NCBI GenBank assembly: GCA_964431915.1
Contig: CAYSLI010000002.1
Location: forward strand, 89,503 to 146,214
DNA: 56,712 nt
Source of the DNA: an uncultured Candidatus Saccharibacteria bacterium
Lineage (GTDB): Bacteria > Patescibacteriota > Minisyncoccia > Minisyncoccales > CAZKCU01
Direction: 5' to 3'
A program made the translations under genes and the position numbers. How positions within the stretch are numbered: the first letter of the stretch is position 1; every line of letters starts with the position of its first letter. This document shows positions 1-56,712 of this stretch, piece after piece. Under the pieces are notes generated by a model that ran no database searches, had not been told where the DNA came from, and saw only the letters and a list, made by a program, of their open reading frames with translations.

Positions 1-180
1 AATCTACGATTACCTGCTGGTCCTGTAATACCAGCAATTATACCTGTTATTCCCAAAGTTATTCAGGTACCAGTTGTCCTTCAGGAACATATTCAAGTCA
101 GTCTTCCTGTCAGAACAACTGCCGGCAATCTACGATTACCTGCTGGTCCTGTAATACCAGCAATTATACCTGTTATTCCC
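1..180 (+). repeat. Coding tandem repeat, 126-bp period
   Basis: Bases 1-54 are identical to 127-180; weaker similarity continues (CCTTCAGGAACATA(T/C)TCAAG). Confidence 0.95.
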
Positions 181-893
181 ATGCCTATTCTGGCTATTAC
201 TGCCCTTCAGGAACATACTCAAGCCGTTCCTCCTGCGAGGATGACTGCGAAGAGCCGTCTTATTCTATATTAAATGTTTCAAAAACTGTCCGAAATATTA
301 CTGATAATACTACTTTTCGGAATTCAGTATCAGCTGATCCTTTAGACAGATTAGAATTTAAGATAAAAGTTAGCTCTACTGGAAGCACCAAAGCTCGAAG
401 TGTAATAGTAAAAGACACTTTGCCCTGGCAGATAACATATCAGAATAAATTAAAGATTAACGGAGTGTCTTCTTCCGGCAAGATTTTGACAGGATTAAAT
501 TTAGGAACAGTATATCCTGGTCAATCAAAAACAATTACTTTTGAAGCTAAAGTTACCTCGGCAGATAAGTTTATTTATGGAATAACTACTTTAACAAATA
601 CAGCAATAGCTTATAATGCAGATACTGAAGATACCGATACAGCCAAAGTTGTTGTTACTAGAAAAGCTGTAGCCGGGGCTGTTACCGAGGTAAAAACAGG
701 TATTGTTAGTCAGGCCTTAGATTATGTTCTGTTTCCTTTGGTAATGACTTTTATAATAATCTTGGTTTTCAAAAATTATCTCATCTTTTTAAATGAATGG
801 TTAGAGAAAGGAAAAAGTAGAATGATTGAGCATCGATCGAATAGAAGCTTAAGAAGAATTATTTCTCGCATTAAAAGCAGAGAGAGATTTTAG
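3..893 (+). CDS. 5'-partial surface/secreted protein: Cys-rich 42-aa tandem repeats, DUF11-like domain and C-terminal membrane anchor
   Basis: Frame of the 420..893 ORF is open back to base 3 (STITCWSCNTSNYTCYSQ...SILNVSKTVRN...VIVKDTLPWQITY...). The VxKT...VKDTLP pattern is DUF11-like; hydrophobic helix YVLFPLVMTFIIILVF is followed by a basic tail. Confidence 0.8.
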   Translation, partial: STITCWSCNTSNYTCYSQSYSGTSCPSGTYSSQSSCQNNCRQSTITCWSCNTSNYTCYSHAYSGYYCPSGTYSSRSSCEDDCEEPSYSILNVSKTVRNITDNTTFRNSVSADPLDRLEFKIKVSSTGSTKARSVIVKDTLPWQITYQNKLKINGVSSSGKILTGLNLGTVYPGQSKTITFEAKVTSADKFIYGITTLTNTAIAYNADTEDTDTAKVVVTRKAVAGAVTEVKTGIVSQALDYVLFPLVMTFIIILVFKNYLIFLNEWLEKGKSRMIEHRSNRSLRRIISRIKSRERF

Positions 894-928
894 AAGAAAA
901 AGTTTTGAAAGGTTTAAGAGATTAGAAA

Positions 929-960
929 ACTTAAAATCGCCTTATAAGGCGATTTTAAGT
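929..960. terminator. Perfect 32-bp palindrome, intrinsic terminator (AAAATCGCC/GGCGATTTT family)
   Basis: ACTTAAAATCGCCTTATAAGGCGATTTTAAGT is its own reverse complement and is followed by a T-rich tract. Confidence 0.85.
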
Positions 961-986
961 TTTCTTTCTCTTGTTTCCTTGACAAC

Positions 987-1134
987 TGTGGATAATCTGT
1001 GGAAAGAAATGTTTTTTTATCTTATTTTTAAGGTATTTTAATTCAGGTTGACTTGGGACTATGAAGTGGAATATAGTAAAGGTGAAAGGACGAATTGTGG
1101 ATAAGAGTGGGATAAAGACCTAAATCTGTGGATA
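987..1134 (-). promoter_or_regulatory. Three perfect DnaA boxes upstream of mraZ, overlapping GTGG(A/G) MraZ-box-like repeats
   Basis: TGTGGATAA (reverse complement of TTATCCACA) at 987-995, 1095-1103 and 1126-1134; degenerate copy at 998-1006; GTGGA/GTGGG 10 bp apart at 1096 and 1106. Confidence 0.7.
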
Positions 1135-1170
1135 ACTTTAATTATTAAAAAAAGCTTTTAATGAATTAGC

Positions 1171-1602
1171 ATGTTCATAGGAGAATATAGACATACCATT
1201 GATATTAAAAAAAGACTGGCTCTTCCTGCCAAATTCCGAAAGGAACTGGGCAAGAATATAATAATTACCCGTGGCTTGGACAATTGTTTAGTTGTTTATC
1301 CTTCAAAAGAATGGAAGACGATGTCTGATAAGTTAGGGAAGTTGCCAGCCAGTCAGCTTGAGGCTCGAGGTTTTGCTAGAATTATGTTGGCCGGAGCTAT
1401 GGCAGTAGAACTCGATAGGTTGGGCCGAATTCTTATTCCAGAGTATTTAAAAATTTATGCTAATTTAAAAAAGAATGTAGTAATTTGCGGTCTTTATAAT
1501 CGATTGGAAATTTGGGATGGTCAAAACTGGGAAATCTATAAGAAAAAGGTGGAAAAAGAAGTAGGTGATTTCGCAGCTAAATTGGGAGAGCTCGGAATCT
1601 AA
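1171..1602 (+). CDS. mraZ: Division/cell wall cluster transcriptional repressor MraZ
   Basis: MFIGEYRHTID.K.RL.LPAKFR and ELDRLGRILIP motifs; first gene of the dcw cluster. Confidence 0.97.
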   Translation: MFIGEYRHTIDIKKRLALPAKFRKELGKNIIITRGLDNCLVVYPSKEWKTMSDKLGKLPASQLEARGFARIMLAGAMAVELDRLGRILIPEYLKIYANLKKNVVICGLYNRLEIWDGQNWEIYKKKVEKEVGDFAAKLGELGI

Positions 1603-1608
1603 AATGAT

Positions 1609-2493
1609 ATGGGGCGGAATATTCATATTCCCGTATTGCAAAAAGAAGTGCTCAAATATCTTGATCCTAAACCTAATCAGAATTTTATTGATTGTACAAT
1701 TGGTGAAGCCGGCCATACTTTAGCAATTTTAGAAAAAAACAGACCGAAGGGAAAAGTTTTAGGAATTGAATGGGACATTGAACTCTATAAAAACTTATCG
1801 AAATCGGATATCAATAGATTAGTCTTGGCTAATGATAATTTTGTCAATTTAAAAGAGATTGTTGAAAGAGAGAAATTTAGGCCGATTAAAGGAATTCTAT
1901 TTGACTTAGGAATGTCAAGCTGGCATTTAGAAGAGTCGGGCAGAGGATTCAGTTTTTTGAGAAAAGAACCTCTAGATATGAGATACAATTCTCAGAATCC
2001 TTTAACGGCAGAAAAAATAGTGAATTATTGGTTAGAATCAGAGATAGAAAAAATTCTAAGAGAATACGGGGAAGAGCGTTTTTCCGGGAAAATTGCCAAG
2101 GAAATTATTAAGGAGAGAAAAGCAAAGCCGATCAAAAATACATCTCAGTTGATAGAATTTTTAAAAAGAGCAATTCCTTTCAGATATCAGCATCAGAAAA
2201 TCTATTTTGCCACCCGAACTTTTCAGGCTTTGAGAATTACTGTTAACGATGAACTAAATAATTTAAAGAAAGTTTTACCTCAGGCCTTAGAAATTTTGAT
2301 GCCAGGTGGTTCTTTAGTAATAATCTCTTTCCATTCTTTAGAAGACAGAATCGTCAAAAATTTCTTAAGAAACCGAGCTAAAGAAGGATTGCTTAAAATT
2401 TTAACCAAAAAACCAATCAGACCAAAAGAAGAAGAAATTAAAATTAATCCTCGCTCAAGGTCGGCAAAGTTAAGAGCAATATTAAAAATATAG
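1609..2493 (+). CDS. rsmH: 16S rRNA m4C1402 methyltransferase RsmH
   Basis: HIPVL, DLGMSS, PLDMR, ISFHSLEDRIVK and NPRSRSAKLR motifs. Confidence 0.97.
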   Translation: MGRNIHIPVLQKEVLKYLDPKPNQNFIDCTIGEAGHTLAILEKNRPKGKVLGIEWDIELYKNLSKSDINRLVLANDNFVNLKEIVEREKFRPIKGILFDLGMSSWHLEESGRGFSFLRKEPLDMRYNSQNPLTAEKIVNYWLESEIEKILREYGEERFSGKIAKEIIKERKAKPIKNTSQLIEFLKRAIPFRYQHQKIYFATRTFQALRITVNDELNNLKKVLPQALEILMPGGSLVIISFHSLEDRIVKNFLRNRAKEGLLKILTKKPIRPKEEEIKINPRSRSAKLRAILKI

Positions 2494-2498
2494 ATACA

Positions 2499-2846
2499 AT
2501 GAACAGTTATTCTTTAACTCAGCCTATTTCACAAAGGTTAGTAGTTTTACCAAAATTTCCAAAAATTGGTTTAAAAACTTTTTGGATTTTGAGTTTCATT
2601 TCAATAACATCGCTTTTAATATTTTATATTTTTCAGGTAAATAGCATGATTGGGGAAACTTACCTGATTCAAAACTATCAAGGAAAAATAAAGGAGCTGT
2701 CTCAGGAAAATAAAACCCTGGAGATTAATTTTTCTCAGGCAAATTCCTTATCTATTATTGAAAGTTTAGTAAAAAATCTAAATTTTGAAAAAGTAGAAAG
2801 AATTCATTATATTCAGGTTTTGGAAAGCCAGGTTGTTGCAAAGTAG
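2499..2846 (+). CDS. FtsL-like bitopic division protein
   Basis: Single TM helix then coiled coil; syntenic between rsmH and ftsI. Confidence 0.65.
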   Translation: MNSYSLTQPISQRLVVLPKFPKIGLKTFWILSFISITSLLIFYIFQVNSMIGETYLIQNYQGKIKELSQENKTLEINFSQANSLSIIESLVKNLNFEKVERIHYIQVLESQVVAK

Positions 2847-2886
2847 ATAAAGGTAATTTTTTAAAAAAACTTAATCTTTTTGTTTA

Positions 2887-4599
2887 ATGAAAAGGGGGAG
2901 GATAAATCTAATTTTAATTTTAATAACATTATTTGGAGTAGCTATTATAGGAAGGCTTTTTTTTATCCAGATACTTAATTATGAATATTGGAAGGCTTTG
3001 GCTCAGGGTCAGCAAAAATTTTTTGCCCAAGTCCAAGGAGATAGGGGAGAAATTTTTTTACAGAATAAAGAAGGAAATTTATACACCTTAGCCTCAAATA
3101 AAAATTGGGAATTGGTTTATATTTCTCCAGAAGAAATTACTACTAAAGGACAAGATTCAATAGAAACAGCTAAAGCCCTGAGCCAGATACTGAATTTAGA
3201 TGAAGACTTAATTTTAGAAAAAATTAAAAAATCAGATAGTCTCTATGAATTAATAAAAAATAAATTGACTCAGGAAGAAATAGACCTTTTAAAAAAATTA
3301 AATTTACCAGGAGTTTATTTGGGGTCGGAAACATTAAGATATTATCCACAAGAAAATCTGGCCGCTCATGTAAGTGGATTTTTAGGAGGAGATAATATTG
3401 GGCAATACGGAGTAGAAGGATATTATAACGATCTTCTCAAAGGGTCAGAAGGATTCCAAGAAGGAGAAAAAGGAGCTCAGGGGTATTTAGTCAAGATGAC
3501 CTCAGACGTTGTTAAAAGAGGCTCTGACCTTGTTTTAACTCTTGATTACAATATCCAATTTGTGGCTGAAAAGTTGTTGAGAGAGGCTAAAGAAAATTTA
3601 GGTATTGAGGAGGGTCAAATTATAGTCGGAGACCCTAATTCGGGAAGGATTTTGGCTATGGCTAATTTTCCAGAATTTAATCCCAATGAGTATTGGAAAG
3701 AAGCAAATTTAGAAATTTTTAAAAATCCGATAAATCAAAATCTTTTTGAACCGGGTTCCGTGTTTAAACCCATTACCATGGCTGCAGCTTTGGACCAGGG
3801 AATAATAACTCCTCAGACTACATATGTTGACCCCGGCGTAATCGAAATCGGAGGTTGGCCTATTTATAATTATGACCAAAGGGTTTATCCGGGCAAGATA
3901 ACTATGACCGAGGTTTTGGAAAAATCAATTAATACCGGGGCAGTCTTTGCCGAGAGACAAATTAGCCACCAGAGTTTTTTAGATTACATTGAGAAATTCG
4001 GGTTTTTCGAGCCAACCGGAATTGATTTAGAGGGAGAAGCTTTCTCTAGGAATTCTAATTTAAAAAAAGGATATGAAGTAAATTTCGCTACAGCTTCTTT
4101 CGGACAAGGGATTGAAATGACCCCTATCCAGTTATTCAGAGCAATCTGTGCTATTGCTAATGGGGGAAAATTAATTAAACCTTATGTATTAGAAAATCCC
4201 ATTCTTAATTCAGACGATGTAGAGGAAAGTGATATAGAGGAAAGACAGGTAATTTCGCAAAAAACAGCCACTCAATTAGCATCAATGTTGGTTTCAGTGG
4301 TAGAGAATGGTTTTGCCAAGCGAGCTAAGATTCCCGGCTATTATGTTGCTGGTAAGACCGGGACTGCTCAGATTCCCTGGTCAGCTTTAGGAATTGATAA
4401 ATCGGGTTATTCTGAGAAAACTATCCAGACTTTTATCGGATTTGCCCCGGTTTTTAGTCCTCGATTTTTAATTTTAGTGAAATTAAATAATCCAAAGGCC
4501 AGGACAGCTGAATATTCGGCTACCCCAATATTTCGAGAACTTGCTAAATATATTATAGATTACTATCAGATTCCTCCAGATTATTATGAAGAACAATAA
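2887..4599 (+). CDS. ftsI: Class B penicillin-binding protein (FtsI/PBP2 family)
   Basis: N-terminal TM, RG.I, R.YP, G..GVE, FEPGSVFK (SxxK), KSIN (SxN) and GKTGTAQ. Confidence 0.9.
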   Translation: MKRGRINLILILITLFGVAIIGRLFFIQILNYEYWKALAQGQQKFFAQVQGDRGEIFLQNKEGNLYTLASNKNWELVYISPEEITTKGQDSIETAKALSQILNLDEDLILEKIKKSDSLYELIKNKLTQEEIDLLKKLNLPGVYLGSETLRYYPQENLAAHVSGFLGGDNIGQYGVEGYYNDLLKGSEGFQEGEKGAQGYLVKMTSDVVKRGSDLVLTLDYNIQFVAEKLLREAKENLGIEEGQIIVGDPNSGRILAMANFPEFNPNEYWKEANLEIFKNPINQNLFEPGSVFKPITMAAALDQGIITPQTTYVDPGVIEIGGWPIYNYDQRVYPGKITMTEVLEKSINTGAVFAERQISHQSFLDYIEKFGFFEPTGIDLEGEAFSRNSNLKKGYEVNFATASFGQGIEMTPIQLFRAICAIANGGKLIKPYVLENPILNSDDVEESDIEERQVISQKTATQLASMLVSVVENGFAKRAKIPGYYVAGKTGTAQIPWSALGIDKSGYSEKTIQTFIGFAPVFSPRFLILVKLNNPKARTAEYSATPIFRELAKYIIDYYQIPPDYYEEQ

Positions 4600-4601
4600 T
4601 T

Positions 4602-5297
4602 ATGAATTTTTTATCTAAATTCATCTTCTATTTAAAAAAGCCCAAAATTATAATTATTACCGGACAGGGGAGAGCTTGTACCGCCGAGGCTGTCTTTCAG
4701 GTTTTAAGACAGAATTTCAGTGTTGGGAGATTGAGAAATTTTTCAGGTTTATTGAACCTCGGGCAAATTTTAAGTAAAGAAATTCTGATTTTTGAGCCAG
4801 AGATGAAGAAAGCAAAAATTTTTAATTTCTTGATTAAAAAATCCTCGCTGCCGATTTTACTTGTGACTCATATTGGCGATATTCCTTCTGATACCGCATC
4901 TACCCCTTCCCCTTCAGGGGAAGGGGTCCCTAAGAACAGAGAAATCAAAAAATTGGCAAGAATTTTACCTTCCCAGAGTTATTTAATTTTAAATTTTGAT
5001 GACGAGACAGTCAGAAAAATCAAAGACGAGGCTAATTGCAACGAATTAAGTTTTGGCTTTCAAGAAAGAGCTGATTTTAGAGCCTCAGATATAAGGTTAA
5101 ACAATGGAACGAATTTTAAAATAAACTACAAGGGAAATATTGTTCCAATTTGGCTGGAGAAACTTTTTGGCAAAGAGCAAATTTACGCCAGTCTATCTGC
5201 TGTAAGTATAGGGGTAATATTCGATTTAAATTTGGTTGAAATTTCCCAGTTATTAAAAAATTATCAGGGAATTGCTGGCGAAAGGGACGATACTTGA
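4602..5297 (+). CDS. Degenerate Mur ligase (MurF-like) central domain only
   Basis: LILNFDD...SFGF...ADFRASDI...GKEQIYASLSAVSIG resembles the Mur ligase middle domain; P-loop degenerate (ITGQGRACT); ends before the C-terminal domain. Confidence 0.7.
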   Translation: MNFLSKFIFYLKKPKIIIITGQGRACTAEAVFQVLRQNFSVGRLRNFSGLLNLGQILSKEILIFEPEMKKAKIFNFLIKKSSLPILLVTHIGDIPSDTASTPSPSGEGVPKNREIKKLARILPSQSYLILNFDDETVRKIKDEANCNELSFGFQERADFRASDIRLNNGTNFKINYKGNIVPIWLEKLFGKEQIYASLSAVSIGVIFDLNLVEISQLLKNYQGIAGERDDT

Positions 5298-5393
5298 AAA
5301 TATTTTTTAATCTGATATAATTAATAAAGCAGAGAAAGGAGGTAAATAGTTATTTTTAGTTCTTTTATAAAAAATATAGAAAGGAAAAAAATT

Positions 5394-5636
5394 ATGCCAC
5401 TATGTCCATTTTGTACTGATGAGAATGGAAGAAGAGTTAAACTTAAAGTCTTAAAGAGGAATAAATATAAAAAAAATAATGGAGAGGTGAGTTCTGGAAT
5501 CTTGTATTTATGCCCGGTTTGCCTAGATGAATACCATGTTAAGAGAAGAAGCAACGGCAGGAAAAGAACCACTTACCTTCCTAAAGGTGAAAAAGGAAGG
5601 GGGAAGTTGATTGATCATCATTTGATAGAAGCATAG
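5394..5636 (+). CDS. Small basic zinc-ribbon protein (CxxC...CxxC)
   Basis: CPFC and CPVC pairs; followed by a terminator. Confidence 0.6.
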   Translation: MPLCPFCTDENGRRVKLKVLKRNKYKKNNGEVSSGILYLCPVCLDEYHVKRRSNGRKRTTYLPKGEKGRGKLIDHHLIEA

Positions 5637-5681
5637 AAGCTGACAGGAGTTGAATTGAAAGAAATAAATTTTATTAGTATT

Positions 5682-5707
5682 AAGCCGTCATTCGTGGCGG
5701 CTTTTTA
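5682..5707 (+). terminator. Intrinsic terminator
   Basis: AAGCCGTCA-TTCG-TGGCGGCTT followed by a T run. Confidence 0.75.
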
Positions 5708-5958
5708 TTTAAAATTAATAGAGTTTACAAAGTTTAGAATCTGTGATAGATTTGATAATCGTTCTTACTATTATTTAAATAAGGAGGTGATGATTCAGAA
5801 GGAGGCAAAAGATGACAAAAAAAGAAAAAGATAACAAAGCTAATGCGAAGAGGTTTAAAACATGTACCGGGTAGTTTGCGGGACGGTTTTCCTCGAGAAA
5901 TCGTTCAAAAAATGGAAGAGAGGATAGAGACAATATTAACCAACAGCCTCACTTCTCT

Positions 5959-6034
5959 GGCCTCATCGTCTAGCGGTTTAGGACGCAGGGTTCTCATCCC
6001 TGTAACTCGGGTTCAAATCCCGATGAGGCCACCA
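5959..6034 (+). tRNA. tRNA-Glu(CTC)
   Basis: GGCCTCA/TGAGGCC acceptor stem; CAGGG-TT-CTC-AT-CCCTG anticodon arm; GGTTCAAATCC T arm; encoded CCA. Confidence 0.97.
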
Positions 6035-6082
6035 ATTTTTGAGAGACTTCTAATTAGTCTCTTTTTTGGATATAATAAGTTA

Positions 6083-8656
6083 ATGGGAAAAATCTCTTGG
6101 CATAATCTTACCTGGAAAGAAGTAACAAAATTATTATATTCTGACTCTAAAAAGGGCTTATCTGAAAAAGAAGCAAAATCGCGACAAAGAAAATCAGGCA
6201 AAAACTTACTTCCAGAAGAGAAGCCTTTATCTCGATTAAGAGTATTTTTAGAGCAATTTAGAAGCCCTCTAATTTATATTTTAGCGATAGCGGGAGTTAT
6301 TACTTTGTTTTTGAGAGATTATACTGACGCCATTGTTATTTTTGGCGCTGTTTTTTTAAATACAATTGTTGGGTTTTTTCAGGAAAACAAAGCATCTCAG
6401 GCTTTAAGTGAGTTAAAAAAAGCGGTTAAACATACAGCTGAAGTCTTGAGAGAAGGAAATTTAAAAATTGTTGATTCAGAAGAATTGGTTCCTGGCGATA
6501 TTATTATTTTGAATCCAGGAGATAAAGTCCCAGCTGATGGCAGAATCATTGAATGCCATGATTTAAAAATTAATGAAATGGCTTTGACAGGGGAGTGGTT
6601 ATCAGCAAAAAAATTGTCAGAGGTTTTGCCAAAAGAGAAACCTTTAGCTGATAGAGATAATATGGTCTATATGGGTTGTGTAGTTGAAGATGGAACGGGA
6701 AAAGCGATAGTTTCTGAAGTAGGAGTTCAAACTGAAATTGGAAAAGTAGCTAAAATAATTAAGGAGACTAGAGAAGAAAAAACTCCCTATCAAAAAAAAT
6801 TAGCCAATTTTTCTAGAATTGTCGGGATTATCATCGCTTTTATTTGTTTTTTTATTTTTGTTTTAGGAATGGCAGCCGGGAAAGAGTTTGTGGAAATGTT
6901 TACGACGGCAGTAGCCGTGGCGGTAGCTGCTATCCCTGAGGGATTACCAGTAGCAATGACAGTGATTTTGGCTCTCGGAATGCAAAGGATATTAAGAAAG
7001 AAGGGATTGGTAAGAAAATTAGCTTCAGCAGAGACTTTGGGGAGTACTTCGGTGATTTGTAGCGATAAGACCGCCACCTTAACCGAGGGAAAAATGAAAG
7101 TAAGCGATATAATAGGTGATAAATTTCTAACTCTAAAAGCGGCTACTTTAACTTCAGCAGCTTTCATCGAAAACCCTGCAGAGCCAAAGGAAAAATGGAT
7201 TTTCAGAGGGAGGCCAACTGATAAGGCTTTACTTGAAGCTGGTTTTGCTATTGGAATTAACCCAAAAAAAGAATTCAAAAAAAAGAAAATAGCTGAAGTT
7301 CCCTTTAATCCAATAAATAAATTTGCCGCCACTTTATATGAGGAAAATGAGGGAAGTTTTTTGTATGTTTGTGGAGCTCCAGAGAAAATTTTAGACCTTT
7401 CAAACTTAGAAAAGGAAGATAAGGAAAATTTAGAAAAAAAATTAGAACAACTAGCTCAAAAAGGACTAAGAGTCGTTGCCTCAGCTTCCCGAAAAGTTGC
7501 AGAGGTCCGACCTCTGCAACTTGAGGAATTGTGTAAGGATTTAACCTTCCTTGGTTTCATCACCTTAAAGGACCCGGTTAGAAAAGAAGTAAAAGAAGCA
7601 ATGAAAGTTTGTAGGCAGGCAGGAATGAGTCCAATTATTATTACAGGTGACCATAAATTGACGGCAAAATCTGTAGCTGAGGAGTTGGGTTTTAAAGTAA
7701 AAGAAGGAAATATTATGGAAGGGAAAGAGCTTGATCAACTTTCAGATGAAGAGTTTCTAAAAAAAGTAAAAGACATTCAAATTTATGCCAGGGTTGAGCC
7801 AAAACATAAGCTTCGTATTATTGAAGCCTGGCAAGGAAAAGGAAGAGTGGTGGCAATGACCGGCGATGGAATTAATGACGCTCCGGCGCTCAAAAAAGCC
7901 GACATTGGAGTAGCTTTGGGTTCTGGAACCGAAGTGGCAAAAGAAACTTCAGACTTGATCTTATTAAATGATAGTTTTTCTATTATTGTGGCGGCAGTTG
8001 AAGAAGGGAGGGCAATTATTGATAATATTAGAAAGGTTATTACTTATTTATTATCTGATAGTTTTACCGAAATAATTTTAATTGGAATAAGTCTCTTTTT
8101 AGGCTGGCCTCTTCCAGTTTTAGCTACTCAAATTTTGTGGGTGAATCTTATTGAAGATGGGCCCCTCGGCCTCTGTTTGGCTTTTGAACCAAAAGAAAAA
8201 GACCTAATGAAGCAGAAACCCCGAGGCCATGATGTTCCTCTTTTAACCCGGGAGATGAAGGCCTTAATTTTTATTATCGGATTAGTGACTGACCTTTTAC
8301 TTTTAGGGCTCCTTTTCTGGCTAATAAAATATTCTGGTTATGAAATCTCTCATATTAGATCAATAATCTTTGTCGGACTTACCGTTGATTCGGTTTTTTA
8401 TGTTTTCTCTTGTAAAAGTTTAAGAAAGAATCTCTGGCAGATAAATCCTTTCGCCAATAAATTTTTAGTTTTTGCCTGGATTTTCGGTATTATAATGCTG
8501 ATATCTTCTCTTTATTTTTCTCCATTACAAACACTTTTAAAAACAGTTCCCCTAAATCTTTTTGACTGGCAACTAATTTTAGGCTTAGGATTAATAAATA
8601 TAATTTTAATTGAAGTTACCAAATGGCATTTTATTACTAAAAAAGAATATGTTTAA
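6083..8656 (+). CDS. P-type cation-transporting ATPase (type II, Ca2+-like)
   Basis: LTGE, IPEGLP, DKTAT phosphorylation motif, TGD and MTGDGINDAPALKKAD. Start moved to ATG 6083, downstream of tRNA-Glu and 6 nt after TATAAT. Confidence 0.93.
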   Translation: MGKISWHNLTWKEVTKLLYSDSKKGLSEKEAKSRQRKSGKNLLPEEKPLSRLRVFLEQFRSPLIYILAIAGVITLFLRDYTDAIVIFGAVFLNTIVGFFQENKASQALSELKKAVKHTAEVLREGNLKIVDSEELVPGDIIILNPGDKVPADGRIIECHDLKINEMALTGEWLSAKKLSEVLPKEKPLADRDNMVYMGCVVEDGTGKAIVSEVGVQTEIGKVAKIIKETREEKTPYQKKLANFSRIVGIIIAFICFFIFVLGMAAGKEFVEMFTTAVAVAVAAIPEGLPVAMTVILALGMQRILRKKGLVRKLASAETLGSTSVICSDKTATLTEGKMKVSDIIGDKFLTLKAATLTSAAFIENPAEPKEKWIFRGRPTDKALLEAGFAIGINPKKEFKKKKIAEVPFNPINKFAATLYEENEGSFLYVCGAPEKILDLSNLEKEDKENLEKKLEQLAQKGLRVVASASRKVAEVRPLQLEELCKDLTFLGFITLKDPVRKEVKEAMKVCRQAGMSPIIITGDHKLTAKSVAEELGFKVKEGNIMEGKELDQLSDEEFLKKVKDIQIYARVEPKHKLRIIEAWQGKGRVVAMTGDGINDAPALKKADIGVALGSGTEVAKETSDLILLNDSFSIIVAAVEEGRAIIDNIRKVITYLLSDSFTEIILIGISLFLGWPLPVLATQILWVNLIEDGPLGLCLAFEPKEKDLMKQKPRGHDVPLLTREMKALIFIIGLVTDLLLLGLLFWLIKYSGYEISHIRSIIFVGLTVDSVFYVFSCKSLRKNLWQINPFANKFLVFAWIFGIIMLISSLYFSPLQTLLKTVPLNLFDWQLILGLGLINIILIEVTKWHFITKKEYV

Positions 8657-9764
8657 AAACATTAAAACATTTATCTATCCAATAGCTATGCTTTCTGGAA
8701 CCATTATTGGCGTTGGGCTTTTTTCTTTGCCTTATATCACCTCAAAGGTTGGCTTTGGTGTAATCCTTGGCTATTTTTTGGTTTTAGGAGCTTTAGTTAT
8801 TCTGGTTCATTTATTTTTTGGAGAGATAGCTCAAAAGACACCTGATTTTAAGAGACTTCCTGGTTTTGCTAAATTTCATTTAGGAAATTTTGGTGGAAAA
8901 ATAGCTCTTACTTCTACAATTTTGGGGCTTTTCGGAGCAATCTTAGCTTATCTAATTATTGGTGGAGAGTTTTTGACAAATTTATTATCACCAATTTTTG
9001 GTGGGGGCAATCTTTTCTATACTCTTTTATATTTTGTCCTGGGAGCAGGCCTTATTTTTTGGGGAATTAAAGCCATTTCCAAAATCGAATTTTGGGGACT
9101 AATTTTGTTTTTTATTATTCTAATTGCTACTTCCCTTCAAGGATTTCCTTTTTTAAAAATCGAAAATCTTTTTCCTATTCCTGATATTTCGCACTTATTT
9201 TTGCCTTACGGCGCCATTCTTTTTTCTTTATGGGGAGCAGCTTTAATTCCGGAAGTTGAGGAAATGCTGGGAGGGCAAAAAAAAATAATTTCAAAAATTA
9301 TTCCCATTGCCATTTTAATTCCGATAGTTGTTTATCTCTTTTTTATTTATCTAATTTTAGGCATTACGGGACCTCAAACCACAGAATCTGCCTTAACCGG
9401 ACTAAAAGATGTTTTAGGCGATGGAGTAGTTAGTTTAGCACTTTGTTTTGGTGTTTTAACAACCTTCACCTCGTTTATTGTTTTGGGTCTTACCCTAAAG
9501 AAAGTTTTTTGGTATGATTTAAAAATTGGAAAAAATTTGGCCTGGGTAATTATTTGTTTTTTGCCCCTGATTCTTTTTTTAATTGGAATTAAAAGCTTTA
9601 TTCCGGTAATATCTGTTGTTGGTGGAGTAATGCTTGGTATTGATGGAATTTTAATTTTATTAATGTACCAGAAAATTAGACCTGAAAGAAAATTCTTAAT
9701 TTATCCTTTAGTTTTAATATTTTTGGGAGGGATTATTTATGAAATAATATATTTTGTAAAATAA
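8649..9764 (+). CDS. Aromatic amino acid permease family transporter
   Basis: GTIIGVGLFSLPY N-terminal motif, ~11 TM helices and TTFTSF; ATG 8649 overlaps the ATPase stop. Confidence 0.85.
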   Translation: MFKNIKTFIYPIAMLSGTIIGVGLFSLPYITSKVGFGVILGYFLVLGALVILVHLFFGEIAQKTPDFKRLPGFAKFHLGNFGGKIALTSTILGLFGAILAYLIIGGEFLTNLLSPIFGGGNLFYTLLYFVLGAGLIFWGIKAISKIEFWGLILFFIILIATSLQGFPFLKIENLFPIPDISHLFLPYGAILFSLWGAALIPEVEEMLGGQKKIISKIIPIAILIPIVVYLFFIYLILGITGPQTTESALTGLKDVLGDGVVSLALCFGVLTTFTSFIVLGLTLKKVFWYDLKIGKNLAWVIICFLPLILFLIGIKSFIPVISVVGGVMLGIDGILILLMYQKIRPERKFLIYPLVLIFLGGIIYEIIYFVK

Positions 9765-9765
9765 T

Positions 9766-10722
9766 ATGATTTTATTTTATATTTTCATTTTTTTAGCTTC
9801 TTTTGCCTTACTTTTTTGGTCGGGGAAATGGTTAGTTAATGCCTTAGTTAGAGTGGCTCGATTTTTAGAATGGAGGGAATTTGTGGTAGCTTTTTTTGTT
9901 ATGGCTTTTGTAGGTTCTTTACCTAATCTTTTTGTTGGCATTTCTTCAGCTCTTCATAAAATTCCTCAACTTTCTTTTGGCGACATAGTTGGTGGAAATC
10001 TCGTTGACTTAACAATAGTTGTAGCAATAGCTGCTTTAATTGCTAAAGGCCTTCCAGCTGAAAGCAGGATGGTTCAAACTTCTTCAATTTTTACTATCTG
10101 CATTGCCATTTTACCCTTACTTTTAATTTTAGATGGGGTTTTGGGCAGGGGAGACGGAATTTTCTTAATTTTAGTTTTCACTTTTTACGTCTTTTGGCTT
10201 TTTTCCAAAGAAGAAAGATTTAAAAAAGTTTATGAAGAAAACAAAATTTCTACTGCTAAAGAATTTAAAGTTTTTATGAAAGACCTCGGAAAAGTAATTT
10301 TGGGAATAATCTTTTTATTAGCAGCTGCCGAAGGCATTGTTAAATCAGCTCAATTTTTTGCTGGAAGTTTTAATTTGTCGATAGCCATAATTGGAATTTT
10401 AATTGTTGGTTTAGGGAATACTCTACCTGAAGCCTATTTTGTAATTGCCTCTGCCAGAAAGGGCCAGACCTGGATGATTCTTGGTAATTTGATGGGTTCA
10501 ATTATGGTTCCAACCACCCTGGTACTGGGGATTGTTGCTCTAATTTGTCCAATTGAGATTGTTGACTTTTCACCCTTTGCCATAGGCCGGTTCTTTCTGA
10601 TAATCTCAGCTATATTTTTCCTATGGGTAGTTCGAAGCGGTCAAAAAATTACCAAAAAAGAAGCCTTATTTTTATTAGGAATTTATATTCTCTTTGTCAT
10701 ATTTGAAATTTTAATGAAGTAA
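9766..10722 (+). CDS. Sodium:calcium antiporter family protein
   Basis: Duplicated alpha-repeats GSLPN...GDIVGGNL and GNTLPE...GNLMGS. Confidence 0.9.
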   Translation: MILFYIFIFLASFALLFWSGKWLVNALVRVARFLEWREFVVAFFVMAFVGSLPNLFVGISSALHKIPQLSFGDIVGGNLVDLTIVVAIAALIAKGLPAESRMVQTSSIFTICIAILPLLLILDGVLGRGDGIFLILVFTFYVFWLFSKEERFKKVYEENKISTAKEFKVFMKDLGKVILGIIFLLAAAEGIVKSAQFFAGSFNLSIAIIGILIVGLGNTLPEAYFVIASARKGQTWMILGNLMGSIMVPTTLVLGIVALICPIEIVDFSPFAIGRFFLIISAIFFLWVVRSGQKITKKEALFLLGIYILFVIFEILMK

Positions 10723-10772
10723 TGTTAATATAGGTTAATCTCTACTCCAAAATTGCTTCCACAATTTTGGAC

Positions 10773-10818
10773 GGGTCGCGAGGCGTGCCCGCCTGGCGGG
10801 ACGCCCCGACCGAGACCA
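10773..10818. repeat. GC-rich nested hairpin (REP/MITE-like) in AT-rich spacer
   Basis: GGTCG...GGCGTGCCCGCCTGGCGGGACGCC...CGACC self-complementary blocks. Confidence 0.5.
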
Positions 10819-10822
10819 TAAC

Positions 10823-11827
10823 ATGGACAATTCCCTTTTTGCTTTAATATTATTTCTAATTGTGGCTGGAGGAGCGGCAATTTGGTTTTTTTACATTAGA
10901 AAATCAGCAATTGACCGCAGCCAGACAACAGCAATAAGAGATTTAGAAAGACGATTAACTGATTTAATGACTAACCAATTAAAGGAGATTCGAGGAAATG
11001 TGGATGGGACCTCTCGGGCAATGCATGAACAAATTTCTTCTTTTACAAAAGAAACAGTTCAAATTCGTCAAGAATTAAAACAAGTTCAGGAGACAATGAA
11101 GGGCATTTCCTCTTTCCAGGAGATTTTTAAAGCGCCGAAGCTTAGAGGGCAATGGGGAGAAGCTTCTTTAGAGCACGTCTTGAGCCAGCATTTCCCCAAA
11201 GAACTTTACCAGGCTCAATATCTTTTTTCTTCTGGAGAACAAGTTGATGCAGTATTAAAACTTCCTGATGGCAAATTGTTGCCAATTGATGCTAAATTTT
11301 CTTCTGTCAATTTTGAAAAAATGAAAGAAGCTGAATCTGATAAAGAAATAGTTCTTTATCGCAAAAAATTTATTGGAGACGTGAAATTTAATATAGATAA
11401 GATTGCCTCAAAATATATTTTGCCTTCAGAAGGTACTCTTGATTACGCTTTAATGTATATTCCGGCGGAAGCTATTTATTATGAAATAATGGCAAAAGAA
11501 ATAGATTTAGTAAAATATGCTCAAGAAAAAAAGGTTACTTTAGCTTCACCTAATACTTTTTATTCAGCTTTGCGAACAATCGAACATTGGTTTCGAAGTA
11601 TGCAGATTTCTCGTCAAACTCAGCAAATTCTAAAAAGACTTGACCGTGTTTATCAAGATGCTCAAAAATTAAAGAACGATTTTAGAAAACTGGGAAACCA
11701 TTTAAGAGATGCTAGTTCTGCTTATGACACCTCAGGAAAACGGCTTTCTTTACTTGGAGAAAGAGTGGAAAGATTAGCCGAGGTTGACGAAACTAAAAAA
11801 TTAAAAAAAGTAAAACAAAACTCTTAG
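10823..11827 (+). CDS. rmuC: DNA recombination protein RmuC
   Basis: RGQWGE..LE.VL, LPIDAKF, DYALMYIPAEAIY and LASP.T motifs. Confidence 0.92.
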   Translation: MDNSLFALILFLIVAGGAAIWFFYIRKSAIDRSQTTAIRDLERRLTDLMTNQLKEIRGNVDGTSRAMHEQISSFTKETVQIRQELKQVQETMKGISSFQEIFKAPKLRGQWGEASLEHVLSQHFPKELYQAQYLFSSGEQVDAVLKLPDGKLLPIDAKFSSVNFEKMKEAESDKEIVLYRKKFIGDVKFNIDKIASKYILPSEGTLDYALMYIPAEAIYYEIMAKEIDLVKYAQEKKVTLASPNTFYSALRTIEHWFRSMQISRQTQQILKRLDRVYQDAQKLKNDFRKLGNHLRDASSAYDTSGKRLSLLGERVERLAEVDETKKLKKVKQNS

Positions 11828-11830
11828 AAT

Positions 11831-12157
11831 ATGTTAGCAGTAATTAAAACTGGAGGTAAGCAATACGTTGTGACTCCAGGAGATAAAATAAAAATTGAAA
11901 AGTTGGATGCCAAAGAAGGTAAAGAGATTACCTTCAAAGAAGTTTTATTATTGGAAAAGGGTAAAAAAATAGACATCGGATGTCCATTAATCAAGGGGGC
12001 CAAGGTTATTGGTAAAGTGTTATCTCAAGGTAAAGGTAAAAAAGTAATCATTTTTAAATATAAGCCAAAAACTCGCTACAAAGTAAAAAAGGGCCATCGT
12101 CAGCCCTTCACCGAGATTGAAATTACCAAGATACAAGATACAAGTTCCAAACAATAA
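11831..12157 (+). CDS. rplU: 50S ribosomal protein L21
   Basis: AVIKTGGKQY and KKGHRQPFT. Confidence 0.97.
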   Translation: MLAVIKTGGKQYVVTPGDKIKIEKLDAKEGKEITFKEVLLLEKGKKIDIGCPLIKGAKVIGKVLSQGKGKKVIIFKYKPKTRYKVKKGHRQPFTEIEITKIQDTSSKQ

Positions 12158-12205
12158 CCAATAATCAATATTCAACAACCAAGCAGTTTGTGTCTTGTTG
12201 TTTGG

Positions 12206-12832
12206 TTATTTGTTATTCTCTCGTCGGCTTTCCAGAGCTGAAGATAAAGTTTCTTCGTCAGCGTATTCTAATTCCCCGCCGACGGGTAATCCTTTCGCTA
12301 ACTGGGTAATTTTTTTTATTCCCAGATTTTTTAACTTTCTCTGAAGCAATAAGCTCGTATTCTGGCCCTCGGTCGTTGGATTGAGGGCTAATATAATTTC
12401 TTTGATTCGCTCTTTTCTTACTCTCTTAATTAGTTTTTTAATTCTTTCTTCAATTTCTTCTTTTTGCTTTGCCCTTTCAAGCCCGGAAATTGTGCCCCCT
12501 AAAATAAAATAGAGTCCCTTGAATTTACCGGTCTTTTCAATAGCTTCCAGGTCAACCTCTTTTTCTATGACGCAAATTAAACTTCTATCTCTAATTTTAT
12601 CTTGACAGATGGAGCAAAGTTCTCCTTCGCTTTCACCCGCTTCAAATGATTTAAAACAAAGGGGACAAATTTTTATTTTGACTTTCAATTCTTCAATTGC
12701 TTTTATAAGTTCTTTAATCTTCTCCTTCGGTATCTTGACTAAATAGAAAACAAAACGGGCAGCAGTTCGCGGCCCAACCGTTGGAAATTTAGAGAAGATA
12801 TCAATGAGTTTTTGGATAGATTTAGGATGCAT
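12206..12832 (-). CDS. recR: Recombination mediator RecR
   Basis: PTVGPRTAAR, CxxC...CxxC zinc finger, Toprim EIILALNPTTEG and GGELEYADEETL. Confidence 0.96.
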   Translation of the reverse strand: MHPKSIQKLIDIFSKFPTVGPRTAARFVFYLVKIPKEKIKELIKAIEELKVKIKICPLCFKSFEAGESEGELCSICQDKIRDRSLICVIEKEVDLEAIEKTGKFKGLYFILGGTISGLERAKQKEEIEERIKKLIKRVRKERIKEIILALNPTTEGQNTSLLLQRKLKNLGIKKITQLAKGLPVGGELEYADEETLSSALESRRENNK

Positions 12833-14201
12833 CGTGTTCTTTTTCTAAATTTCTGAAACTGACTCGTCTTTCATCAAAATATAATTCAATTTTTCCCACC
12901 GGACCATTACGATGCTTAGCTATTATAATGTCTGCAATATTTTTTCTTGAAGTATCAGACCGGTAGCGATCCTCACGGTGTATAAACAAAACCACATCCG
13001 AGTCTTGCTCCAGGGCTCCGGTTTCTCTCAAGTCAGATAATCGTGGAATTTGGGGAGAACGCTGCTCTACTGCTCTTGATAATTGTGATAAAGCCAAAAC
13101 CGGAACATTAATTTCTCTGGCTAAAGCTTTTAAAGAACGAGAAATCTCAGTCATTTGCTGAACCATATTGACTGCAGGATTTCTCGGTTCCATCAATTGT
13201 AAATAATCAACAATAATTAACCCTAGTCCCTTTTCTGCCTGCAATCTACGGGACATTGCTCTCATTTGTAAAATGTTTGAAGTAGCGGCATCATCAATAT
13301 AGATTGGGGCCTCAGATAAAATACCCAGAGCCTGTTGGATTCTTGAAAAATCATTATCTTCGCCCTCATCAGAGAGTCTGCCCGTCCTCAGTCTCCATAA
13401 GTCAACGTTAGCCAGCCCGGCAATTAATCTATCTACTACCTGGTCTTTTGACATTTCAAGCGAAAATATACCGACCGGCACCTTATCGTTCGTGGCAATA
13501 TTAGCAGCAACATTACAAGCGAGAGCACTTTTTCCCAAACTTGGCCTGGAAGCTAAAATAATAAGGTCAGATTTTTGAAGACCAGCCAGAATATTATCTA
13601 AATCGACAAAACCAGTAGGAAGTCCCCGGGGAGCTCCCTGGTGCTTGGATAATCTGTCAATCCTTTCAAAAGCTTCTTCTAAGGTGGCCTTAACGGGTAA
13701 AAAATTTTGAGTTAAGCTTTTCTGAGCAATGCTGAAAATTCTTTTTTCAGCATTATCTAATAAAATATCAACGTCTTCTGACTCATTATAGCCCATAGTC
13801 CCGATTTCTTGGCTGGCTTCAATTAAATCTCGGAGGATTCTTTTTCTCTGAACAATCTTGGCGTAGTTTAGAACATGGCTGGCAGTGGGAACGCAATTTA
13901 TGAGCTCTGTTAAATAACTTGCCCCGCCAATTTCTTCAAGGAGGTTTTTTTCTTTTAAGCGGGTAGAAACTGATAGGAGGTCAATGGGCTCTCCTTTTTC
14001 AAAAAGTTCAATTGTTGCCTGGTAAATTTGCTGATGAATTTTTTTATAAAAATCCCGAGGTTGCAAAAAATCAGCCACTCGAATTATGGCATTTTTGTCA
14101 AGAAGTAAGCAGCCAAGAAGCGATTTTTCAGCTTCAATGCTTTGAGGAGGCAGTTTTTCTGGTAATTCACTTTTTGAAAATTCATTACCCATATCCATCA
14201 A
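12822..14201 (-). CDS. dnaB: Replicative DNA helicase DnaB
   Basis: PPQSIEAE, ASRPSLGKS, IIVDYLQLM, LSQLSRAVE, DLRETGALEQD and KHRNGPVG. Confidence 0.98.
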   Translation of the reverse strand: MMDMGNEFSKSELPEKLPPQSIEAEKSLLGCLLLDKNAIIRVADFLQPRDFYKKIHQQIYQATIELFEKGEPIDLLSVSTRLKEKNLLEEIGGASYLTELINCVPTASHVLNYAKIVQRKRILRDLIEASQEIGTMGYNESEDVDILLDNAEKRIFSIAQKSLTQNFLPVKATLEEAFERIDRLSKHQGAPRGLPTGFVDLDNILAGLQKSDLIILASRPSLGKSALACNVAANIATNDKVPVGIFSLEMSKDQVVDRLIAGLANVDLWRLRTGRLSDEGEDNDFSRIQQALGILSEAPIYIDDAATSNILQMRAMSRRLQAEKGLGLIIVDYLQLMEPRNPAVNMVQQMTEISRSLKALAREINVPVLALSQLSRAVEQRSPQIPRLSDLRETGALEQDSDVVLFIHREDRYRSDTSRKNIADIIIAKHRNGPVGKIELYFDERRVSFRNLEKEHDAS

Positions 14202-14296
14202 TTACAGTATAGCAAATGGAAAAAAGGTTGGCAACGAGTTGACAATTTTGTTTGAAGTTGCTATAATAAAAGCATAAAAGGGAGAGAGGAAAAACA

Positions 14297-14632
14297 ATGT
14301 ATGAAACAGATATTGGAACTTTAAAAAAGGAGACAGAGGTTTTTAGATTCGGGGCTTCTACCAAAGGAGGCCAAAGAGCGAATCGAAAACAAACTGGAAT
14401 TAGACTCTATCATTTTCCTTCTGGGATAAGAATAACTGTTAAGGGAAGGTCTCAGGCAAAGAATCTAGCGATTGCTTTTAAGCGGCTTCAAAAAAAACTA
14501 AGAGAGTCAAAAAAGCTAAGGAAAAGAAGAGTTTCAACCGGAGTGCCAGTTTATATAAGGAGGAGACGACTTTTAGGGAAAAAACGGCATTCCGAAAAGA
14601 AAAAACTGCGAAGAAGGCCAATTTTAGAGTAA
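14297..14632 (+). CDS. RF-1 domain peptidyl-tRNA hydrolase (ArfB/YaeJ-like rescue factor)
   Basis: GGQ motif (TKGGQRANRKQTGIRL), RSQAKN...A..RL and a very basic C-terminal tail. Confidence 0.8.
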   Translation: MYETDIGTLKKETEVFRFGASTKGGQRANRKQTGIRLYHFPSGIRITVKGRSQAKNLAIAFKRLQKKLRESKKLRKRRVSTGVPVYIRRRRLLGKKRHSEKKKLRRRPILE

Positions 14633-14635
14633 TTT

Positions 14636-14671
14636 AAAGGCGCTTCTCACTTCTCAAGAGGTGCCTTTTTT
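14636..14671. terminator. Bidirectional terminator between convergent genes
   Basis: AAAGGCGCTTCT...AGAGGTGCCTTTTTT. Confidence 0.65.
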
Positions 14672-16070
14672 AATTTATAATTGCTTTTAATTTTGGGCCC
14701 TTTTTAGTATCTTTGACCCACCAGCCTTGTTTTTTGATTTTTTTTCTGAGATTATCTGCTTCTTTCCATTTTTTCAACTTGCGATATTTTTCTCTTTCTT
14801 TAACCAGCTTTAAAATTTTCTCAGAGATTTTTTCTTTTGGTTTTTTCCAGAAGATAAATCCAAAAACTTTATCAATTTTTTTTAAAAAGTTTAAAATATC
14901 TTTAGCATCAGTTGAGGTCAACTTACCTCTATCAAAAAGATAATTTCCCCGACTAATTAAATGAAAAACTGAAGCTAAGGCTTTTGGAGTATTAAAATTA
15001 TCATCCATCGCTTTCTCAAATTCACTTTCTATTTTAGGTAATAATTTCAACTTTTTATTTGTAGTTTTAGCTTTTAGCTTTTGATTTTTGACTTTATCTA
15101 TGAATTCATCAATTTTTTCTAATTCTCTTTTAGTTTGTAAAATTGCCCTTTCTTGATAGTCAATAGGGGATTGATAAAGAGTTTTAATTACAAAAAGTCT
15201 TAAGACTCGAGCAGAATTTTTCTTTAGAAAATCTCTTATGGTAATAAAATTACCCAAGGACTTTGCCATCTTTTGACTTTTTACAGTTAGAAAGCCTGAA
15301 TGGAGCCAATATCTAACCATAGGTTTTCTTTTGGATATAGCTTCCATCTGAGCAATTTCAGCTTCGTGGTGAGGAAAAATTAAATCTCTGGCTCCACCAT
15401 GAATATCATATTGGAAACCGAAATATTTTTCAGTGATAGCTGTATCTTCAATATGCCAACCAGGTCTGCCATGCCCGAAAGGACTTGGCCATTTTGGCTC
15501 ACCAAGTTTGGAAAATTTCCAGAGACAAAAATCTCCTTTGTTTCTCTTTTCTTTCGTCTCATCAATCCTTGATACTGCATCTTCAGCTTGCAAAACCGTC
15601 CTCCTTGACAATTTTCCGTAATCTTTGAATTTTGAAATATCATAATAAATACCGTCTTTTATTTGATAGGCATATCCTTTTTTTAAAAGTCTCTTAACCT
15701 GGCTTATAATTTCTTTAATATGGTCTGTGGCTCTGGCATATTTTGTTACGCTGTCAATTTTTAGACTTTTCATATCCTTTAAATATTCCTTCTCAAAATC
15801 TCGAGCTAATTTTTGGGGAGAAATCTTTCTCTCTTTTGCTCTTTTTATAATCTTATCATCGATATCAGTAACATTTTGAAGATAAAAAACATCAAATTTT
15901 TTTTCTCTTAGATATTTTGTAATCACGTCGAAAACAATATAGGTCCTGGCATGTCCAATATGAGAGAAATCGTAAACCGTCGGCCCGCAGACAAACATAT
16001 TTATCTTTTTTGCCTTTTTTGATCTAAAGATTTCCTTTTTTCGAGATAGGGTATTGTAGAGTTTTAACAT
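14670..16070 (-). CDS. cysS: Cysteine--tRNA ligase
   Basis: CGPTVYD.SHIGHAR, GRPGWHIE, GGARDLIFPHHEAE and KMAKSLGN. Confidence 0.98.
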   Translation of the reverse strand: MLKLYNTLSRKKEIFRSKKAKKINMFVCGPTVYDFSHIGHARTYIVFDVITKYLREKKFDVFYLQNVTDIDDKIIKRAKERKISPQKLARDFEKEYLKDMKSLKIDSVTKYARATDHIKEIISQVKRLLKKGYAYQIKDGIYYDISKFKDYGKLSRRTVLQAEDAVSRIDETKEKRNKGDFCLWKFSKLGEPKWPSPFGHGRPGWHIEDTAITEKYFGFQYDIHGGARDLIFPHHEAEIAQMEAISKRKPMVRYWLHSGFLTVKSQKMAKSLGNFITIRDFLKKNSARVLRLFVIKTLYQSPIDYQERAILQTKRELEKIDEFIDKVKNQKLKAKTTNKKLKLLPKIESEFEKAMDDNFNTPKALASVFHLISRGNYLFDRGKLTSTDAKDILNFLKKIDKVFGFIFWKKPKEKISEKILKLVKEREKYRKLKKWKEADNLRKKIKKQGWWVKDTKKGPKLKAIIN

Positions 16071-16127
16071 ATTAAATTATTTTACCATTATTTTGATTTT
16101 TTTGAAAATTTATGATAAGATAAAGAA

Positions 16128-16721
16128 ATGAAAAAAGTAGACGCAATAATCAGTATTATAATCGGTTTCCTAATAGGAGTTTTCTTCTTTATTGGGTTGA
16201 AAAATATCGGGAAAAGCTTTCCTTATAGCTGGTTGCTTTTAATTGTTTTTCCTCCTCTCTCTTTACTTGGAATGTTCCTTTCTTCCTATATTGGTAAAAA
16301 GCTTTTAATTGTTTACCAGGCAGCAAAGTGGATTTTGGTAGGAGCTCTTAATACTTTTATTGATTTAGGGCTACTAAATGGATTAATTTGGATTTCAGGT
16401 ATTGCTACCGGTCTCTTCTTTTCGGTTTTTAAAGGCATTTCTTTTTTAGTCGCTACTACTAATAGTTATTTTTGGAATAAACACTGGACTTTTCGCAAAA
16501 GAGAGAAAGTTTTTGCTCCCAAGGAATTTTCTAAGTTTTTAGTAGTAACTACCATTGGTCTTTTTATCAATGTGGGGATTGCTTCTTTTGTGGTGAATAT
16601 TATTGGGACTCAATATGGTATAACAGAGAAAATGTGGGCAAATGTTGGGGCATTTACTGCTGTTCTATTTGCCTGGGTCTGGAATTTTTTAGCATCCAAA
16701 TTTATTGTATTTAAAAAGTAA
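16128..16721 (+). CDS. GtrA family membrane protein
   Basis: VGALNTFID...NSYFWNKHWTF...WNFLASKFIVF. Confidence 0.88.
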   Translation: MKKVDAIISIIIGFLIGVFFFIGLKNIGKSFPYSWLLLIVFPPLSLLGMFLSSYIGKKLLIVYQAAKWILVGALNTFIDLGLLNGLIWISGIATGLFFSVFKGISFLVATTNSYFWNKHWTFRKREKVFAPKEFSKFLVVTTIGLFINVGIASFVVNIIGTQYGITEKMWANVGAFTAVLFAWVWNFLASKFIVFKK

Positions 16722-16731
16722 GCGAAGCGAA

Positions 16732-16762
16732 ACCGAGCACATAAATAAATTATGTGCTCGGT
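16732..16762. repeat. 13-bp perfect hairpin, family CCGAGCAYATAA/TTATGTGCTCGG
   Basis: ACCGAGCACATAA-ATAAA-TTATGTGCTCGGT; related copies at 50693, 50834 and 50946. Confidence 0.85.
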
Positions 16763-16778
16763 GCTCGTTATTACTCGC

Positions 16779-17900
16779 ATGACAAATTTGGTCCTTTATC
16801 GCAAATACAGACCGCAAACTTTTGCTGAAATTATCGGTCAAGAACATATTGTTCAGACTTTAACCAACGCCATCTCAACAGGGATGATTTCCCATGCTTA
16901 TTTGTTTTCCGGCGGACGCGGTACAGGAAAAACTACAATTGCCAGGCTTTTAGCAAAAGCAGTTAACTGCGAAAATCGAAAAGATGACCAATATGAGCCC
17001 TGTAATAAATGCTCGTCATGCCTTGAAATTATGGAAGGAAGGTCAATGGATTTAATCGAAATTGATGCTGCTTCCCATCGGGGAATTGATGAAATGAGAG
17101 AATTAAAAGATGGAATTCGATTCGTACCTACAAAGTCAAAATATAAGGTATTTATAATTGATGAAAGTCATCAGCTTACGAAAGAAGCTGCCAATGCCCT
17201 CTTAAAAACTTTAGAAGAACCGCCAGCTCACGCCATTTTTGTTTTAGCCACCACCGAAATTCATAAAATGATTCCAACCATCATTTCTCGTTGCCAGAGA
17301 TTTGATTTCAGAAAACTAACCTTGCCGGAAATTATTAAAAGATTAGAAATTATTTCCCAGAAAGAAAAAGCTAAAATCGAAAAAGCAGCTTTGGAATTAA
17401 TTGCCTTGAATTCTGGAGGTTCAATCAGAGACGGAGAAAGTTTATTGGACCAGACTCTAACTTTCGCCGGAACTTCTGGGGAAGGGAAAGAAATAAAAGC
17501 GGAAGACATTAAGGATTTACTGGGATTGGTTGAGATAAACTTGGTGAGCAAGTTTTGCGATTTTATTGCCGAAAAAAAAGTTTCAGAAGCTATTACTTTT
17601 TTAAACGATACAATTGATAAAGGATTAGACCTTCAAAATTTTACCAAAGCTCTGATTAATTATTTAAGACAGACTTTAATTTTAAAAATGACCGGCGGAG
17701 GAGAAGGAAATTCAATAATTACCGGTTTGACCAAAGAGGAATTTCAAAAAATTGAAAAACAATCAGCTTTCTTTAAAGAAGATGAGCTTCGAAATATTTT
17801 AGGGCTTTTCCTCGAAGCTGAAAATAAAATGAAATATTCCTCAATACCCCAATTACCCTTGGAATTAGCAATAATTGAAGCAATCGGAGTAGGGGAGTAA
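16779..17900 (+). CDS. dnaX: DNA polymerase III subunit gamma/tau
   Basis: LYRKYRPQTF, SGGRGTGKT, EIDAASHRG, LLKTLEEPP and TIISRCQ. Start placed at ATG 16779, after the hairpin. Confidence 0.96.
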   Translation: MTNLVLYRKYRPQTFAEIIGQEHIVQTLTNAISTGMISHAYLFSGGRGTGKTTIARLLAKAVNCENRKDDQYEPCNKCSSCLEIMEGRSMDLIEIDAASHRGIDEMRELKDGIRFVPTKSKYKVFIIDESHQLTKEAANALLKTLEEPPAHAIFVLATTEIHKMIPTIISRCQRFDFRKLTLPEIIKRLEIISQKEKAKIEKAALELIALNSGGSIRDGESLLDQTLTFAGTSGEGKEIKAEDIKDLLGLVEINLVSKFCDFIAEKKVSEAITFLNDTIDKGLDLQNFTKALINYLRQTLILKMTGGGEGNSIITGLTKEEFQKIEKQSAFFKEDELRNILGLFLEAENKMKYSSIPQLPLELAIIEAIGVGE

Positions 17901-17904
17901 TTAT

Positions 17905-17919
17905 TCCGGGGTCGTTTAG
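17905..17919 (+). pseudogene. Possible 5' fragment of a tRNA-Gln
   Basis: TCCGGGGTCGTTTAG matches 11/15 nt of the 5' end of tRNA-Gln at 18657 (TGCGGGGTGGTGTAA). Confidence 0.4.
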
Positions 17920-17972
17920 CTTGTATTATTTGAACCACGGTGATATGATTAAAAAATATTAATTCGTGGTTC

Positions 17973-18653
17973 ATGATATTAAAACTCAAAGAAAAAGAAA
18001 GAGCAATAAAGCTTAGAAAAAGAGGATTTTCTTATTCTGAAATTTTAAAAGAGGTTCCGGTAGCTAAATCTACTTTATCTTTGTGGTTAAGAAGTGTTGG
18101 ATTGGCCAAAAAACAAAAACAAAGGCTTACAGAAAAAAGAGTCGCCGCTGCTCTTAGAGGAGCGATGGCTAAGAGAGATTATAGATTAGCTATTACTAAA
18201 GAGATTAAAGATAAAGCAAGAAATGAGATAAAAAGGCTATCTACTCGCGAATTGTGGCTTGTTGGTACTGCTCTTTATTGGGCAGAAGGATCGAAAGAAA
18301 GGACTAAGTCAAGTAATGTTCAATTTGGCAATTCAGATCCACAGATGATAAGATTATTTTTAGAATGGACCCAAAAGATATGTAAAGTTCCTAAACGAGA
18401 TATTTTTTGCGAAATTTACCTTCATGAGACTACTACTGAAAGAAAGAAGGAAGTCCAGAAATATTGGTCAAAAATGACCAATTTTCCTCTAACTCAATTT
18501 CAAAGAATTAGATGGAAGAAACACAAAATAAATACAAAAAGAAAAAATATTGGTAAAGATTATTACGGCTTATTAAGAGTTAATATAAGAAGAAGTAGTA
18601 ATTTTAACAGAAAAATAGCAGGATGGATTGAAGGAATTTGCCAAAAATATTAA
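17973..18653 (+). CDS. HTH plus LAGLIDADG-like putative endonuclease adjacent to tRNA
   Basis: N-terminal HTH (LRKRGFSYSEI...VAKSTLSLWLR), then LVGTALYWAEG (LAGLIDADG-type helix), F.NSDP.MIRLF and a basic beta-rich C-terminus. Confidence 0.55.
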   Translation: MILKLKEKERAIKLRKRGFSYSEILKEVPVAKSTLSLWLRSVGLAKKQKQRLTEKRVAAALRGAMAKRDYRLAITKEIKDKARNEIKRLSTRELWLVGTALYWAEGSKERTKSSNVQFGNSDPQMIRLFLEWTQKICKVPKRDIFCEIYLHETTTERKKEVQKYWSKMTNFPLTQFQRIRWKKHKINTKRKNIGKDYYGLLRVNIRRSSNFNRKIAGWIEGICQKY

Positions 18654-18656
18654 TAA

Positions 18657-18727
18657 TGCGGGGTGGTGTAATGGTAGCACCTGGGACCTTGGCTCCCAAG
18701 ATGAACGTTCGAATCGTTCCCCCGCAG
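18657..18727 (+). tRNA. tRNA-Gln(TTG)
   Basis: TGCGGGG/CCCCGCA acceptor with G discriminator; TGGGA-CC-TTG-GC-TCCCA anticodon arm; GAACG-TTCGAAT-CGTTC T arm; no encoded CCA. Confidence 0.88.
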
Positions 18728-18734
18728 CAAAATT

Positions 18735-19448
18735 ATGAAATTAACTAACAAAATTGCCTTAGTAACTGGTGGCTCAAAAGGAATTGGAAGAGCCATTGCT
18801 CAAAGGTTTATTAGAGAAGGAGCAAAGGTTATAGTTTTTGATATTGAGAAACCGAATTACGGAGTAGAATTTTATCAAGTTGATATAAGTAAAGAAGAAC
18901 AAATAGAAAAGGCGTTTGGTCAGATTAAACAATTAGATATCCTTGTAAATAATGCTGGAGTATATTTTCAGGTATCTGTAGAAGAAACCTCAAAGGAGCA
19001 GTTGGATAAAATTGTGGATATAAATTTAAAAGGAACATACCTAATGGCCAAACACGCAGTTCCCCTGATAAAGAAAACTAAAGGCAATATTATCAATATC
19101 TCGTCAGGAATAGGAGTTGCCCCTGAGCCAGAATCTCCTGCTTATTGCTCGACAAAAGCAGCAATAATAATGCTTACAAAGTGTATGGCTCAAGAATATG
19201 CATCAGAGGGAGTAAGAGTAAATGTGATATTGCCAGGACCAATAGATACCTCATTATTAAGAAATGTTTTTTCTTCAGAAAAGGAAATTGAAGAATACAA
19301 AAAGTTAAATCCAATGAAAAGAATTGGAAAACCTGAAGATGTTGCAAATATAGCAGTTTTTTTAGCTTCAGATGAAGCAAATTATATCACTGGTGGGCTA
19401 TATTCAGTTAATGGTGGAGAATCTACCTCCAGTATTTATTCAAAATAA
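18735..19448 (+). CDS. Short-chain dehydrogenase/reductase
   Basis: TGGSKGIG, LVNNAG, YCSTK (YxxxK) and VNVILPG. Confidence 0.93.
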   Translation: MKLTNKIALVTGGSKGIGRAIAQRFIREGAKVIVFDIEKPNYGVEFYQVDISKEEQIEKAFGQIKQLDILVNNAGVYFQVSVEETSKEQLDKIVDINLKGTYLMAKHAVPLIKKTKGNIINISSGIGVAPEPESPAYCSTKAAIIMLTKCMAQEYASEGVRVNVILPGPIDTSLLRNVFSSEKEIEEYKKLNPMKRIGKPEDVANIAVFLASDEANYITGGLYSVNGGESTSSIYSK

Positions 19449-19460
19449 GTCGCCGTAAGG

Positions 19461-19499
19461 AAAATCGCCAAGATGGCGATTTTTTGGTAGAATAGGAAT
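19461..19499 (+). promoter_or_regulatory. Terminator hairpin fused to extended -10 promoter of a leaderless gene
   Basis: AAAATCGCCA-AGA-TGGCGATTTT, then TGGTAGAAT (19485-93), 6 nt, ATG 19500. The same module occurs at 19944 (half), 24164, 25148 and 26621. Confidence 0.75.
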
Positions 19500-19958
19500 A
19501 TGAATAATAATTTTAACTCAGAAAATTTAGGTAAAATTTTCGATTTTTTACATAAAGTAGGAAAGTTAAAATTAACTTTCAGATTTAGTGAGGTAAAAAA
19601 CATGCCTGAAGATTTAAAAGACTCAAGTGCTGCGCATTCGTGGAGATTGGTCTTAATGGTATTTATAGTAGCTGATGAATTAAATTTGGATATAAATATA
19701 GAGCACGCCTTAGAGATTGCTATTATTCACGATATTGTAGAAGCAATTACAGGGGATATAGACCAAGTTTTAATTTTTGATGGTAAGGTATCAAAAGAAG
19801 AAAAACAAAGAAATGAAAAAGAAGCGATGGAAAAACTTAAAGAAAGCCTACCTTTAAAACTCGGAAATAAAGTATCTAATTTATGGAATGAATATGAAGG
19901 AAGCCCTACAAAAGAAGCGAAATTTGTAAAAGCACTTGATAAAGCGGTTTTTTGGTAG
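19500..19958 (+). pseudogene. HD-domain (YfbR/HDDC2-like) protein, apparently C-terminally truncated
   Basis: SSAAHSWR and IIHDIVEA..GD motifs. Ends at EAKFVKALDK|AVFW*, where the last four codons and stop come from the promoter module. Confidence 0.65.
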
Positions 19959-19967
19959 AATAAAGGA

Positions 19968-20507
19968 ATGAAAAATATAGAAATAAAAATTAGAAAATCT
20001 GTTCCTAGTGATGTATATGGGATTAGGGAGGTCCAAGAGGTAACTTGGATAAATACTTATCCAAATGATAAAGCGGGGATAACTTTAGAGGATATTAAAA
20101 GTAAATTTAAAGATGATGATACTTCAGAGGGAAGAAAAAAGATTGAAGAAAAAAAAGAAAGATACAAAGATAAGAGCAAGCGAACTTGGGTAGCAGAAGA
20201 AAAAGGGAAAATAATAGGTTTTTGTTCTGCAGGCAATGAAAAAGGGAAAGACAGAATTTTGGCGATATATGTTTTACCAGAATATCAAGGTAAAGGAATA
20301 GGAAATAGACTAATAACAAAGGTATTTAAATGGTTAAGCAATAATATGGCTATATATACAAATGTTGTTGAATACAATTTAAACGCAATAAACTTCTATA
20401 AAAGTCACGGATTTTCTGAAACAGAAAGAAAGGGAAAGTTAGATAGCGCAGCTACTTTACCTTCAGGAAAAACATTGCCTGAAATTGAACTTAAAAAATC
20501 AGTATAA
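19968..20507 (+). CDS. GNAT family N-acetyltransferase
   Basis: IYVLPEYQGKGIG acetyl-CoA motif; NAINFYKSHGF. Confidence 0.9.
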   Translation: MKNIEIKIRKSVPSDVYGIREVQEVTWINTYPNDKAGITLEDIKSKFKDDDTSEGRKKIEEKKERYKDKSKRTWVAEEKGKIIGFCSAGNEKGKDRILAIYVLPEYQGKGIGNRLITKVFKWLSNNMAIYTNVVEYNLNAINFYKSHGFSETERKGKLDSAATLPSGKTLPEIELKKSV

Positions 20508-20516
20508 CCAAGTTAT

Positions 20517-20627
20517 TCACTGTTTTGCGGTTTCAGTCAACTCCCTTATTTGTTTTAAAGCTATCTTGGGATATTTGAATACCTCTTCCCATCTCAAGGT
20601 TCTAAAATCGTCCGCTAGACCGAGCAT
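20517..20627 (-). mobile_element. Recombinase-tail / att-arm relic 1 (MLGLADDFRTLRWEEVFKYPKI...)
   Basis: Hand translation of the minus strand; L-x3-D-x2-R-T spacing as at 56665-56691; homologous to the relic at 24084. Confidence 0.6.
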
Positions 20628-20638
20628 TATAGGATGAT

Positions 20639-20666
20639 AAAAATCGCTTTTTCAGCGATTTTTTTT
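20639..20666. terminator. AAAATCGC-family hairpin terminator
   Basis: AAAAATCGCT-TTTTC-AGCGATTTTT. Confidence 0.75.
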
Positions 20667-20703
20667 AAAAGGCATTCATTATTAATTTATTGAAAGTTAT
20701 TCA

Positions 20704-21627
20704 TTAAAGCACAGGATTATTTTTGAACCAGTTAAGGATTTTTAAGGTATCAGTTTGGCGATTTTTGGAATAAAGCAAGATAATGGCAATAGGTTCTTCG
20801 TTCAAATTAAATAATGAGGCCAATGTTTGTTTAGCTTCTGGTAAATAACCGGTTTTTCCGCCAATAAATTCAGGAATTTGATAAAAATTATTGACATTTT
20901 TAAATTTGAGCAATCTTCCCGCTTGATTAGGGAGCCAAAAGTTATCATACTTGGTAGTGTTTAAAATTTCTGGATGATTTTCATAAATATAAGTTGAAAG
21001 TTTAGCGATGTCAGGGGTAGTAGACAGGTTTTTGGGATTTAATCCATGAGAGTCATAAAAAAAAGTATTGACCATATTAAGTTCTTTTGCCTTTTGATTC
21101 ATTAAAGCCAAAAATTTCCCCTTTTCTAAAAAATAAGTTAAAGATTCAGCAGCATCATTAGTTGATTGAATAAGGCTAGCCCTTAGAAGGTTTTTTGCGC
21201 TAACATTTAAACCCAAAAAAAGAGACGGGCTATATCCTAAAGGTTCAAGCATTTTTTCTGTTAAAGTTATTGTTTGGTTAATGTCAATATTTTCAAAAGC
21301 AACTACGGCAGTCATTAGTTTAGTAATAGAAGCGATGGGATATAATCGATCAATGTTTTTTTCAAAAACAACTGAATTATCAGAAAGATTTACTGCTAGA
21401 TACGATTCAGCGGTGATTTCTTTTTCTAATTTAAATTTTGAAATTAGCGCTTTAAGACGTTGAATTTCTTTTTGAAGGATTTGAATTTGCTGGATCAATC
21501 TATCTTTTTCTGTTTGGACATCTGTTTGGACAGAAGCTTCAACCGTTTTAACTCCAGAGAATAAAAAAACCAAAAAGAATATATTAAATAAAATAAAAAA
21601 GATTTTATGTTTCATTTTAAAATACAT
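20704..21627 (-). CDS. D-alanyl-D-alanine carboxypeptidase (peptidase S11) with N-terminal coiled coil
   Basis: Signal/TM helix; ASITK (SxxK), STN (SxN) and GKTG motifs. Confidence 0.9.
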   Translation of the reverse strand: MYFKMKHKIFFILFNIFFLVFLFSGVKTVEASVQTDVQTEKDRLIQQIQILQKEIQRLKALISKFKLEKEITAESYLAVNLSDNSVVFEKNIDRLYPIASITKLMTAVVAFENIDINQTITLTEKMLEPLGYSPSLFLGLNVSAKNLLRASLIQSTNDAAESLTYFLEKGKFLALMNQKAKELNMVNTFFYDSHGLNPKNLSTTPDIAKLSTYIYENHPEILNTTKYDNFWLPNQAGRLLKFKNVNNFYQIPEFIGGKTGYLPEAKQTLASLFNLNEEPIAIILLYSKNRQTDTLKILNWFKNNPVL

Positions 21628-21856
21628 TTTAATTATGTCTATTCTACCATAATATTAAAATAAAAAATAAACTTAAAAGAAATGCTATCAGTTCTAATAG
21701 ACGGTTTTTGACAAGAGCTTGATTTTTTAAAAGAATTAATATAAGATAGAATCAGTTGGGAGCCTGGATCACAAATAGGTATATTCGTTATTCCGGATGG
21801 GTAATAAATAATGCTATTTGCAACTCATGCGATTAAGAGTTGCTTTTTATTTTAAA

Positions 21857-22072
21857 ATGACTACAAAAAAACAATTTTTATCAGAACATAACAAATTATC
21901 TCCTTTAAATCTGCAAGCTACAATGGCTTTACTTTCTCGTTTTAGGATAGATAAGGCATCACTCTTTAAAAATGATGATTGGTCTATAGATAAACTCCGG
22001 AGGCCATTTATTTCATGGCTTACTTCTTTACCACAAGGAGAAAAAGAAAAAATTAAGAAGAAGAAAACATGA
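21857..22072 (+). CDS. Small hypothetical protein
   Basis: ORF MTTKKQFLSEHNKLSP...WSIDKLRRPFISWLTSL; start placed at ATG 21857. Confidence 0.6.
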   Translation: MTTKKQFLSEHNKLSPLNLQATMALLSRFRIDKASLFKNDDWSIDKLRRPFISWLTSLPQGEKEKIKKKKT

Positions 22073-22174
22073 AAATAACCCTCCCCCTTGACTTCTTGTC
22101 AACAGTAAACTATTGTAATAAAGAGAATAAAAACAGTGGTCGACTTACTTATTAATTAAGCCTTCATTTATGAA

Positions 22175-22210
22175 GGCGCAGACGAAGAAGAGGATTTTAT
22201 CCTCTTCGCC
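22175..22210 (-). repeat. GGCGAAGA...TCTTCTT repeat family copy in the RRM gene leader
   Basis: Reverse complement GGCGAAGAGGATAAAATCCTCTTCTTCG matches 41842-41876 and 35349-35383. Confidence 0.65.
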
Positions 22211-22301
22211 TATAAATAGCGTAAGGAACAATTATATTTTTAGGGATATTCTTTTACTACAAAATTATAATTCTAGAGATAATTTTCACTTCGCTCACAT
22301 T

Positions 22302-22577
22302 ATGGTAAAAAAATTATTTGTCGGTGGATTATCTTACGAGACCACCGAAGCGACTTTGAAAGAGACTTTTTCTCAGGCTGGAACTGTTGAATCGGCAATT
22401 GTGATTATCGATAAAATGTCCGGCCGTTCAAAGGGATTTGGTTTTGTTGAAATGTCTTCTGAAGAAGAAGCTCAAAAAGCCATTGAGATGTTCAATGGTA
22501 AAGAGATTGACGGAAAAAACGTTACAGTAAACGAAGCTAAGCCTTTAGAGTCTCGTCCTCAAAGAGATCGCTGGTAA
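22302..22577 (+). CDS. RNA-binding protein (RRM)
   Basis: RNP2 LFVGGL and RNP1 KGFGFVEM; start placed at ATG 22302. Confidence 0.95.
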   Translation: MVKKLFVGGLSYETTEATLKETFSQAGTVESAIVIIDKMSGRSKGFGFVEMSSEEEAQKAIEMFNGKEIDGKNVTVNEAKPLESRPQRDRW

Positions 22578-22584
22578 GAAAGTT

Positions 22585-22612
22585 GAAAAAATCCCCTTAT
22601 GGGGATTTTTTC
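22585..22612. terminator. Intrinsic terminator
   Basis: GAAAAAATCCCC-TTAT-GGGGATTTTTTC, perfect 12-bp stem. Confidence 0.85.
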
Positions 22613-22755
22613 ATTTCTGCTTGAAATTTATCGGAGCCCCGATTTTTAGGGCATTTAGGGATTGACATTTTTAATTTTAAATGCTAAATATAAAATATCC
22701 TAAAAATATAACTTTAGGATTCTGTCTATTATAATTCAAAAAAAGGAGGGAAAAG

Positions 22756-22941
22756 ATGAAAGTAGCTCATATAAAGGTAAAGGAACGAGGTAAATATCTG
22801 CGCCTGAGTATCAAGTGTCCTGACTGCGAGTATCCAAACCCGGTGAGGATAGAACACCAAGGTCAAAAGAGAGGAACAGGTGCAGAATTAAAGTGTATAG
22901 GTTGTGGAGCAACGATAACATACGACTGGGAGGATAGATAG
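22756..22941 (+). CDS. Small zinc-ribbon protein (CxxC...CxxC)
   Basis: CPDC and CIGC; AAGGAGG at 22743; TTGACA promoter at 22662. Confidence 0.7.
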   Translation: MKVAHIKVKERGKYLRLSIKCPDCEYPNPVRIEHQGQKRGTGAELKCIGCGATITYDWEDR

Positions 22942-22985
22942 CAGAACAAAGGAATTATATTTTGACAAAAAAAGCGGGCAACCTT

Positions 22986-23045
22986 CTAGTGCTCGCTTTT
23001 TATTTTTACCCCCAAACAGATTCTAACATTGTCCAGTTGGCGGAG
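22986..23045 (-). mobile_element. Recombinase-tail / att-arm relic 2 (LRQLDNVRICL...)
   Basis: CTC CGC CAA CTG GAC AAT GTT AGA ATC has the same L-x3-D-x2-R spacing. Confidence 0.55.
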
Positions 23046-23080
23046 CACTACGGGATTTTGGGAGTAAATTTCTTCCAAAA

Positions 23081-23114
23081 ATAAAAACACCTACCTTTTG
23101 GCAGGTGTTTTTAT
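23081..23114. terminator. Bidirectional terminator after pdxS
   Basis: ATAAAAACACCTACC-TTTT-GGCAGGTGTTTTTAT. Confidence 0.8.
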
Positions 23115-23120
23115 TTCACT

Positions 23121-24002
23121 TTAATTTCCTCTTTTAGCTAAACGGTCTTTGTCAGCTATAGTTCTGACATCTAAACCTGGCATAGCTTCACCTAGATTTT
23201 TAGAAACCTCAGCAATAATTTTAGGATCATTATAATGAGTCACTGCTTTAACAATTGCTTTAGCTCTTGTTCTCGGATCGCCGGATTTAAAAATGCCTGA
23301 GCCAACAAATACTCCTTCGGCACCCAGATGCATCATTAGAGCTGCGTCAGCTGGAGTGGCTATGCCGCCGGCAGCATAATTTACCAACGGAAGTTTTCCA
23401 GTTTTGTGTATTTCTTGAACTAATTCAAAAGGGGCGCCTAAATTCTTAGCTTCAGCCATAAGCTCATCTTTGGGCATATTTTTAATCTTCCGAATTTCAT
23501 CCATCACCGTTCTCATATGCCTAACTGCTTCCACCACGTTACCAGTGCCTGCTTCGCCTTTGGTGCGAATCATGGCTGCTCCTTCACCAATCCGCCTTAA
23601 GGCTTCTCCCAAGTCGCGACAGCCACAAACAAAGGGTACTCTAAAATCGTGCTTCCAGATATGGTGAGTCTCATCAGCTGGTGTTAAAACTTCTGATTCA
23701 TCTATAAAGTCTACCTCAATGGCTTCAAGCGCCTGAGCTTCAGCAAAGTGGCCTATTCGGCACTTAGCCATCACTGGAATAGTTACTGCTTTTTTAATAT
23801 CTTCAATAATAGTTGGATCAGCCATACGGGCTACTTCTCCAGCTGCTCGAATGTCAGCTGGCACTTTTTCTAATGCCATTACGGCGCAGGCTCCAGCTTC
23901 TTCAGCAATTTTAGCCTGTTCTGCATTAATCACATCCATAATTACTCCGCCCTTTAGCATCTGGGCCAAGCCGGTTTTAACTTTCCAAGTTCTTTTTTCC
24001 AT
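23121..24002 (-). CDS. pdxS: Pyridoxal 5'-phosphate synthase lyase subunit
   Basis: [47 protein letters not shown] and [10 protein letters not shown]. Confidence 0.98.
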
Positions 24003-24083
24003 TTTTTTACTCCTTTATTAAATTATTAAAGTACTAATTCTAAGTTATTAATATAATGTAATTTAAGTTATGTCAAACTCACT

Positions 24084-24158
24084 TTAATCCATAGAGATTT
24101 TGGGATAGGGTAATACCTTACCCCAATCAAAGGTTCGAAAGTTGTCCTTCCAAGCGAG
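24084..24158 (-). mobile_element. Recombinase-tail / att-arm relic 3 (LAWKDNFRTFDWGKVLPYPKISMD)
   Basis: Aligns with relic 1 over D.FRT..W..V..YPKI. Confidence 0.62.
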
Positions 24159-24163
24159 CCGTT

Positions 24164-24204
24164 AAAATCGCCAAGAAGGCGGTTTTTTGGTAGAATAAAT
24201 TAAT
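24164..24204 (+). promoter_or_regulatory. Terminator hairpin plus extended -10 leaderless module
   Basis: AAAATCGCC-AAGAA-GGCGGTTTT, TGGTAGAAT at 24188-96, ATG 8 nt later. Confidence 0.75.
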
Positions 24205-24825
24205 ATGATAAAAGCGGTAATTTTTGATATGGGCGGAGTATTGGTGGGGAGGGAATGGCAGGTAATATATAAGAAGATTGCCAAGGAATTGAAAACTTCC
24301 GAAGAAAATGTAAGAGAGATTAGCGAGCCTTTATTAAAGGAGTGGAATATAGGGAAGATTAATGAAGAAGCATTTTGGAAAGAATTTGAGAACAAAATTG
24401 GTAAAAGAGTGGACCATAAATTTACAAAAGATTTATGGTTTCGGAGTTATCAGGATTATACTAAAGATATTAATGGGTCCTGGGAGATTTTAACTGAGTT
24501 AAAAAATCGAGGAATTCGCTTAGTCCTTATCTCAAATACTATACCGCCCCATGTCCAAGCTCATATAGAAGTAGGGAGAATTGATAGACTTAAAAAAATA
24601 GGATTTAAAATTTTCCTTTGGTCCTGTGAAGTAGGCGTTCTTAAACCTAACCTAAGAATTTACGAAATTGTACTTAAGAAATTGAACCTTTTAGCCAAAG
24701 CCTGCGTTTTTGTAGATGATAAAGTTGCCAATAGTGAAGCAGCAAAGGAGTTAGGAATCTATGGAATTCATTTTCAGAGCCCGGAACAATTAAGAGAAGA
24801 ATTAATTAAGTTAGGTGTGTTATAA
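24205..24825 (+). CDS. HAD superfamily hydrolase
   Basis: FDMGGVL motif I, LISNT, KP.L and FVDD. Confidence 0.92.
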   Translation: MIKAVIFDMGGVLVGREWQVIYKKIAKELKTSEENVREISEPLLKEWNIGKINEEAFWKEFENKIGKRVDHKFTKDLWFRSYQDYTKDINGSWEILTELKNRGIRLVLISNTIPPHVQAHIEVGRIDRLKKIGFKIFLWSCEVGVLKPNLRIYEIVLKKLNLLAKACVFVDDKVANSEAAKELGIYGIHFQSPEQLREELIKLGVL

Positions 24826-24859
24826 ATAGGTTCTAGCATTGTGTTCCAAGCTGGTGGAG
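24823..24859 (-). mobile_element. Degenerate att-arm relic 4
   Basis: GCTC CAC CAG...AAT GCT AGA ACC TAT (NARTY); spacing is 4 nt longer than in relics 1-3. Confidence 0.4.
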
Positions 24860-24903
24860 CTAAGATTTGACAGGTATCGATCGCATTTTCTATAATTAAA
24901 TTG

Positions 24904-25119
24904 ATGAAAAAGAAAAATGTTACAATAGATGATTTAGCGAGAATGATCCAAAAGGGATTTTTAGAAACGGCGAAAAAATCGGAAGTTAATAAAAGATTTG
25001 ATAATGTGGAGAATCGTTTAGAACGGATAGAGAAACTTCTTATTGCCGAACATCGCCGAAGAATAGAAAAATTGGAAACCGATGTAAAAGAATTAAAAGA
25101 GCTATTGGCTGTAAAATAG
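24904..25119 (+). CDS. Small coiled-coil hypothetical protein
   Basis: VTIDDLARMIQKGF...; TTGACA and TATAAT upstream. Confidence 0.75.
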   Translation: MKKKNVTIDDLARMIQKGFLETAKKSEVNKRFDNVENRLERIEKLLIAEHRRRIEKLETDVKELKELLAVK

Positions 25120-25221
25120 TTTAAATAAGTTAGTTTTTACTTTTTACAAAAATCGCCTTTCTATTGAGGCGATTTTTTGATAGAATAGAAAAAATGAAAG
25201 TAGAAATGCCTTTTTCGCCCG

Positions 25222-25509
25222 ATGTTTAAAAAATCTAAAAATAAAGATTGGTCAGATTACGTAACCAAACATAGTTTTGCCTTGGATTTGGAAGAAGGCG
25301 TTTTTACCTGGGACGACCCGCGGAAAATCGCTAGGTCCCTTAAAAAATCAGCCGAGCTGAGCCTGAATAGGAAAGGAATGCCGTTTCAATCGGCAATGTC
25401 AATGCTTAATTTTTACATCAATCGCGCAGGGAAAAACCTATCGTTAAGACAGAAAAAAATTCTTGAGCAAGCAAAAGTTGAACTACGAAAAGCATTCAAC
25501 CGAAAGTAA
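25222..25509 (+). CDS. DUF3175 family protein
   Basis: ALDLEEGVFTW.DP..IA.SLK.SA and SAMSMLNFYINRAGKNL. Confidence 0.85.
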   Translation: MFKKSKNKDWSDYVTKHSFALDLEEGVFTWDDPRKIARSLKKSAELSLNRKGMPFQSAMSMLNFYINRAGKNLSLRQKKILEQAKVELRKAFNRK

Positions 25510-25620
25510 ATTACCAGAAAAGTGCAAAAAGTATGTATACATTATCCCAATACCTGGCTTTTTTATATAAAATAAGTTAATTAATCAAAAAATCGCCCAT
25601 CCTTTCCGGCGATTTTTAAT

Positions 25621-26589
25621 TTAGATATGGATTTCGATAATATCCTCATCCTGGAGAAGATAGTCTTTGCTAACAAATTGCGGCTTTTTAAAGTTCCTTT
25701 TAAACAACTTAGCGTACCTGAAAGAAAAAAAGAAATCCCGATGAATTTGGCTGGCTAGTTCAATCAGTCGGCTATTCTTTTTGAAGATAAAGGGATGCTC
25801 AAAATCAGGAGAAGATTTATTAGAAGATTTTGTGTATACTCTAACTATTTCAAGTAAGTCAAAAATTTCTTTTTTTAACTCTTCAATTAACCGAGCGTAG
25901 CGAAGGGTGGAGATGAACGAATGTTCATCGACTCCAGTTCCCTTTAAACAAGAGATGGCTTTTATTTTGTATTGAGATTGAATTTTTTTCAGATTTTGCT
26001 TGGATTCTTGCAAATCAACTTTGTTACCGAGAAAAAGGATTTTTTTATCAGCAATTCCCTGATCATCTAACAGCTCTTGGAGTTTTTCAATGTCTTCAGT
26101 TACATTTCCTGACGATAAATCAAAAATCGCCAAAAGCCCATCAGCTGCTTTCAAGATTCCTTTTAACCAAGGGGGCGAGCTTTTAGTTAAGGGAGGAGTA
26201 TCCACCAATTGAATTAAGATATTTTCATAAGGCATCATCGCTGGTTGGGGAATTTCGGTGGTAAAAGAATAGGGGGCAACTTTTGCTTTTGCGTTTGTTA
26301 AAGTGTTTAATAGGCTGGATTTACCGGCATTAGCCGGACCGATAATGGCTATTTGTCCTGCTCCTTCTTTTTTGATGGAATACAAACCTTCTCTTTTTGC
26401 CCTTTTTGGTTTCTGTTTCTTCAATTTAGCAATCTTCGTTTTTATGTCTCTTTGGACTTTTTCGGTTCCTTTGTGCTTTGGCACAATAGCTAATAGTTCC
26501 TCCAAGATAGAGATTTTTTCTTCTGGAGTTTTAGCTTCTTTCAGCTTTGCGGAAACAGTATAGAATTGGGGAGGTAAATTCGCCGACAT
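25621..26589 (-). CDS. OBG/DRG-like GTPase with TGS domain
   Basis: PKHKGTEK, GPANAGKS, YSFTT, DTPP, NKVD and VRVYTK. Confidence 0.88.
   Translation of the reverse strand: MSANLPPQFYTVSAKLKEAKTPEEKISILEELLAIVPKHKGTEKVQRDIKTKIAKLKKQKPKRAKREGLYSIKKEGAGQIAIIGPANAGKSSLLNTLTNAKAKVAPYSFTTEIPQPAMMPYENILIQLVDTPPLTKSSPPWLKGILKAADGLLAIFDLSSGNVTEDIEKLQELLDDQGIADKKILFLGNKVDLQESKQNLKKIQSQYKIKAISCLKGTGVDEHSFISTLRYARLIEELKKEIFDLLEIVRVYTKSSNKSSPDFEHPFIFKKNSRLIELASQIHRDFFFSFRYAKLFKRNFKKPQFVSKDYLLQDEDIIEIHI
25888..25932 (+). repeat. Repeat-family element inserted in-frame in the GTPase
   Basis: CCGAGCG..GCGAAGGGTGGAGATGAAC-GAAT-GTTCATCGAC matches 35301-35337; encodes VDEHSFISTLRYARL. Confidence 0.75.
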
Positions 26590-26693
26590 ATAAAATTATT
26601 ATAGCATATAGTAATTTTGGGTCGCCAAGGAGGCGGTTTTTTGGTAAAATGAAAGCATCAAGGTCAAAGGTAGGTAAATAATATTTTAAAAAT

Positions 26694-26915
26694 ATGGATA
26701 ACAAAACTTTAAAGAATTTAAGAGAAGATTTGATAGGAGAACTGGGAGCTATCAATCAATATCAGGAACATATAGATGAAACTGATAACGAAGAGGTTAG
26801 AAAGATTTTAGGTCATATTAGAGATGACGAAAAAGAACATTTTGCCGAGCTGACAAGGATTATCAGAAAATTAGATGAAATCCAAGAAGAGAAATTCCAA
26901 AAAGAAGAACTTTAA
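26694..26915 (+). CDS. Ferritin-like / rubrerythrin-family small protein
   Basis: ELGAINQY..H and IRDDEKEH (ExxH) di-iron-type motifs. Confidence 0.8.
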   Translation: MDNKTLKNLREDLIGELGAINQYQEHIDETDNEEVRKILGHIRDDEKEHFAELTRIIRKLDEIQEEKFQKEEL

Positions 26916-26955
26916 GTAAAGCAAATTCTAATAGTGTTGCATAGGCAGGGCCGAG
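26914..26955 (-). mobile_element. Degenerate att-arm relic 5
   Basis: AAC ACT ATT AGA ATT TGC TTT (NTIRICF) resembles relic 2 (NVRICL) and relic 4. Confidence 0.33.
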
Positions 26956-27163
26956 TTCCCGAGAGTTGTTGTCGGATTTTTGTTTTGCGGAAAATAAGTT
27001 ATAATTAAGGAATAGTTTTAATTTCGAGGTTCTGATGAAGTCAGATTCTTATAATTAAAGGATAGTTTTAATTATTAAGTCAAAGGTCGAGAATTTCTTA
27101 ATTAATATTAATCTTTCGATAGACTCAGGATGGTGAGCCTGTCGAATCATTCATTTTAAATTT

Positions 27164-27496
27164 ATGGAAGAAGTTACTCAAAAAGAAGAAAAAAAAGAAA
27201 AGAGCGAAAATTTAATAGCAATTCTTAGTTATATTGGAATTCTTTTTTTAATTCCCTTGCTTGTCTCCAAAGATAATGCTTTTGCCCAGTTTCACGCAAA
27301 ACAGGGCTTAGTTCTGTTTATTGCTGAAATTGCTACTTCTCTTATTGCCTGGATTCCCATTCTCGGATGGTTTATTGGAATGATAGCCTGGATTATATGG
27401 TTGGTCTTATCTATTATAGGGATAATAAATGTTGTGGGTGGCAAACAAGTTCCCCTTCCTGTAATTGGGAAATTTGCCAAGAAATTTAAGTTTTAA
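27164..27496 (+). CDS. DUF4870-like membrane protein
   Basis: AILSY.GILFLIP, FHAKQG and PLPVIG. Confidence 0.85.
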   Translation: MEEVTQKEEKKEKSENLIAILSYIGILFLIPLLVSKDNAFAQFHAKQGLVLFIAEIATSLIAWIPILGWFIGMIAWIIWLVLSIIGIINVVGGKQVPLPVIGKFAKKFKF

Positions 27497-27538
27497 GAAA
27501 AGGTCGAAAACAAGAAAAAATAATAACAAATTAATGCT

Positions 27539-28219
27539 ATGAAAAAAATAGTAATAATTATAGTAGTGATAGCATTGGTTGGAATTGGGGCATGGGTTTT
27601 GCTAAGCGTCAAAAAAGGAGTTGAAGAAGGGGTGGTTCCGCCGGGCGAGGAAGCTGTAACCCCGGGAACAGAACTGTCGTTAACTGAGATCTTGGGAAAG
27701 GCAAAAGGTATAAGCTCTTTTAAGTACGACATGGTGGCAACCGCTTCTGGTGAGACAGCAGAAACAATAAAAATGTGGCGGAAAGAAACAAAAATGAGAA
27801 TGGAAGGAACTTTTGAGGGAGAGAGCATGGTTTATTTAGTAGATGCGGATAAACAGCTGGCATATATGTATTTTCCGTCAGAAAACACGGCTATGAAAAT
27901 AGGTTTAAGCAAGGCCCAGGAAACAGCTGGAGAATCTCCGAGCGAACAGTCCGGGTCCGTTATGAAATATAACCCGGTGACCCTTGGTACCGAAACTTTG
28001 GACGGAAAAAGCTGTTTGATTATTAAATACAGCACCGAAACAGAAGAAGTAAAGATGTGGGTATGGACAAAATATGGTCTTCCCATAAGGACGGAAACGA
28101 CTATGGAAAAAGGCACATCACTGGTAGAGTTAAAGAATATAGACTTTGCCAATATTTCCGACAGTATGTTTGAATTACCAGCCGGTGTTCAAATAATGGA
28201 AATGCCATTTGGTTTATAA
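27539..28219 (+). CDS. Membrane-anchored exported protein (DUF4412/LolA-like beta fold)
   Basis: N-terminal TM; GTETLDGKSC...WVWTKYGLPIR...SMFELPAG. Confidence 0.7.
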   Translation: MKKIVIIIVVIALVGIGAWVLLSVKKGVEEGVVPPGEEAVTPGTELSLTEILGKAKGISSFKYDMVATASGETAETIKMWRKETKMRMEGTFEGESMVYLVDADKQLAYMYFPSENTAMKIGLSKAQETAGESPSEQSGSVMKYNPVTLGTETLDGKSCLIIKYSTETEEVKMWVWTKYGLPIRTETTMEKGTSLVELKNIDFANISDSMFELPAGVQIMEMPFGL

Positions 28220-28286
28220 AGGTCGAATCCCAGTAGTAGAGTAAAGCTCACTACGGGGCAAGAAAAATAATAAAAAAAATAACACT

Positions 28287-28817
28287 ATGAAAACAAAAAA
28301 CATAGTAATTGTTATAGTAGTGATTTTGATATTGGTGGTTGGAATTTGGATTTGGCTGGCTGGCAAGAAAGAAGTTGAAGAAGGAGTGACCCCCTCACCG
28401 ACGGTAGGAGAAGAAGAAGAGGAGGAAGAGGAAGAGGGGGAAAATCCATATAATTCTGCAAAAGAAGTTAAACCTGCCTCAGACCTTAATGCTGCATTTC
28501 ATAATGATTTTAAAGCAGTTCTTGATTTGACATTCGGAGGAGCAAAACTTACAAAGGCCTCTTCAGATAAGTGGGTGGAAGATTTTAGTTACATTGTAAA
28601 AAGAAAAATTACTGAAGAAGATGCTCAAAAAGTAAGAGATTTATTTGAAGAGAAAGGGTATGAAACAACTTCTACCAGTGCCAAGGCTGATAAATATAGT
28701 TATGACTTTTCTAAGGAAGTTTTAGGAGAAGAGTATGATGATATTAATGTAAGCATATGGTTAGAAGAAGGGGAATGGACTCATCAACAGGAGGTTTGGG
28801 CTAGCATATACAAATAA
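28287..28817 (+). CDS. Membrane-anchored acidic exported protein
   Basis: N-terminal TM, KKEVEEGV and a poly-Glu linker. Confidence 0.75.
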   Translation: MKTKNIVIVIVVILILVVGIWIWLAGKKEVEEGVTPSPTVGEEEEEEEEEGENPYNSAKEVKPASDLNAAFHNDFKAVLDLTFGGAKLTKASSDKWVEDFSYIVKRKITEEDAQKVRDLFEEKGYETTSTSAKADKYSYDFSKEVLGEEYDDINVSIWLEEGEWTHQQEVWASIYK

Positions 28818-28918
28818 ATAATAACAGATAGAATTAAAAATTAATTTAAATATTTGGACATCGGACGTTCAAATGTTAGGGTATTGACCTTAAACCTTTA
28901 ACAAATTAAACTAAACCA

Positions 28919-30454
28919 ATGGCTCGAAAAAAACCAGTTAAAAAAAGTAAAACTAGGAGGCGATTGAGAAAAAAAAATAAATTAAAGAAACCAGTCAGCT
29001 CTCTTCCTGTTTATAGCAAAGGACCTCTCCACAAAACCAAAATAAGGGTTATTGGCATTGGCGGCGGAGGAGGGTTTATTGTTTCAGAAATTGCCTCCAG
29101 GATTAAAAAGGCGAGTTTTGTTGTAGCCAACACTGATATCCAGGCCCTCAAAAAAATAGATAAAAGAGTAAAAATTTTTCAATTTGGTCAGAATTTCACT
29201 TTTGGATTGGGAACGGGAATGAATAGCGAGTTGGGTAAAATAGCTGCCAAGGAGGAAAAAGAAAAAATAAAAAAACTTTTAGAAAACCAAGACCTTTGCA
29301 TCCTGGTAGCTTGTTTAGGAGGAGGAACAGGATCTGGGGCGGCTCCGATTTTTGCCAAAACCTCCAGAGATTTGGGTAACATCACCTATGGGATTTTCAC
29401 TTTACCCTTTAAATTCGAGGGAGAAAAGAAAGAGAAAGCTGCCAGAGAATCCTTAAAGAAAATAAAACCTTACCTTAATGCTCTTTCTGTCATCCCTAAT
29501 GAAAGAATCTTCCAAATCATTGATAAAGAAACTCCCTTAAGGGCTGCTCTTTCTGTTATAAATAAAAGTTTGGCTGAAAGCTTAGAGGGCTTAATTGAGA
29601 TGATTTATGGCTCTGGATTAATTAATATTGACTTCGCTGATTTAAAAACAATTTTTGAAGGTCAAGGAAAAATAACTTATTTAAATACAGTTGAAGTTTC
29701 TGGCTCTGACAGAAGAGAGGAGGCAATTAAAAAAGTAATTTCAAATCCCTTGTATCCTTATAGCATTCGGGGGGCCAAGGGAGTTTTATTTAACATTGCC
29801 GGAGAGAAAAACCTTGCAATGAATGAAATTTCCCAAATATCAAAGACTATTTCTGATTTAGTCAACAAAGAGGCGAAAATTATTTTTGGTATTTCTCAAC
29901 TTCCCTTTTTATCCATGAAAGGTGGGAAAGATAAAAAAGGAAGAGATAAAATTAAAATAACTTTATTAGCTACTGGATGTGGGACGAAAATTTTTTCTCA
30001 AAAACCCAAGAAACCCCGAAGAAAAATTGCCCCCAAAAAGATAGAATCAAAAGAAAAGAAAAAGAAACTAGAATCTTCTCCTACTAAGCTTCCGAAAGAA
30101 GCGAAGGTTAAGAAGAGAATAAAGTTCTCTTCGCCTACTAAGCTTCCGAAGACCGAAAAAGTAATAAAAAAATCCCCGCAATTGAAACAGAAAATGAAAA
30201 CTCCAAAGAAAACAAAGATGAAACCAGAAAAAAGTAAGGATAAATCTTCTCGGCAAACTAAAAAGATTCAGGTTTTGTCGTCCGAACCCCTCAATCAAAA
30301 GAAAGAAGTTGATAAAGAAGTAAAAGTAAAGGTTGGTAGATCAGCTCTCCAAATAAAAAAAGAAATTGAAGAAGCTGAACAAGATTTACTGAATCAAGAA
30401 AAGAAATGGGAGGCTCCTGCCTTTTTGCGAAAGAAACTGGCAAAAAATGAATAA
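28919..30454 (+). CDS. ftsZ: Divergent FtsZ with basic N-terminal extension and long Lys-rich linker
   Basis: GIGGGGG, ANTD, GGGTGSG, GLINIDFAD and C-terminal core WEAPAFLRKK. Confidence 0.88.
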   Translation: MARKKPVKKSKTRRRLRKKNKLKKPVSSLPVYSKGPLHKTKIRVIGIGGGGGFIVSEIASRIKKASFVVANTDIQALKKIDKRVKIFQFGQNFTFGLGTGMNSELGKIAAKEEKEKIKKLLENQDLCILVACLGGGTGSGAAPIFAKTSRDLGNITYGIFTLPFKFEGEKKEKAARESLKKIKPYLNALSVIPNERIFQIIDKETPLRAALSVINKSLAESLEGLIEMIYGSGLINIDFADLKTIFEGQGKITYLNTVEVSGSDRREEAIKKVISNPLYPYSIRGAKGVLFNIAGEKNLAMNEISQISKTISDLVNKEAKIIFGISQLPFLSMKGGKDKKGRDKIKITLLATGCGTKIFSQKPKKPRRKIAPKKIESKEKKKKLESSPTKLPKEAKVKKRIKFSSPTKLPKTEKVIKKSPQLKQKMKTPKKTKMKPEKSKDKSSRQTKKIQVLSSEPLNQKKEVDKEVKVKVGRSALQIKKEIEEAEQDLLNQEKKWEAPAFLRKKLAKNE

Positions 30455-31325
30455 GGTAATTAAAAAAGCAATAATACCTGTTGGAGGGATTGGAACAAGA
30501 TTTTTACCACTTTCTAAAGTTTTCCCAAAAGAACTTTGGCCTTTGGTGGATGTTCCGGTTATTCAATATATTCTTGAAGAGGCAAAGCAATCTGGGATAA
30601 AAGAGATAATTTTTGTTATCTCGCCTGAAAAAAAAGTTGTTCTAAATTATTTTAAAGATTCGGCAAAAATAGAAAAAATTTTAAAAGATAGAAAGAAAAA
30701 TCGTTTTTTACAACCGCTTAAAAAAATAGAAGAGCTTGTTTCTGATATTTCTTTTTCTTCTGTTTTGCAAAGAAAACCTTTAGGCGATGGTCATGCTGTC
30801 TTACAAGCAGCAAAAATTGCGGGATCTGAGCCTTGTGGGGTTTTGTTTGGAGATGATATTGTAGATTCAAGAGTTCCTTGTCTTTTGCAACTTTCTAAAA
30901 TTTTTAAGACCTGTCAAAAACCCATTATTGCTTTAAAAAAAATAGCTAAAGAAAAGCTTCCTTTCTATGGAATAGTTGAGGTGGAAAAGATTGCTAATCG
31001 CCTTTACAAAATCAAAAGAATTGTTGAAAAACCCTCTCCTGAGGAGGCTCCTTCTTACCTGTCTATTGTTGGTAAATACATTTTAACGCCTGAAGTTTTT
31101 GATTACCTCAAAAGAGCAAAACCTACCCTAAGAAAGGAAATCATATTGGCCGAAACTTTTGATAAAATGATAAGAGATGGTAAAATAATTTATGGATATG
31201 AATTCGAAGGTGAATGGCTTGAATGCGGGAATAAGCTCGGTTGGCTCAAATCGCATCTTTATCTTTCTTTAAAACATCCTCAGTTTGGCCCAGAGCTTAA
31301 AAAATATCTAAAAGAAATAACATGA
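30447..31325 (+). CDS. galU: UTP--glucose-1-phosphate uridylyltransferase
   Basis: KAIIPVGGIGTRFLP, PKEL, Q..PLGDGHA and VEKP. Confidence 0.85.
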   Translation: MNKVIKKAIIPVGGIGTRFLPLSKVFPKELWPLVDVPVIQYILEEAKQSGIKEIIFVISPEKKVVLNYFKDSAKIEKILKDRKKNRFLQPLKKIEELVSDISFSSVLQRKPLGDGHAVLQAAKIAGSEPCGVLFGDDIVDSRVPCLLQLSKIFKTCQKPIIALKKIAKEKLPFYGIVEVEKIANRLYKIKRIVEKPSPEEAPSYLSIVGKYILTPEVFDYLKRAKPTLRKEIILAETFDKMIRDGKIIYGYEFEGEWLECGNKLGWLKSHLYLSLKHPQFGPELKKYLKEIT

Positions 31326-32194
31326 CTGAAGTAACCAAAACCATATTAAAAAACATTTATAAAGAACGGCCTCGTGATACTAAAAAATACGATTACGGAT
31401 TATTATTAGTTATCGGTGGCTCGGAATTTTATAGTGGTTCTCCGGCTCTCTCTGCTCTGGCAGCTTTCAAATCGGGTGTTGATATGGTTAGGATCATTGC
31501 TCCTAAAAGGGCAGCTGATATTATTGCCTCTTTTACCCCTGATTTTGCTGCCTATCCTTTAGAAGGGGATTGGCTTAAAGAAGAACACTTGGCAACTTTA
31601 CTTACTTTGACTGAATCAGCCAAAGTTGTTTCTCGGGGAAACACGGCAGTTGTCATTGGCGGGGGAATGGGTCGTTCAGAGGAAACTCAAAGCGTAATTT
31701 TGAAGTATTTATCTCAAGTTCAAGTTCCAGTGGTAATTGATGCCGATGCTATTCATGCTTTGGGAAAAAAACCAGAAATTATCAAAGGAAAACCATTTTT
31801 AATTACTCCCCATACCTATGAATTTTTTGTTTTAACTAAAAAAGAAATTTACCAACTTCCTGAGGAAGAAAAAATAAAAATGGTTCAAGAAGAGGCAATC
31901 AGACTAGAGACAACAATTTTACTTAAAGGCCCAAAAGATATAATTTCTAATGGAAAAAAGTTAGCCTTAAATAAAACTGGCAGTTCTTATCTCACTACCG
32001 GAGGTTGTGGGGATACATTAGCTGGTATTTGTGGGGCGTTAATCGCTCGAGGAGTTAATCCATTTATTGCCGGTCAGGCAGGAGCTTATATTAATGGTTT
32101 AGCCGGAGAGTTTGCAGGAAAAAAATTAGGTGAATCATTGATGGCTACTGATTTGATAGAGGCAATCCCGGAAATAATTCATTTTAAAAAATAA
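31322..32194 (+). CDS. nnrD: ADP-dependent NAD(P)H-hydrate dehydratase (YjeF C-terminal family)
   Basis: KYDYG..LVIGGS, VIDADA, ITPH.YEF, LLKG and TGGCGDTLAG. Confidence 0.9.
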   Translation: MTEVTKTILKNIYKERPRDTKKYDYGLLLVIGGSEFYSGSPALSALAAFKSGVDMVRIIAPKRAADIIASFTPDFAAYPLEGDWLKEEHLATLLTLTESAKVVSRGNTAVVIGGGMGRSEETQSVILKYLSQVQVPVVIDADAIHALGKKPEIIKGKPFLITPHTYEFFVLTKKEIYQLPEEEKIKMVQEEAIRLETTILLKGPKDIISNGKKLALNKTGSSYLTTGGCGDTLAGICGALIARGVNPFIAGQAGAYINGLAGEFAGKKLGESLMATDLIEAIPEIIHFKK

Positions 32195-32197
32195 AAT

Positions 32198-32962
32198 ATG
32201 TTTAGTTTAAAAAACAAAGTTGCCTTAGTTACCGGCGCCAGAAGGGGAATTGGCAAAGGGATTGCTTTATCCCTGGCTAAAGCTGGAGCGAAAGTAATAG
32301 TAACTGATATTGATGAGAAAGAATGCGAGGCCGTGGTTAAAGAAATTGAAAAATTAGGAAGCCAAGGTTTAGCAAAGAAAGTTGATGTCACAAATAAAAA
32401 AGAAATTGAAACAGCTGTAAAGAAAACTATTGATAAGTTCGGGAAATTAGATATTTTAGTTAATAATGCTGGTATTTGCTGGCCGATTAAACCTCTTACA
32501 GAATTAACTGAAGAAGAATGGGATAAAATAATGGATATTAATTTAAAAGGATATTTTTTGTGCGCCCAGGCAGCGATAAAAGAAATGGCAAAACAAAAAT
32601 GGGGGAGAATTATTAATATTGCTTCAATAGCTTCCGGTGGACTGGGGATTGGTTCTCCGAATATAAGTCATTATGTTGCGACGAAGGGGGGAGCAATCGG
32701 GCTTACTGAATCTTGGGCAGTTGAATTTGCATCAATGGGTATCAATGTTAATGCTATTTGCCCTGGGTTTATTGAGACAAAAATGGTTGATCCATTTTTG
32801 GCTGATCCTCAAGCAAAACAAGCGTTTTTAGCAAGAATTCCCAAAAAAAGATTTGGCAAACCAGAAGATATTGCAGCTGCAGTAGTTTATTTGGCTTCAG
32901 AAGAAGCAGATTATATTACCGGAGCTATTTTAGTTGTTGATGGCGGCTGGCTTGCTGGTTAA
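32198..32962 (+). CDS. Short-chain dehydrogenase/reductase (FabG-like)
   Basis: TGARRGIG, LVNNAG, YVATK and VDGG. Confidence 0.92.
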   Translation: MFSLKNKVALVTGARRGIGKGIALSLAKAGAKVIVTDIDEKECEAVVKEIEKLGSQGLAKKVDVTNKKEIETAVKKTIDKFGKLDILVNNAGICWPIKPLTELTEEEWDKIMDINLKGYFLCAQAAIKEMAKQKWGRIINIASIASGGLGIGSPNISHYVATKGGAIGLTESWAVEFASMGINVNAICPGFIETKMVDPFLADPQAKQAFLARIPKKRFGKPEDIAAAVVYLASEEADYITGAILVVDGGWLAG

Positions 32963-32993
32963 TCGCTCGGCAGTAGCTTCCCTTTTTAAGTTT

Positions 32994-33905
32994 ATGTATG
33001 ACCTTGTAATCATTGGCGGAGGGCCGGCCGGTATTACTGCCGGTATTTATGCTGCTAGAAAAAAAATAGATACTCTTTTAATTACTAAAGACTTTATTGG
33101 CCAGACAGGTAAGGCTTTTTTTGTTGAGAATTATCCTGGCTTTGAAAGGATTTTGGGGTTGGAACTGATTAAAAAATTTAAAAACCACTTAAAAAAATTT
33201 GAAATTGAAATTAAAGAAGTTGGAGTAAAGAAAATTAGGAAAGTTAAAAATAAATTTATTGTCCAAACCGAAAAAAGAGAAAATTTTATTTCAAAAGCGG
33301 TAATTTTAGCTTCTGGCCGTGACCCCAGACCTCTGGAAGTTTTAGGAGAAAAAGAGTTAATCGGCCGCGGAATAAGTTATTGTCCGACTTGCGATTTACC
33401 TTTCTTTAAAAATAAAGAAATTGCCGTAATTGGCGGGGGTAACGCAGGATTTAATGCATCAATTGAAGCTATAAGATATGGGAATAAAGTTTATATTTTA
33501 GAGTTCTCTCCAAAGGTCATAGCTGATGAGATTTTGCAGGAAAGAGCAAAAAAGACTGGAAAGATTAAGGTAATTTTAAATGCTGAAGTTAAAAAAATTT
33601 TAGGAGAAAAAGAAGTTCGAGGGTTAATTTATCAAGACCGGATTTCCAAAAAAGAAAAAACTTTAGATGTTCAGGGAATCTTTATTATGATTGGAGAAAC
33701 TCCATCCACAGATTACATCAAAGGATTGGTTGATTTTAATAAAAAAGATGAAATAATTGTTGATCCTAAAAACTTACAAACAAAAACCGAAGGACTTTTC
33801 GCCTGTGGCGATGTTACCAATGTTTTATGCGGCCAAATTGTAATTGCTGCAGGTTCAGGAGCCAAAGCAGCTTTGTTAGCCTATGAATATTTACAAAAGT
33901 TCTAA
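32994..33905 (+). CDS. trxB: Thioredoxin-disulfide reductase
   Basis: GGGPAG, CPTCD redox motif, GGGNAG and GD; start placed at ATG 32994. Confidence 0.85.
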   Translation: MYDLVIIGGGPAGITAGIYAARKKIDTLLITKDFIGQTGKAFFVENYPGFERILGLELIKKFKNHLKKFEIEIKEVGVKKIRKVKNKFIVQTEKRENFISKAVILASGRDPRPLEVLGEKELIGRGISYCPTCDLPFFKNKEIAVIGGGNAGFNASIEAIRYGNKVYILEFSPKVIADEILQERAKKTGKIKVILNAEVKKILGEKEVRGLIYQDRISKKEKTLDVQGIFIMIGETPSTDYIKGLVDFNKKDEIIVDPKNLQTKTEGLFACGDVTNVLCGQIVIAAGSGAKAALLAYEYLQKF

Positions 33906-35163
33906 AATTAAATCAATTAAAGCTATGGAGATTTTGGATTCTCGGGGAGAGCCGACAGTGGAAGTGGATTTGACTACTGATTTTGGTATTTTCCAGAGCT
34001 CGGTTCCTTCGGGAGCTTCCAAAGGAAAATATGAAGCAGTTGAAATAAGAAACGGTCAGAAAAGATGTTATGGTAAGGGAGTTAGAATTGCAGTAAAAAA
34101 CGTAAATGAAATTATCGGCCCCAAGCTCAAAGGGAAAGACCCAGCTAAACAAAAGGAAATAGACAATTTAATGATTAAATTAGACGGGACTAAAAATAAA
34201 TCAAAACTGGGAGGAAATAGCATTTTAGGTGTTTCAACGGCAGTCTGCCGGGCCGGAGCTAAAGCTAAAAATGTTCCCTTATATCAACATATTGCCGAAA
34301 TTTACAGAGAACGGTTCTCTGGAGATTCTCAGATAAAATTACCGATGCCTGCTTTTAACGTTATTAATGGCGGGCTTCATGCCGGAAATGAGTTAGATTT
34401 TCAAGAATTTATGGTTGTGCCTCAGGTAAAACCATTTTCAAAAGCTTTGGAAATGGCTTCAGAAATTTATCAGGAATTAAAAAACATTATCAAAGAAAAG
34501 TATATAAATTTAGCCATAAATGTTGGGGATGAAGGAGGGTTTGCTCCGCCAGTTGGAGTTCCCGAAGAAGCAATAGAACTTATTTTGAGGGCAGCTAAAA
34601 ATCTTGGTTATCAAAAAAAGCTAGCGATTATTTTAGATATAGCCGCCTCTCAATTTTACGCAAAAGGAACTTATAAAATGAAGATAGGGGCCTTTACTAA
34701 GCAAGGCCTGCTTAATTATTATTCTACTTTAATTAAAAAATATCCAATTTTGGGGTTGGAAGATCCATTTTCAGAGGAGGATTGGGAAGGATGGAAGGCA
34801 TTAAGTTTGAAATTCAAAGCTCAAAGCTCAAATTTGTTGATTATCGGCGATGATTTATTGGTAACTAATCCAAAAAGGATAAAAGAGGCGAAAGAGAAAG
34901 ATGCTTGTAATGGGATGATTATTAAACCAAATCAAATTGGAACTGTTATTGAGGCAATCGAAGCGGCAAAATTAGCAAAATCCTTTAACTGGAAAGTAAT
35001 GGTTTCTCATAGATCTGGTGAAACAAATGATGATTTTATTGCTGATTTTGCAGTTGGCATTGGAGCTGATTTCATAAAAGCTGGAGCACCAGCCAGGGGA
35101 GAAAGAGTGGCAAAGTATAATAGATTATTAAGGGTTGGAGAAGAGATACGCTCGGTAATATAA
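33883..35163 (+). CDS. eno: Enolase
   Basis: EILDSRG, VPSGAS, VGDEGGF, SHRSGET and ERVAKYNRL. Confidence 0.97.
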   Translation: MNIYKSSKIKSIKAMEILDSRGEPTVEVDLTTDFGIFQSSVPSGASKGKYEAVEIRNGQKRCYGKGVRIAVKNVNEIIGPKLKGKDPAKQKEIDNLMIKLDGTKNKSKLGGNSILGVSTAVCRAGAKAKNVPLYQHIAEIYRERFSGDSQIKLPMPAFNVINGGLHAGNELDFQEFMVVPQVKPFSKALEMASEIYQELKNIIKEKYINLAINVGDEGGFAPPVGVPEEAIELILRAAKNLGYQKKLAIILDIAASQFYAKGTYKMKIGAFTKQGLLNYYSTLIKKYPILGLEDPFSEEDWEGWKALSLKFKAQSSNLLIIGDDLLVTNPKRIKEAKEKDACNGMIIKPNQIGTVIEAIEAAKLAKSFNWKVMVSHRSGETNDDFIADFAVGIGADFIKAGAPARGERVAKYNRLLRVGEEIRSVI

Positions 35164-35172
35164 TTTTGGGTA

Positions 35173-35400
35173 CACGCGAGTTTTTCCAGCGAAAACTCGC
35201 TGCTACTCGCGAATTGCTCGCCGCTTCGCGGCGAGACTAAGTCAATTCGCTGCGGATTGTCTCCTAAATTAATTCCCTCGCTTACCCGAGCGAGGCGAAG
35301 CCGAGCGAAAGGTGAAGATGAACTTTAGTTCATCGACTACCCGAGCAAGGCGAAGAAAACAGAGTTTTCTTCTTTACCTTCGCTTTCATAAATGAAAGCT
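35173..35400. repeat. Composite cluster of GC-rich hairpin repeats (REP/MITE-like)
   Basis: Several nested stems, plus sub-elements GAAGATGAAC..GTTCATCGAC and GGCGAAGAAAAC..GTTTTCTTCTTTACCTTCGC that recur elsewhere in the window. Confidence 0.8.
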
Positions 35401-35433
35401 TGGTGGTTAAAGAAAAATTAACTAAGCAAGAAT

Positions 35434-36192
35434 ATGATGTATAAATTAGTTCTTTTGCGGCACGGAGAAAGTATCTGGAATAAAGAAAACCGTTTTACTG
35501 GCTGGACTGATGTTGATTTAACTGAAAAAGGGGTCAAAGAAGCGATTGAGACCGCAAAACTTCTTAAAAAAGAAGGATTGACTTTTGATATTGCTTTTAC
35601 CTCTGTCTTAAAAAAAGCAACAAAAACCTTGAATTTTGTTTTAAAAGAAATGGGGTTGACAAATATCCCAGTGAAAAAAACCTGGAGACTGAATGAAAGA
35701 CATTACGGAGCTTTACAAGGATTAAACAAAGCAGAGATAGCAAAAAGATACGGTGAAGAACAGGTTTTTTTGTGGAGAAGAAGTTATGAGGTTAGACCCC
35801 CAGCCCTTGAAGAAACCGATGCTCGTTATCCGGGTAAGGACCTCTTGTATAAGAATCTGAAAAAAGAAGAAATCCCCATTACCGAATCTCTCAAAGATAC
35901 AGAAATGAGATTGCTGCCTTATTGGAAAAGAGAGATAGCTCCTACCATAAAATCAGGCAAGAAAGTTTTAATTGTTGCTCACGGAAACAGCTTAAGAGCT
36001 TTGGTTAGATATCTTGATAACATTTCTCCTCAAAAAATACCGGAATTAAACATCCCCACTGGAATTCCTCTTTTGTATGAGTTAGATAAAAATCTAAAAC
36101 CTATAAAACATTATTATTTAGGGAAACCAGAGAGAGTCAAAGGAGCCGTTGAGAAGGTTATAGAAGAGGGTAAAAAACTTCACAAAAAATAG
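35434..36192 (+). CDS. gpmA: 2,3-bisphosphoglycerate-dependent phosphoglycerate mutase
   Basis: [26 protein letters not shown] and AHGNSLR. Confidence 0.97.
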
Positions 36193-36216
36193 AATCTATG
36201 TTATATATAATATATT

Positions 36217-36999
36217 ATGGTCGAAAACTTAAAGCCTGTTAGAAATCAAAGATTTCTTTTTTGGGCAAGTAAAAATTTAATATCCATAGCTATTATTATT
36301 GCCGGACTGCTAATTGCCGGAGCTTTGGTTTATATAAATCAAGGGAAAGTTACAGAGAAGGTTTCAGAAAATTTATCTCCTCAGGAAGCAGCAGAGAAAG
36401 CAATAGATTATATAAATCAGAACCTATTAGAGGAAGGGACAACTGCCTCTTTGGTAAATGTGGTAGAGGAAAACGGAGTTTATAAATTCCGTCTCAAAAT
36501 AGGGGAGAACGAATACGACTCCTATATAACTAAAAATGGAAAACTTCTATTTACCGAGGGTTTTAATTTGGAGGAAATATCAGAAACTCAGCCAGAAACT
36601 CAAGAAGAATATACTATTGCTAACTTCTCAGTAACTGAAGATGAAATCTGTAAAGAAAAGGGAAAACCAATTATATATTTTTTTGGTTCTGAGAGCTGTT
36701 CGCATTGTAAATGGGAACACCCAATAGTAGAAGAAGTGGCAAAAAATTTTGAAAAATATATATTATTCCATAATAATATGGACTCAAATGCTGACCAGGA
36801 CGTATTCTCTAAATATAGCACCGGGGGGGTACCAACTTTGGTATTAGGTTGCAAGTATTATCGAGTTGGATCAGGCGAAGGAGCGGGCAAAGAACAAGAA
36901 ACTAAAAATTTAACTGCCTTAATTTGTAAATTAACTGATAATAAACCCTCTGATATTTGTAATCCAGTCCAGGATTTGATTAGCCAAATTCGTGAATAA
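36217..36999 (+). CDS. Membrane-anchored thioredoxin-fold protein
   Basis: N-terminal TM; CSHC (CxxC) and GGVPT. Confidence 0.75.
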   Translation: MVENLKPVRNQRFLFWASKNLISIAIIIAGLLIAGALVYINQGKVTEKVSENLSPQEAAEKAIDYINQNLLEEGTTASLVNVVEENGVYKFRLKIGENEYDSYITKNGKLLFTEGFNLEEISETQPETQEEYTIANFSVTEDEICKEKGKPIIYFFGSESCSHCKWEHPIVEEVAKNFEKYILFHNNMDSNADQDVFSKYSTGGVPTLVLGCKYYRVGSGEGAGKEQETKNLTALICKLTDNKPSDICNPVQDLISQIRE

Positions 37000-37252
37000 A
37001 GCTAAAACACTTCAACCCATCGTCCGCGTATTTACTTCGGTTAGTTGCCCTTTTTGCTTTACCTTAAAGGAGTTCTTAAAAGAAAAAGGCATTAAATTTG
37101 AGGAGATTGATGTTTCTAAAGATGAAAAAGCCAGGGAAGAGTTAATTAAAAAATCAGGGAAAATGGAGGTGCCGGTTGTAGAAATTGATGGCCAAATTGT
37201 GGTAGGATTTGATAGAGAAAAAATTTGCAAATTATTAAATATTAAAGAATAA
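36992..37252 (+). CDS. Glutaredoxin (NrdH/YruB-like)
   Basis: CPFC, VPV and VGFD. Confidence 0.9.
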   Translation: MNKAKTLQPIVRVFTSVSCPFCFTLKEFLKEKGIKFEEIDVSKDEKAREELIKKSGKMEVPVVEIDGQIVVGFDREKICKLLNIKE

Positions 37253-37255
37253 TTT

Positions 37256-38269
37256 ATGGTTAAAATTGCCATAAATGGTTTCGGCCGCATAGGTCGACCA
37301 ACATTTAGAAGAATTTTAAATAATCACCCCAATTTGGAAGTGGTGGCCATTAATGATTTAACTGATCCTAAAACTTTAGCTCATCTTTTAAAATATGATT
37401 CTGTATATGGGGTTTACAAAAAGACAGTAAAAGCCGCTGAAAATTCTCTTTTAATTGATGATAAAGAATTTAAAATTTTTGCTGAAAAAGACCCAGCAGA
37501 TTTACCCTGGGGAAAGCTGGGGATAGATGTAGTTTTAGAATGTACTGGAGTATTTAGAAACTACGATGGGGCAAAAAAACATATTCAAGCCGGAGCAAAA
37601 AAAGTGATAGTTTCTGCTCCTTCAAAAAATCCAGAAAAAATCTCTTCTTTTATTTTAGGAGTAAATGAAAGCGAATTTAACCCTAAAAAAGATATAATTT
37701 TAGATATGGGTTCTTGCACCACTAATTGTTTGGCTCCTGTAGCCAAAGTTTTGAATGATAACTTTAAGATTTTGCGAGGTTTTATGACCACTATCCATAG
37801 CTACACCACTGATCAGCGAATTTTGGATTTACCCCATAAAGATTTAAGAAGGGCAAGGGCTGCTGCTTTAAATATTGTGCCAACTACAACTGGAGCAGCA
37901 AAAGCCATTGGTCAGGTCATGCCAGAACTGAAAGGAAAATTAGAGGGAATTGCCCTGAGAGTTCCTACTCCTACTGTTTCCATTGTCGATTTGATATGTC
38001 AGACTGAAAAAGCTACTAGTTCAGAAGAAGTAAATTTTGTTTTCAAAAAGGCAAGTCAAGGAGAAAAGATGAAAGGAATTCTAAAAATAGAAGATGCTCC
38101 TTTGGTTTCTTCTGATTACAAGGGAAATAGTTATTCTTCCATAGTAGATGCTGAAAACACTAAAGTGATAGGCGGAAATTTTATTAAAGTCCTATCCTGG
38201 TATGATAATGAATATGCTTACGCCTGCAGATTGGCTGAATTTGCCGAGTTTATAGGGAAGAAGTTGTAA
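37256..38269 (+). CDS. gap: Type I glyceraldehyde-3-phosphate dehydrogenase
   Basis: INGFGRIGR, GSCTTNCL, PTTTGAAKA and WYDNE. Confidence 0.97.
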   Translation: MVKIAINGFGRIGRPTFRRILNNHPNLEVVAINDLTDPKTLAHLLKYDSVYGVYKKTVKAAENSLLIDDKEFKIFAEKDPADLPWGKLGIDVVLECTGVFRNYDGAKKHIQAGAKKVIVSAPSKNPEKISSFILGVNESEFNPKKDIILDMGSCTTNCLAPVAKVLNDNFKILRGFMTTIHSYTTDQRILDLPHKDLRRARAAALNIVPTTTGAAKAIGQVMPELKGKLEGIALRVPTPTVSIVDLICQTEKATSSEEVNFVFKKASQGEKMKGILKIEDAPLVSSDYKGNSYSSIVDAENTKVIGGNFIKVLSWYDNEYAYACRLAEFAEFIGKKL

Positions 38270-38358
38270 TTCAGAAGTTTTAATCCTAAATTTTTAAAAG
38301 ACAGAAATTACTTAAGCTGACCCTTGGTCAGTTTTTAATTTTAAGGTATAATAAAACA

Positions 38359-40284
38359 ATGATTAAAAAGAACGGATTTTATTATCCGAGTGGAGAATTT
38401 AAGAAAAAGGCCTGGATAAAGGATAAAAAGATTTATCGAGAGGCCAGTGAGGACCCAGCTAACTTTTGGGAAAAATTAGCCAAAGAAATTTTCTGGTTCA
38501 AAAAATGGAAGAAAGTTTTTTCTCACAAACCTCCTTACTTTAAATGGTTTACTGGAGGAAAAATAAATATTACTTCTAATATTTTTGAAAATAATGCTTT
38601 GGGTTTTGAGAATATTAAAAATAAGACTGCTTTAATTTGGGAGCCGGAGCCGGTTACTGAACAGTCAAGAACTTTAACTTATGAAGAACTTTTCAAAGAA
38701 GTTAATAAATTTGCTAATGCTTTGAAAAAACTTGGAGTAAAAAAAGGAGATAGAGTAGGAATTTATCTACCAATGATTCCTGAAGTTGTAATTTCTATGT
38801 TAGCTTGTGCCAGAATTGGAGCTGTCCATACAGTTGTTTTTTCCGCTTTCTCTCCAGCTGCTTTGAAAATAAGATTACAGGATACCGAGGCTAAAATTTT
38901 GATTACTGCCGATGGGTATTATAGACGGGGGAAAATTGTTAATCTAAAACAATCAGCTGACGGAGGAATAAAAGAAACAAAAGTTGAAAAAGTGATAGTT
39001 GTGAAAAGGGCGAAAAATGAAATTTCTTGGACTAAAGATGGAAATATTTGGTATGAGGATTTAATAAAAAATGAAAAAGATTTTTGCGAGCCAGAAGCAA
39101 TGGACTCAGAGGATTTATTATTTTTGATAGCAACGAGTGGCTCAACTGGCCGACCGAAACAAATAATGCATACCTGCGGGGGTTATACTGTCCAATCCTA
39201 TTGGACTGGCAAATGGATTTTTGATTTACACGATGATTCAATTTTATGGTGCACTTCCGATCCGGGATGGATCACCGGACATTCGTACACAGTTTACTCC
39301 CCATTACTCAATGGTGTGAGTACTTTAATGTTTGAAGGCGCTCCTGATTGGCCAGCTCCTGACAGGTGGGCTCAAATTATTGAAAAACATAAGGTAACAA
39401 TTTTTTATACCGCCCCTACTGCCATTAGAATGTTTGAAAGATATGGTAGAGATATTTTAAAAAAATATAAATTTAAAACTCTCAGACTTTTAGGTTCGGT
39501 CGGCGAGCCAATTGATGAAACTTGCTGGCAATGGTATTTCAAAGAGGTTGGAAAAGAAAAGTGCCCAGTTGTTGATACCTGGTGGCAGACAGAATCAGGA
39601 GGAATTTTAATAACCTCCTTACCAGGAATTGGTCCTTTCAAACCTGCCTTTACTGGGCTTCCTTTCCCAGGAACAAAATTTGATATCTTAGATGATAAGG
39701 GAAAGTCTCTGCCTGCAAATAAAGAAGGGAATTTAGTGATGCTACCTCCTTTTGCTCCCGGATTATTAAGAGGAATTTACAAAAACCCTAATAAATATTT
39801 AAAAACTTACTGGAGTCAATACGGAAAAGAAACTTATTTCACTTCTGACGGAGCTTTTAAAGACGAGAATGGTTTAATTAGAATTGTTGGTCGAGTTGAT
39901 GATGTAATTAAAGTAGCTGGCCACAGAGTAACTACCGGCGAATTGGAGGCAGCAATCAACCTTCATCCAGAGATTACCGAATGTGCGGTGGTGGGAATTC
40001 CAGATGAAATAAAAGGAGAGATGCCGGTAGCTTTCATAGTTCATAAAGAGAAAAAAGGTTTAGAAGAAATTAAAAAAGAAGTGATAGGGCAGATTAGAAA
40101 AGAAATTGGGCCAATTGCTCTGCCAAAAGAAGTTTATTTGGTTGAAGATTTGCCAAAAACACGCAGTGGAAAACTTATGAGACGGATTTTAAGAAAATTA
40201 TTTACTGGCGAAGAATTAGGCGACCTTTCCACTCTATCTAACCCCAAAAGCGCTGAGAAAATCAAAAAAATAATTAACCAGTAA
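38359..40284 (+). CDS. acs: AMP-forming acetyl-CoA synthetase
   Basis: TSGSTG.PK, GSVGEPI, VVDTWWQTE, GRVDDVIKVAGHR and PKTRSGK. Confidence 0.92.
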   Translation: MIKKNGFYYPSGEFKKKAWIKDKKIYREASEDPANFWEKLAKEIFWFKKWKKVFSHKPPYFKWFTGGKINITSNIFENNALGFENIKNKTALIWEPEPVTEQSRTLTYEELFKEVNKFANALKKLGVKKGDRVGIYLPMIPEVVISMLACARIGAVHTVVFSAFSPAALKIRLQDTEAKILITADGYYRRGKIVNLKQSADGGIKETKVEKVIVVKRAKNEISWTKDGNIWYEDLIKNEKDFCEPEAMDSEDLLFLIATSGSTGRPKQIMHTCGGYTVQSYWTGKWIFDLHDDSILWCTSDPGWITGHSYTVYSPLLNGVSTLMFEGAPDWPAPDRWAQIIEKHKVTIFYTAPTAIRMFERYGRDILKKYKFKTLRLLGSVGEPIDETCWQWYFKEVGKEKCPVVDTWWQTESGGILITSLPGIGPFKPAFTGLPFPGTKFDILDDKGKSLPANKEGNLVMLPPFAPGLLRGIYKNPNKYLKTYWSQYGKETYFTSDGAFKDENGLIRIVGRVDDVIKVAGHRVTTGELEAAINLHPEITECAVVGIPDEIKGEMPVAFIVHKEKKGLEEIKKEVIGQIRKEIGPIALPKEVYLVEDLPKTRSGKLMRRILRKLFTGEELGDLSTLSNPKSAEKIKKIINQ

Positions 40285-40348
40285 CAAATAATAAGTAATA
40301 CCTAACAATAGAGGTTTGCTGGTCTATTTTTTACTTTTATTAAAGTAA

Positions 40349-40789
40349 ATGAAAAACCAAAAAAGTTTTACTTTGATTGAAGTTGCCGTAGTTATAGCTA
40401 TCATCGGTCTTATATTCAGTATTATTTTATCAGTAGCTGTAAGAAGAGAAACGGCAAGAGATACCAGAATTATAACTTCTATGGCTCAGATTCGAACTAA
40501 AGCCGAGTTAATTATGGTTATGGAGGACAGTTATGCTTCTTTGGATTGTGATTATGATACCGAGATGAAAAATCTCTGTAATGATATCGATGCCCAAGAT
40601 AATGATGCTCCCAACAAGGGAGATGTGCCTTATCCTATATTTAACACATCCTCAACCGAGTACTGTGTTACAAGTGAATTGCTTGCAGATTACGAAGAGC
40701 AGGAGGACCGTTACTGTATAGATAATGACGGAAGAACCGGTCGTACTACCTCTGGCTGTAGTGATTTTGATTGCATCAATATCAGATAG
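40349..40789 (+). CDS. Type IV pilin-like protein
   Basis: KSFTLIEV..V.AIIG class III signal peptide; multiple C-terminal Cys. Confidence 0.8.
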   Translation: MKNQKSFTLIEVAVVIAIIGLIFSIILSVAVRRETARDTRIITSMAQIRTKAELIMVMEDSYASLDCDYDTEMKNLCNDIDAQDNDAPNKGDVPYPIFNTSSTEYCVTSELLADYEEQEDRYCIDNDGRTGRTTSGCSDFDCINIR

Positions 40790-40810
40790 TAATTTGTTTC
40801 GCAAATTAAT

Positions 40811-43240
40811 ATGAAAAAATCTCAAAAAAACATTTTATGGTTTGATGAAATTTTCTCAAAAGATGTTCCTTTGGTCGGAGGGAAAAATGCCTCTTTGGGA
40901 GAGATGTATTCAAATCTTGTCAAAAAAGGAGTTAATGTTCCTAATGGTTTTGCCTTAACTTCAAAAGCATACTGGTATTATTTGAAAGAAAATGAAATTG
41001 ATAAAAAAATAAAGCAAATTTTCAAAGAATTTAATCCTAAAAACATTAAAAGTTTACAGGAAACAGGACAACAAGTCCGCAAATTAATTTTGAAAGCAGA
41101 ATTTCCCGAAGATTTAAAAAAAGAAATTTTAGAGAATTATAAAAAGTTATCTAAAAAATATGGCGAAGATTTTACAGATGTTGCTGTTCGTTCTTCAGCA
41201 ACGGCAGAGGATTTGCCCTCGGCTAGTTTTGCCGGTTGTCATGAAACCTATTTGAACGTTAACGGTAAAGAGAATTTATTAGCGGCAGTTAAAAAATGCA
41301 TATCTTCTTTGTTTACTGAACGAGCCATTGCTTATCGTGAAGAAAAAGGATTCAATCATTTAGAAATTGCTTTATCGGTCGGGATTCAAAAAATGGTCAG
41401 GTCAGATTTAGCCTCTTCCGGGGTGATATTCACTCTTGATACAGAAACCGGTTTCAGTAATGTAGTTTTAATAAACTCAATCTATGGAATAGGGGAGATG
41501 ATAGTTAAAGGAAGAATTACGCCCGATGAGTTTTTTATTTTTAAACCAACTTTAAAAAAAGGTTTTAAATCAATTATACTTAAGAATCTGGGAAGAAAAA
41601 CAAAAAAGTATATTTATAAGAAAGAGGGAGGATTAAAAGAGGTAATTATTTCTAAAAATCGGCAATTAAAATTTTCTTTGAGCGATGAAGAAATTTTAAT
41701 CTTGGCTAAATGGGCTTGCTTAATTGAAAATCATTATAAATATCCCCAGGATATTGAATGGGCAAAAGATGGAAGAACTGGCCAGCTATTTATTGTTCAA
41801 TCACGACCAGAAACAGTTCACGCACCAAAGGAAGTCCGGCAGGCGAAGAGGACTGCGTCCTCTTCTTCACCTTCGCTTCCGCTACGCGGAAGCTTGGTTT
41901 ATGAAGAATATGAATTAAAAACAAAAAAAAGACCGATTTTAACTGGCATTGCTATTGGAGACAAAATTAGCCAAGGTAAAGTAAAAATAATCCCCAATGT
42001 TTCAAAAATTTCTCAATTTCAAAAAGGAGAAGTTTTGATAACTAAAATAACCGATCCTGATTGGGTAGCTATTATGAGACTGGCTTCAGCTATTGTCACT
42101 GATAGAGGGGGAGCTACTTGCCATGCGGCAATAGTGGCTCGGGAGTTGGGGATTCCTACCATTGTCGGAACAAAGAATGCAACGAAAATTTTGAAAAATA
42201 GTGAAACTATCACCGTCGATTGTACTCAAGGAAGAGAAGGAAGAATATTTTCGGGAGAAGTTCCTTATCAAATCAAAAGATACAACTTGAAAAAAATTCC
42301 AAGATTGAAAACTAAAATAATGGTCAATATTGGAGCACCAGAGATTGCTTTTAAAACCTCGTTTTTGCCAACAGACGGGGTAGGATTAGCCAGAATTGAA
42401 TTTATTTTAGCTGAGAAAATCAGAATTCATCCATTGGCTTTGTATCATTATAAAAAAATCAAAGACAAAAAATTGAAAGCAAAAATTGCTGAAATTACCA
42501 TTGAGCACAAAGATAAAAAAGAGTATTTTGTTAAAGAACTGGCCGAAGGTATTGCTCAAATCTCGGCAGCTTTTTATCCTAAGGAGGTAATTGTTAGATT
42601 TTCTGATTTTAAAACAAATGAATACAAGAATTTAATTGGAGGTAAACTTTTTGAAAAAGAAGAGACAAATCCAATGTTAGGCTTTAGAGGAGCCAGCCGT
42701 TATCTAAATAAAGATTTTCAACCAGCTTTTGAGATGGAATGCCAATCGATTAAAAGAGTTCGAGAGAAATTTGGCTTAAAAAATGTTTCGCTGATGATTC
42801 CTTTTTGCCGAACTTTAAAAGAGGGCAAAGAAGTGTTAGAATTAATGAAGAAATTTGGATTAGAAAGAGGGAAGGATGGTCTTAAGGTTTATGTAATGTG
42901 CGAAATTCCTTCAAATATTATTTTAGCAGATGAATTTTTGGAAATTTGCGATGGTTATTCAATTGGCTCCAACGATTTAACTCAGTTATCTTTGGGAATA
43001 GATAGAGATTCAGCTCTAGTAGCCAAAATTGCTGATGAAAGAGACCCGACAATTAAAAAAATGGTCAAAAAGGTAATAACCATTTGCAATTTAAAAGGAA
43101 AGTATTGCGGAATCTGCGGTGATGCACCTTCTACATTTCCTAAATTCGCTGAATTTTTAGTTCAACAAAGGATAGAGTCAATATCTTTGAATCCTGATAC
43201 TGTAATTAAAACAATTTTAAATTTAGCCAAGAAGAAGTAA
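40811..43240 (+). CDS. ppsA: Phosphoenolpyruvate synthase
   Basis: VGGKNASLGE, VRSSATAED, TCHAAIVARE, GVGLAR.E, SIGSNDLTQ and GICG. Confidence 0.96.
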   Translation: MKKSQKNILWFDEIFSKDVPLVGGKNASLGEMYSNLVKKGVNVPNGFALTSKAYWYYLKENEIDKKIKQIFKEFNPKNIKSLQETGQQVRKLILKAEFPEDLKKEILENYKKLSKKYGEDFTDVAVRSSATAEDLPSASFAGCHETYLNVNGKENLLAAVKKCISSLFTERAIAYREEKGFNHLEIALSVGIQKMVRSDLASSGVIFTLDTETGFSNVVLINSIYGIGEMIVKGRITPDEFFIFKPTLKKGFKSIILKNLGRKTKKYIYKKEGGLKEVIISKNRQLKFSLSDEEILILAKWACLIENHYKYPQDIEWAKDGRTGQLFIVQSRPETVHAPKEVRQAKRTASSSSPSLPLRGSLVYEEYELKTKKRPILTGIAIGDKISQGKVKIIPNVSKISQFQKGEVLITKITDPDWVAIMRLASAIVTDRGGATCHAAIVARELGIPTIVGTKNATKILKNSETITVDCTQGREGRIFSGEVPYQIKRYNLKKIPRLKTKIMVNIGAPEIAFKTSFLPTDGVGLARIEFILAEKIRIHPLALYHYKKIKDKKLKAKIAEITIEHKDKKEYFVKELAEGIAQISAAFYPKEVIVRFSDFKTNEYKNLIGGKLFEKEETNPMLGFRGASRYLNKDFQPAFEMECQSIKRVREKFGLKNVSLMIPFCRTLKEGKEVLELMKKFGLERGKDGLKVYVMCEIPSNIILADEFLEICDGYSIGSNDLTQLSLGIDRDSALVAKIADERDPTIKKMVKKVITICNLKGKYCGICGDAPSTFPKFAEFLVQQRIESISLNPDTVIKTILNLAKKK
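41842..41893 (+). repeat. Repeat-family element inserted in-frame in ppsA
   Basis: GGCGAAGAGGAC-TGC-GTCCTCTTCTTCACCTTCGC plus GCTTCCGC-TAC-GCGGAAGC; encodes ~RQAKRTASSSSPSLPLRGSL. Confidence 0.8.
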
Positions 43241-43319
43241 GAACCTCTCGCTTCGCTAATATCGAGAACTTTCCACGGAGCGGGAGTTCCCGACCGAGGG
43301 TTGTAGTTTTAAATTAAAT

Positions 43320-44327
43320 ATGTTTGACATTATAACTTTTGGCTCAGCTACTTGGGATATTTTTTTAAGACTGAAAAAGTTTTCTGTCCAAGAAGAACCG
43401 GCTTGGGGCTGGCATATAGTAAAAGATAAAAAATTTATTACTAGTAAAGGTATCTGCTTTAATTCAGGTTCAAAAGTTAATGTGGAAGATATCTATTTTT
43501 CCTCCGGAGGAGGAGGAACAAATACAGCTGCTACTTTCTCAAAGCAAGGGTTCAAAGTGGCCTATTGTGCGACGGTAGGTGATGATATTTCGGGAAGCGA
43601 GATTATTGAGGAGCTGAGGAGGTTAAGAATAGATGCCCGTTTCGTTTTTAAGACAAATTTAAAACCAACTAACCATTCAGTTATTTTAAACAGTGGTTCA
43701 AGAACAGACCGAACTATTTTGGTTTACCGGGGAGCTTCAGAACTATTAGGAAAGAAAGATATTCCTTGGGAAAAATTAAAGGCAAAATGGTTTTACTTAG
43801 CTCCTCTTTCGGGAAAACTTTGCAAGATTACAGAAGATATCATTAATTTTGCCTATAAGAATGAGATTAAAATTGCTTTTAATCCCGGTAATTCTCAACT
43901 TTCTTTACCCTCAAAAACCCTGAAAAGAATTCTAAAAAAGGTTGATATTTTAATTTTAAACCAAGAAGAGGCCTCTTTATTGACTAAAATTCCTTTTTTT
44001 TATGAAAAGGAGATTTTTAAGAAGATTAATAAATTATGTTCAGGAATTGCCATAATGACAAAAGGGTCCAAAGGCGTGGTAGTTTCAGATGGAAAGTATC
44101 TTTACCGAGCCGATATTCTAAAAATAAAAGTAATTGATGGAACGGGAGCTGGAGATTCTTTTGGTGCGGGATTTGTTTCAGGTTTTATCCGGACTAAAAA
44201 GAACATCGAAAAGGCTATCCAATTAGCTACGGCTAACGCTAATTCCTGTCTCACGGAATGGGGAGCTAAAAAAGGATTACTGAAAAAGAATAAAAAATTT
44301 AAAAGAATAAAAGTCCAAAGAAAATGA
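43320..44327 (+). CDS. PfkB-family carbohydrate kinase
   Basis: GGGGTN and DGTGAGDSFGAG. Confidence 0.92.
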   Translation: MFDIITFGSATWDIFLRLKKFSVQEEPAWGWHIVKDKKFITSKGICFNSGSKVNVEDIYFSSGGGGTNTAATFSKQGFKVAYCATVGDDISGSEIIEELRRLRIDARFVFKTNLKPTNHSVILNSGSRTDRTILVYRGASELLGKKDIPWEKLKAKWFYLAPLSGKLCKITEDIINFAYKNEIKIAFNPGNSQLSLPSKTLKRILKKVDILILNQEEASLLTKIPFFYEKEIFKKINKLCSGIAIMTKGSKGVVVSDGKYLYRADILKIKVIDGTGAGDSFGAGFVSGFIRTKKNIEKAIQLATANANSCLTEWGAKKGLLKKNKKFKRIKVQRK

Positions 44328-45178
44328 ACTTAAAGTCTTATCTTAAGAGAGCCCAAAAAGAAAAATGGGCGGTTGGACAATTTAATTTTTCAACTGTTGA
44401 ACAATTAAGGGGAATTTTAGAGGCAGCCAAAAACACTAGAAGCCCTGTAATTTTAGGAACTTCAGAAGGAGAAAGTAAATACTTGGGATTAAAAGAAATT
44501 TTAGCTTTAGTTGAAATTTCCAAAACAAAATATAATATCCCTGTTTTTTTGAATCTTGACCACGGAAAAGATTTAGAATGGATAAAACAGGCCATTGACT
44601 ATGGATATTCAGCGGTCCATTTTGATGGCTCAGAATTTCCTTTTGAAAAAAATATAAAATATGCTAAAAAAATAGCAGATTATGCTAATAAAAAAGGAGT
44701 TTTAGTCGAAGGGGAATTGGGTTATATGAGAGGAGAATCAGGATTTCATAGAAAAAAGATGAAAATAAAAAAAGGAGATTTAACTTCACCAGAGAAAGTA
44801 GAGAAATTTGTCAAAGAAACAAGAGTAGACAGTTTGGCCCCAGTTTTTGGAAATATTCATGGGATATATACTGGAATACCAAGGCTTGATTTCCAGAGAT
44901 TAAAAGAAATTAACAAGAAAACAACTGCCTTCTTGGTTTTACACGGAGGATCAGGCATTTTAAAAACAGAGATTAAAAAGGCTATAAAACTTGGCATTGT
45001 AAAAATTAATATCAATACTGAGTTAAGATTGGTTTGGAAAGAAACCTTAGAGAAATCTTTAAAAACCAAAGAAGTTAAACCTTATAAAATTTTAGCTCAA
45101 GTTCAAAGAGCTGTTCAAAGAAAGGTCGAAGAAAAAATAAATTTATTTGGCAGTAAAAACAAGGTATTAAAAATATAA
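44324..45178 (+). CDS. fba: Class II fructose-bisphosphate aldolase
   Basis: NLDHG, VHFDGS, VEGELG, GNIHG, LVLHGGSG and KININT. Confidence 0.93.
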   Translation: MNLKSYLKRAQKEKWAVGQFNFSTVEQLRGILEAAKNTRSPVILGTSEGESKYLGLKEILALVEISKTKYNIPVFLNLDHGKDLEWIKQAIDYGYSAVHFDGSEFPFEKNIKYAKKIADYANKKGVLVEGELGYMRGESGFHRKKMKIKKGDLTSPEKVEKFVKETRVDSLAPVFGNIHGIYTGIPRLDFQRLKEINKKTTAFLVLHGGSGILKTEIKKAIKLGIVKININTELRLVWKETLEKSLKTKEVKPYKILAQVQRAVQRKVEEKINLFGSKNKVLKI

Positions 45179-45194
45179 AAGAATAAGCTTCTAG

Positions 45195-45641
45195 ATGAAA
45201 AAACTTCTCACCTCAATTATCTTAATAATCTTTCTAATTTTTTTGGGGATTGGTTGGTTGGGTTGGAGCAGATATCAGACAGCGGTAAGGGGAATTTTGA
45301 TTTTCACTAACCAAAAAGAATATGCCAGAGGAGATAATCCGAAAATAAAGATTAAAAATAATTTAAGAAAACCTGTCTGTCTTTCTTCTTGTTATCCTTA
45401 TTATTTAGAAAAAAATAACGGGTCTTTGGAGTCTTATCTGTATGGCAATTGTCTTTTTCCCGATCTGGCTGAAATCTGTATTGAGCCCGGAGAAGTTAAA
45501 GCTTTCGAGCTTCTTTTAGATAAAATGGAAATTGCACAAACTACTCACCGAGTCGCAGTGCCTGCCTGCATTGGTTGCGTCTTAAAAGAAAATTTCAGAA
45601 AAGATAAAATTTTTTATTCCAATAAATTCACCATTAGGTAA
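45195..45641 (+). CDS. Membrane-anchored hypothetical protein, Cys-containing
   Basis: N-terminal TM; ORF in operon orientation. Confidence 0.75.
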   Translation: MKKLLTSIILIIFLIFLGIGWLGWSRYQTAVRGILIFTNQKEYARGDNPKIKIKNNLRKPVCLSSCYPYYLEKNNGSLESYLYGNCLFPDLAEICIEPGEVKAFELLLDKMEIAQTTHRVAVPACIGCVLKENFRKDKIFYSNKFTIR

Positions 45642-45649
45642 AAAGAGAA

Positions 45650-46324
45650 ATGTTAAGTTTATCAGCAAATATTCGAAAAACTCTTGGTAAGAAAACTAAA
45701 TCCTTAAGAAAAAAGGATATTTTGCCTGGGATTTTATATGGACCGAAAATTAAACCTCTGGTCTTAGAAATTGATTTAAAAGAATTTGAAAAAATTTATA
45801 AAGAGGCTGGAGAAAGTTCTTTAATTTCTCTCCAAGTGGATAATCGCAAGGTATCAGTTTTAATCCATGAAATTCAACGGGACCCTTTATCTTTAAAGCC
45901 AATTCATATCGATTTCTACAAACCATCTTTAGAAAAAGAAATTACAGCTGCAGTAGCAATAATTTTTGAAGGGGAGTCTCGGGCAGTAGAAGAATTAGGC
46001 GGAACTTTGGTCCGAGAGATTTCAGAATTAGAGGTAAAAGCTCTTCCTCAAAATCTTCCTCACGAGATTAAAGTGAATATAGAAAACTTAAAAACCTTTG
46101 AAGATGAGATTTTAATAAAAGACCTGAAAATGCCATCCGGAGTAAAAGTTCAAAAGGGGCCAGATGAGATTGTGGCTGTTATTACTCCACCAGAGAAAGT
46201 AGAAGAGGAATTAGCCAAACCAGTTGAAGAAAAAGTAGAAGAGGTGGAAAAGGTAGAAGAAGAGGAAGCAAAAGAAGAGAAAGAGAAGAAAGGAGAAAAA
46301 GAAAAGCCAGAAGAATCTAAATAA
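45650..46324 (+). CDS. rplY: 50S ribosomal protein L25/Ctc
   Basis: R...GKK...LRKK..LPGILYG, HIDFY and an acidic tail. Confidence 0.95.
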   Translation: MLSLSANIRKTLGKKTKSLRKKDILPGILYGPKIKPLVLEIDLKEFEKIYKEAGESSLISLQVDNRKVSVLIHEIQRDPLSLKPIHIDFYKPSLEKEITAAVAIIFEGESRAVEELGGTLVREISELEVKALPQNLPHEIKVNIENLKTFEDEILIKDLKMPSGVKVQKGPDEIVAVITPPEKVEEELAKPVEEKVEEVEKVEEEEAKEEKEKKGEKEKPEESK

Positions 46325-46328
46325 TACT

Positions 46329-47672
46329 ATGAAACTGCGTATTTCAAAATTAATTTTATTATCAATTTTAATTTTGGCTTTTGTCTTGCCGAATTTTCGG
46401 AGTTTGGCTCAGACTCCTACTGAAGAAAGAGAGGCCCTTGAGCAGGAACTTAAAGAGTTAGAAGAGAAGATCGCTCAATACGAAAAAGATATTACAAAGA
46501 CCGAACAAGAAAAGAAAACTCTTCAAAATCAAATTTATTCTTTAAGAAAAAGAATTGAGCAATTAGACTTTCAAATTCGCCAGAGCAATTTAACGATTAG
46601 AGACCTTGGTTTTCAAATCAAAGATACCGAGAGCTCAATTGAAGAAACCTCTTTAGAAATTGAAGACTTAAAGCAAAAACTTGCCAATATTTTAAGAGTT
46701 ATTTACGAAGAGAACCAGAAATCTCTTATCGAAATTTTAGTTTCCGAACCCAAACTCTCCAATTTTTTTGATAATTTAATAGCTTTGGAGGCTTTAAGTT
46801 CTAAAAACCAGGAGCTTCTTGAAAATATCAAAACTTTAAAATCTGACCTCGGGGAGCAAAAGCAATCCTTGGGAGAAGAAAAAGAAGACACGGAAAGAGT
46901 GTCTAAAATTCAAGCCCTTCAGAAACAAAAAAGCGAAGCGATAAAAAAAGACCAGGAGTATTTTTTAAAATTAACCGAAGAGGAATACCAACGACAATTA
47001 AAAGAAAAGCAAGAAATAGAAAAAAAAGCAGCGGAAATTAGAGCCCGAATTTTTGAATTGGTTGGTGTTCCAAAAGCTCCCAATTTTGGAGAGGCTTTGG
47101 ATGTTGCCAAATATGTAGAAAGGATAACCGGAGTTAGACCAGCTTTCTTGTTAGCTATTTTACAGCAAGAATCAGCCATTGGAAAGAATGTTGGTCAATG
47201 TTATTTAACAAATCCGACTACTGGAGAAGGAACAAGAGTAAGTACTGGAAATATAACACCCCGAACAATGAAACCTACTCGTGATGTCCAACCTTTTTTA
47301 CAAATTACCAAAGAATTAGGTAGAAACCCTTATAAAACTTTAGTTTCCTGTCCGATGAGTTTTGGTTGGGGAGGGGCAATGGGTCCAGCCCAGTTTATTC
47401 CTTCTACCTGGATATTATATAAAGATAGATTACGGAGTATTCTCGGAAAACCGGCAGATCCCTGGAATATCAGAGACGCCTTTTTGGCATCAGGCTTGTA
47501 TTTATCAGATTATGGAGCTAAAACAAAAACCAGAGATGGTGAATGGAAAGCAGCAATGATTTATTTCTCCGGCTCAACAACAAACTCAGCTTTCTATTGG
47601 TACGCAAATAATGTTTTGAAAATAGCCGATGGTTTTGAAAGAGATATTGAGACAATTGAAAAGAGCCGATGA
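46329..47672 (+). CDS. Coiled-coil plus lytic murein transglycosylase (SLT-like) protein
   Basis: Signal peptide, ~200-aa coiled coil, LAILQQES and GAMGPAQFIPSTW. Confidence 0.85.
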   Translation: MKLRISKLILLSILILAFVLPNFRSLAQTPTEEREALEQELKELEEKIAQYEKDITKTEQEKKTLQNQIYSLRKRIEQLDFQIRQSNLTIRDLGFQIKDTESSIEETSLEIEDLKQKLANILRVIYEENQKSLIEILVSEPKLSNFFDNLIALEALSSKNQELLENIKTLKSDLGEQKQSLGEEKEDTERVSKIQALQKQKSEAIKKDQEYFLKLTEEEYQRQLKEKQEIEKKAAEIRARIFELVGVPKAPNFGEALDVAKYVERITGVRPAFLLAILQQESAIGKNVGQCYLTNPTTGEGTRVSTGNITPRTMKPTRDVQPFLQITKELGRNPYKTLVSCPMSFGWGGAMGPAQFIPSTWILYKDRLRSILGKPADPWNIRDAFLASGLYLSDYGAKTKTRDGEWKAAMIYFSGSTTNSAFYWYANNVLKIADGFERDIETIEKSR

Positions 47673-47698
47673 TTTTTTTATGTTGAACCCGTGTATTT

Positions 47699-48451
47699 TT
47701 ATTGAAGGTTTTTCTGTAAAGCTTTAATAGTTGGCTCTAATTTGCCGTTTAAAATTTCCTCAAGGTTATGCCAGCTTTTTTTAATTCGGTGGTCAGTAAC
47801 TCTGTCTTGGGGAAAATTGTAGGTTCTGATTTTTTCTGCTCTTTTTGCCCAACCAATCTGTGAGCGTCTTTTGTCTCCGAGTTTTTCTGATTCCTCAATC
47901 TCTTTTTTCTCCAAGAGCTTGGCTTCTAAAATTGCCATAGCATTTTCTTTATTTTGTAGTTGATTCCTTTCAGTTTGTGAGGTGACGACAAATCCTGTTG
48001 GCAAGTGGGTGATTCTTACGGCAGTTTCACGTTTGTTAACATATTGACCGCCAGGGCCCGAAGCTCTATAAAAATCAATTTTGAGTTCATCGGGTCTTAT
48101 TTTAATTTGGGCAGATTTAGGTTTTGGCAAGACGGCTACTGAAACAGTTGAGGTATGAGTCCTTCCTGATTTTTCTGTTTCGGGAATTCTCTGTACTCGA
48201 TGGACGCCGCCTTCGTACTTCATTTTAGAAAAGACGTTGCTATTTTTTAATTCAAAAATAATTTCTTTAAAACCTCCAAGTCCAGTAGGATGGGAATCCA
48301 AAATTTTTTGTTTTAAGTTTTGTGATTGAGCATATTTTGAATACATTCTAAAAAGGTCGGCGACAAAGAGAGACGCCTCTTTTCCTCCGGTTCCGGCCCT
48401 AATTTCCATAATTACCGATTCTAACTGTTTTGGAGCGTTATCATTGGTCAT
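47699..48451 (-). CDS. prfA: Peptide chain release factor 1, lacking the N-terminal domain
   Basis: EIRAGTGG.EA, EGGVHRVQRIPET (PxT), GPGGQ and IRTYNFPQDRVTDHR. Confidence 0.88.
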   Translation of the reverse strand: MTNDNAPKQLESVIMEIRAGTGGKEASLFVADLFRMYSKYAQSQNLKQKILDSHPTGLGGFKEIIFELKNSNVFSKMKYEGGVHRVQRIPETEKSGRTHTSTVSVAVLPKPKSAQIKIRPDELKIDFYRASGPGGQYVNKRETAVRITHLPTGFVVTSQTERNQLQNKENAMAILEAKLLEKKEIEESEKLGDKRRSQIGWAKRAEKIRTYNFPQDRVTDHRIKKSWHNLEEILNGKLEPTIKALQKNLQ

Positions 48452-48452
48452 A

Positions 48453-48689
48453 TTATTTCCTTTTTTGTTTTTTTGCTTTCGTTTTTTCTTTCTTTGCCAA
48501 TCTCTTTCTGAATTTTTCCACTCTTCCTAGAGTATCAACAATTTTTTCTTTTCCACTATAAAATGGATGACATTTAGAACAAATCTCAACTTCTATAAAT
48601 TCCTTGGTTGCGCCAACAGTAAAAGTATTGCCGCAAGCGCATTGTACACGGGCGTTAGGATAATATTTAGGATGTATGTCTTTTTTCAT
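48453..48689 (-). CDS. rpmE: 50S ribosomal protein L31
   Basis: [13 protein letters not shown] and CSKCHPFY. Confidence 0.97.
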
Positions 48690-48710
48690 CGAGTTTTTAC
48701 TTATGGGTCA

Positions 48711-48797
48711 AAGAACATTCTGTTCTTTTCCATCTTCGCTTTTGCTTCGCAAAAGCTCGCTAAACGAAGATAAAGATGAAATCAAAATTTCATCGAC
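48711..48797 (+). repeat. Repeat-family composite copy upstream of rpmE
   Basis: AAGAAC..GTTCTTTTCCATCTTCGC, GCTTTTGC-TTC-GCAAAAGC and GAAGATAAAGATGAAAT..ATTTCATCGAC. Confidence 0.7.
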
Positions 48798-48890
48798 CAT
48801 AATATATTTATATTAACAAGGATCTTATCTTAAATCAAGCCCCGTAGTAGGAATTTGATTTCTATTCTTAAATATGATATATCTAAAAAT

Positions 48891-49616
48891 ATGATAAAAA
48901 CAAAAAAGAAAACAAAAAAGGGGGCGGATTTTAATCTCGACCCTGAGGAAATGGCAGCAGCTGGCCTTCATTTTGGACACCGGAGTTCTAAAGTTCATCC
49001 GAAAATGGAGCCCTATCTTTATGGGGTAAGAAATAATGTCCATATTATTGACCTTGAAAAAACAGCTGAAAAACTTAAAGAAGCTCTAAAATTTATTCAA
49101 GAACTAATTTCTGAAAATAAAATTTTACTTTTGGTAGGGACAAAAATTCAGGTTAAAGATTTAATCGAGAACCTTGCCAAGGATTGTAGTCTTCCTTATG
49201 TTGTAAATAGATGGCTGGGAGGAACTTTTACTAATTTCAAAACTATTTTAAAAAGAATTGAGTATTTCAAAGATTTAGAAAAGAAAAAAGCTGAAGGGGA
49301 ATTGGAAAAATACACAAAAAAAGAAAGAGCCAAAATTGACCAGGAATTAATAAATTCGGAAATTAAATTTGGTGGAATAAAAAATTTAGAAAAATTACCA
49401 GATGCTATTTTCGTTTTGGATATGAAAAAGGACGGCTTAGCAGTGAAAGAGGCAAAAATGAGGGGAATAAAGATTATTGGAATTTCAGACACCAATACCG
49501 ATCCCACTTTAGCTGATTACCCTATTCCGGCGAATGATGATGCAATTTCATCTGTTAAATATATTTTGGAGAAAGTATCCGAAGTTATTAAAAGTACAAA
49601 ATCAAAAGTAAAATAA
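48891..49616 (+). CDS. rpsB: 30S ribosomal protein S2
   Basis: AGLHFGH, HIIDL, RWLGGTFTN and PIPANDDA; start uncertain (48891 preferred). Confidence 0.96.
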   Translation: MIKTKKKTKKGADFNLDPEEMAAAGLHFGHRSSKVHPKMEPYLYGVRNNVHIIDLEKTAEKLKEALKFIQELISENKILLLVGTKIQVKDLIENLAKDCSLPYVVNRWLGGTFTNFKTILKRIEYFKDLEKKKAEGELEKYTKKERAKIDQELINSEIKFGGIKNLEKLPDAIFVLDMKKDGLAVKEAKMRGIKIIGISDTNTDPTLADYPIPANDDAISSVKYILEKVSEVIKSTKSKVK

Positions 49617-49637
49617 ACAATCGCTCGGTAAACTAAT

Positions 49638-50084
49638 ATGGTTTCCATCAGCCAAATTAAAAAATTAAGAGGGGAGACTGGAGTGTCAATCACCGAATGT
49701 AAAAAAGCCTTAGCTGAAGCTAAGGGTGATTCAGTAATGGCAAAAGAAATTTTAAAAAAATGGGGTCAAGATTTTGCAACCAAAAGAGCTCAAAAAAAGG
49801 TAAAAGAGGGAATAATTGAAAGTTATATTCATCAAGGAAAGAGAATTGGGGTAATGGTTGAACTTCATTGCGAGACTGATTTTGTGGCTTCTTGTAATGA
49901 ATTTAAAAAATTGGCCCACGAACTATGTTTGCAAATCGCTGCGATTTCACCTGAAGAAACTTCTCTTTTTTCCCAGCCCTGGATTAAAGATGAGACAAAA
50001 ACTATAAAAGACTTGATTGATGAACATATTTCCAAGCTCGGCGAAAATATCATTATTAAAAGATTTGTCCGATATGAGTTATGA
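49638..50084 (+). CDS. tsf: Elongation factor Ts (short form)
   Basis: LR.ETG.SI.ECKKAL, ELHCETDFVA and LGENIIIKRF. Confidence 0.95.
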   Translation: MVSISQIKKLRGETGVSITECKKALAEAKGDSVMAKEILKKWGQDFATKRAQKKVKEGIIESYIHQGKRIGVMVELHCETDFVASCNEFKKLAHELCLQIAAISPEETSLFSQPWIKDETKTIKDLIDEHISKLGENIIIKRFVRYEL

Positions 50085-50460
50085 AATAGCAGCTATAATA
50101 ATTTTATTTAGCAGTCTGATTGGAATAGGGGTGATTTTATTTCGGAAAATTCCGGTTCTTGCTGAGTTGCCAGACTATAAACCTTCAAATGTTGTTATGT
50201 CTTCTCCGGTTAAATGGTATAAAAACCTGAAAGAAAAAGTTAAAAATATTTCTTTTTTTAAATCATTTTCTTCCGGGGTTTTTCTCCAAAAAATACTCTC
50301 AAAAATAAGAATTTTGAGCCTGAAAGTGGAAAATAAAATAGCTTTCTGGCTCCAAAAATTAAGAGAAAGGTCTCTTAAGAAGAAAAATTTAGAGAATGAC
50401 AATTATTGGGAGGAACTTAAAAAACCAACAAATAAGGAAGATAAAAACTGGCCAGCGTAG
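50074..50460 (+). CDS. Membrane-anchored hypothetical protein
   Basis: N-terminal TM; ATG 50074; stop codon lies inside tRNA-Thr. Confidence 0.7.
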   Translation: MSYEIAAIIILFSSLIGIGVILFRKIPVLAELPDYKPSNVVMSSPVKWYKNLKEKVKNISFFKSFSSGVFLQKILSKIRILSLKVENKIAFWLQKLRERSLKKKNLENDNYWEELKKPTNKEDKNWPA

Positions 50461-50523
50461 CTCAGAGGTAGAGCAACGGTTTTGTAAACCGTGGGTCGAT
50501 GGGTTCGAATCCCTCCGCTGGCT
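50451..50523 (+). tRNA. tRNA-Thr(TGT)
   Basis: GCCAGCG/CGCTGGC acceptor; ACGGT-TT-TGT-AA-ACCGT anticodon arm; T stem has one extra base. Confidence 0.9.
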
Positions 50524-50524
50524 C

Positions 50525-50552
50525 TTGACAAAGACTTTTAAAAAAGTAAAAT
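50525..50552 (+). promoter_or_regulatory. Sigma70-type promoter for the rRNA gene
   Basis: TTGACA-16 nt-TAAAAT. Confidence 0.7.
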
Positions 50553-50733
50553 AAAATTAGAAGAGACAAATTTATGGCTAAAAAGAAAGGAAACTAAAAA
50601 GAAGAAAAAGTGCGGTTGTGAATGAGGAGATTGAAAAATTAGGAAGTCTCTTCCTGATTTTTTACTTAAAGGGAAAGAACCTTGAAAATTAAACCGAGCA
50701 TATAATCTTGTTATGTGCTTGGGTAAATATTAA

Positions 50734-50758
50734 TTAGTTTCTTAGAGTTGTCCCGAAA
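50734..50758 (+). other. 5' arm of the 16S processing stem (pairs with 54146-54170)
   Basis: TTAGTTTCTTAGAGTTGTCCCGAAA is the exact reverse complement of 54146-54170 (25 bp). Confidence 0.9.
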
Positions 50759-50770
50759 AAATTTTATTTT

Positions 50771-50810
<40 letters not shown>

Positions 50811-51272
50811 GATAAGGCATGCAAGTCGTACGGTCGTGCACATAACTTGTTATGTGTACGATAGTGGCGAACGGGTTAGTAACACGTAGATACAAACCCT
50901 ATTCACGAGTATAACTAATCGAAAGATTAGCTAATCCTCGATGGTCCGAGCATATAATTTTATTATGTGCTCGGTAAAGGTTTCTCAAGAAGCCGGAATG
51001 GGATTGGTCTGCGGCCTATCAGCTTGTTGGTGGGGTAATAGCCCACCAAGGCAATGACGGGTAGGGGAGATGAGAGTCTGTTCCCCAACAAGGGCACTGC
51101 GACACGGGCCCTACTCCTACGGGAGGCAGCAGTCGAGAATATTGGGCAATGGGCGAAAGCCTGACCCTGCGACGCCGCGTGCTCGAAGAAGCCCTTCGGG
51201 GTGTAAAGAGCTTTTCTAAGGGAAGAACCTTCGGGTGACGGTACCTTAGGAATAAGGGGGTGCTAACTCTGT

Positions 51273-52118
51273 GGGTCCAAATACGGACTAGGCGCAGAGC
51301 TCTGGTGGCAACATCGGAGGAGAAAATCTCGCTATATGCTGGAAACTCTATTTATGTCCGCTGAATTTCCTGATATTATTAATATAATATTTCAGGACGC
51401 GTAAATAGACAATCAGCAGGAAACTTTTATTAATTGAATAAAAGGCTCCTCAGAGACTACACGCGAGACCCCGCCAATATCTACAAGTTGTGGCGGGTGA
51501 TGATATAGTCCAGTTAAATCGTATGAATGAAGAAACCAAAGCAATCCTTATAGGATTAATCTTAGGTGATGGTTACCTTACTCCATTTATTGGCGCAAGT
51601 AGTCGATCTCGAATGGAGATAAAAGGCGACAATAAAAGTCTATCTTACCTCAAATGGTTACATTCACGATTAGAACCAATGGGGGTTTCGGATTTGAAGC
51701 CTAAGAAGAATTATCATCAGCATCGTTTCTATACCAAAACTACTGAAGAGATAGGAAAATTAAGAAAGTTATTTTATCCCAGAGGACAAAAAACTGTTCC
51801 ACGAAATATTAAAAAACTTCTTAAAAACCCACTCAGTCTAGCGGTTTGGTATCAAGACGATGGCACCTTGGATTGCCGTAGTAAATACCATTACAATGCA
51901 TCATTTGCTACATATTGTTTTTCGTTCAGCGATTGCAAGTTACTTGCAGAAGCATTGAGAGAAAATTTTAATCTTGATGCAAGAGTATGTAAATGTCAGA
52001 TGCGCGGAAAAATACGCTATCGACTTTACATCACTTCCTCAAGCATGAGTCATTTCATAAGTTTAATTAAGTCTTATGTAAATCCATGCTTTGAGTACAA
52101 AATTCGCGAGTTTAACTA
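51273..52118 (+). mobile_element. Group I intron at 16S position 516
   Basis: 5' exon CTCTGT pairs with the IGS GCAGAG (U.G at the splice site); P (ATGCTGGAAA), Q (AATCAGCAGG), R (TCAGAGACTAC) and S (GATATAGTCC) elements; P3 CTCGC/GCGAG. Confidence 0.92.
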
Positions 52119-52119
52119 G
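51523..52119 (+). CDS. Double-motif LAGLIDADG homing endonuclease in P9 of the group I intron
   Basis: LIGLILGDG and LAVWYQDDG motifs; ATG 51523. Confidence 0.92.
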   Translation: MNEETKAILIGLILGDGYLTPFIGASSRSRMEIKGDNKSLSYLKWLHSRLEPMGVSDLKPKKNYHQHRFYTKTTEEIGKLRKLFYPRGQKTVPRNIKKLLKNPLSLAVWYQDDGTLDCRSKYHYNASFATYCFSFSDCKLLAEALRENFNLDARVCKCQMRGKIRYRLYITSSSMSHFISLIKSYVNPCFEYKIREFN

Positions 52120-52993
52120 CCAGCAGCAGCGGTAATACAGAGCCCCCAAGCGTTATCCGGATTTATTGGGCGTAAAGAGTCTGTAGGCGCCCCGTCAGGT
52201 TTTCTGTTAAATCTCTAGGGCTTAACCTTAGAGCTGCAGAAAAAACCGGTGGGGTAGAGGGCGTTAGAGGCTGATGGAACGGTCGGTGTAGGGGTGAAAT
52301 CCGTTGATATCGACCGGAACACCGAAAGCGAAGGCATTCAGCTGGGGCGACCCTGACGCTGAGAGACGAAAGCGTAGGTAGCGACAAGGATTAGATACCC
52401 TTTTAGTCTACGCTGTAAACGATGGACACTGGCTATCTGAAGTGTCGACCCTTCAGGTGGCGAAGCTAACGCGTTAAGTGTCCCGCCTGGGAAGTACGAC
52501 GGCAACGTTAAAACTCAAAGGAATAGACGGGGACTCACACAAGCGGTGGACCATGTGGCTCAATTCGACAACAAACGAGGAACCTTACCAGGGCTTGACA
52601 AGCTAGTGAAAAGTTGAGGAAACTTGACTCTACCCACAAGGACACTAGCCCAGGTGCTGCATGGTTGTCGTCAGCATGTATCTTGAGACGCTCCCTTAAA
52701 TGGGGTAACATGCGCAACCCTTGCCCTATGTTTAATTTGTCATAGGGGACTGCCTTGGATAACAAGGAGGAAGGTGAGGATGACGCCAAATCAGCATGGC
52801 CCTTTGATGCCCTGGGCTGCACACATGGTACAATGGGGCCGACAATGGGTTGCTAAGCGGTAACGCGGAGCTAATCCCATCAAACGGCCTCTCAGTTCGG
52901 ATTAAGGTCTGCAACTCGACCTTATGAAGCTGGAATCGCTAGTAATCGCCAATCAGCTATGTGGCGATGAATATGTTTCTGAGTCTTGTACTC

Positions 52994-53907
52994 GGGCGAC
53001 CGGCAGCTAATTAAATTAGTTGGTTAGAATCCAACTAGAGAAACCGAAGATTCTCTAAAGCGAAATTACAGGTCAAAACCGCGAGGTTTTGGCTGAAGGG
53101 TGAAAGTAGCATTCTTTAGCTTGAATATTCGTTAAGGCATAGTAAGGTGGTAATCCTGCGAGTACATGGAGAAACCAACTTCGGAGAAAACTTTACTGTG
53201 TGTAGAACATCGAGATAAAGAAGAAATGTTTAATTAGTGACCCGGTGATATCTTGTAATTGTTCCCGAGGTAAGCTACAATATAATTGAGGTTAGTTTAC
53301 CTCAGGATAAAAGATAAGAGTAATTTTATTTCTATGCAATTGCAAGAAGTCAGCAGAGCTCATAGTACCCATAAGGGGAAGGAGCGAATTCAATCGATAA
53401 AAAAACTCCATCCGCAATATTTAGCAGGATTTATAGACGGTGAAGGAAGTTTTTCGGTAAGCATTTACAAAGATGAGAAAATGAGAAATAAGATTTTTGT
53501 CCGCCCGGAGTTTGAAATTGAGTTAAGAGCAGACGATCGCGAAATTCTTCAAAGAATTCAAAAAACCTTAGGATGCGGTAAAATCTATGAATGTAATTAT
53601 GAGAGATATGGTTGGTATCCCCATGTAAAATACAAGGTGAGCAGATTAGATGAAATTTCTGAAATTTTAATCCCATTTTTCGAAAAATGGCCGCTTCAAG
53701 CAAAGAAAGCAAAAGTATTCAAGCACTTTAAACGAATAATTAGAAAGAGAATAAATGGAGAGCATCTTACAGAGAGGGGAGTTGAGGAAATTATTAAATT
53801 GCGCGATAAAATTAGAGTTTTAGGTAAAAAACATCGATTGGAAACCGCTAGGATACGGGAAAACCGTTCGTCCAGTGGTGTGGGGCGATGAACTCATCGA
53901 TCCCAAT
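52994..53907 (+). mobile_element. Group II intron at 16S position ~1397
   Basis: 5' GGGCG; EBS1 GAGTAC (53160-65) complements the exon end GTACTC; DIII AAGTCAGCAGAGCTCATAGTA...GAAGGAGCGAA; DV CCGCTAGGATACGG-GAAA-ACCGTTCGTCCAGTGG; DVI with bulged A 8 nt from the terminal AT. Confidence 0.88.
53335..53891 (+). CDS. Single-motif LAGLIDADG homing endonuclease inside the group II intron
   Basis: YLAGFIDGEGSF...FEI...D..IL..IQKTLGCG...PFFEK.PL..KK; start uncertain (first ATG 53335). Confidence 0.9.
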
Positions 53908-54253
53908 ACCGCCCGTCACATTAAGGGAGCCGGCAGTAGCCGAAGTCCCACGCAAGTGGGCCTAAGCTAAAGTCGGTAACAAGAATGAAGTCGTAACAAG
54001 GCATGGGTAGCGGAAGCTGTCCATGGATCACTACATTTTAAATTTTTCTAAATTTAAACTTAGAAAAATTAGTGTTGACTAGAGTTGAAGTCTGGAATTC
54101 GGGTTTTAACTCTAAGGTGTTGGTCTTGGTACCTTAAAGCGAGACTTTCGGGACAACTCTAAGAAACTAACGGCAATGCCAAAATCCGCACTTTTAAAGT
54201 GCGTTTTTTTGTTGAGTTGATTTTTAATTCAATTTCTGCTATATTATTGCTGT

Positions 54254-54730
54254 ATGGCAATTCCTCAAAAAGTAATTAAATTTCTTGAGAAAGCTAAAGT
54301 TAAATATGAACCAGTAAAACACAAGACAGTTTATACTGCCCATGATAAGGCAGCGACTTTAAGGGTTCCGGAAAAAATTGTTGGCAAGACCCTGGTAATG
54401 AAGTTTGACCGAAATGTGGGCTTAGTTTTAATTCCGGCAAACAAGAACCTTGATAAGGTAAAATTTAAAAAAATAGCAAAAGCAAAAAAGGTTGATTTTG
54501 TAAAAGAGGCCTGGATGAAGAAAAATTTGAAAGGAGTAAAAGTTGGAGCAATTCCATCCTTCGGTAATTTGTTTAAATTACCAACTTTTGTTGAGAAGTC
54601 TTTATTAAGAAATCCCAAAATTATTTTAAACTCCGGCGATTATAATTTTTCGATAAAAATTAGCATCATTAATTTCAAGAAATTGATACCCGACCTAATA
54701 ACTGAGAGTTTTGGAAAAGCTAAAAAATAA
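54254..54730 (+). CDS. YbaK/prolyl-tRNA editing family protein
   Basis: H..VYTA.D.A..L......VGKTLV and GAIPSFG. Confidence 0.88.
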   Translation: MAIPQKVIKFLEKAKVKYEPVKHKTVYTAHDKAATLRVPEKIVGKTLVMKFDRNVGLVLIPANKNLDKVKFKKIAKAKKVDFVKEAWMKKNLKGVKVGAIPSFGNLFKLPTFVEKSLLRNPKIILNSGDYNFSIKISIINFKKLIPDLITESFGKAKK

Positions 54731-54733
54731 TTT

Positions 54734-54809
54734 GGGCAGGTAGTTCAGTGGTTAGAACGCTGCTCTGATAAAGCAGAGGTCGGAGGTTCGATTCCTCCTC
54801 TGCCCACCA
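54734..54809 (+). tRNA. tRNA-Ile(GAT)
   Basis: CTGCT-CT-GAT-AA-AGCAG anticodon arm; GGTTCGATTCC T arm; encoded CCA. Confidence 0.97.
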
Positions 54810-54817
54810 GATTCTCT

Positions 54818-54892
54818 GGGCCCTTAGCTCAATGGCAGAGCATCGGTTTTGCATACCGAAGGTTGGGAGTTCAAATCTCCCAGGGTCCACCA
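54818..54892 (+). tRNA. tRNA-Ala(TGC), integration target
   Basis: TCGGT-TT-TGC-AT-ACCGA anticodon arm; G3:U70; encoded CCA. Confidence 0.96.
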
Positions 54893-56395
54893 AATACGAT
54901 TTGACGAGTTTTCCGCCTCGCTCGGGCATTCCGCCCTCGCTTCGGCGGGTAAAAAATAAAGTAAATTCCAGGGTTTTTTGAAATCAATTTCCAATCGCCC
55001 ACGGGCAAGGCGGCGGTTCAAGCCGATTTTTTTAAGAAAATTTTTCATCTCGGAAAAATTTCCTTGCAAAGCGAGATTTTTGGCTTGGTTGGCTTCCAAA
55101 ATCCAGTTTCGGGTGAGTTCAAGCCAATGATTACCTTTTCGCTCAAAATCACTCAATTTTTCCTCTTTTGTTTTCTTTTCCGCCATTAGGGCGTTTTTTG
55201 TTTGCTGATATTCCGCCAGTTCCATTGCTTCCGCAAGGTAAGCGTTGGTCAATCTTTCCATTTTTGTTTTAATGGCGGAAATTTCTTTTCTGAGATTTTG
55301 AGCGAAAAGATCTGATGTTTGGCGGTTCTCATTTTCCCATTTTTTCAATTTGCTTAAATATCTATCTCGCCAAACATCAGGCAAAGAAACTTTTTGACAA
55401 TAATTTTTTATTTGCTTGGCAAAATTTTCCTCCCGCAAAAAGCGTCTTTGAGAGCATTTTTGAATTTTGCTTTTGTATGTACAGTGGTAATAAATAAATT
55501 CCAATCCGCTTTTTTTAATTTGCTTTTCCGCTGTAACGGCATAGCCGCATTCTCCGCATTTAGCAAAATTCAAAAACTTAAAATCTTTTTCTTTGCGCTT
55601 TTTGCGGGGTTTGCCGTTGTCTTTTAACGCCTGCTGTATTTGGTCAAAAAGTTTCTTTGAAATCATTGGCTTATGGCTCCCTTGGTGAATTTCGCCGCGA
55701 TAGCGAAAATGTCCATAGTAAAAAGGATTTGTCAAAATATGCTGAATTGTAGAGAGATGAAGCGGTTTTCCCTCTTTGCCAACCAAGCCAAGAGAAAACA
55801 TTTTGCTTTGAATTTTTGTTAGCGTATATTCGCCAGTGGCAAAAGCCCTTAAAACTTCCTTCACTTTGTTAAAAGTTCTTTTATCAGGTTCAATCGTTCT
55901 TAATCTCGGTTCGTTGAAATATCCGAGCGGGGCTTTTGCCGAAAGTTCGCCTCGCCTGATTTTCTGCCGTATTCCTCTTAAAATGTTTTCTCTTAAATTG
56001 TCGGTGTAATATTTCGCTTGTCCAAAAGCAACGCTCAACATAAATTTTCCCTGTGGCGTTGGTTCAAACCAAAAAGTAGGGAATTTTAGCGATTTGATTT
56101 TCTCGTTATCCACGAGATAAATAATTTTTCCGCCGTCAACGGAATTGCGAGCAAGTCTGTCGGGATTCCACGCTAAAATTCCCTGGGCGTTTCCTTTTTC
56201 AATTCTCGCGAGCATTTGATTAAATATTTCTCTACCTGGCTCTTTGGCTGTTTTACTTTCAGTCCATTCGCGAACAATAAAAAGATTGTTTTGCTTGGCA
56301 AACTCTCTTAATTCGGCAAGCTGGGCTTCTATGCTCAAAACCTGCCTTTCCTCGTCCTCTGACGATTTTCTGCAATAAATGAAATATTTAATCAT
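54824..56395 (-). CDS. Large serine recombinase (resolvase, recombinase and zinc-ribbon domains)
   Basis: YCRKSSEDEERQ..SIEAQ catalytic Ser, SAKEPGR..F, DRLAR, NPFYYG and CGECG...YYHC; last 23 codons are antisense tRNA-Ala; AAGGAG RBS at 56405-10. Confidence 0.95.
   Translation of the reverse strand: MIKYFIYCRKSSEDEERQVLSIEAQLAELREFAKQNNLFIVREWTESKTAKEPGREIFNQMLARIEKGNAQGILAWNPDRLARNSVDGGKIIYLVDNEKIKSLKFPTFWFEPTPQGKFMLSVAFGQAKYYTDNLRENILRGIRQKIRRGELSAKAPLGYFNEPRLRTIEPDKRTFNKVKEVLRAFATGEYTLTKIQSKMFSLGLVGKEGKPLHLSTIQHILTNPFYYGHFRYRGEIHQGSHKPMISKKLFDQIQQALKDNGKPRKKRKEKDFKFLNFAKCGECGYAVTAEKQIKKSGLEFIYYHCTYKSKIQKCSQRRFLREENFAKQIKNYCQKVSLPDVWRDRYLSKLKKWENENRQTSDLFAQNLRKEISAIKTKMERLTNAYLAEAMELAEYQQTKNALMAEKKTKEEKLSDFERKGNHWLELTRNWILEANQAKNLALQGNFSEMKNFLKKIGLNRRLARGRLEIDFKKPWNLLYFLPAEARAECPSEAENSSNRIWWTLGDLNSQPSVCKTDALPLS
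54887..55020 (-). repeat. Left copy of a 134-bp perfect inverted repeat (tRNA CCACCA end plus recombinase 3' region)
   Basis: Base-by-base reverse complement of 56534-56667. Confidence 0.97.
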
Positions 56396-56533
56396 AGTTT
56401 TTTACTCCTTAATTGTTATTGAAAAAGGAAACGTCACACCGACAATTTAATAAAATCTCGCTTTGCCTTTCGCCGAAGGCGAAAGAAAAAAAATCGGCTC
56501 TGTTTGCCCTTTGGGCAAAACAAATTTCATTTG

Positions 56534-56667
56534 TGAACCGCCGCCTTGCCCGTGGGCGATTGGAAATTGATTTCAAAAAACCCTGGAATTTACTTTATTT
56601 TTTACCCGCCGAAGCGAGGGCGGAATGCCCGAGCGAGGCGGAAAACTCGTCAAATCGTATTTGGTGG
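56534..56667 (+). repeat. Right copy of the 134-bp inverted repeat, continuing into an attP-like arm
   Basis: Identical to the recombinase 3' region up to TGGTGG, then diverges to TGT TTG CTG GAC GAA ATC CGA ACT (CLLDEIRTHFEKNPL). Confidence 0.95.
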
Positions 56668-56712
56668 TGTTTGCTGGACGAAATCCGAACTCATTTTGAG
56701 AAAAATCCGCTT

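Follow-up and report, generated by a model that had tools for sequence, protein, structure and literature searches.

A putative selfish ORF-tRNA cassette in place of a resident tRNA-Gln gene beside dnaX in a member of the Patescibacteria

Results

Organization of the locus between dnaX and the SDR gene

The DNA analyzed here, referred to as the window, is a stretch of 56,712 nucleotides from the genome of an uncultured Candidatus Saccharibacteria bacterium (G000; G001 designates a comparison genome of the same genus, and L-numbers individual loci). Within the window, a unit consisting of a promoter/operator region, an ORF and a complete tRNA-Gln(UUG) gene is located between dnaX and a gene for a short-chain dehydrogenase (SDR) (Table 1). 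The dnaX stop codon is followed by a TTAT spacer and then by TCCGGGGTCGTTTAG, which spans the acceptor 5' strand and the start of the D-arm of a resident tRNA-Gln. A preliminary description of this region had noted a fragment four bases after the dnaX stop that matches the 5' end of the downstream tRNA at 11 of 15 positions, and both the coordinates and the count were confirmed. The downstream tRNA gene starts 3 nt past the ORF stop, and the right junction of the cassette is positioned 6 nt before the SDR start codon. From the stump to the tRNA 3' end, no gene besides the ORF was found in the window, and searches of the tRNA-Gln locus for a group I intron or another known type of RNA were negative. 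A high-depth spot further downstream (19461-19494) turned out to be a common terminator hairpin. In public sequencing runs, a search for population polymorphism and transcripts yielded low-coverage salt-marsh DNA contigs and no transcripts, the latter being a point against our preferred reading.

Table 1. Coordinates of the features at the cassette locus (window positions)
Feature	Position	Strand	Remarks
dnaX	16752..17900	+	left flank, outside the element; TAA stop at 17898-17900
Stump of the resident tRNA-Gln(UUG), tRNA positions 1 to ~11-15	17905..17919	+	13/15 against the start of the G001 tRNA
Cassette, whole	17920..18728		~810 nt
Cassette left end with promoter-like boxes and inverted repeat	17920..17972	+	layout shared by homologous loci
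226-aa ORF with N-terminal HTH and C-terminal alpha/beta domain	17973..18653	+	putative site-specific nuclease
Cassette-borne complete tRNA-Gln(UUG)	18657..18728	+	ARAGORN; Rfam 58 bits
Short-chain dehydrogenase (SDR) gene	18735..19448	+	right flank, outside the element

An empty site in the same genus and stumps at other loci

A search for a relative with an empty site was successful. In G001, whose dnaX product is 95% identical to that of the window at the amino acid level, a complete tRNA-Gln(UUG) gene beginning with TCCGGGGTCGTCTAATGG lies 4 nt past the dnaX stop, and thus at the same position as the window stump (L113:2440-2515). The stump agrees with the first 15 nt of this gene at 13 positions, as compared to 11 for the first 15 nt of the cassette tRNA. 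The homology between the window and G001 (94% at the nucleotide level) spans dnaX, ends at window position 17918 and resumes at the SDR start codon, where window 18734-19943 corresponds to G001:608603-609812 with 92% identity. At the position of the window's right junction, G001 harbors a 13.6-kb island, so that the ancestral right flank is not reconstructable, which counts against our preferred reading. Taken alone, the match of the stump to the cassette tRNA is not significant (local score of 25, shuffle maximum of 26); however, a chance origin of the 15-nt fragment is ruled out by the syntenic complete tRNA-Gln gene in G001.

Stumps were also found at other loci, where they comprise tRNA positions 1-33 (L025), 1-34 (L074), 1-21 (L044) and 1-19 (L046). 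These four reach scores of 33-61 against shuffle maxima of 24-30, and all begin at tRNA position 1 and adjoin the -35 box. As the stump length differs by locus (15, 19, 21, 33 and 34 nt), no cleavage site can be derived, which likewise counts against the preferred reading. Presence and absence at precise sites was observed between the two close relatives: the tRNA-Gln site is occupied in G000 and empty in G001, and the situation is reversed for tRNA-Lys, where the site is intact in G000, whereas in G001 a Lys-type cassette is accompanied by 27 nt left of the resident tRNA-Lys and by a new tRNA-Lys of 77% identity. The same arrangement occurs at L100. The Glu-type is a mirror image, the stump at L093 being of the tRNA 3' part and following the ORF.

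The cassette supplies a complete tRNA

According to the whole-genome tRNA list, the cassette tRNA is the only tRNA-Gln(UUG) of G000. It differs from the resident tRNA of G001 throughout, including the acceptor 3' strand, the anticodon stem and the T-arm, and has its own co-adapted acceptor stem. The earlier proposal that the element supplied a replacement 5' end was therefore right in that a replacement is supplied, but it is the whole tRNA that has been exchanged. A single crossover with an element bearing only the 5' part of a tRNA was also rejected, as neither the 3' half nor the acceptor strand of the window tRNA is derived from the resident gene. It had further been suggested that the new 5' end would be immune to recutting. 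As a general rule this did not hold, since 41 of 77 cassette tRNAs carry the D-arm of the stump type, UCGUCUAA, and a difference in D-arm sequence was accordingly dropped as a general immunity mechanism. That cassette tRNAs often share the stump D-arm counts against the preferred reading with respect to escape from recutting. When the 3' end of the ORF was searched for a tRNA promoter, the sole candidate extended to the first tRNA base, and hits were not enriched relative to shuffled sequences. In 47 loci the last codons of the ORF fall within the tRNA, e.g., ...CGVV* encoded by TGCGGGGTGGTGTAA, the start of the cassette tRNA.

Promoter-like boxes and a conserved palindrome precede the ORF

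The left end of the window cassette contains promoter-like boxes, a -35 box TTGTAT (17921-17926) and a -10 box TATGAT (17944-17949) separated by a 17-nt spacer. At L001, a perfect TTGACA-17-TATAAT occupies the equivalent position. A promoter scan of the window did not call the cassette promoter, the -35 box matching in only 3 of 6 positions, and this weak -35 box counts against the preferred reading. The -10 box is flanked by an inverted repeat, GAACCACG (17932-17939) and CGTGGTTC (17965-17972), which ends at the ATG. Such a repeat occurs in 47 of 81 loci, as compared to 12 of 81 shuffles, its arms covary, and in 42 of the 47 loci the -10 box is situated within the loop of the palindrome; folding of the hairpin yielded a z of -3.2. 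We propose that the palindrome may serve as an autoregulatory operator.

The ORF encodes an HTH protein with an unmatched C-terminal domain

The protein comprises an HTH (residues ~1-45), a long helix (54-86) and a C-terminal alpha/beta domain (~88-226) with an invariant YWAEG.K ... NSD motif. The N-terminal HTH, already recognized in the preliminary description, was corroborated by sub-threshold matches of the window protein to HTH_23 and CENP-B_N, by HTH_23 matches in 36 of 39 family members and by the three-helix N-terminus of the AF2 model. Also the helix LVGTALYWAEG, which had been likened to a LAGLIDADG motif with the acidic residue in place, is present: LWLVGTALYWAEG (residues 94-106) represents a helix with an acidic residue followed by glycine, and hence a LAGLIDADG-type motif at the motif level only. 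Among 61 family members including paralogues, no variation was seen at W103, E105 and G106, and conservation of G98 and Y102 is at least 90%.

LAGLIDADG homing endonucleases carry out site-specific double-strand cleavage leaving 4-nt 3' overhangs. Membership of the ORF product in this group was assessed by Pfam, by PDB sequence and profile searches, by two AF2 models with Foldseek and by hhalign, and it was not supported, as a weak in-register motif was all that emerged. The C-terminal domain matched no Pfam, NCBIfam or PDB family, and the window protein had no Pfam match to LAGLIDADG families; weak matches to LAGLIDADG_3 occurred in 2 of 39 members (best E 0.0014). With hhalign, using LAGLIDADG_1 and LAGLIDADG_3 alignments built from same-order or same-class genomes, LAGLIDADG_3 was aligned over 38 columns with the motif in register with the core, at P=0.0076 and a probability of 5%, and LAGLIDADG_1 gave no alignment of the motif; the positive control, LAGLIDADG_1 against LAGLIDADG_3, reached 92% (E 5e-7). 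The AF2 model of the C-terminal domain (pLDDT 88, pTM 0.81) has the topology alpha-beta-alpha-beta-alpha-beta-beta-alpha and not the alpha-beta-beta-alpha-beta-beta-alpha of LAGLIDADG proteins. Foldseek searches against the PDB returned a best E of 0.05 and TM values of at most 0.39, and none of the first 50 entries was a LAGLIDADG protein; those against BFVD yielded nothing significant, the matches (E >0.5) being to a few proteins that bear a homing endonuclease or an intein. True LAGLIDADG genes occur in large numbers in these genomes, and they clearly differ from the one studied here. As the model is a prediction, the C-terminal domain may still have a strongly derived LAGLIDADG fold. That no nuclease family was hit counts against the preferred reading; going solely by the population behavior of the element, the protein is probably a DNA-cutting, site-specific nuclease.

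The family is tied to tRNA genes and patchily distributed

The survey of homologues for tRNA association, which the preliminary description had called for, gave a uniform picture: in all 82 scorable homologous loci, tRNA-Gln(UUG) is located 0-50 nt downstream on the same strand, and several have stumps of 19-34 nt. The outcome named there as a refutation, homologues devoid of a tRNA association or of an upstream fragment, was thus not obtained. The upstream neighbor is dnaX in 43 of 83 Gln-type loci, the remaining 40 being elsewhere. A conserved downstream partner gene such as a recombinase was considered and rejected, as the neighbors are nearly all unrelated; large serine recombinases occur downstream in only 4 of 63 loci, where their islands use the same tRNA-Gln 3' end independently of the ORF. 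The counts reached at least 2955 for homologues and 4031 for clusters at 50% identity. Paralogues with 30-43% identity directly precede tRNA-Lys, Arg, Ile, Met, Gly(UCC), Gly(GCC), Val and Thr, and some are instead located downstream of tRNA-Glu, with tRNA adjacency in 19 of 20 paralogue loci overall. Met-type paralogues come directly after a tRNA that is interrupted by a group I intron devoid of an ORF. In G000, target sites of paralogues are empty, with Phe and Gly 4 nt and Ile and Val 3 nt apart.

Members were detected in 18 of 40 same-order and 65 of 301 same-phylum genomes with 1-9 copies each, some of them decayed to fragments or interrupted by in-frame stops. Going by these sequences, the family is large and undescribed and appears to replace many tRNA genes in the ultra-small CPR/Patescibacteria. 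Two loci, L018 and L020, share a block of 90-98% identity that starts ~135 nt ahead of the ATG and stops precisely at the 3' end of the tRNA; outside this block, dnaX is ~75% identical at the nucleotide level and the similarity past the tRNA is random. This single clear pair points to a recent transfer, by horizontal copying with co-conversion of the flank. Among dnaX-linked loci, the divergence of the ORF correlates with that of dnaX (r=0.58) at an equal mean identity of 56%. As ORF divergence tracks dnaX, the family has been inherited vertically, with losses, through much of its history, and horizontal events may be infrequent, which counts against the preferred reading.

Discussion

The empty site in the same genus, the recurrent stumps, the linkage to tRNA-Gln in 82 of 82 loci and the paralogues at other tRNAs together strongly support, at the level of sequence comparison, that the ORF and its tRNA are a unit inserted into the D-arm of a resident tRNA-Gln, replacing the gene. 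The invasion of the D-arm proposed earlier is thereby upheld. The family shares further traits with homing elements, namely site polymorphism, a fixed target, co-conversion and a patchy, multi-copy, decaying distribution. In our preferred reading, which we consider rather probable, the window cassette is a compact selfish element, a copy of which entered the resident tRNA-Gln gene beside dnaX, presumably by homing. From the D-arm onward the resident gene was destroyed, with the stump left behind and the cassette tRNA assuming its function. We infer that the ORF product would act as an HTH-tethered, site-specific DNA endonuclease that cuts cassette-free tRNA-Gln genes within the tRNA, and that the break would be repaired by copying the cassette-bearing allele, i.e., by free-standing 'intron-less' homing with co-conversion of the neighboring tRNA. 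As there is no splicing, a whole replacement tRNA is carried. The left stump and the right tRNA could act as homology arms found in any recipient, which would account for spread among lineages with different flanking genes. A dimer of the HTH protein probably binds the palindrome at its own -10 box, holding expression low. ORF and tRNA are probably co-transcribed, given that no promoter is evident for the tRNA and that it overlaps the ORF end in many homologues; loss of the cassette would thereby become difficult.

The ORF might instead encode a small recombinase of a new kind, or an integrase resembling transposases, that inserts a circular or excised ORF-tRNA unit site-specifically into tRNA genes, in the manner of tRNA-targeting integrative elements and without host break repair. 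Insertion always in or beside a specific tRNA is the classic behavior of integrative elements, the HTH is of the resolvase/transposase type (matches to HTH_7, HTH_23, HTH_Tnp_1 and HTH_SB), the unit stops sharply on the right where the tRNA ends, and the varied upstream contexts of the 40 loci not beside dnaX suggest homology-independent insertion. However, no serine, tyrosine, DDE or HUH recombinase domain was found in the ORF, and the element displays neither terminal inverted repeats nor a target-site duplication, both arms of the palindrome being located at the left end. In addition, a single crossover with an element bearing only a 5' tRNA part predicts a resident-derived tRNA 3' half, which is absent in the window, and the reach of the L018/L020 block ~135 nt into dnaX fits co-conversion better than precise integration. 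We regard an integrase as improbable.

It also appears quite improbable that the ORF product is an HTH transcription factor for its own promoter and the co-transcribed tRNA, in which case the linkage would reflect a shared operon and the presence or absence of the ORF, as a passenger, would stem from ordinary recombination at tRNA hot spots. Such a role would agree with the HTH being the only confidently assigned domain, with the conserved palindromic operator overlapping the promoter, with the overlap of tRNA and ORF and the lack of a separate tRNA promoter, and with an ORF divergence that partly follows dnaX. It does not account, however, for the tie of each paralogue lineage to a different tRNA, nor for the destruction of a resident tRNA and the arrival of a new one along with the element. 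Also unaccounted for are the absence of any member from 78% of the genomes of the phylum, the decay of copies to pseudogenes and the retention of the strongly conserved C-terminal domain of 130 aa, with an invariant E and nearly invariant D, K and N. Very unlikely is an RNA-level addiction module, in which the protein cleaves or inactivates the resident tRNA-Gln and the linked tRNA is the resistant antidote, so that selection would favor cells that retain the cassette and lose the old gene: one protein lineage is strictly paired with one tRNA species and the stems of the window cassette tRNA differ from those of the resident tRNA, but the physical truncation of the resident gene at the insertion point indicates a DNA event, the HTH and the palindromic DNA operator point to DNA binding, many cassette tRNAs resemble ordinary resident-type tRNAs, and no likeness to known tRNases was found.

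The preferred reading, homing into a tRNA gene, has a precedent in phage T4 SegB, a free-standing GIY-YIG homing endonuclease in the T4 tRNA cluster that carries out intron-less homing (PMC2330249; reviewed in PMC2988022). As for SegB, the cassette has a stand-alone gene among or beside tRNA genes that is present or absent in relatives, a co-converted flanking tRNA, and neither intron nor intein. Unlike SegB, the cassette protein is unrelated to GIY-YIG enzymes and its catalytic fold is unmatched, its hosts are cellular CPR genomes and not phages, and its DNA cleavage is putative. The cassette also differs from SegB in that it breaks the target tRNA, of which a stump remains, and brings along a complete substitute, each lineage being fixed to one tRNA species. 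LAGLIDADG enzymes (PF00961, PF14528; single-motif homodimers such as I-CreI) resemble the cassette protein in a hydrophobic helix, LYWAEG, followed by a strand and a helix, V.F.NSDP.MI..F..WL, in size and in the selfish life-style; they differ in topology, with TM-scores <0.4 and a profile probability of 5%.

Phages, ICEs and genomic islands that target tRNA genes likewise supply tRNA sequence, which preserves function, and leave a displaced partial copy that marks the junction. They rely on integrases of the tyrosine or serine type, are usually directed at the 3' part and duplicate no more than the att core, whereas the cassette of ~0.8 kb has no integrase, the portion that it displaces is 5' (3' in the Glu-type), and it supplies a whole tRNA. 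In collaborative homing, reportedly exemplified by F-CphI and psbA of cyanophage S-PM2, a free-standing endonuclease gene lies beside an ORF-less group I intron. Met-type paralogues are similarly located beside such an intron, whereas the window tRNA-Gln has none. Finally, I-TevI is its own transcriptional autorepressor (PMC2988022), and the position of the cassette palindrome over its own promoter fits such autorepression by an endonuclease, with putative binding of the operator.

A more far-reaching interpretation, to which we attach only tentative belief, is that the proteins form a new nuclease family with its own fold that would home into stable-RNA genes in a new style, not concealed within a self-splicing intron but by duplicating the 'exon' as stump plus full tRNA. 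The tRNA would provide universal homology arms, the host would depend on the cassette tRNA and promoter, the lineages would be specialized for particular tRNAs, and Met-type members may mobilize ORF-less group I introns in trans.

If the proteins are nucleases, the family would represent a large store of compact and diverse enzymes, with >4000 clusters at 50% identity and thousands of sequences, in which each lineage would recognize a different, highly conserved tRNA gene sequence. Carrying a spare copy of the gene would be a third way for a homing element to reside in an essential gene without harm to the survival of the host, as opposed to splicing by introns or inteins. Cassettes of this type would account for several oddities of CPR genomes, such as truncated tRNA-like fragments, ORFs entering tRNA genes, sharp tRNA differences between sister species and hypothetical proteins in otherwise minimal genomes. 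The empty and occupied alleles within one genus, available for two tRNAs, make the system testable. Should the interpretation as a new style of homing be true, the family would be a main cause of tRNA-gene turnover and of the remodeling of tRNA clusters in Patescibacteria.

The empty tRNA-Gln site and replacement of the resident gene

The window derives from contig C2 of a Patescibacteria genome of 539 kb (G000, 96% complete; Nealsonbacteria are among its order-level relatives). Its tRNA-Gln(UUG) scores 58 bits (Rfam) and is the sole UUG copy among the genome's 46 tRNAs, the CUG isoacceptor being located on a different contig; no other RNA family matched window 17000-20000 (Rfam). A terminator hairpin, AAATCGCCAAGATGGCGATTTTTT, lies between the dehydrogenase and HD genes (window 19461-19494). 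It was found at >10 places in the same-genus genome G001, with a summed contig depth of up to ~100x in salt-marsh metagenomes, and is an ordinary, shared terminator motif.

Features of the window locus and tRNA-Gln relics at four further loci
Feature	Position	Remark
dnaX	window, end at 17900	left neighbour of the tRNA-Gln fragment
tRNA-Gln fragment TCCGGGGTCGTTTAG	window 17905-17919	preceded by TTAT after dnaX end
Leader		AT-rich, 53 nt, between fragment and ORF
ORF	window 17973-18653	226 aa
Complete tRNA-Gln(UUG)	window 18657-18728	starts 3 nt past ORF stop
Short-chain dehydrogenase gene		starts 6 nt beyond tRNA-Gln(UUG)
Relic, L025	tRNA positions 1-33
Relic, L074	tRNA positions 1-34
Relic, L044	tRNA positions 1-21
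Relic, L046	tRNA positions 1-19

The fragment behind dnaX had been described as a tRNA-Gln 5' remnant, and its 11/15 identity with the cassette tRNA-Gln falls inside the range of shuffled controls. An empty site was identified in G001, whose dnaX is 95% (protein) and 94% (DNA) identical to that of the window and is followed after 4 nt by a complete tRNA-Gln(UUG), TCCGGGGTCGTCTAATGGTAGGAC.... The window fragment matches the first 15 nt of this gene at 13/15 positions, and the DNA alignment runs unbroken through dnaX and ends at window 17918. The presence of the tRNA at the syntenic position demonstrates that the fragment is a genuine relic, despite the non-significant 11/15. Past that point, the two genomes are homologous again only from the dehydrogenase start codon onwards (window 18734 = G001:608603, 92%). 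The comparison thus shows that part of the resident tRNA-Gln, positions ~12-15 to 76, was lost from the window and ~810 nt, comprising leader, ORF and tRNA, were acquired instead.

The preliminary description had suggested that the element supplied a replacement 5' end. A new tRNA was indeed supplied, but the exchange extended beyond the 5' end to the whole gene: the acceptor stems of the new and resident tRNA-Gln differ (UGCGGGG/CCCCGCA vs UCCGGGG/CCCCGGA), as do the anticodon and T stems, and differences occur along the entire length.

In G001, an island of 13.6 kb was also observed on the other side of the gene (L113:2516-6001 and L114; G001:C1:595015-608600), separating the resident tRNA-Gln from the dehydrogenase gene. 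The first frame of the G001 island has an N-terminus (MDKLLTIKEIAKILRVSERSV...) resembling, by eye, an excisionase-type HTH, and the island includes a helicase-like ORF of >1000 aa. The 3' side of tRNA-Gln is an integration hot spot.

A conserved unit of leader, ORF and tRNA

The family comprises at least 2955 relatives in a 90%-clustered database and 4031 clusters at 50% identity (E <= 0.001), every one unnamed and without Pfam domains. The best 80 of 492 matches in species-representative genomes, plus three more, were examined. The expected tRNA association was found throughout, as tRNA-Gln(UUG) lies downstream on the same strand in all 82 loci with enough downstream sequence, 0-52 nt from the end of the protein match. 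In 47 loci the ORF ends within the tRNA, the common C-terminus ...CGVV* (TGC GGG GTG/GTC GTG/GTC TAA) corresponding to tRNA nucleotides 1-15. The upstream gene is dnaX in 43/83 loci and ftsX or others elsewhere, and downstream neighbours are almost never shared, a large serine recombinase occurring in 4/63. The fixed tRNA and variable flanks identify leader, ORF and tRNA as the conserved unit. At L042, L054, L056 and L073, the serine-recombinase gene (~556 aa, opposite strand) overlaps the tRNA-Gln 3' end by ~35 nt, and at L010, L060 and L074 small GIY-YIG-like ORFs follow the tRNA (both by eye).

The leader layout is common to nearly all Gln-type loci: a -35 box (TTGACA, TTGTAT or TTTACA), a spacer of 17 nt in which GAAC.AC.G occurs, a -10 box (TATAAT or TATGAT) and a complementary palindrome arm ending 0-6 nt before the ATG. 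The inverted repeat was detected in 47/81 loci (shuffled controls, 12/81), with covarying arms (GAACCACG, GAACTACG, GAACAACG, GAACCAAG, GAACTAAG) and the -10 box inside the loop in 42 of the 47. The window copy has a folding z of -3.2, and its promoter was missed by a consensus scan, the -35 box being too weak. Since the 5' arm is part of the promoter spacer and hence would remain untranscribed, we read the palindrome as a candidate DNA operator at which an HTH dimer may exert autorepression; autorepression has been described for I-TevI (PMC2988022). The window tRNA-Gln has no convincing separate promoter, and therefore is likely co-transcribed with the ORF.

Upstream tRNA fragments, also predicted for homologues, were significant at four more Gln-type loci (Table), scoring 33-61 against shuffle maxima of 24-30. 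All four begin at tRNA position 1 and adjoin the -35 box. As in the window, the relic is unlike the cassette tRNA in L074 and L044; in L025, 32/33 positions are identical. At most Gln-type loci a relic was undetectable, as expected for DNA without selection. The proposed immunity to recutting through an altered 5' end is not general, as 41/77 cassette tRNAs carry the same D-arm (UCGUCUAA) as the relics. At L007, L009, L010, L013 and L085, the dnaX frame continues into ...ESCG.V*; the extra codons (TGCGGGGTTGCTTAG and similar) resemble a decayed tRNA-Gln 5' relic, so that in several relatives dnaX seems to have taken up the relic as its C-terminal end.

Paralogues at other tRNA genes and mobility

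Among 40 same-order genomes, a Gln-type orthologue occurs only in one (G027, 70%), and 17 further genomes have 1-4 paralogues each (30-43% identity), one with an in-frame stop. Sixteen of 20 paralogue loci lie directly upstream of a tRNA on the same strand (Lys(CUU), Arg(UCG), Arg(GCG), Ile(UAU), Met, Gly(UCC), Gly(GCC), Val(GAC), Thr(UGU)), three directly follow tRNA-Glu(UUC), and one is without a tRNA. Several of the paralogues occur within tRNA clusters whose genes are contiguous in G000 (gaps: Phe|Gly(GCC) 4 nt, Ile|Val 3 nt, Pro|Gly(UCC) 80 nt). G001, which has no Gln cassette, has a Lys-type one: homology to G000 ends 27 nt inside the resident tRNA-Lys, the ORF starts 13 nt past the relic GCCCCGCTAGCTCAATTGGTAGAGCAG, and behind it lies a tRNA-Lys that shares only 77% identity with its G000 counterpart. 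Each sister genome is thus occupied where the other is empty. The locus L100 has the same layout with a relic of positions 1-30, and the Glu-type L093 is mirrored, with a complete tRNA-Glu, the ORF and, 4 nt after its stop, a 3'-end relic (positions 54-73).

Met-type paralogues (L091:2778-3031(-), L092:1673-1886, L094:1708-1907) lie directly 3' of an fMet-like tRNA (CGCGG...CCCGCAACA) interrupted by an ORF-less group I intron (82-88 bits, Rfam), an arrangement called collaborative homing.

Across the phylum, the family was found in 65/301 sampled genomes, with 1-9 copies each, some split or interrupted. The loci L018 and L020 share only ~75% DNA identity in dnaX but are 90-98% identical from ~135 nt before the ORF start through the final tRNA base, with random similarity directly past it. 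The identity step affects synonymous and non-synonymous sites alike, which points to recent copying accompanied by some left-flank co-conversion, and the drop marks the 3' end of the tRNA as the right border. At dnaX-linked loci, ORF and dnaX divergence correlate (r=0.58; mean identity 56% for both), so that much of the family history is descent with loss. Copying events, mostly between relatives, punctuate this descent, and rampant transfer is disfavoured.

The ORF protein

The N-terminal helix-turn-helix described earlier was recovered as HTH_23 in 36/39 relatives, with sub-threshold HTH_23 and CENP-B_N matches in the window protein; the family profile matched the Sleeping Beauty PAI subdomain weakly and non-significantly (E 0.015). 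A long helix (54-86) connects it with the C-terminal domain (~135 aa). In a set of 61 sequences that includes paralogues, W103, E105, G106, W165 and G199 are invariant and G98, L101, Y102, K108, N120, S121, D122, W132, F176, G217 and W218 nearly so.

The YWAEG helix, whose likeness to a LAGLIDADG motif had been noted, and the V.F.NSDP.MI..F..WL that follows it resemble a LAGLIDADG core, but profile and fold tests did not bear this out. By hhalign, a same-register alignment to LAGLIDADG_3 domains from same-order genomes was weak (P=0.0076, 5%, 38 columns) and the motif alignment was absent with LAGLIDADG_1, whereas the control, LAGLIDADG_1 against LAGLIDADG_3, gave 92% (E 5e-7). The C-domain modelled alone (pLDDT 88, pTM 0.81) has a predicted order of helix-strand-helix-strand-helix-strand-strand-helix, which differs from the LAGLIDADG alpha-beta-beta-alpha-beta-beta-alpha. 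Foldseek gave nothing significant against PDB (best E 0.05, TM <= 0.39); OmpA-like and IspF folds were top matches, LAGLIDADG entries were absent from the top 50, and BFVD returned a few homing-endonuclease or intein-bearing proteins, all with E > 0.5. On the hhalign, topology and Foldseek results, LAGLIDADG membership was dropped. We conclude that the C-domain has no demonstrable family and that the LAGLIDADG likeness stays a lead; a putative nuclease function is inferred from the element's behaviour and the conserved acidic and basic residues.

A genuine LAGLIDADG_3 ORF (332-aa frame) occurs in G000 outside the window (C2:36854-37081), in a 1-kb gap between tRNA-Met and tRNA-Asp, and is thus a second, unrelated endonuclease type among tRNA genes. 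Within the window, a group I intron (51263-51531) interrupts the 16S rRNA (50765-53035); past the 3' end of the rRNA follow a group II intron D1-D4 fragment (53309-53384), a bona fide LAGLIDADG_1 ORF (~53421-53738), tRNA-Ile and tRNA-Ala.

A putative homing cassette

In the mechanism we propose, the protein would recognise its cognate tRNA gene wherever this lacks the cassette and cut it somewhere between D-arm and anticodon loop, the region in which the relics, of varying length between loci, end. Break repair would then copy the cassette-bearing allele, with relic and left flank as one homology arm and the cassette tRNA or DNA past its end as the other. The outcome would be a dead 5' relic, an ORF driven from a regulated promoter of its own and a functional tRNA that the host now needs.

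In the literature searched, no description of the family was found; CPR rRNA introns with homing endonucleases are on record (PMC10714607, citing PMC9297842). The nearest functional precedent is SegB, a free-standing GIY-YIG endonuclease that resides in the tRNA cluster of phage T4 and favours inheritance of its own tRNA region (PMC2330249), and, more generally, intron-less homing (PMC2988022). Unlike SegB, the cassette protein has a presumed catalytic domain unrelated to GIY-YIG and without family match, its hosts are cellular CPR, the cassette disrupts the target tRNA itself and brings a complete substitute, and its lineages have radiated, each tied to one tRNA. The cassette appears to be a homing-type selfish element, with a solidly established mobile tRNA-replacement architecture and a putative enzymology.

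Follow-up and report, generated by a model that had tools for sequence, protein, structure and literature searches.

The window, which is the whole stretch of 56,712 nt analysed here, shows a 16S rRNA gene that starts at position 50765 (SSU_rRNA_bacteria match at 50765-53035, with an insertion of 852 nt, Rfam) and contains two interruptions. The first one is a group I intron at site S516, inside the universally conserved GUGCCAGCAGCCGCGGUAA block of 16S rRNA (E. coli position 516/517). Judged from its sequence, the element is probably a mobile group I intron whose last helix carries, in its loop, a gene for an I-SceI-like LAGLIDADG homing endonuclease, and it shows the following distribution of features:

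51267-51272, plus strand: end of the 5' exon, CUCUGU (16S positions 511-516), exon strand of P1, which pairs with GCAGAG at 51294-51299
51273-52118, plus strand: group I intron of 846 nt, as delimited in the favoured register (S516, terminal A) from Rfam, the fold and the register comparisons
51273-51289, plus strand: P1 extension, with the pair G51273-C51293 followed by a 5-bp hairpin (51274-51278 with 51285-51289)
51291-51299, plus strand: internal guide sequence GGC|GCAGAG, of which 51294-51299 belong to P1 and 51291-51293 to P10
51300-51319, plus strand: P2, an 8-bp hairpin with a GCAA tetraloop (fold)
51327-51468, plus strand: P3 (51327-51332 with 51463-51468), around P4-P6 and the 5' strand of P7 (MFE fold and Rfam alignment)
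51338-51342 with 51413-51417, plus strand: P4 (MFE fold and Rfam alignment)
51347-51409, plus strand: extended P5 (MFE fold and Rfam alignment)
51418-51450, plus strand: P6 (MFE fold and Rfam alignment)
51453-51459, plus strand: 5' strand of P7, GAGACUA, with A51454 bulged and G51455-C51510 as the guanosine-binding pair
51470-51497, plus strand: P8 hairpin (fold)
51506-51511, plus strand: 3' strand of P7, UAGUCC, with J8/7 GAUGAUA just before it (AUAGUCC conserved)
51512-51519, plus strand: 5' strand of P9.0/P9, AGUUAAAU, directly after P7, which pairs with 52110-52117 (covariation)
51523-52119, plus strand: LAGLIDADG_2 endonuclease ORF of 198 aa, in the P9.0/P9 loop (Pfam PF03161)
52110-52117, plus strand: 3' strand of P9.0/P9, GUUUAACU, which also holds the last endonuclease codons
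52118-52118, plus strand: proposed terminal (omega) nucleotide, A, the sole base that separates the 3' strand of P9.0 from the exon strand of P10
52119-52121, plus strand: start of the 3' exon, G517, C518 and C519, exon strand of P10

The fragment contained between 51263 and 51531 matches the Intron_gpI family (RF00028) with 75.3 bits, versus a gathering score of 50 (E 2.4e-17), and an unconstrained fold of 51260-51530 shows P1, P2, P3, P4, an extended P5, P6 and P8 (z = -5.2 versus shuffles). The group I core, from P3 to P8, is complete and its P7 holds a guanosine-binding G-C pair; a first-pass annotation of the same DNA had described this P7 (GAGACUA/UAGUCC) as normal-looking, which was confirmed, with the bulged A and the G-C pair in place. 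P1 contains 7 bp, including the U51272.G51294 wobble at which cleavage would occur. As the same annotation had proposed, the guide sequence GGC|GCAGAG pairs through 51291-51293 with the exon GCC at 52119-52121, and this P10 of 3 bp (G52119-C51293, C52120-G51292 and C52121-G51291) continues P1 without a gap. The pairing that it had described between the AG after P7 (51512-51513) and a CU (52116-52117) was also found, and extends to an 8-bp helix, AGUUAAAU/GUUUAACU, which is flush with P7, encloses the whole ORF and stops before A52118. P9.0 and P10, the helices that define the 3' splice site in group I introns (PMC6155759), are thus both present at its flanks. A52118 is the lone nucleotide between them.

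The 5' junction reads ...GCTAACTCTGT(51272)|G(51273)GGTCC and the 3' junction reads ...GAGTTTAACTA(52118) G(52119) CCAGCAGCAGCGGTAATAC, with exactly one G, as the first-pass annotation had reported. In its longer form the upstream flank of the 3' junction is ...TTTAACTA(52118), and the lone G52119 is between ...AACTA and CCAGCAGC. Of all nucleotides in group I introns, the terminal G ranks among the two best conserved, and both annotation software and textbooks define the 3' splice site by it. To our knowledge, the only natural group I intron without a terminal G known so far is Cbu.L1917, in the 23S rRNA of Coxiella, which reportedly shows a terminal A and a normal guanosine pocket. Since the first intron base of the window, G51273, is the same letter as G52119, two registers restore the conserved exon sequence GUGCCAGC, and G517 is indeed needed for it, as had been claimed: the sequence is restored only when G52119 or, with the register slid by one base, G51273 is exonic. 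In register (i) the intron extends from 51273 to 52118, is cut after the wobble U and has A as its last base. In register (ii) it extends from 51274 to 52119, ends in G and is cut after the G-C pair located 1 base 3' of the wobble. In register (iii) the cut is after U516 and G52119 is the terminal G, which leaves a mature rRNA lacking position 517. Register (ii) is absent from the account given in the first-pass annotation. The guide sequence pairs with the ligated CUCUGU-GCC in both registers (i) and (ii) and, therefore, cannot choose between them.

The comparison set contains about 110 related introns, which come from 199 loci obtained in two independent samples. Sample 1 contains 119 loci from one genome per species, scanned for a non-T base before GCCAGCAGCNGCGGTAATAC, and these are mostly Patescibacteria MAGs with an insertion at site 516. 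Sample 2 contains 80 loci from metagenome contigs, scanned with the endonuclease alignment and ignoring the junction. The great majority of the related loci come from Patescibacteria MAGs. In the endonuclease-based sample, the bases before CCAGC are AG in 58 of 79 loci (32 distinct 30-mer flanks), GG in 18 (14 distinct flanks), CG in two (two distinct flanks) and TA in one (one flank). TG was found in none of the 79 loci of this sample, which is the only one unbiased at that point, the pattern of the genome scan having left out T before G by design. The first-pass annotation had suggested a survey of S516 introns for the terminal base and, on this survey, A appears to be the majority state in the endonuclease clade, with repeated origins. 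That annotation had also allowed for an error of the consensus; one G would then have been dropped from a true ...CTAGG CCAGC, and single-base errors do happen at homopolymers. However, the single-G junction is shared by the 58 loci and their 32 distinct flanks, which come from many independent samples and assemblers, and it is also present in GenBank MAGs. A junction shared by dozens of independent assemblies, as AG|CCAGC is, reflects neither a consensus error nor an assembly artefact, and the probability left to this explanation is negligible.

The core elements are well conserved among the relatives. With few exceptions, the site-516 introns examined contain AUAGUCC, CAGAGACUACAC and GAUGAUAUAGUCC are the same or differ in 1-2 bases in most site-516 introns with an ORF-free P8, and the GG[C/U] of the guide sequence is also conserved. 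P10 in the relatives is formed by G517-C/U, C518-G and C519-G and is contiguous with P1. An adaptation of the guanosine pocket to the A ending, such as an altered P7 pair, was considered for the A-ending introns and discarded: there is no change, and the J6/7-P7 and J8/7-P7 core, with CAGAGACUACAC and GAUGAUAUAGUCC, is identical in A-ending and G-ending members.

Relatives whose first intron base is A bear on the choice of register. Six non-redundant relatives, within at least four lineages (L153/L154, L160, L002, L051, L061 and L094), start with A and have just one G at the 3' junction, ...A|GCCAGC; their guide sequence shows the matching U (GGU|GCAGAG). The endonucleases of L153/L154 and L160 are 65% and 62% identical, respectively, to that of the window, and L002, L051 and L061 are ORF-less; L153, L160, L002, L051 and L061 pass the Rfam group I gathering score. 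Since none of these introns has a 5' G that could act as G517, only a terminal A yields GUGCCAGC, which is the exon sequence of intron-less relatives and of G-ending carriers. Register (ii) would give A517 in them (GUACCAGC) and register (iii) would give GUCCAGC. To look for transcripts or intron-less copies, a spurious ORF on the minus strand of the ligated L153 exons (...CCWH(=GUG)RVS...) was compared with a collection of 5.8 billion proteins: there were 18 matches, none of them identical, those that cover the site all show CCWH, and no ligated-exon sequence of a carrier came to light.

Another set of relatives, L156, L188, L040, L032, L112 and L115, starts with A, ends in GG and is fully canonical, so the same P1 architecture is cut after U516 there. 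L159 and L141, which both start with G, and L036, which shows no recognisable P1 near the junction, were not counted among the unambiguous cases. An A as first base is equally frequent in both classes: 6/29 of the A-ending and 8/36 of the G-ending introns. Such an equal share is expected of a base that belongs to the intron in either class, and unexpected if, in the A-ending class, it is the conserved G517. The opening base of the intron and the one located 5' of the wobble G form a G-C pair in 14, an A-U pair in six and a G-U pair in four of 24 A-ending introns, and are unpaired in none of them, which is ordinary P1-extension covariation. P1 is paired in 24 of 24 aligned relatives, and the invariance of its U.G wobble is partly built in, given that the junction finder demanded a G at that position.

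Taken on the sequence comparison, the 5' cut is probably after U516, with A52118 as the terminal nucleotide and G52119 as G517 of the exon. The last base of the intron would then be A52118 instead of the omega-G while the exon sequence is restored, which is what a natural intron without a terminal G would look like. The omega-A reading of the first-pass annotation would stand in this respect, but not as a peculiarity of the window, because the terminal A appears to be the majority state of a mobile clade and to recur in the wider intron family.

Register (ii) makes the element an S517 intron, whose 5' exon ends at G51273 and in which A52118 is a 1-base spacer after P9.0. It restores GUGCCAGC equally well in the window and retains the terminal G, but it separates the window intron from the canonical A-start, GG-ending relatives, which have the same P1 architecture and are cut unambiguously after U516, and it leads to A517 in the A-start, A-ending relatives, yet the A-ending class shows no shortage of introns with a first A. 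No well-defined member shows an A opposite U516 in place of the wobble G, a count made with a finder that demanded G. All the C-ending relatives with a known 5' junction (5/5) start with G, as register (ii) demands; however, the link between a C ending and a first G lacks significance (chance probability of about 0.2). These C-ending relatives possibly have a true terminal C, and the slid register may apply to them. For the window, we consider register (ii) improbable.

Register (iii), which combines a 5' cut after U516 with a 3' cut after G52119, shows both a canonical U.G wobble and a canonical terminal G, and the G before CCAGC is nearly invariant (78/79 loci). Its cost is that about half of the carriers of the intron family would have a mature 16S rRNA without nucleotide 517, which is universally conserved in the 530 loop, contrary to the GUGCCAGC found in intron-less relatives and in G-ending carriers. 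P10 would be out of register, with C518 opposite C or U, and 1 base would be placed between P9.0 and the terminal G, unlike the Tetrahymena geometry. This register is very unlikely.

The helix that precedes the 3' splice site also distinguishes between the registers. Among 24 non-redundant A-ending introns, P9.0 shows covariation, with examples such as AG/CU, AUC/GAU, AAUU/AAUU, GAC/GUC and ACUU/AGGU. In the register that ends 1 base before the A, 69.8% of the P9.0 cells are paired, versus 42.2% when the register is slid by -1 and 42.2% when it is slid by +1, and the covariation score is 0.476, versus 0.181 (slide -1) and 0.216 (slide +1). None of 500 shuffles reached the observed values, and the covariation is significant solely in the register ending before the A. 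A P9.0 with 3 bp or more, flush with both P7 and the terminal base, is present in 24 of 31 A/C-ending introns versus one of 36 G-ending introns. In 14 phylogenetically independent contrasts, taken from a crude NJ tree, the flush helix is longer in the non-G intron in 10 cases and shorter in one, with three ties (sign test, p = 0.006). The homologous terminal position is G, A or C in the relatives, and parsimony on a crude NJ tree built from 50 intron cores counts 15 or more changes of the base that precedes the last G. Among the close pairs with G and A endings are L001/L177 (...AAUCUG|G versus ...AAUCUA|G), L118/L107 and L189/L117.

A flush P9.0 of 2 bp was sought in the G-ending relatives and is mostly absent from them, so the register argument from this helix relies on the A-ending class and on the Tetrahymena structure. 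In some G-ending relatives (L065, L156 and L040), 1-2 unpaired bases are located between the last helix and the terminal G. Register (ii) draws on these spacers and, given them, geometry alone would admit a helix-A-G|C arrangement.

In the second-step cryo-EM structure of the Tetrahymena intron, P9.0 is formed by residues directly 5' of the terminal G and is stacked on P7, as a two-pair extension of this helix (G313-C413 and A314-U412); its P7 contains C262, A263 and G264, and the guanosine-binding pair is G264-C311 (PMC10020454). The window intron is similar to this LSU intron in the bulged A and the G-C guanosine-binding pair of P7, in the P9.0 located on P7, and in the P10 that aligns the 3' exon. 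They differ in that the Tetrahymena intron has a terminal G and a P9.0 of 2 bp, whereas the window intron would have a terminal A and shows 8 bp enclosing an ORF of 600 nt. In the Tetrahymena ribozyme, P9.0 and P10 are reported to increase strongly the affinity for guanosine substrates (PMC2588497).

On this basis, splicing of the window intron may proceed as follows. The first step would be conventional, with an exogenous G attacking after U516, the U of the P1 wobble. For the second step, the 3' splice site would be fixed by two helices with one nucleotide between them: the 8-bp P9.0/P9, stacked directly on P7, and the 3-bp P10, which extends P1. The nucleotide left between the helices would be A52118, so that the intron ends in A and G52119 becomes G517 of the mature rRNA. 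The guanosine pocket is unchanged, and the long, flush P9.0 clamp together with P10 would stand in for the binding energy of the terminal G. We propose, from the correlation between the A/C endings and the flush helix, that a long flush P9.0 together with P10 compensates for the lost base-specific contact of the terminal G. A wider reading, which we hold tentatively and at somewhat less than even chances, is that Patescibacteria have, in their site-516 introns, a large natural family of group I ribozymes whose terminal base is relaxed (G, A and possibly C) and has switched repeatedly, and in which the choice of the splice site may have moved from the guanosine pocket to the clamp of P9.0 and P10.

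The ORF located in the P9.0/P9 loop encodes a product of 198 aa that matches LAGLIDADG_2 (PF03161, E 1.1e-35) over profile positions 2-168 of 168, and its nearest solved relative is I-SceI (PDB 1R7M, E about 6e-13, residues 9-194). It has 167 homologues, mostly of 198 aa, and in 26 sequences L14, G15, D16 and G17, and Y110, D112, D113 and G114 are invariant. These residues belong to the two acidic LAGLIDADG-type motifs, LGDG (14-17) and YxDDG (110-114), which together with the profile place the protein in the I-SceI-like LAGLIDADG family, with a predicted endonuclease activity. I-SceI, a monomeric enzyme with two such motifs, belongs to an intron of the yeast mitochondrial 21S rRNA; the window ORF encodes a like two-motif protein in a 16S intron.

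The stop codon of the endonuclease is formed by U52117, A52118 and G52119. Its position at 52117-52119, read TA|G across the junction, agrees with the first-pass annotation. Since UA|G is complete only with the 3' exon attached, proper termination needs the precursor or an intron-3' exon intermediate, and in the proposed mechanism the codon would be whole only on unspliced RNA or on that intermediate. The stop codon over the junction was not upheld as a general cause of the terminal A: the ORFs of the relatives run across the splice site to the UAA of GGUAAUAC (...SQQQR*), end upstream or are missing, with terminal A, G or C alike, and A-ending relatives are found with each of these arrangements. 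In the clade of the window the stop codon appears to use the A, and the terminal A in general would not be explained by it. Most A-ending members contain the endonuclease, and L002, L051, L061, L087, L080 and L083 are A-ending and without ORF.

Over its whole length, the window intron shares 90.7% identity with the introns of the L120-type contigs, and the 16S exons of the hosts are about 82.5% identical. This higher identity of the intron indicates a recent horizontal move of an A-ending intron between divergent hosts, and the recent spread, as read from these sequences, argues for a working element and not for a decaying one. The opposite possibility is that an A-ending intron is impaired or does not self-splice, and is removed with a protein cofactor (the endonuclease as maturase, or a host helicase) or by other route. 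It would agree with the near universality of the terminal G and with the intolerance of model ribozymes for A, since in the Tetrahymena work mutation of the terminal G to A blocks exon ligation; it would also agree with the lack of a compensating change in the guanosine pocket and with the endonuclease carried by most A-ending members. However, the six ORF-less loci are A-ending as well, the core tree implies at least about 15 gains or reversions of the A-ending state, which also spreads between hosts, and the 16S rRNA gene is normally single-copy in these genomes, which requires an efficient removal of the intron. Furthermore, the precedent of Cbu.L1917, the group I intron of the Coxiella burnetii 23S rRNA gene, is called self-splicing in the title of its report (Raghavan et al., 2007, J Bacteriol 189:6572; reference 29 of PMC11270868). 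We regard an impaired intron as unlikely.

As far as Cbu.L1917 is described, the window intron would resemble it in being a bacterial rRNA group I intron without the canonical terminal G. Unlike Cbu.L1917, which is a single element at 23S position 1917 in another host lineage, the window intron belongs to a mobile, endonuclease-carrying 16S clade, in which the A ending would be the majority state, recurrent, and accompanied by a long P9.0 that directly abuts P7. Group I introns with LAGLIDADG_2 ORFs were described at several conserved 16S sites in CPR bacteria, in an analysis whose subject did not include the splice sites and the terminal nucleotide (Tsurumaki et al., 2024, PMC11270868). The window intron shows the features of those introns: a conserved 16S site, the group I core, a LAGLIDADG_2 ORF of about 200 aa, ORF-less relatives with a nearly identical core, and signs of horizontal spread (PMC11270868). 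The intron family is already described, and the A ending is a new variant within it, not a new class of elements. No report of non-G termini in Patescibacteria introns was found in the literature search.

If the terminal A is true, it would be common and recurrent in a widespread intron family and would have a structural correlate, the extended flush P9.0. The family would then offer ribozyme biochemists natural matched G/A pairs for the study of exon ligation without guanosine recognition. Mapping rules that demand a terminal G would misplace these introns by 1 base and generate a spurious deletion or insertion in the 515F primer region of 16S sequences, which concerns rRNA-intron annotators as much as ribozyme specialists. 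The endonuclease stop codon would exist only on RNA with the 3' exon, which would tie expression of the endonuclease to delayed exon ligation. Eukaryotic nuclear S516 introns of the Naegleria type end in G and contain His-Cys box endonucleases, some of them as twin-ribozyme introns; they share with the window intron the same site, after U516 of the SSU rRNA, and are likened to it by site alone.

The site-516 introns in which a C precedes the last G (...AUC G|CCAGC) were found in the related loci L011/L169, L013, L031, L034 and L041, and also in L054 and L180, whose 5' junctions are not known. The first intron base is a G in every member of this class with a known 5' junction, and in L013, L034 and L041 the flush P9.0 helix stops just ahead of the C. 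As read from their sequences, these introns would have either a terminal C or a register slid by one base. Locus L182, a metagenome contig of 1015 nt, shows the 3' junction ...GTTACTA|CCAGCAGCTG, with no G before CCAGC, and its 5' junction lies beyond the contig. Sequencing error or decay of this copy could explain the G-less junction, as could the supply of G517, the exon base restored at ligation, from the 5' side.

In many relatives, the endonuclease ORF runs past the 3' splice site, and its stop codon is the UAA of GGUAAUAC in the 16S exon, as shown by the intron 3' ends of L153, L146, L168, L022, L011, L112, L189 and L194. This read-through appends [S/G/R]QQQR to the endonuclease, and the terminal base of the intron decides the first residue.

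Short introns of 230-460 nt without an ORF are located at the same 16S site in two Planctomycetes MAGs (L015 and L046), in two Omnitrophota MAGs (L021 and L037) and in the loci L003, L008, L027, L042, L044, L045, L064, L081 and L093. Most of them start with GCCAGC, which duplicates the start of the 3' exon; the exceptions are L037 (GTTGAA) and L093 (GGCAGC). The L015 and L046 introns are above the Rfam group I threshold, and therefore site-516 group I introns are also present outside Patescibacteria. Loci L120-L128, compared with window positions 50765-52985, show an intron identity of up to 90.7% versus 81-89% for the host 16S exons. Since the intron is better conserved than the exons, this sequence comparison indicates its recent horizontal movement between divergent hosts.

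The 16S gene of the window contains a further intron near position 1390-1400, whose features are:
52986-53906, second intron, approximate limits
53075-53236 and 53309-53384, matches to Rfam group II D1-D4 models
53331-53891, ORF matching LAGLIDADG_1

The exon restarts at ACCGCCCGTCA (53908), and the join CTTGTAC|...|ACCGCCCG is seemingly two bases shorter than the E. coli sequence, the intron limits being approximate. This intron fits the endonuclease-carrying group II introns described at 16S position ~1400 by Tsurumaki 2024 (PMC11270868).

The 530-loop pseudoknot has a compensatory U505-A526 pair instead of G505-C526 (window 51261 and 52128), and its GCAGCAGCGG form is common to most related Patescibacteria loci. 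At the 16S 3' end, ...GGAUCACUACAUUUU (54020-54040), the anti-Shine-Dalgarno CCUCC, which usually comes after GGAUCAC, is missing. A perfect 25-bp inverted repeat on both sides of the gene, at 50734-50758 (TTAGTTTCTTAGAGTTGTCCCGAAA) and 54146-54170 (TTTCGGGACAACTCTAAGAAACTAA), is probably a precursor processing stem.

No 23S gene follows the 16S gene in the region 54254-56395, which instead contains:
54254-54730, ORF with an aminoacyl-tRNA editing domain
54734-54806, tRNA
54818-54889, tRNA
up to 56395, minus strand, large serine recombinase (Resolvase, Recombinase and zinc ribbon), adjoining the two tRNAs

This gene content, with the recombinase abutting the tRNAs in place of a 23S gene, suggests that the region is the edge of an integrated element.

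Follow-up and report, generated by a model that had tools for sequence, protein, structure and literature searches.

The 16S rRNA gene of this uncultured Patescibacteria (CPR) genome is interrupted beside the decoding centre, and the locus raises the question of whether the insert is a genuine group II intron and whether its endonuclease gene truly runs through the ribozyme that encloses it. All positions given here refer to the forward (+) strand of the window, that is, the whole stretch of 56,712 nucleotides analysed. The insert at 52994-53907 was confirmed to be a real group II intron in which a homing endonuclease replaces the reverse transcriptase. It very probably belongs to the mobile class-C-like group II introns known as 16IS9 in CPR and rns-1396 in bacteria. 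The group II identity proposed in the first-pass annotation was supported by the Rfam D1-D4 models, by covariation in domain V (DV), domain VI (DVI), EBS1-IBS1 and gamma-gamma', by an empty site and by an RNA contig.

The intron (914 nt, 52994..53907) was delimited by the exact empty site in G001, a genome of the same genus, with blastn breakpoints at 52993|53908, and by an RNA contig across the junction. The insertion point was 16S 1397|1398 according to the empty sites of 25 intron-less relatives and of G001. The empty site TTGTACTC|ACCGCCCGTCA was read in 25 of 60 relatives, and the intron-less site of the same-genus genome was TTGTACTCACCGCCCGTCA. The 5' exon closes with the 7-nt IBS1, UGUACUC (52987..52993), which ends at 16S 1397 and is complementary to EBS1 at 7/7 positions. 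From the empty-site comparison, the first base of the 3' exon is A1398 (53908..53908), the expected IBS3. The S1397 site next to the decoding region, as first annotated, was borne out, with its boundaries fixed by G001 and the 25 intron-less relatives. Splice sites moved by 2 nt (GUAC | ... AU-ACCG) were also considered, and they would equally leave one mismatch to E. coli. They were excluded because all 25 intron-less relatives show GUACUCACCG, the final two intron bases are variable in relatives, and the EBS1 pairing extends through UC.

The proposed exon junction was also found in environmental RNA. In contig 142553 (run X27), position 52993 is followed directly by 53908 (1 mismatch over 161 nt); the contig comes from another sample, perhaps from a near-identical intron-less strain. 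Intron depth was 0 in the RNA runs compared with a flat 9.6 in DNA run X1, one of the salt-marsh runs (X1-X3) in which the genome is present, and no run carrying intron sequence was listed among the available RNA runs searched. It could be supposed that the insert is not spliced but excised by RNases, with the 16S rRNA left fragmented, given that bacterial fragmented rRNAs with removed intervening sequences are known and that many CPR inserts fit no intron model (Tsurumaki 2024, PMC11270868). Such an excision is exceedingly improbable, as the exons in the RNA contig are ligated exactly at the junction and the insert holds a complete group II catalytic set with covariation. The position of the insert points the same way, since 1397/1398 falls within the neck of the decoding centre, where the rRNA is single-stranded.

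The identification of domains I to III was based on the Rfam group II D1-D4 models, and both matches were above the gathering score. RF02001 (domain I) matched 53075-53236 with 48.9 bits (gathering 32), and RF01998 matched 53309-53384 with 49.2 bits (gathering 35) and an E value of 1.4e-7. Furthermore, RF01998 matched 7 of 8 relatives. The consensus of group II introns is GUGYG at the 5' end and AY at the 3' end. By direct reading, the intron starts with GGGCG (52994..52998), which agrees with 4/5 consensus positions and has G instead of U2. The 5' ends in relatives included GGGUG, GGGUC, GGAUC and UUUUC, some of them without the initial G. Domain I (52999..53246, about 250 nt) was placed by the RF02001 match and the closing helix of the minimum-free-energy fold, ACCGG 52999-53003 with CCGGU 53242-53246, and its outer limits were inferred. 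By eye, the strands of this helix were compensatory in relatives (CUGG/CCAG, CCACG/CGUGG, CCUUG/CAAGG).

EBS1, GAGUACA (53160..53166), lies in a hairpin loop of domain I and was recognized by conservation and by covariation in L064. Of 59 full-length relatives that were scanned, the large majority had GAGUACA or GAGUACG at this place, and in L064 a compensatory change was seen, with the EBS1 GUGUACA facing the exon GUACAC. The 7-bp EBS1-IBS1 pairing and gamma-gamma' both covaried in the set of about 75 related introns. The pairing reported in the first-pass annotation was correct, but its extent was 7/7 and not 6/6.

The domain II hairpin (53309..53331) is the first hairpin in the RF01998 alignment. 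It is followed in that alignment by the linker between domains II and III (J2/3, 53332..53358), which has the conserved AGAAGUCAGCAGAG and holds both the ATG 53334-53336 and the gamma base A53352. Domain III (DIII, 53359..53384), which had also been annotated, was recovered within the RF01998 match and is translated into the N-terminal tail of the enzyme. It consists of a CUC/GAG basal helix, an AUAGUA/GAAG internal loop and a CCC-AUAA-GGG tip. The basal helix was compensatory in relatives (UUC/GAA, GUC/GAC, UCC/GGA), and the distal hairpin ranged from 9 to 66 nt, every length being a multiple of 3.

Domain IV (53385..53844) sits between DIII and DV, is wholly occupied by the sequence coding for the endonuclease core, and retains no non-coding 3' portion. 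For the domains that follow, the model search gave a different outcome from that of the D1-D4 models: RF00029, the Rfam DV/DVI model, had no match in the intron even at E <= 10, and none of 8 relatives reached its gathering score. The placement of DV and DVI accordingly relies on covariation. Our guess is that the miss resulted from the invariant bulged A53850 and the 5-nt loop in DV.

DV (53845..53878) comprises 34 nt and is translated as ...TARIRENRSSSG. It contains the CGC triad (53846-53848), the wobble pair G53847.U53876, the extra bulged A53850 in the 5' strand, and a 2-nt bulge (U53868 C53869). The CGC triad agreed with the first-pass annotation of DV, whereas the loop was the pentaloop GAAAA (53859-53863) and not GAAA. 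Among 23 distinct relative sequences, all 322 cells (14 pairs × 23 sequences) were paired, and the triad and both wobbles were invariant. Compensatory double changes occurred in 7/14 pairs, a number reached by 0/500 shuffles, and slid registers of DV paired just 28-52%.

The DVI hairpin (53882..53904) was obtained from the minimum-free-energy fold and its compensatory basal helix, which changed between relatives as GGGG/UCCC, GAGA/UCUC and GGAA/UUCC. The bulged A expected in DVI was A53900 (position -8 relative to the 3' end), and it is the likely branch point. In 19 of the 20 relatives with a short DVI, which form the intron's own sub-lineage, an A bulges at -8 or -7. The intron ends with AAU (53905..53907), where U53907 is gamma', as supported by the AU ending and the gamma-gamma' covariation. 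Both the GGGCG start and the AT end of the first annotation were retained. The AU ending was seen in 65/74 relatives. The gamma-gamma' pair joins A53352 of J2/3 to the last intron base, U53907, and where the intron ends in A the gamma base was swapped to U in five of the six relatives listed (L015, L017, L022, L023 and L028), with L020 as the sole exception.

The intron would leave the pre-16S rRNA by its own ribozyme catalysis, with no need of a group II maturase. Splicing probably proceeds through a lariat at A53900, because the branch site is canonical, and hydrolysis, as for many class C introns in vitro, would be the alternative route. A hydrolytic reaction of the same element, which would release a linear intron and form no lariat at A53900, is possible but is not the favoured reading. 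The class-C-like backbone, with its CGC triad and short domain I, would agree with it, as would the assignment of rns-1396 to IIC by Liu 2026 (PMC13190283). According to PMC4748821, class C introns are mostly unbranched in vitro although their branch point looks normal. Moreover, intron position 2 is G and not U, and G1 is missing in some relatives. In contrast, the lone bulged A at -8 within a compensatory DVI helix was kept in 19/20 members of the sub-lineage, which suggests selection for the branch site and argues for the lariat.

The genome gave no match to GIIM, the group II maturase domain. Its single RVT_1 match was the reverse transcriptase of a diversity-generating retroelement (DGR), and a free-standing maturase was rejected as its identity since the gene neighbours, bAvd and an FGE-type target gene, form a DGR cassette. 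The first-pass claim that such introns splice without a maturase of their own fits this gene content.

The intron ORF (53334..53891) encodes 185 aa and was identified as a single-motif LAGLIDADG_1 homing endonuclease (Pfam PF00961, E 6.4e-24). No reverse-transcriptase domain was found in it by Pfam, in agreement with the initial description of a LAGLIDADG ORF without RT. The LAGLIDADG motif of the enzyme is YLAGFIDGEGSF, and its homologues comprised 780 protein clusters. The LAGLIDADG fold has the order alpha-beta-beta-alpha-beta-beta-alpha, and its motif helix ends in the catalytic acidic residue. The halves of I-OnuI (PDB) aligned to residues 24-161 (E 3.6e-37), and the AlphaFold2 model showed a core with pLDDT > 90 and the expected LAGLIDADG order of helices and strands. 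The enzyme would be laid out as a folded core of residues ~24-161, flanked by residues 1-23 from J2/3 and DIII and by residues ~167-185 from DV and DVI. Both ribozyme-encoded tails had pLDDT < 50, were predicted to be disordered, and were rich in Arg/Lys. The DV-encoded 'ETAR' was also considered as part of the enzyme fold, but this was not supported, as the PDB homologues stop at ~161 and pLDDT is < 50 for residues ~167-185.

The path of the ORF was traced from a start in the DII-DIII linker through DIII, DIV and DV to a stop in DVI. The first-pass annotation rightly placed the first ATG ahead of DIII, although the codon occupies 53334-53336 and its coordinate is not 53335. The stop inside DVI was located as annotated, the TGA 53889-53891 falling in the 5' strand and loop of that hairpin. 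The dual coding of DIII, DV and part of DVI is real for this copy, as ORF 53334-53891 crosses all of them. In 65 of 69 relatives the frame was kept from J2/3 through DIII, with 13 different lengths, all equal modulo 3. To judge from these frames and lengths, DIII is under coding constraint family-wide. With regard to the stop and DV, three frame classes were found, with 32, 40 and 5 loci (n=77). Read-through of DV in the intron's own frame was a sub-lineage trait, and as it was shown by just 32/77 relatives, it is not a general requirement. In the alignment of the read-through clade, several indels lie immediately 5' of DV, and all of them are in frame. The endonuclease gene appears to have grown at its 5' and 3' ends into the core of the ribozyme, which fits "core creep".

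The overlap at the 5' end might be only apparent, if translation began 3' of DIII and the open frame ahead of it were accidental. The 3' strand of DIII contains GAAGGAG, which resembles a ribosome-binding site, and the folded core begins only at residue ~24, after a disordered N-terminal tail. Nevertheless, such a start is very unlikely. The 3' end of the 16S rRNA has no anti-Shine-Dalgarno (GGAUCACUACAUUU), no start codon is conserved 3' of DIII, and at 65/69 loci the open frame crosses DIII in phase, with 13 lengths that do not differ modulo 3. In addition, an ATG stands at a fixed spot ahead of AGAAGUCA in most relatives. An internal start served by GAAGGAG was rejected on these grounds. 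Translation would instead start at the AUG in the DII-DIII linker, go on through DIII, and in this sub-lineage continue via DV into DVI. The core-encoded stretches would become disordered tails, with their sequence set by the RNA.

A translating ribosome must unfold the ribozyme, and therefore splicing should precede translation. It may be asked whether selection has shaped the overlap as a means of coupling, as opposed to passive core creep, a proposal that we regard as rather improbable. If it were true, the start in J2/3 and the frame through DIII and DV would mean that the folded ribozyme hides the start and delays synthesis of the endonuclease until after splicing. The first ribosome would then dismantle the spent ribozyme and prevent reverse-splicing at the exposed 1397/1398 of the mature 16S rRNA, and the Arg-rich tails, which DIII and DV encode, would be arms that bind nucleic acid. 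The conservation of the DIII frame (65/69) and the in-frame indels ahead of DV are compatible with such coupling without demonstrating it.

The same tails bear on whether splicing depends on a protein, either the LAGLIDADG enzyme itself, perhaps via its basic tails, or a host factor acting as maturase, in which case the intron would be no genuine self-splicer in vivo. Among the LAGLIDADG enzymes of group I introns, some are maturases (PMC11270868, PMC4424553). The genome is without a group II maturase, the tails are Arg/Lys-rich, and the indels just 5' of DV in the read-through clade are all in frame, which would suit this possibility. We nevertheless consider it unlikely. The Leptographium enzyme, the sole group II LAGLIDADG protein tested, gave no help in splicing (PMC4424553). 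Furthermore, 45/77 relatives are without the DV-encoded tail because their ORF is in another frame over DV or stops earlier, and both tails are predicted to be disordered.

At the DNA level, the intron would spread via its single-motif LAGLIDADG enzyme. The enzyme would work as a homodimer and cleave TTGTACTC|ACCGCCCGTCA where the intron is absent, and repair of the cut allele would use the intron-bearing one as template. No close endonuclease homologue was found among 59 species of the same order, and close copies of the endonuclease were present in other CPR lineages. This patchy distribution would fit DNA-level spread. In the genome scan, the element type was found in 119 CPR species genomes, and each of the 80 relatives listed occupied this same site in a 16S gene of CPR type. 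The combination had initially been described as rare and known from fungal mitochondria and giant sulfur bacteria. That description calls for revision, since such elements have been published for CPR 16S at this site and were found here in 119 CPR species.

The element class is thus already published and common in CPR bacteria, and the accepted working of such introns is unchanged by these results. The one less-described feature is the ORF that reads through the catalytic parts of the ribozyme, and the present comparison offers sequence-based evidence for an endonuclease ORF running through a group II catalytic core. It also adds base-level splice sites and a comparative DV/DVI model to the published class. 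As RF00029 misses the whole family, surveys that rely on it undercount these introns. A large CPR population (119 species, 780 protein clusters) seems to have been missed by the 2026 catalogue (PMC13190283).

Compared with known systems, the intron closely resembled the CPR class 16IS9 of Tsurumaki et al. 2024 in J Bacteriol (PMC11270868), group II intron-like inserts at ~1400 that mostly carry LAGLIDADG_1. That class included 53 group II-like inserts, 39 of them with a LAGLIDADG enzyme (PMC11270868). The authors called the inserts 'reminiscent of group II introns', and their report does not cover splice sites, a DV/DVI model or the way in which ORF and ribozyme overlap (PMC11270868). The CPR/Patescibacteria host, the 16S site, the single-domain LAGLIDADG_1, the lack of a reverse transcriptase and the identification by Rfam group II models are all shared. 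There was no essential difference from 16IS9.

Group II introns encoding LAGLIDADG proteins were reportedly described in Thiomargarita 16S genes (rns-1396) by Salman et al. in PNAS in 2012. Liu et al. 2026 in GBE (PMC13190283) assigned rns-1396 of Thiomargarita and other Thiotrichaceae to class IIC and stated that bacterial group II introns with a LAGLIDADG ORF are rare and found in Thiotrichaceae alone. They placed the 5' splice site after 1396, with a 5' terminal linker, and reported no EBS2 (PMC13190283). The comparison with the Thiomargarita introns was made with the EBS1 and exon strings of their Table S4 (PMC13190283). The two share the 16S position beside the decoding centre, a single-motif LAGLIDADG ORF in domain IV, and an EBS1 of the type GUGUAC/GAGUAC that pairs with GUAC(A/U)C. 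As for the class C backbone, rns-1396 is IIC according to PMC13190283, and the CGC triad and the ~250-nt domain I were seen here. The host is a CPR bacterium here and belongs to Gammaproteobacteria there. Moreover, the empty sites and EBS1 covariation put the 5' splice site here after 1397, with no linker. The "5' terminal linker" of rns-1396 may be the ambiguous C1397, that is, an annotation ambiguity.

Fungal mitochondrial rRNA genes reportedly contain group II introns with LAGLIDADG ORFs (Toor and Zimmerly, 2002), and a Leptographium rns intron reportedly encodes I-LtrII (Mullineux et al., 2010). These introns share with the present one the combination of a group II ribozyme and a LAGLIDADG enzyme in an rRNA gene, and the mobility by DNA cleavage that is proposed here. 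The enzyme is also related to the fungal I-OnuI family, as indicated by the PDB match. In contrast, the fungal introns are IIB1 (or IIA1) and mostly double-motif, and in some families the ORF is in DIII or DIB, whereas the present intron is class-C-like, with a single motif and an ORF that reaches from J2/3 to DVI. 'Core creep', by which homing-endonuclease ORFs grow into ribozyme cores, was proposed by Edgell, Chalamcharla and Belfort in 2011, and the length of the extension differs between lineages here, as the model predicts (PMC3073962). An upstream start that extends the ORF 5' and a 3' extension to the next in-frame stop of the core are likewise shared. The examples of core creep are, as far as we are aware, group I introns. 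The core elements read in the present intron are, instead, J2/3, DIII, DV and DVI of a group II ribozyme.

By Rfam, the bacterial 16S rRNA gene of the window extended over ~50765–54030 and was interrupted by two large inserts. The first (~51274–52118) was a group I intron (RF00028, 75 bits) with a LAGLIDADG_2 ORF (Pfam PF03161), and the second (52994–53907) was the group II intron under study. The exon around the latter reads ...CUUGUACUC upstream and ACCGCCCGUCAC downstream, placing the insert between 16S positions 1397 and 1398 when the numbering is anchored on GYACACACCGCCCGU, which we take to be the 1392–1406 primer site. Since a shift of the boundary by two bases fitted E. coli equally well, the boundaries were tested by comparison with relatives. 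Uninterrupted TTGTACTCACCGCCCGTCA was present in 25 of 60 same-order genomes, and the blastn breakpoints against G001, a genome of the same genus, fell exactly at 52993/53908 for the group II intron and 51273/52119 for the group I intron. Across about 75 related introns, the upstream exon constantly ended in UC (AC once), and the last intron bases were variable. The boundaries proposed in the first-pass annotation therefore stand. The 16S gene of G001 was 97–98% identical to that of the window and lacked both introns, indicating that both are recent gains or losses. In some family members (L012, L016, L020 and L022), the intron began with UUUUCG, UAAUCG or GAUUCG in place of G-G/U-G. Thus, the near-universal group II G1 was missing in those members, and their splicing chemistry may be different.

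Sequencing reads were also searched. The salt-marsh DNA run covered the whole intron evenly at a depth of 9.6. Three metatranscriptomes, read at 96% likeness, covered the flanking exons and gave zero depth over the intron; none of the RNA runs searched contained the intron sequence. A 161-nt contig from RNA run X27 matched 52950–52993 with one mismatch and then directly 53908–54024 with none, so that its joint skipped 914 bases with the ends GG..AT. This ligated-exon contig could come from an intron-less strain. It was closer to the organism of the window than to G001, because G001 differs at two places within the 3' stretch 53908–54024.

The ribozyme domains were located with Rfam models and by comparison. 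RF02001 scored above gathering at 53075–53236 (domain I), as did RF01998 at 53309–53384 (domain II, the linker and domain III). The search with the domain V/VI model suggested in the first-pass annotation failed: RF00029 gave no match in the studied intron even at E ≤ 10, and none in the relatives. Domain V was therefore drawn by hand at 53845–53878 (CCGCU-A-GGAU-ACGG-GAAAA-CCGU-UC-GUCC-AGUGG), and its pairing was tested on the 23 distinct sequences found among 74 related loci. All 322 of 322 cells were paired, with changes on both sides in 7 of 14 pairs; shuffles never equaled the observed pairing, and slid registers paired just 28–52%. Invariant features were the CGC triad, in agreement with the earlier reading of domain V, its G.U wobble, the U.G pair beside the 2-nt bulge, and A53850 as an additional bulged base. 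Domain VI (53882–53904) was a hairpin with a basal helix compensatory between relatives and a single bulged A at −8; this A, previously noticed, was also found in 19 of 20 relatives with the same short domain VI. The L036–L078 sub-lineage had a 39-nt domain VI with its hairpin end capped by GUAA. Minimum-free-energy folding gave no clean single bulged A in 40 of 54 long-domain-VI members, a sign that this sub-lineage may have lost the branch site. The proposed EBS1–IBS1 pairing was extended, with EBS1 GAGUACA (53160–53166) pairing with the final seven exon bases; in the sole relative with exon GUACAC, EBS1 was GUGUACA, a compensatory change. The γ–γ' pair joined A53352 in the linker to U53907, the last intron base, and showed covariation, the linker base being U in 5 of 6 listed relatives with an intron-terminal A. 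The closing helix of domain I (52999–53003/53242–53246) showed compensatory changes, as judged by eye. An extra hairpin, GAGGU-UAGUUU-ACCUC (53290–53305), lay directly before the domain II hairpin and was missing in most relatives.

The ORF extended from ATG 53334 to TGA 53889–53891 and encoded 185 amino acids, with the expected LAGLIDADG enzyme represented by a single LAGLIDADG_1 domain at residues 30–135 (Pfam). I-OnuI family relatives in the PDB aligned over residues 24–161 (E 3.6e-37). In the AlphaFold2 model, the core was confident. The ~18 residues that follow the ATG and the last ~19 had pLDDT below 50, and these two tails coincided exactly with the parts encoded by the linker and domain III and by domains V and VI. 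A second LAGLIDADG_1 ORF of 165 amino acids, 42% identical to the studied enzyme, was present in the genome (G000:C4:1680–2069) and probably lies inside another rRNA intron.

The first-pass annotation had regarded domain III, domain V and part of domain VI as dual-coding. For domain III this held, as 65 of 69 related loci had an open frame, in phase, between the conserved AGAAGUCAGCAG and the LAGLIDADG motif. This interval took 13 values (82–139 nt), all equal modulo 3, and the length variation sat in the distal hairpin of domain III (9, 15, 18, 27, 39, 45, 48, 60, 63 or 66 nt). Most relatives had an ATG at a fixed spot immediately before AGAAGUCAGCAG. An internal start served by the GGAG in domain III as ribosome-binding site was considered and rejected, because the 16S rRNA has no anti-Shine-Dalgarno tail. 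The 3' end of the gene at 54020–54040 reads GGAUCACUACAUUU, and CCUCC is absent, which bears on the mode of translation of the intron ORF. From the phase kept across 13 lengths, the fixed ATG and the rejection of the internal site, we conclude on comparative grounds that translation through domain III is real and old in the intron family. Reading through domain V was bound to lineage. The ORF was in the frame of the studied intron relative to domain V in 32 of 77 loci, most of which read through it and stopped 37–52 nt past the triad. The second frame (40/77) often stopped at the UAG of CGC-UAG-G inside domain V or 18 nt upstream of it, with read-through in 6 of the 40, and the third was found in 5/77. 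The existence of three frame classes indicates that the read-through is a lineage trait, not a requirement. Furthermore, compensatory RNA changes in domain V appeared as linked residue changes in the protein tail (I...SS versus V...LP or SP), so the RNA dictates the peptide. The overlap pattern was as predicted by "core creep" (Edgell et al. 2011, PMC3073962). Among the papers searched, none described an ORF reading through domain V in LAGLIDADG group II introns. Only two points are modestly new: the conserved translation of the linker and domain III, and the lineage-specific creep through domain V into domain VI.

The own genome assembly (539 kb, 96% complete) was searched for a free-standing maturase. 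No match to GIIM (group II maturase) was found, and the neighbours of the single RVT_1 match, a bAvd gene and one of FGE type, gave it the layout of a diversity-generating retroelement. This cassette (G000:C1 ~220.8–223.2 kb; locus L081, 2–2370) comprised an FGE-sulfatase-type target, the accessory protein bAvd and a reverse transcriptase of 359 aa, the only one in the genome. The result was in agreement with the earlier view that the intron has no maturase of its own. Among 59 same-order species, no close homologue of the endonuclease was found (best 37% identity), and genomes of Paceibacterota and Gribaldobacteria carried homologues with 66–78% identity at the same 16S site. The patchy distribution fits horizontal spread by homing. 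Contig L027 (CAZKQS010000118.1), labelled as a Thermoplasmatales archaeon, bears a CPR-type bacterial 16S gene with a related intron; the label is probably a binning error in its source genome.

The CGC triad and small size of the intron fit class C, and its linker–domain III sequence is presumably closely similar to that of the Oceanobacillus iheyensis class C intron. A Thiomargarita case was reportedly described by Salman et al. in 2012. The combination of a group II intron and a LAGLIDADG enzyme, initially considered rare, is already known and common in CPR bacteria; as a whole, the original observation was confirmed and its interpretation supported. In CPR bacteria, group II-like 16S inserts were found only at about position 1400 (site 16IS9), with a LAGLIDADG enzyme in 39 of 53 and a reverse transcriptase in none (Tsurumaki et al. 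2024, PMC11270868). The bacterial rns-1396 family was assigned to class C; its defining features are a class C backbone and, in domain IV, a single-motif enzyme (Liu et al. 2026, PMC13190283). Table S4 of that study gives rns-1396 a 5' exon ...GUACA, a 3' exon CACCGC and an EBS1 containing GUGUAC. Since GUGUAC pairs with GUACAC, the splice site could equally be placed after C1397, as in the studied intron, and the "5' terminal linker" of rns-1396 may be this ambiguous C1397.
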